DNA from: an uncultured archaeon | GTDB taxonomy: Archaea > Iainarchaeota > Iainarchaeia > Iainarchaeales > DATDZZ01 | Length of the DNA stretch: 13,595 nt | Assembly (NCBI GenBank): GCA_964373795.1 | Contig: CAYJVY010000017.1 | Span: forward strand, 1 to 13,595 | Direction: 5' to 3' | Shown here: one piece after another, positions 1 to 13,595 of the stretch | Layout of the letters: each line of letters starts with the position of its first letter | Numbering within the stretch: position 1 is the stretch's first letter | Program-made: the position numbers and the translations under genes | The notes under the pieces: generated by a model | What the model was told of the DNA's origin: nothing | Databases searched by the model: none | Seen by the model: the letters and a program-made list of their open reading frames with translations, nothing else

Positions 1-2
1 CT

Positions 3-1154
3 TACAATGTTCCAATAAAAATTATTCCAAAATATTCTGAATCAATTCCTTTAAATACTGAGTTCAATATTGCAATTACTATCCTTAATAATGATAATAA
101 TTCTAAAAAAATAACTCTAAATAAAGCAATTTTCTTTCGTTATTCTAATGAAGGGGGATCTGAAGATTCAATTGAAAAACAAATTAATGAAACTAAAAAC
201 GTTGAAGGAAATTCAAGCGAAATATTTAATTTTTCATTTAACTCAGGCAATAAAGAATCAATGACTGCAAATCTTGTATTCACACTAGAAATACCTCATC
301 CAATATATGGAAAAGCGGTCATTCATTTAGAAATATTTCCATTAATTGTTTACGATAAACAAAACGAAGCTAGTTGTGGAAATAAAAAATATAACAAAAA
401 CATGGGGGTGTGTTTTAATGAAATTCTTTATCCAACGCGTAGTGCTTGTTATTCAAATGATGATTGCTTATCTGAAGACTATGTATGCATTGAAAACAGT
501 TGCTTTAGTCAAATCTCAAGATTTTCGCCAAACCAAGAATACAAAGTTGGAGCTTTGCCAATTTTAATTGTCGACAATGAAAATTTGTTTAATGAAATGA
601 AAGATCTCAATATAGCTGAATTTAATAACATTATTAATAAATCCAATAAATGGTTTGAGAATGAAAGAATTTATTGGAATGCTTCAAATGAAAACAAGTT
701 TACAATAAAATATGAGGCGTTAGATTATTGCAGGTTAACAAAAAGTGAATACCTTCAATTAATAAAAAAACATGATAGTGATTTAAATTTTGTAAAAGGT
801 TTAATCGAGTTTTGTAATGTAAACAAATCAGAATACTCAATTGTTGCAGTTCATGAATTTTGGGATGAAAAGCTGTTAACTCAGGATATTTTTGATGAGA
901 GGAATAGAATTGGAGCAATAGGTGCTGCAGGAATTAATTATGGAGACATAATTATTTTTGCATTAGATTATAGTGCGTTAATTCATGAAACTCTTCACAG
1001 TTTTGGAGAAATTGATTTATATCAAAAAAATGGAGTTCATGGATCTAGATTTCAATGGAGAAACTGTAATTTATTTCAAGCGAATTGGATGGAATTTGAA
1101 TTAAATCCACATCTTTGTCCTTTAGAAGCAAAAATAATTGGCTGGAAAGATTAA
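3..1154 (+). CDS. 5'-truncated secreted/surface protein with a C-terminal zincin-like (HExxH) putative metalloprotease domain
   Basis: I read the frame of the 261..1154 ORF codon by codon back to position 3 and found no stop, so the gene enters from upstream of the window. The N-terminal part is beta-rich and Asn/Ser-rich, which suggests an Ig/CARDB-like fold. A Cys-rich linker follows (CGNKK..GVCFNE..SACYSNDDC..YVCIENSC). An HExxH motif, HETLH, is encoded at 984-998 within ALIHETLHSFGEIDLY. The stop is TAA. Confidence 0.6.
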   Translation, partial: YNVPIKIIPKYSESIPLNTEFNIAITILNNDNNSKKITLNKAIFFRYSNEGGSEDSIEKQINETKNVEGNSSEIFNFSFNSGNKESMTANLVFTLEIPHPIYGKAVIHLEIFPLIVYDKQNEASCGNKKYNKNMGVCFNEILYPTRSACYSNDDCLSEDYVCIENSCFSQISRFSPNQEYKVGALPILIVDNENLFNEMKDLNIAEFNNIINKSNKWFENERIYWNASNENKFTIKYEALDYCRLTKSEYLQLIKKHDSDLNFVKGLIEFCNVNKSEYSIVAVHEFWDEKLLTQDIFDERNRIGAIGAAGINYGDIIIFALDYSALIHETLHSFGEIDLYQKNGVHGSRFQWRNCNLFQANWMEFELNPHLCPLEAKIIGWKD

Positions 1155-1771
1155 GGTTTTTTTGCTTCAAAGTCCTTAAAACATTTTTCACATTCAAGTG
1201 AACATTCTTCTTTTTCTGGGTTGCACTTATTGCAAGCAGAAGAACAATCTGCATTCAAATCCTTTTCCACAACACCATTTTTCATTAACGAGTCTTGGTT
1301 AGAAGAAGTAATCATAGTCTCATTTAATGCTGGAGTAGTCCCAAAAAAAGGCTCTCTTTCATTGCTTTTAAAATCACTTGGGGCACTTAAACCTTGATTT
1401 AAATTATAGTTAAGCGAAGGAGAAAACAAAGTTGATCCAAAAAGGAAAAGCATTAAACCAACTAAACCAATTACTGCAAAAGAAAGAATAATCAAAAAAG
1501 AACTTGATTCAGGGGAAGAAATTTTCTTTCCCTTTCTAGTAAGAGAATAATACTTCCATTTTCTTCCTTCATCAATTAATTCAATTAAATCTGATTCAAG
1601 CAAAATATTAAGATGCTGTTTAACTGTAGGAGAACTCATGTCAAGCTTTGAAGCTAGTTCAGTTAAAGTATAATTTCTTTCATTTAATAATTTTAAAATA
1701 GTTGTCCTACTATCTGATGAAAGAGCTTTAAATTCATTTGAAGAAAGTTGAACTTCATCCAATAAAATCAC
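1151..1771 (-). CDS. ArsR/SmtB-family winged-HTH regulator fused to one transmembrane helix and a Cys-rich C-terminal tail
   Basis: The N-terminus FKALSSDSRTTILKLLNERNYTLTELASKLDMSSPTVKQHLNILLESDLIE is a classic ArsR HTH. A hydrophobic segment follows (FLIILSFAVIGLVGLMLFLFGSTLF). The C-terminus reads CSSACNKCNPEKEECSLECEKC, which is two CX3CX2C units. The start is uncertain: GTG at 1769-1771 or TTG three codons later, with no ATG before the HTH. Confidence 0.7.
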   Translation of the reverse strand: MILLDEVQLSSNEFKALSSDSRTTILKLLNERNYTLTELASKLDMSSPTVKQHLNILLESDLIELIDEGRKWKYYSLTRKGKKISSPESSSFLIILSFAVIGLVGLMLFLFGSTLFSPSLNYNLNQGLSAPSDFKSNEREPFFGTTPALNETMITSSNQDSLMKNGVVEKDLNADCSSACNKCNPEKEECSLECEKCFKDFEAKKP

Positions 1772-2014
1772 TTAAACAAAAAAAACTATTGCACTCAAAA
1801 CAACTACAAGAAAAGAAATTGTTCTATTATAATAAGCAATTAATGCCAATAAAGGAGGAAGAACTAAAAACCAATAATTAAAATCAAAGTTATAAAAATA
1901 AATTCCAAAAATCATTCCAATAGTAAATAAAACAAACACAGATGAAGCAAAAACCTGCACAGATTTAGTTATCCTGTTTTCAAGTATTTCAATCCAATTA
2001 TCTACCCTACTCAT
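1772..2014 (-). CDS. small polytopic membrane protein (80 aa, 2-3 TM segments)
   Basis: The ORF has hydrophobic stretches VFASSVFVLFTIGMIFGIYFY, WFLVLPPLLALIAYY and ISFLVVVLSAIVFFV. Its TAA stop (1772-1774) directly abuts, in frame, the GTG of the ArsR gene. Confidence 0.5.
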   Translation of the reverse strand: MSRVDNWIEILENRITKSVQVFASSVFVLFTIGMIFGIYFYNFDFNYWFLVLPPLLALIAYYNRTISFLVVVLSAIVFFV

Positions 2015-2105
2015 TAAGAAATTATGAAATTAAGAGTTTTTAATTTTTTTGATTTAGTTAGTAAGGCATTAATCAAGCAAAATAGGCTTCCAAGCCAAAA
2101 ATTAG

Positions 2106-2429
2106 TCATTTTTTGCTTTTAAGTTTATCCAGTATTTCATGAACTAATTTGTAATCCAAATTCAATTCATTTGCAATAGTAATTGGAACAACCTCTTCAT
2201 GCTTATTGTAATACTTTAAAATTTCTTTTTCAACATTGGAAGAAACCTTTCCAGAAAGCCTTGAAGACTCTCCAAAACCAAGTTTTTCCCTTACAGCAGT
2301 TCGAACAAAATCAGAAACATTCAAAAAATCCCCTCTTAAAACCAAAGAAGTAATTCGATCAAATTCTTGCCTTGTAAGCTTTGTAGCAACAATTCTAGAA
2401 GAGGCATTAGATTTTTTGTTTAAAACCAT
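2106..2429 (-). CDS. ribbon-helix-helix (CopG/Arc-like) DNA-binding protein with a possible C-terminal winged-helix
   Basis: RIVATKLTRQEFDRITSLVLRGDFLNVSDFVRTAVREKL fits the RHH pattern of a beta strand followed by two helices. There is no SD upstream, but there is a TATA-like box at leaderless distance. Confidence 0.6.
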   Translation of the reverse strand: MVLNKKSNASSRIVATKLTRQEFDRITSLVLRGDFLNVSDFVRTAVREKLGFGESSRLSGKVSSNVEKEILKYYNKHEEVVPITIANELNLDYKLVHEILDKLKSKK

Positions 2430-2451
2430 GAGTTAAATATAGTTAACCATG

Positions 2452-2459
2452 TATAAAAA
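2452..2459 (-). promoter_or_regulatory. TATA-like box for the RHH gene (leaderless geometry)
   Basis: On the minus strand the sequence TTTTTATA lies at -30 to -23 relative to the ATG at 2429. No SD lies between them. Confidence 0.35.
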
Positions 2460-2535
2460 TCTTTCTAGTAGTAAAAATTTCGAGGAAGTTTGGTTTACCT
2501 TATTAAACTATGTTAAAAAAAAAGGAGTTAAGGAG

Positions 2536-2730
2536 TTAAGCAAAATCTTTTACTCCTGTAACAAAGGTTTCTGAAAAACGTTTTTTGCAGTCAATTACTC
2601 CTAATAGTTCATATAAATAATTTCTTATAAGTCTAGAGCTACTGCCACTTGAAATTTCAAACAAAATTTGCTGTTTTTCAATCTCTAGTTCTTCTAAAAA
2701 TTTTTCTTGCAAACTTTTTTTACTCCACAT
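2536..2730 (-). CDS. hypothetical small protein (64 aa from the internal ATG)
   Basis: The ORF track starts this gene at 2757. However, the ATG at 2728-2730 (MWSKKSLQEK...) is preceded by GGAGGAG (minus strand, 2736-2742) at SD spacing. I recognise no family. Confidence 0.45.
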   Translation of the reverse strand: MWSKKSLQEKFLEELEIEKQQILFEISSGSSSRLIRNYLYELLGVIDCKKRFSETFVTGVKDFA

Positions 2731-2771
2731 TTTATCTCCTCCTAAAAACTTGAACAATTATCTTTAAGCCA

Positions 2772-2780
2772 TTTTTATAT
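2772..2780. promoter_or_regulatory. A/T-rich TATA-like box in the divergent intergenic region
   Basis: The sequence is TTTTTATAT. For the minus-strand gene (start 2730) it predicts a ~20-nt leader that contains the SD. For the plus-strand gene (ATG 2804) it would be at leaderless distance, but that would exclude the GGAGGAG at 2787-2793. The orientation is therefore ambiguous. Confidence 0.3.
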
Positions 2781-2803
2781 GTTTTCGGAGGAGTTCATTT
2801 CCT

Positions 2804-3115
2804 ATGAAAATTCACTTCGCAATCGACGAATTTTTGTTAATTCTTAATAATCTAATGCAAACCGATTATTGTGGTAAAATGCAGATTATTGAGTCAAATC
2901 ATTGGAAATTAAAAAAGATTCAAAGAACAAATATTGAGAATTACATGATAGAAGAAGTAATTAAAAAAACTAAAAAATTTGAAAAAGACAAAAAATGGAG
3001 TAATGCATTAAATGCAATTAAAAGAATTCGCGAAACGGGAAAGTTATTAAAAGTAGTTTTTCGCTTCATAGGAAAGAATAAAATTAAGTTAATTACTGCA
3101 TATTATTTAGATTAA
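2804..3115 (+). CDS. DUF4258-like putative toxin-type small protein
   Basis: GGAGGAG lies 10 nt upstream of the start. The segment SNHWKLKKIQRTNIENYMIEEVI and the C-terminal KVVFRFIGKNKIKLITAYY resemble the DUF4258 pattern (H-containing helix ... hydrophobic strand ending iTvY). The gene is directly followed by a DUF2283 gene. The assignment is from memory of the family profile, not from a search. Confidence 0.45.
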   Translation: MKIHFAIDEFLLILNNLMQTDYCGKMQIIESNHWKLKKIQRTNIENYMIEEVIKKTKKFEKDKKWSNALNAIKRIRETGKLLKVVFRFIGKNKIKLITAYYLD

Positions 3116-3124
3116 GGGATTTAA

Positions 3125-3337
3125 ATGAAAAAACTTTCATGGTACGATGAACAAGAAGATATTTTTGGAATAAATATCAATGCAAAAAAAAAATACTGGA
3201 AAAGTATCGAATTAAAGAATGGGGTAATAATTGACATTTCAAAAAATGGCCAAATAATTGGTTTTGAAATACCTAATGCAAAAAAAATATTTTCAGGAAA
3301 AGCAGAGAAAATTCTTCAAACAACTAAAAACTTATAA
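3125..3337 (+). CDS. DUF2283 family small protein (antitoxin-like partner)
   Basis: LSWYDEQEDIFGINI...GVIIDISKNGQIIGFEIPNAKKIF matches the DUF2283 signature (YD.e.D.l.i ... d.dG.i.G.Ei.nas). AAGGGA lies 6 nt upstream of the start. The gene starts 9 nt after the preceding gene. Confidence 0.65.
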   Translation: MKKLSWYDEQEDIFGININAKKKYWKSIELKNGVIIDISKNGQIIGFEIPNAKKIFSGKAEKILQTTKNL

Positions 3338-4867
3338 AAATTCTTTTGTTTCTTTTTCGGATTCTTCTTTTGATTCTTCAAACCGTTTAGCGGAATCCTC
3401 TAAAGAAATTTCGTGTTTTGACTCCATTGATTTTCTTTTTCTAACTTTAAAGAAAACAGGATTGCCAACTGCCTCTCCCACAAGCAAGGCTTCTCCTACT
3501 CTTAAAGAGGTTAACATGTCTAAAGAATTTTTGTCAATTGCTTCAGCGCTTTCAGAAATATGTTTCAAGTCATTTGGGTTAGTAATGCGTAAAAAAATAT
3601 TTGTCCCACACTGAGATAAAGTAGTTGTATCTAATTGCACTGGCCTTTGGGAAATCAGACAAAGTGATGCTCCAAATTTTCTTCCTTCTCTTGCAATTGT
3701 TCTAAAAACATGTTTTGAAATGCTTCCTTCTTTTGAAGAAAATTGTGGAATAAAGTTATGGGATTCTTCTAATACAATTAAAAAAGGCGGAATTGATTTT
3801 TGTCTTCTTTCATAAAAAATTTTTGAAGTAAAATAGCTTACAATTATTTGCTTTCTTTTCAAATTAATTGAATCACTTAAATCAACTATTGCTAATTGTC
3901 CTGGCTTAATTAAATCCAAAATATTTGGAGAATCAATGCTTGAAAATAAACGAGTTTCTTCTAAGTCATTTAACCAACTAATTAATGCTCTAGAAGTATT
4001 CTCATTAAGGTCTTCGTCTCTTAAAAGCTCGTTTTTAATGTTAATTAAATCATATGGGCCTAAGCCTTCTCTCATTTCTTTTTGAAGTTTTAAAATAATT
4101 TTACTTAATTCTCTTTTCTGTTGCCCTGAAAGATCTGGAATAAATGAAGCAAAGTTTTGCACTGAAAGTTTTGGCACTCCAATCTTTATTTCTCTTGAAT
4201 GAATTACTCTAGTTTTATTTGAATAATCCGAATACTTTGAATTAGTAATTGGTTCTGCAAAAGACAAGTATTCCCCATGCAAGTCAAATACTAAGACAGC
4301 TATTCTTCCATGCTCTTTTTTTCTATCCAATAATTCTTCAATTAAATCTGCAGTGAAAAAACTTTTTCCATATCCTGATTGAGCTAAAATCGAACAATGT
4401 TTTTGCAACAACCTAGTCATGTTAAGCTTTACTTCTAGATCATGATATTCTACTTTTCCTAAGTTCAAGCCATTGTCATCTAAATGCAAAAATTTTTTCA
4501 AATTCATTGGAGAAGCAAGTCTAACCTTTGTTCCAGGAGAAGGAGGATAAGTAGCTCTTCTAATCACTCCTTCCTTGAACACTCCTAAAGGCTTTGTTTT
4601 AGCAATTAAATACTCCCACTCTCCTACAGGAAATTGTTCAAACAAGTTATGCCCTTTTGATTCAAATTCTTTAACTGATTCAGCTCTTTCAAAATACCTG
4701 TTTGTTTTAATTACGTTAACAATTAATGCAATTAAAGTCCCTTCATTATAATCTAATTCAATAAATTGCCCTCTATGAACTACTCCTGAGTTTACAACAA
4801 AGTTTAACTCGACAGGGGAAGGCCCTTCAAAAGAAGAAACAACTGTTCCAATTTCTTTTTCATTCAT
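3332..4867 (-). CDS. herA: HerA-type hexameric DNA translocase/helicase ATPase (DUF87/FtsK-HerA superfamily)
   Basis: An N-terminal HAS-barrel-like region is present (IGTVVSSFEGPSPVELNFVV). Walker A AQSGYGKS is encoded at 4361-4384; I checked the reverse complement as GCT CAA TCA GGA TAT GGA AAA AGT. Walker B-like FLIVLEESHNF and the conserved LISQRP motif are also present. At 511 aa the length is typical. Confidence 0.9.
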   Translation of the reverse strand: MNEKEIGTVVSSFEGPSPVELNFVVNSGVVHRGQFIELDYNEGTLIALIVNVIKTNRYFERAESVKEFESKGHNLFEQFPVGEWEYLIAKTKPLGVFKEGVIRRATYPPSPGTKVRLASPMNLKKFLHLDDNGLNLGKVEYHDLEVKLNMTRLLQKHCSILAQSGYGKSFFTADLIEELLDRKKEHGRIAVLVFDLHGEYLSFAEPITNSKYSDYSNKTRVIHSREIKIGVPKLSVQNFASFIPDLSGQQKRELSKIILKLQKEMREGLGPYDLINIKNELLRDEDLNENTSRALISWLNDLEETRLFSSIDSPNILDLIKPGQLAIVDLSDSINLKRKQIIVSYFTSKIFYERRQKSIPPFLIVLEESHNFIPQFSSKEGSISKHVFRTIAREGRKFGASLCLISQRPVQLDTTTLSQCGTNIFLRITNPNDLKHISESAEAIDKNSLDMLTSLRVGEALLVGEAVGNPVFFKVRKRKSMESKHEISLEDSAKRFEESKEESEKETKEFL

Positions 4868-4872
4868 TTAAT

Positions 4873-5556
4873 TCAACTCAATGCAATTGCGTTTGACTTA
4901 ATTCGATGTAATTCATTTCTTAAGCCAAATTCTAGGTGAGCTTTTGCTCCAGGCTCTCTTTGAATAAAAGATAAGTTTGCAGAAGCCTTTATTAGTCTTT
5001 CAACAATTTCTTCTGCAGCAGCAAAGTCAACCTCTCGAACAATTTTCATTAAATCTTCTCCAACTTTTTCTAAATCAATTTTTAAATAACGGGTCTCATG
5101 TATTCCATCAAATTGTTCTTCAAAATCTATTCGCTGCGGATGAAAAAAATAATCAAACAAATGTTCATAATGAATATCAACCAATTTTTTTCTTGCCTGC
5201 AATAAATCTATCTGAGCTTTTTTTATTGAATCTTTCACTGAAACCAGTTTTTTTTTCATTACATTTTTTTCACTGCCTTTCAAAAACCTTAAACTATTTT
5301 CAATAGATCTTTTAAGCAAAACCATTTCAGCTAAGTAATCCTTGAATTCATGAAAACCTAGTTTGCCTTCCATAGATAACTCTCTCATTTGCAGAACTCG
5401 TTTCTCTCTTTCAACAAATCCTTCAAAAGCTGCTTTCCGAAAACCTTTAAGTCTTTGAAAAACCTTTATTGCACGCTTTACAAGGCTTCTTGGGTTTTTT
5501 TTACCATGCCTTGGCTTGGACAATAAAGCTTTAATTTTTTGCCTAATCCTTTTCAT
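4873..5556 (-). CDS. hypothetical protein (227 aa), basic N-terminus then helical/coiled-coil, embedded between nurA and herA
   Basis: A strong SD (AAGGAG on the minus strand, 5562-5567) lies 5 nt before the ATG. The TGA stop is only 5 nt before the herA ATG. I recognise no family. Confidence 0.6.
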   Translation of the reverse strand: MKRIRQKIKALLSKPRHGKKNPRSLVKRAIKVFQRLKGFRKAAFEGFVEREKRVLQMRELSMEGKLGFHEFKDYLAEMVLLKRSIENSLRFLKGSEKNVMKKKLVSVKDSIKKAQIDLLQARKKLVDIHYEHLFDYFFHPQRIDFEEQFDGIHETRYLKIDLEKVGEDLMKIVREVDFAAAEEIVERLIKASANLSFIQREPGAKAHLEFGLRNELHRIKSNAIALS

Positions 5557-5605
5557 TCAAACTCCTTCTGAGAATAACATAAATATTTCTTGCATAAAAT
5601 CGCTT

Positions 5606-6730
5606 TTAAAAAGGACGCTTATCCCTTCTTTGAGGCATAAATAAATGGCTTCCAGCTTTATCCAAAATTTTTTCAAAAACAATATCAATTTCTTCAGGCT
5701 TTAATTTAGCTCTTAAATCTGCTTCAATTAAAACAGTTGGAAAAGCATACTCTCTATGAAAAGAACTTAAAGCAAAAACAATTGAAGCAATTTCATTCAC
5801 CTGCTCACCCAGTTCCGTCGACTGTCCTTTATCAGCCATGCTAGCTGCTTCGGCGATGAATTCAACTCTTAAAGGCCTGTCAAATTGAGAAGGCTTTAAA
5901 TAAAACGCATGAATTCTTTCACTCCATTTTGAATCCAAGTCATTCAAGATCGGATGCTGTTTAACATTTGAAGCATACCTGAAAGCAAAACTTCTCTCTC
6001 CTTGCTTTAACAAGTAATCAAGCAAACTTGAATCAAAAGAGTTTTCAATTGCTTCAGAGGAAAGCAATTGCGTTTTCGGTAAAACCTCTTTTTGGATTAT
6101 TCCTTTAAATCTTGTTCCACGAGAATCCTCTACACAAGCAATTAATTTACACTTACTTTTCTCGCTTGCTTGAAATAATTCTTGAAAATCATTTAAAACT
6201 TCGTGATAAAGAGCTGTAATCTTTGAATCATTTCTAGGCTTGTCTGCATGCATTGGAATAATAGAGCCATCCAAGAAAACAAATTCTGGAGAAAATTCTT
6301 TAATTACTTCTCTAGCTAAATTAATTTCTTTTTGCAAGCGATACAAAGATTTACTGCAATTAAATTCATCTCTTTCCAAGGCATTAGTTAAAATAATTGG
6401 TTCGGGGAATTTAAAAAAATTTGGAAAATAATTTGATGAAACAACTTTAGAGTTCTTAAAATCAAATACTGCGGCCATTGCTCGAACAAGAATTAAATCA
6501 ATTGAAGAAAAACTTTTCCCAATAAAACCTGAATCAATTCCAGCAATTCTGGAATTCAAATTCGTTTTTTTCACTTCAGAAATAAATTTTTCTTCAAGTA
6601 ACTCTGAAGAATTAAATTCAAGCAAATTTTTTTTACGCAAAAAATTTAATGAATTTGAATTCTTTTTTCTCTTCTCTTCACTTAACTTAATTGATTCAAC
6701 TGCTTCATTAATTACTTTAGTTAAATTCAT
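5606..6730 (-). CDS. nurA: NurA-type nuclease (375 aa from the corrected start)
   Basis: NurA-like acidic motifs are present: IAGIDSGF, FVFLDGSIIP, ACVEDSRG and VLIEADLRAKL. The ORF track extends the gene to 6862, but those 44 codons lie in the GC island and read as non-protein-like (MLALVSTHETSQPARLRVCVASRLPRETAVECPHRHVSSGVGPC). The ATG at 6728-6730 (MNLTKVINEAV) has AGGAG 11 nt upstream. Confidence 0.85.
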   Translation of the reverse strand: MNLTKVINEAVESIKLSEEKRKKNSNSLNFLRKKNLLEFNSSELLEEKFISEVKKTNLNSRIAGIDSGFIGKSFSSIDLILVRAMAAVFDFKNSKVVSSNYFPNFFKFPEPIILTNALERDEFNCSKSLYRLQKEINLAREVIKEFSPEFVFLDGSIIPMHADKPRNDSKITALYHEVLNDFQELFQASEKSKCKLIACVEDSRGTRFKGIIQKEVLPKTQLLSSEAIENSFDSSLLDYLLKQGERSFAFRYASNVKQHPILNDLDSKWSERIHAFYLKPSQFDRPLRVEFIAEAASMADKGQSTELGEQVNEIASIVFALSSFHREYAFPTVLIEADLRAKLKPEEIDIVFEKILDKAGSHLFMPQRRDKRPF

Positions 6731-6894
6731 ACAAGGTCCAACTCCTGAAGACACATGCCTATGCGGACATTCAACTGCCGTCTCGCGTGGCAAGCGCGAT
6801 GCCACGCAAACTCTCAGCCTCGCCGGCTGCGACGTCTCGTGCGTCGACACAAGGGCCAACATCGCCTTCAGCTTCGCCGGATGAGCGGCGTAAT
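6731..6894 (-). ncRNA. GC-rich island: candidate structured RNA or 5' leader of the nurA operon (identity unknown)
   Basis: G+C is 99/160 over 6731-6890, against 15/70 over 6891-6960 (hand counts). Perfect hairpins are 6785-6792/6800-6807 (8 bp), 6830-6834/6842-6846 (5 bp) and 6875-6879/6886-6890 (5 bp). A long-range helix pairs 6745-6753 with 6863-6871: 6 Watson-Crick pairs, extended to 9 bp by one further G-C pair and two G-U pairs that exist only in the minus-sense RNA. A TATA-like box lies about 26 nt upstream of the island's 5' edge on the minus strand. Confidence 0.4.
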
Positions 6895-6916
6895 AGAAAA
6901 AGAGAATAAAAAGAAA

Positions 6917-6924
6917 TTTATAAA
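6917..6924 (-). promoter_or_regulatory. TATA-like box (TTTATAAA) predicted to start transcription at the edge of the GC island
   Basis: The palindromic TTTATAAA is preceded on the minus strand by the purine-rich AAAAGTA, which is BRE-like. Using the archaeal rule of a TATA centre near -26/-27, the start site falls at about 6892-6896. The G+C-rich sequence begins at 6890. Confidence 0.4.
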
Positions 6925-6948
6925 TACTTTTAAAGCAAATTTCCGGTG

Positions 6949-6959
6949 AAAAAGCAAAA
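6949..6959 (-). terminator. oligo-T tract (TTTTGCTTTTT on the minus strand) just after the stop of the 251-aa gene
   Basis: Archaeal termination commonly uses T-runs. This tract lies 8-18 nt downstream of the TAA at 6967-6969 and upstream of the TATA-like box. Confidence 0.3.
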
Positions 6960-6966
6960 CTTATTC

Positions 6967-7722
6967 TTATTTAAGTTCTTTTTTTACATGAGTTAAATAA
7001 CGAATTTTTTTTAACAAGGTTTGCCCTAAAGAAGGATCTAAAGAAACTCTAGCCGTTTCTCTAACAATAATTGCTTCAACAGTTGAAAAGAAAACTCGTC
7101 TAAGTTCTTCAGAAGAAAGATCTCCTGCCGCAACCAGTGCATCTCCAAGTTCTTCATTAGTTTGTTTAATAAAATCCTTTAAGTCAGGGTCTTGAGCAAA
7201 CCTTGCAGTAGTTGAAGCTGTTTTCGCTTTTTCAACTAATCTACGTGTCTCTACGGGCATTCTTTTTCTTCCAAGATCTCTGGCAATTCTTGAAGTTTCA
7301 CTTCTCTTCTTTGAAAGCACTCTAATTTTTTCAACTTGACTTAATCTTACAGGATCACTCAAAATTCCTCTTAAGTACTGCACACTAAAATCTTTAGTTA
7401 TTACTTCCATTGGATCATCAGTAAGAATGGCTAAATTCTGTAATCTTGTAATTTCATCCCTTAAAGCATCTCTAGTTGAAACTTTTTCAGGAGTAGATAA
7501 AAGTCTGTCTTTAAAAAAATATTCAAACCATTTAGTATAAGTTGGATGCCTTTTAATTTCTTCATCTGAAACTTGTCTTTCTAAAACAGACGCTTTATCA
7601 AAAAGTCCTGCAACTTTTACAGGTTTTTTCTCTGAAGACTTGTCTTTCTTCTTAAAAGGCCTTGCAAGAAAATTAGCTGTATTTCTTAGCCATTGAAATC
7701 TTTTTCGTGAGGGTAAAGGCAT
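6967..7722 (-). CDS. hypothetical protein (251 aa), basic N-terminus, helical, Arg/Glu-rich
   Basis: This is a long ORF with an SD-like AAGGTGA 7 nt upstream of the ATG. I recognise no family. Confidence 0.6.
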   Translation of the reverse strand: MPLPSRKRFQWLRNTANFLARPFKKKDKSSEKKPVKVAGLFDKASVLERQVSDEEIKRHPTYTKWFEYFFKDRLLSTPEKVSTRDALRDEITRLQNLAILTDDPMEVITKDFSVQYLRGILSDPVRLSQVEKIRVLSKKRSETSRIARDLGRKRMPVETRRLVEKAKTASTTARFAQDPDLKDFIKQTNEELGDALVAAGDLSSEELRRVFFSTVEAIIVRETARVSLDPSLGQTLLKKIRYLTHVKKELK

Positions 7723-7865
7723 TAAATATTCACCTTAATAGACTTAAGCCTGAGAAGCAATAAAAACTTATTTCTACATAATGAGTTTGCTTTTTTCATC
7801 GAAAGCCTTTTATATTAAGTAAAACTTATATTTTCAATAAATATTTTTTCAAAGGAGAGAGAAAA

Positions 7866-8237
7866 ATGAATGCAGCAAAATTTATTTTAAAAGAAATTAC
7901 TCAGGACTGGAATTCGCCTTTTAAAACAAAAATTGATGAAACAATTGTAAGTGTTTCAGAAGGAGAAAGTTTTTCAGATGACAAAGAAAAAGGATTCAAG
8001 GTATTTAAATTATTAAAAGTTACTCCTGAAAAAGCTTTAATAGAGTTTTCAAACCAATATACTTTGAAAGGACACGAACATCCAGAAAACAGACAGATAT
8101 GGATTGATAAAAAAGACTTTGCTTCTTTTTCATCTTTATGGAGTCAAAAAGGTTTAACTAAAAAATTAATGTTTAAAGAAATAGATATAGGACAAAAAGT
8201 AAATCTAAGTGAAGCTAGTTCAATTGAAACAACTTAA
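7866..8237 (+). CDS. hypothetical protein (123 aa)
   Basis: AAGGAGAG lies 6-7 nt upstream of the ATG. I recognise no family. Confidence 0.6.
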   Translation: MNAAKFILKEITQDWNSPFKTKIDETIVSVSEGESFSDDKEKGFKVFKLLKVTPEKALIEFSNQYTLKGHEHPENRQIWIDKKDFASFSSLWSQKGLTKKLMFKEIDIGQKVNLSEASSIETT

Positions 8238-8307
8238 AACTGTTTGAATTGAACTTCAAAATTTTTCGAGCAAAACTTTTTCTTATTTATTTTCAAGGAG
8301 AAATTAA

Positions 8308-8358
8308 ATGAACTTCAAACAAAGTTTGAAAACTTTAAAATTCTTGGAGGAATTTTAA
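8308..8358 (+). promoter_or_regulatory. 16-codon upstream mini-ORF (MNFKQSLKTLKFLEEF) formed by a duplicated pth2 initiation region
   Basis: AAGGAG lies 7 nt upstream of the ATG at 8308. The first 17 nt (AAATGAACTTCAAACAA) match the pth2 start (AAATGAATTTCAAACAA) at 16 of 17 positions. The TAA at 8356-8358 is immediately followed, in the same frame, by the pth2 ATG at 8359. Confidence 0.35.
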
Positions 8359-8709
8359 ATGAATTTCAAACAAGTAATTTTAATGCGAACAGATTTACAA
8401 ATGAGTAAAGGAAAGATTGCAGCTCAAACAGGACATGCAGTAATTGAAGCATTTCTTAAAACTCAAAAACAGTCTCCTGAAAACGTTCAAGAATGGCTTT
8501 CAAGCGGAGCAGAAAAAGTAGTTTTAAAGATTTCATCTGAAAAAGAATTGCTTGAATTTTTTGAAAAACTTAAAAAACTATTTCCTTGCGCTTTAATTAA
8601 AGATGCCGGACACACTCAAGTTGAAAGCGGCACTCCAACTTGTATAGGCATTGGACCAGTAAAAGAATCAGAAATAAATAAATTCACTTCAAAATTAAAG
8701 CTATTATAA
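8359..8709 (+). CDS. pth2: peptidyl-tRNA hydrolase, archaeal/eukaryotic PTH2 type
   Basis: The translation matches archaeal Pth2 along its full length: KQVILMRTDLQMSKGKIAAQTGHA..., IKDAGHTQVESGTPTCIGIGP and a C-terminal KLKLL. GGAGG lies 7 nt upstream. The protein is 116 aa. Confidence 0.93.
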   Translation: MNFKQVILMRTDLQMSKGKIAAQTGHAVIEAFLKTQKQSPENVQEWLSSGAEKVVLKISSEKELLEFFEKLKKLFPCALIKDAGHTQVESGTPTCIGIGPVKESEINKFTSKLKLL

Positions 8710-8732
8710 ACTAGTTTAACACTAATTTTTTT

Positions 8733-9038
8733 ATGCGAAGAAAAAAAATGTTACAAAACCCTGAAATAAGAAGGGACAATATAATTAGCTTGAAAAAAGC
8801 AAGAAGAGAAAGACAAGTAAAACCAGAAATACCTTTGGCGTTGGCTGTAAGAAAAATTAGACAAATGAGTGATTTAGAATTGTTAGTAATTATTAGAACA
8901 AGTAGAAGAAAACTTAGAAAAGCTGAAAGACAATTAGAACTAGAAACTCAAACTAGAGCTCCTCAAAGAATTGTTTCTTTAACCGAAGGAAGAAGACAGC
9001 AAAAAAGAGAGACAAAAATTAAACAACTTAAAGCATAG
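8733..9038 (+). CDS. hypothetical highly basic (Arg/Lys-rich) small protein, 101 aa
   Basis: The ORF starts 23 nt after pth2, with an alternative ATG at codon 6. There is no SD. The composition suggests nucleic-acid binding. I recognise no family. Confidence 0.45.
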   Translation: MRRKKMLQNPEIRRDNIISLKKARRERQVKPEIPLALAVRKIRQMSDLELLVIIRTSRRKLRKAERQLELETQTRAPQRIVSLTEGRRQQKRETKIKQLKA

Positions 9039-9142
9039 AGAGATAGTTTTGCTAAAAATGCTTGGAACAGCAAGACAAACACTTATGTTAAGGTATGGAA
9101 AAACTGCATTCAATGCATTAATGACTTTAAACAAGTTATGGG

Positions 9143-9961
9143 ATGAAAAAACTAGATAAACAGTTTAAAATCAGTTTTGCTTTACTGATTTTTATGGTTA
9201 AAGAAGGGTTCCTGAAAAGAGTACATAACGTAATTAATAAAGCAGATTTATTGCTTGAAATACTGGATGCAAGGTTTCCAGAGCAAACCAGAAACAATGC
9301 TTTAGAGGAAACTATTTCAAGAAAAGGAAAAAAATTAATTCTTGTGTTAAACAAAGCAGACTTAATTTCAAAAAAAAAATTAATTAAATTAAAGAACCAA
9401 TTAAGTGAATTTACTAGAACTGTTTTTTTATCGGCTAAAGAAAAAAAAGGAATTAATTTATTGAGAAAAGAAATTGGGATTGCTTTAAGTGGTAAAGGAG
9501 TAATTGGAGTAATTGGCTACCCTAATACTGGAAAATCATCCATAATTAATGCTTTAACTGGAAGAAAGGCAGCTCCAACTTCACTTAAGGCTGGATTTAC
9601 TAGAGGAGAACAAAGAATTAGGTTAACTGAAAAAATTCAATTAATTGATACTCCAGGAATAATTCCATTTGAAGAAAAAGATGAATTCAAATTAATTTTA
9701 ACGCTTTCAAAAAACCCTAATCAAATAAGTGATGCAGAGTATTGCGCAGAAAAATTAATTCAATTACTTTTACAAGACAATGCAAAAGAATTAGAAAAAG
9801 TTTACGGAGTAAAAATTTCCAGTGAAATAAATACAGAAAAAATATTAGAAGAAATTGCTTTAAAGAAAAACAAGTTAATTAAAGGAGGCTTACCAGACAT
9901 TCAAAATGCATCCATTCAAGTCTTAATGGATTACCAAAAAGGAAAATTAAAACTATTTTAA
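9143..9961 (+). CDS. circularly permuted GTPase of the YlqF/YawG (RbgA/Nug-like ribosome-biogenesis) family
   Basis: The GTPase motifs are in permuted order: G4 LNKADL, then G1 GYPNTGKSS, then G3 DTPGI. LLEILDARFP precedes G4, as in YlqF. The start is uncertain; the ATG at 9194 (MVKEGFLKRV...) gives a more typical N-terminus than 9143. Confidence 0.85.
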   Translation: MKKLDKQFKISFALLIFMVKEGFLKRVHNVINKADLLLEILDARFPEQTRNNALEETISRKGKKLILVLNKADLISKKKLIKLKNQLSEFTRTVFLSAKEKKGINLLRKEIGIALSGKGVIGVIGYPNTGKSSIINALTGRKAAPTSLKAGFTRGEQRIRLTEKIQLIDTPGIIPFEEKDEFKLILTLSKNPNQISDAEYCAEKLIQLLLQDNAKELEKVYGVKISSEINTEKILEEIALKKNKLIKGGLPDIQNASIQVLMDYQKGKLKLF

Positions 9962-9979
9962 AATGGTTTTGAATTCCTA

Positions 9980-9998
9980 CCTGGTGCCTAAAAAATGT
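9980..9998. repeat. direct repeat copy 1 (CCTGGTGCCTAAAAAATGT)
   Basis: This 19-mer is identical to 10027-10045. It lies in the intergenic region after the GTPase gene. Confidence 0.85.
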
Positions 9999-10026
9999 CT
10001 ATTTTTTCCCTCTGAGAATTTGTTTT

Positions 10027-10045
10027 CCTGGTGCCTAAAAAATGT
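10027..10045. repeat. direct repeat copy 2 (CCTGGTGCCTAAAAAATGT)
   Basis: This 19-mer is identical to 9980-9998. The copies are 47 nt apart start to start, and this one lies about 55 nt upstream of the TATA-like box at 10097-10105. Confidence 0.85.
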
Positions 10046-10096
10046 GTTTTGTTTCACGTGCAACATTAAAAGAATTGAAAGTAATTAGCAGCAAAA

Positions 10097-10105
10097 AAAT
10101 ATAAA
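10097..10105 (+). promoter_or_regulatory. TATA-like box (AAATATAAA) at leaderless distance from the ATG at 10129
   Basis: The box centre is about 28 nt upstream of the ATG. No SD precedes the ATG. Confidence 0.35.
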
Positions 10106-10128
10106 GCTAAAAGATCTTTATAGATAGC

Positions 10129-10803
10129 ATGGAATTTGAAAGGAAGAAAAAAATCTTCACAGTATTAATTTTATTAATAGTTATTCTTTTAGGAATAATT
10201 GTTTACTTTGTTTATTTCAGTGGAAGCATTGAAATAACTAATCCAGACTTTAAAGAAAGTGGTTTACAAATTGGAGTAAAGAATACAGGAATTTTAACTG
10301 TTTCAAACATTAAAGTGTTTTACTTGAATAAAGAAGGAAAAGAGGTTTTAATTACTTTAATTCCAAAACTTGATGCACAAGAAGAAAAATTCATTCCATT
10401 AAAAGAAGAATACTTTGATGATAGAAAGGTAACAATTATTGCTTCTCCAGATTTTCAAGCAAAAGTGAAAAAAACAAGTGCTTTAAGTTTAATTGGAGGA
10501 AACTTTGAAGCAAAGGTTAGCGGGCCAACCCAAATGCAAGTAAATGTTGAAAACTCTTTTGAAGTAGCAATAACTAATACAGCTAAAATATCTCAAAACA
10601 TTTCAGTAAAAGTTGAATTCAATGAAAGCCTTGTTGGTTTCGCCGAAAAAGAGCAAAACGAGAAAATTAATGCAGGAGAAACAGAGAAATTTGTTTTCAG
10701 ACCAACTCCAAAAAAAGTTGGAGTACAAGATGTAAACATAGTTGTTTCAAATGGAGTTGAAACAAGAAAGTCTTCTCTTCCAATAAAAGTCGTAGGACGT
10801 TAA
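10129..10803 (+). CDS. N-terminally membrane-anchored extracellular protein, beta-rich (possibly CARDB/Ig-like)
   Basis: An N-terminal hydrophobic anchor is present (IFTVLILLIVILLGIIVYFVYF). It is followed by alternating beta-type sequence such as FEVAITNTAKISQNISVKVEF and VGVQDVNIVVSNG. Confidence 0.6.
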   Translation: MEFERKKKIFTVLILLIVILLGIIVYFVYFSGSIEITNPDFKESGLQIGVKNTGILTVSNIKVFYLNKEGKEVLITLIPKLDAQEEKFIPLKEEYFDDRKVTIIASPDFQAKVKKTSALSLIGGNFEAKVSGPTQMQVNVENSFEVAITNTAKISQNISVKVEFNESLVGFAEKEQNEKINAGETEKFVFRPTPKKVGVQDVNIVVSNGVETRKSSLPIKVVGR

Positions 10804-10819
10804 AAGGAGAAAAAAATTA

Positions 10820-11473
10820 ATGCCTGAAGATAAAAGTATTATTAAAGTAATTCAAGACATGGTTGCAGCAGGAGAACCAGAAGAAAAAATAATTGCAACC
10901 TTGAATGAATTAGGAATTGAAACAGAGAAAGCAAAAAAACTTTTACTGATTGGACAATCAGATGTATTTGCTTTACTTAAAAACGAAATTCATTCAATTG
11001 TTTTAAGTGATTTAGAAAAAGAAAAACCTGAAATTGATTCAATTATAGAGCAAAGAGTGTTAAAAGTAAGTGAAGAACTAGGAAAAAAAGAAGCTCTCAG
11101 AATTAAAGAAGAAATCCTTGAATGGGAAAAAGAACTTGCAACCAAATCTTATAAATTTCAAAAACAACAACAAGAAACCCTTCTAGCAGTAAAAGACTTA
11201 AACGATAGAACTCGAACAGCTTTAAACGAGTTAGGAGACAGGGTTTCAAAAGTTGAATTAGATTTAAAAGAAGCCAAAATAGGAGGTATTGGTCAAAGAA
11301 ACACTTTAATCAGTTACGCAATTCTTGCATTTGGAGCATTATTTGTTTTAATTGCATTTGGATTAATGTCATTCTTTCTAGTAATAAATCAATTAAATCC
11401 TCAAACAATTATAATAACAGTTGTAATGGGCATTTTAGGAGTAGCATTAATTTATATTTCAGGAATATTTTAA
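10820..11473 (+). CDS. coiled-coil protein with a C-terminal double transmembrane hairpin
   Basis: AAGGAG lies 9 nt upstream of the ATG. A long Glu/Lys heptad-like middle region is followed by LISYAILAFGALFVLIAFGLMSFFLVI and IIITVVMGILGVALIYISGIF. I recognise no family. Confidence 0.6.
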   Translation: MPEDKSIIKVIQDMVAAGEPEEKIIATLNELGIETEKAKKLLLIGQSDVFALLKNEIHSIVLSDLEKEKPEIDSIIEQRVLKVSEELGKKEALRIKEEILEWEKELATKSYKFQKQQQETLLAVKDLNDRTRTALNELGDRVSKVELDLKEAKIGGIGQRNTLISYAILAFGALFVLIAFGLMSFFLVINQLNPQTIIITVVMGILGVALIYISGIF

Positions 11474-11479
11474 AATACT

Positions 11480-11860
11480 TTAATACAATTTTTTTACTGC
11501 ATCTATTAGCCTTTTAAGTTCAGCTGTTGGCGTAAAATAAATGAACTTCCATCCTCTGCTGCTACTCAAAAAACCTTTCTGCTCTAATCTTCTTGCAATA
11601 CGTATTCTCTCTGAATATATTTCAGATAAACATAAGTTTTCTCCCACTCTAAGTGAAGAATTTGAAATAAAACTCGCTTCTCTTAAAGAAAGTTGTTTAT
11701 TACTTAAAAGCTTTAAATTAATGGCGAAAGTTTTGCGACTTCTGCTTGCAAGCCCAGACCTTGGATTTTTTGTTGTCCTAATGCGCCGGTTTTTATCAAG
11801 GTATTCTCCAAAGCCAGGCCTTCTTCTAGAAGGATTTGATTTTGGCTTAACTCTAGGCAA
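11480..11860 (-). CDS. hypothetical basic protein (126 aa, TTG start), possible C-terminal winged-helix
   Basis: GGAGG lies 7 nt upstream of the TTG at 11858-11860. I prefer this ORF to the overlapping plus-strand ORF 11541..11915, which is Leu-rich, looks like an antisense artefact and lacks an SD. Confidence 0.5.
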   Translation of the reverse strand: MPRVKPKSNPSRRRPGFGEYLDKNRRIRTTKNPRSGLASRSRKTFAINLKLLSNKQLSLREASFISNSSLRVGENLCLSEIYSERIRIARRLEQKGFLSSSRGWKFIYFTPTAELKRLIDAVKKLY

Positions 11861-11878
11861 TTCAATTCCTCCAAATAT

Positions 11879-12016
11879 TCAATTAAATGCTTTTCCTTGG
11901 TCTTTTATTTTTTGAAACTCTGTTAGTTTAGTTATTGCTTCCTCTAAAAGAACCCTGTTTCTAATGCTTTTTTCTTTCTCTAAAAGCTTTCTTAAATCCA
12001 TTAAAATTAGTTCCAT
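11879..12016 (-). CDS. possible 45-aa helical mini-protein (MELILMDLRKLLEKEKSIRNRVLLEEAITKLTEFQKIKDQGKAFN)
   Basis: This ORF is not in the supplied track; I translated it by hand. An A/T-rich TATA-like stretch (12041-12050) is centred about 29 nt upstream of the ATG. The TGA lies 18 nt before the next gene's TTG. Being short, it is weakly supported. Confidence 0.3.
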   Translation of the reverse strand: MELILMDLRKLLEKEKSIRNRVLLEEAITKLTEFQKIKDQGKAFN

Positions 12017-12082
12017 AACCCTCAATATAATAGTGTTTTTTAATATTTAAAAGGCTTTGCAACCACAATCAGTTTATCAAAA

Positions 12083-12493
12083 TTATTCAGGTATTTGAAT
12101 TTTTCTTAAGCCACCTTTTTTTGGTTTTTTTACCTTAATTTCTCTACCCATTTTTCTTGCCAAAGAATTAATTACTTCTTCAACATCTTGCCAATAAAGA
12201 GCTAAAACTCTTCTTCCTTTTCTAACCAAAACAAAGAACTCATCTAATTTACTCCAACACCCATCCCCAGGATATTTTTGTTTATATACTTGTTCAATTA
12301 CAAGCCTTAAAACTTTTAAACGATTAAACTGAAGTTGTCGTAAAAAATTTCTACTAATTTTTCCTTGAGGTCTTACTTCTTGTCTTACTTCTAAAACAGG
12401 TTTTCCAAATTGTTTTCTCTTTTTTGACGCTTTTGAATATTTATCTAAATTCAAAACACGAATTAAACCAAACCTTCTTCTCTCAATAGCCAT
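12083..12493 (-). CDS. hypothetical basic protein (136 aa)
   Basis: The ORF lies immediately downstream of hjc on the same strand. Both N- and C-termini are Arg/Lys-rich. I recognise no family. Confidence 0.55.
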   Translation of the reverse strand: MAIERRRFGLIRVLNLDKYSKASKKRKQFGKPVLEVRQEVRPQGKISRNFLRQLQFNRLKVLRLVIEQVYKQKYPGDGCWSKLDEFFVLVRKGRRVLALYWQDVEEVINSLARKMGREIKVKKPKKGGLRKIQIPE

Positions 12494-12553
12494 GCTTTCA
12501 ACTAAATATTTACATTTACTCTAGTTATTTAATTTAATCCTTTAATGCAAGCC

Positions 12554-12964
12554 TTAGGGCTTCAATTTAGACTGCAAGCCTAGAACAACATCCAATCTAA
12601 TTGAATGCTTTTCAGCTGTAGCTCGAGAAATAGCATAATTTTTATTGGTTTTTTTAAAGTATTGAGGTTGCAAGAAAAGCCATCCACGGTTTGGAATCTT
12701 CCAAGCAATAAATAAATCTGCATCAGCTTTTCTAACCCATTCAAACAAGCCTTGCATTTGAGCATTAGAGATATGCAAATAATTTGCATTCCATGCCTTG
12801 CATTCAAAAGCAATTTTCTTGCCTTTCCCTAAAGCAATTAAATCAGGGACTTCTCCAACTGAACCAGATCCTGCAACTCTAATAACTGCAAATTCTTGTT
12901 TTAAAATAATGTTAAACAATTCTCTTTCAGCATTTGCTCCCTTGCTATACTTGTTTTTAACCAT
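12554..12964 (-). CDS. hjc: archaeal Holliday junction resolvase Hjc
   Basis: KGANAERELFNIILKQEFAVIRVAGSGS..PDLIALGKGKKIAFECKAW..GWLF..VVLGLQ aligns with the Hjc pattern (G..aEReL...L...GfaV.R.aGS ... DliA..gkk....E.K ... GW.f ... LG.Q). This includes the catalytic E / D / E-x-K residues. The protein is 136 aa. Confidence 0.88.
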   Translation of the reverse strand: MVKNKYSKGANAERELFNIILKQEFAVIRVAGSGSVGEVPDLIALGKGKKIAFECKAWNANYLHISNAQMQGLFEWVRKADADLFIAWKIPNRGWLFLQPQYFKKTNKNYAISRATAEKHSIRLDVVLGLQSKLKP

Positions 12965-13254
12965 TTAAAACCATTAAAGTTAAACCAGAAAAAGCAATAA
13001 AAGAATATGCAATTCCAGTTCAAAGTTAGTTTCAATAAACTGACACACTTATTTCCAAACAGAAAATTTTCTTGTCAATTCAGAAACAAGGCTCCAATTA
13101 CCAAAAATGACAATAGAGATTGCCTCTATAATCCTGCTTTGGACTCTGCGACCCTTCAGACACCGCTGGACAAATTACACTTTATAAGCAAGCTACTTAA
13201 CCAAAAGGTTTAAAAGTTCGAAAGAACAATAAAATAGTATAGAATTAGAGTTTT

Positions 13255-13533
13255 TTGATTTTATTGAACAATCAAAAATTAAATTTAAAGGTTTTAACAA
13301 ATCAAAAGCATTTCAAGCTTTTGAATTTTAATGCTTTAACAAAGACTTTAAAAATTCAAGTAAAAAGCTTGCCTGAAAAAGGCAAAGCAAACACTGAAAT
13401 TGAACAAAACTTAAGCAAAATATTTAGCAAAAATGTTTCAATAATTAGAAGATTTAAATCCAATAAAAAAATTGTTTTAATGCAAGAAACAACTGAAAAA
13501 GAGTTAAAGGATTTAATTCAAAAAAACCTCTAA
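13255..13533 (+). CDS. DUF167 / YggU-family protein
   Basis: LKIQVKSLPEKGKANTEIEQNLSKIFSKNVSIIRRFKSNKKIVL matches the DUF167 core (v.v.a.P..GkAN.eli.fLsk......v.iv.G..s..K.v). No ATG is available, so the start is TTG at 13255 or 13264, which is uncertain. Confidence 0.7.
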   Translation: MILLNNQKLNLKVLTNQKHFKLLNFNALTKTLKIQVKSLPEKGKANTEIEQNLSKIFSKNVSIIRRFKSNKKIVLMQETTEKELKDLIQKNL

Positions 13534-13557
13534 AAAAAACACTCTAATTCTAGAAAA

Positions 13558-13582
13558 AAGCTTTTCTTTAAAAGAAAAGCTT
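13558..13582. repeat. perfect 25-nt palindrome AAGCTTTTCTTT-A-AAAGAAAAGCTT (hairpin or operator)
   Basis: Two 12-nt arms are perfectly complementary around a single central base. The palindrome lies 25 nt downstream of the DUF167 TAA. It could be a terminator-type hairpin or a dimeric protein-binding site for a gene beyond the window edge. Confidence 0.7.
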
Positions 13583-13595
13583 GCAAAAGAACTTT

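Follow-up and report, generated by a model that had tools for sequence, protein, structure and literature searches.

Gene content of the window and the start of nurA

The stretch of DNA analysed here, hereafter the window, is 13,595 nt long, archaeal, and carries genes coding for NurA (PF09376), HerA (DUF87/PF01935), PTH2, Hjc and an ArsR-type regulator. The NurA homologues whose source is named are mostly labelled Candidatus Diapherotrites, a DPANN lineage, and the best match other than the protein itself shows 61% identity. The nurA gene lies on the minus strand at 5606-6730 and codes for a protein of 374 amino acids that begins with the ATG at 6728-6730, as judged from the Pfam NurA match (3e-13) and from the starts of its homologues. 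The nurA ORF is intact and of full length.

Two longer versions of the gene have been proposed, an ORF of 418 amino acids that begins at an in-frame upstream ATG (6860-6862, minus strand) and the model of 399 amino acids in the public record, which starts at the GTG at 6803-6805. Alignment of the NurA homologues (363-372 aa) revealed that all start at the residue equivalent to MNLTKVINEA and that they cover just 89% of the 418-aa ORF, none of them carrying an N-terminal extension. Since the homologues begin at the equivalent residue and cover 89% of the ORF, ATG 6730 is most probably the true nurA start and the upstream ATG is spurious or uncertain. The 44-codon extension has a GC content of 0.61, 0.59 and 0.59 at the first, second and third codon positions, unlike any native gene (native GC3 about 0.20). 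Judged from the sequences, both the 418-aa ORF and the public 399-aa model appear to over-extend NurA, and the view taken in a preliminary description of this DNA that the long N-terminus is a mis-call is borne out by the homologue starts. For annotation, NurA should be read from ATG 6730 and both models need shortening.

Composition of the GC-rich island

Immediately upstream of the nurA start lies a GC-rich island. Direct counts gave 99 G+C in 160 nt for positions 6731-6890, 73 in 110 for positions 6781-6890 and 15 in 70 for the adjoining positions 6891-6960, which reproduces exactly the counts in the preliminary description. The window as a whole contains 30.0% GC. Among all segments of 160 nt (mean 30.1%, SD 4.8%) the highest value, 61.9%, is that of positions 6732-6891, while the runner-up anywhere in the stretch reaches 43.8%; the island thus lies about 6.6 SD above the mean. 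Native genes show GC3 values of 13-41% with a mean of 20%, intergenic DNA other than the island contains 26% GC, and the composition steps at the edges of the island are abrupt. The anomaly in composition is real and far beyond chance.

The nurA promoter and its comparison with relatives

The nurA loci of five related Diapherotrites (L001, L004, L005, L009 and L010), whose NurA proteins are 53-61% identical, were compared with that of the window. All five carry a TATA box 24-27 nt upstream of the nurA ATG. A box with the sequence TCACCGG(A/C)AA is found about 12-14 nt upstream of the TATA box in three of the relatives, L001 carries the variant GCACTGGAAA at the same position and L009 shows no clear match; a CACCGGAAA-type box is found in four of the five. 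The common layout of the nurA promoter in the relatives is a TTTCACCGGAAA box followed by a TATA box and the ATG. Archaeal TATA boxes are centred near -26, and the spacing of 24-27 nt between TATA box and ATG indicates that the promoters of the relatives have the geometry of leaderless mRNAs.

In the window the TATA box TTTATAAA (6917-6924, minus strand) aligns with the TATA boxes of all five relatives, and the conserved box TTCACCGGAAA (6940-6950, minus strand), common to the nurA promoters of the relatives, lies upstream of it and is a candidate regulator site. The TATA box had been described as belonging to the island itself; since it and the TTTCACCGGAAA box are also conserved in relatives that lack the island, the alignment shows it to be nurA's own promoter element and not one brought by the island. 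The order in the window is the same box, the TATA box, 26 nt, the island and the ATG, so that the island is indeed flanked by the TATA box on one side and the true start of nurA on the other, as had been claimed.

Removal of positions 6732-6890 (159 nt) and of one TA leaves TTTATAAA, 25 nt and the ATG, an arrangement colinear with that of the relatives, and only once the 159-nt insert is removed does the window match the leaderless-type promoter pattern of Diapherotrites nurA genes. The island is absent from all five related loci. Because its deletion restores both the spacing and the colinearity of the relatives, the island is best regarded as a lineage-specific insertion at the nurA start. 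The insert, 159 nt with 62% GC, is placed at 6732-6890 on the minus strand by its composition, by the promoter comparison and by independent assemblies, with borders uncertain by about 2 nt because each junction has a TA (6891-6892 and 6730-6731). The predicted transcription start is at 6891-6895 on the minus strand, about 26 nt past the centre of the TATA box, a placement that follows from archaeal promoter geometry and from the alignment with the relatives, whose ATG falls at the equivalent position.

Tests for a structured RNA

The preliminary description had proposed that the island is a structured RNA, either a regulatory leader of nurA or an independent small RNA. A search of Rfam 15, whose coverage included tRNA, SRP RNA, RNase P RNA, C/D and H/ACA RNAs, riboswitches and IS-associated RNAs, returned no family at its gathering score with either the whole window or the island alone (matches listed up to E = 10), and ARAGORN detected no tRNA or tmRNA. 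The best island match was to chrB-a (RF03078); the aligned part, positions 6754-6810 of the minus strand, consists of a hairpin and, after it, CGAG-CG-CAG..GAA and CAUG. This match scored 22.4 bits against a gathering score of 43.9, with E = 3.2 over the whole window and E = 0.06 when only 251 nt were searched. It differs from the family in that a 33-nt part of the model is missing and in that the motif belongs upstream of bacterial chrB genes. Membership in chrB-a was rejected on the score, the E value for the whole window and the missing 33 nt.

The helices listed in the preliminary description do exist. One is a perfect 8-bp inverted repeat, GCGTGGCA-N7-TGCCACGC, located by a sequence repeat search at 6785-6807, the only one that is mildly unusual, as 20 of 1000 dinucleotide shuffles reach 8 bp. 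Another, pairing 6863-6871 with 6745-6753, is present in the centroid fold and overlaps the first two bases of an AGGAG. This AGGAG (6742-6746, minus strand), noted on reading the sequence, is Shine-Dalgarno-like; the insert carries it at its 3' end, and the nurA ATG follows 11 nt further on. The RNA of nurA sense folds with a minimum free energy of -65 kcal/mol versus -62.3 +/- 3.7 for dinucleotide shuffles (z = -0.73), and the plus strand gave z = -0.39; on these z-scores excess folding was rejected. The probability that the AGGAG is unpaired was 0.39, versus 0.42 +/- 0.19 with shuffled leaders. A designed occlusion of the Shine-Dalgarno motif was rejected, the accessibility being the same as with shuffled leaders.

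If the insert were an archaeal BHB intron, its removal by splicing would give back a leaderless mRNA. Positions 6870-6915 were scanned against 6700-6760 for two 3-nt bulges with a 4-bp helix between them and flanking helices bridging both borders; no motif was found, the mean for shuffled sequences being 0.64, and a BHB intron was rejected. On reading the sequence, no oligo-T terminator was seen from the predicted start up to nurA, and the only promoter was that of nurA. As an independent small RNA would thus have neither a promoter but nurA's nor a T-run terminator before nurA, the earlier suggestion of such an RNA is unlikely to hold.

One alternative is a functional cis-acting leader, in which the GC-rich 5' UTR would fold into a multi-branch structure and gate nurA translation according to temperature or to the presence of a ligand or a protein, for instance by blocking access to the AGGAG. 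The position and sense of the island suit a 5' UTR, the helix of the centroid fold touches the AGGAG, and the 8-bp hairpin and the sub-threshold chrB-a match (E = 0.06 over 251 nt) lend it further support; against it, folding and AGGAG accessibility are those of shuffled sequences, Rfam gave no family at threshold, the chrB-a match falls to E = 3.2 over the whole window, and the five related promoters, leaderless in geometry, lack the element. The preliminary description had itself named absence from related nurA loci as a refutation of its reading; the element was absent from all five, and by that standard the idea is refuted. No homologue of the island was found in any collection searched, hence no alignment was available for covariation, a further point against this alternative. 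We regard a functional leader of this kind as unlikely. The part of the earlier leader idea that survives is the expectation that transcription in the sense of nurA includes the island and makes it a leader; the riboswitch or thermosensor that had been suggested is unsupported. We found no evidence for a structured RNA, a riboswitch or a thermosensor, and the structured-RNA reading is supported neither by the Rfam and ARAGORN results, nor by the folding and accessibility values, nor by the relatives.

Searches for an origin and for features of mobile elements

BLASTN searches of the insert against plasmids, phages and E. coli genomes returned nothing significant. Exact k-mer scans of a metagenome collection, using a 25-mer that crosses the nurA junction and a 20-mer inside the island, gave no match, and neither did exact k-mer scans of a viral collection. 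The 23-mer of the hairpin had one exact match among genomes, in an Acidobacteria MAG contig; the flanks showed no similarity and no Rfam motif was shared, and the match was treated as coincidence and not as a relative, given the dissimilar flanks. A near-identical donor from a high-GC organism, which the preliminary description had considered, was found neither by BLASTN against plasmids, phages and E. coli nor by protein searches.

The sequence TGGCAT-N5-TTGC in the hairpin resembles a bacterial -24/-12 (sigma-54) promoter. To our knowledge archaea have no sigma-54, and a promoter of this type was rejected for that reason; the resemblance is at most a hint of bacterial origin. An integron attC site was also rejected, since the two GTTGG(C/A)C motifs are direct and not inverted repeats.

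The insert could be one copy of a non-autonomous, GC-rich mobile element with hairpins that belongs to this lineage and inserted into a TA or TTAC sequence where the promoter region was melted, and such an element would be likened to mitochondrial GC clusters, Rickettsia palindromic elements and the palindrome-associated elements derived from IS200/IS605. In keeping with this, the insertion is precise, each border having a TA and a TTAC directly adjoining the insert on its 5' side, the insert contains several short GC-rich palindromes and internal repeats, and it is GC-rich in an AT-rich genome, as are the GC clusters of yeast mitochondria (PMC4478555). The 2-nt match at the borders is, however, expected often in AT-rich DNA and is weak as a duplication, no terminal inverted repeats of the kind by which a MITE is recognised join the insert ends (CGCCGCTCATCC... 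and ...GGAGTTGGACCTTG), and no tandem repeats were found in the insert. No second copy was present in the window together with an overlapping contig from another assembly (L007, described below), about 17 kb of genome in all, and the metagenome, viral and genome collections held no exact k-mer match except the unrelated 23-mer. A mobile element is therefore an improbable explanation on present evidence. What speaks for a foreign origin of the insert is its composition, neither a donor nor a second copy having been found.

Internal sequence patterns and coding potential

A repeat search identified two copies of a direct repeat, TCAGCTTCGCCGGATG at 6868-6883 and TCAGCCTCGCCGGCTG at 6814-6829, which point to a degenerate repeat unit about 54 nt long, with 57% identity between the two units at an offset of 54 nt. 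A 13-nt direct repeat with at most one mismatch, 54 nt apart, was obtained in 3 of 1000 shuffles. The sub-segment 6773-6890 is 3-base-periodic, with G enriched in one phase and C in another (chi-square p = 0.0025), the observed value being reached by 7 of 5000 shuffles, and the best self-similarity offsets within the insert (54, 12, 45, 33 and 9) are all multiples of 3. The repeat, the hairpin and the periodicity indicate that the insert sequence is non-random and leave room for a former or present function.

The periodicity and the offsets suggested that the insert might be a fragment of a protein-coding gene of a higher-GC organism, possibly serving now as a 44-residue N-terminal extension of NurA. 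At 159 nt the insert is 53 codons long, and the nurA frame runs open through it from an ATG at 6862; by a rough estimate the chance of a length that is a multiple of 3 together with an open frame is about 0.07, which is suggestive only, and the in-frame length and open frame would fit a translated extension equally well. Protein searches argue otherwise. When all six frames were compared with 5.8 billion proteins, the sole match was the gene model of the window itself, and a second protein query with the two best minus-strand frames, the nurA frame and the G-first frame, returned nothing. A plus-strand frame with 79% GC3, compared with 1.84 billion representatives, matched ankyrin-repeat proteins only, with E values down to 9e-14; these matches were rejected as summation artefacts, each being composed of 10-24 stretches with single stretches scoring from -4 to +10.5 bits. 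Pfam searches in all frames gave no significant family, the sole row being LCE6A at E = 0.053, below the cut-off.

Codon usage was scored with a model built from a single 69%-GC genome, and with this model the best frame reached a log-odds of -4.8 bits, a value matched by 598 of 2000 shuffles, while true coding pieces scored +24 +/- 12. As already stated, the homologous NurA proteins have no such extension. The preliminary description had offered foreign coding DNA as an alternative, which comes nearer to the present findings, though only in part: codon-like 3-base periodicity is present, yet no protein or DNA donor was found. An origin as a coding fragment is possible but is unsupported by the protein searches or by codon usage, and we consider it doubtful.

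Assembly support for the junctions

The organism is found in at least three sequencing runs, for which there are independent Logan assemblies. Contig L007, 10.3 kb long and from run ERR3478686, matches window positions 1-6843 with 100% identity and extends from herA through nurA, over the 6730/6731 junction and 112 nt into the island, while contig L008 (run ERR4904392, 1.0 kb) is 100% identical to positions 6818-7825 and covers ORF251, the promoter and the 6890/6891 junction, reaching 73 nt into the island. Positions 6818-6843 are spanned by the public contig only; L007 and L008, derived from different runs, overlap there by 26 nt. Other Logan contigs of the region are also short (L011 and L012, 1.4 kb each), and since they are short everywhere, the contig ends inside the island fit low coverage and not a branch point. 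Each of the two junctions thus recurs in an assembly other than the deposited one, and the island is not an assembly artefact.

An assembly chimera, in which GC-rich reads of another organism were spliced into the archaeal contig, had been put forward earlier and might be read into the abrupt change of composition and into the ends of both Logan contigs within the island (6843 in L007, 6818 in L008), but it is contradicted by the 100% identity of each junction in contigs from a different assembler and different runs, and chimeras do not look like a double breakpoint after which the sequence takes up again precisely at the ATG of nurA, so that we consider it very improbable.

Interpretation and expression of nurA

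The reading that we favour, with a probability of about 0.6, is that the island is a real, lineage-specific, orphan GC-rich insertion of 159 bp at an ancestrally leaderless nurA start, which now forms a passive leader. About 159 bp of non-native DNA would have been inserted where, in the relatives, the nurA transcription start and the start codon coincide. Transcription from the unchanged nurA promoter would then begin at the edge of the insert, and the nurA mRNA would have a 5' leader about 160 nt long. The native ATG at 6730 most likely remains the start of NurA translation, presumably by means of the insert-borne AGGAG, and initiation at the in-frame ATG at 6862, which would add 44 residues, is less likely. 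Several other genes of the window have AGGAG, GGAGG or GGTGA 5-10 nt before the ATG, and other genes of the same genome have a TATA box at -28 to -30; from these two kinds of genes it appears that the organism uses both modes of initiation.

The insert shows a CpG observed/expected ratio of 1.25 and a TA observed/expected ratio of 0.18. Together with the high GC content these ratios argue that it has probably spent a short time under the AT-biased mutation of the host, and suggest that its GC and CpG have not yet decayed toward the 26-30% GC of the host; as an alternative to recency, selection could keep the GC content of the insert high. Most likely the insert is recently acquired passenger DNA that now forms the 5' leader, and it may have originated as filler at a repaired break or be what is left of some mobile or foreign element. 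No function of its own can be demonstrated for it, and we saw no sign of an effect beyond its being tolerated.

A bolder proposal, to which we give little credence, is that the island represents, for DPANN archaea, either a GC-rich insertion element of which no copy had been recognised before or a regulatory leader that evolved recently. If it were true, the insert would have supplied its own Shine-Dalgarno motif and switched nurA from leaderless to leadered expression, and the 54-nt repeats and palindromes would be functional, either for mobility or for protein binding.

Under the favoured reading of a passive, recently acquired leader, the locus would be a natural case, and a single one, in which a leaderless archaeal gene gained a leader that is about 160 nt long and contains a Shine-Dalgarno motif. 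Given access to the organism or to a reporter system, such a natural switch could serve for studying the tolerance of archaeal translation initiation. The TTTCACCGGAAA box is in addition a testable candidate regulator site of the nurA-herA repair genes. As to method, the comparison of the promoter with those of relatives quickly settled the question.

Comparison with known systems

Klein, Misulovin and Eddy reportedly found, in 2002, ncRNA genes through G+C peaks in AT-rich hyperthermophilic archaea, and the Hgc families of Rfam are of this kind. The island resembles such genes in being a sharp G+C peak in an AT-rich archaeal genome, the heuristic on which the preliminary description relied. 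RNAs of the Klein type are, however, conserved between relatives and have a promoter and a terminator of their own, whereas the relatives lack the island, which is part of the transcription unit of nurA, matched no Rfam model and folds no better than shuffled sequences. Its lack of conservation and its place within that transcription unit exclude it from the class of ncRNAs recognised as GC peaks. A G+C peak alone is no indicator of a structured RNA gene in mesophilic AT-rich DPANN genomes.

Rickettsia palindromic elements (RPE), reported by Ogata et al. in 2000, are said to be inserts of 100-150 nt that lie in frame at or in genes without destroying them. The island is similar in its length of 159 nt (53 codons) and in leaving the nurA frame open. 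An RPE is one long palindrome and belongs to a multi-copy family recognisable by sequence, and neither feature was found for the island.

The GC clusters of yeast mitochondria, for example GC42, are multi-copy, hairpin-forming sequences of about 42 bp flanked by direct repeats of 2-3 nt, AG or ACT (PMC4478555). Like the island they are GC-rich, hairpin-forming DNA in a very AT-rich genome and are mostly intergenic (PMC4478555). They are mitochondrial, whereas the host DNA of the island is an archaeal chromosome, and they consist of about 40 bp with one hairpin in many near-identical copies, whereas the island has 159 nt and several unrelated palindromes and is so far single-copy.

The remaining parallel is with filler or captured DNA at repaired double-strand breaks and with small horizontally acquired fragments. 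No donor has been found for the island and the mechanism is hypothetical in this lineage. Such fragments are single-copy and show microhomology of 1-2 nt at their junctions, to which the island, so far single-copy and with TA at both borders, is comparable, and filler DNA and the island are alike in having a composition foreign to the host and in needing no function.

Conserved box upstream of nurA

Comparison of the window with the nurA loci of five related Diapherotrites revealed that a conserved box, TTTCACCGGAAA(T), precedes the nurA TATA box by about 12-14 nt, both in the window (6940-6950, minus strand) and in four of the five relatives. The box is found at positions 4440-4449 in locus L004, 274-283 in L005 and 1301-1310 in L010, while L001 carries the variant CACTGGAAA, about 55 nt ahead of the nurA ATG. 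A second occurrence of the box core was identified in L010 directly past herA (4041-4050), and a second copy with one mismatch was found in the window at 9816-9826; two matches were observed in the window as against 0.22 expected. The box is a candidate regulator-binding site for the nurA-herA repair genes.

The preliminary description had regarded the long N-terminus of NurA as mis-read from the GC-rich island, and the homologues bear this out. The public-record protein P0001 (399 aa) starts at the GTG at 6805 (codon 6803-6805), inside the island, and the longest nurA reading frame (418 aa) at the ATG at 6862 (codon 6860-6862); compared with all homologues, both models are too long at the N-terminus, and the annotated start of NurA should be moved to 6730.

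Genes flanking nurA

The region upstream of nurA seems to be a variable spot. In the window two orphan genes, ORF251 (6967-7722, minus strand) and ORF123 (7866-8237, plus strand), lie between PTH2 and nurA, and neither has a match in Pfam, NCBIfam or PHROGs. PTH2 and nurA are divergent neighbours in L001 and L005, and the gap between them in L010 holds only one ORF of 107 aa. Since the GC3 of ORF251 and ORF123 (0.15-0.16) is at the native level, these genes are not recent imports, unlike the island. A tRNA-like sequence, read by eye, is located directly 5' of the nurA promoter in L004 (about 4310-4385), which shows that the DNA 5' of the box and TATA box varies by lineage while the promoter core is kept.

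Between nurA and herA the window carries ORF227 (227 aa; 4873-5556, minus strand), which has no family match and is preceded by a good AGGAG 5 nt ahead of its ATG. In L010 herA directly follows nurA, and in L001 a 35-aa ORF follows nurA; ORF227 could be a NurA-HerA partner particular to this lineage. Antisense within ORF227 (5269-5332, plus strand) there is also a sub-threshold Rfam match to RAGATH-27, which scores 30.7 bits (E = 0.82) where the gathering score is 76.1 and probably reflects AT-rich background noise.

Repeated and palindromic sequences

Two 29-nt direct repeats (CCTGGTGCCTAAAAAATGTNT...TTTC; 9980-10008 and 10027-10055), 90% identical and 47 nt apart, occupy the intergenic region between a GTPase gene and a CARDB-like gene, adjoining a weak Rfam CRISPR-DR27 match at 10058-10081, whose 23.8 bits fall below the gathering score of 35.

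Within the island, the 23-nt palindrome GCGTGGCAAGCGCGATGCCACGC (6785-6807) is identical to positions 5277-5299 of L006, which lie in a divergent intergenic region of an Acidobacteria MAG (JAFDVO010000009); the flanks of the two copies show no similarity. Read in the nurA sense, the palindrome gives TGGCAT-N5-TTGC, which resembles the -24/-12 consensus of bacterial sigma-54 promoters; this may be a hint of bacterial, non-coding ancestry, or else a coincidence.
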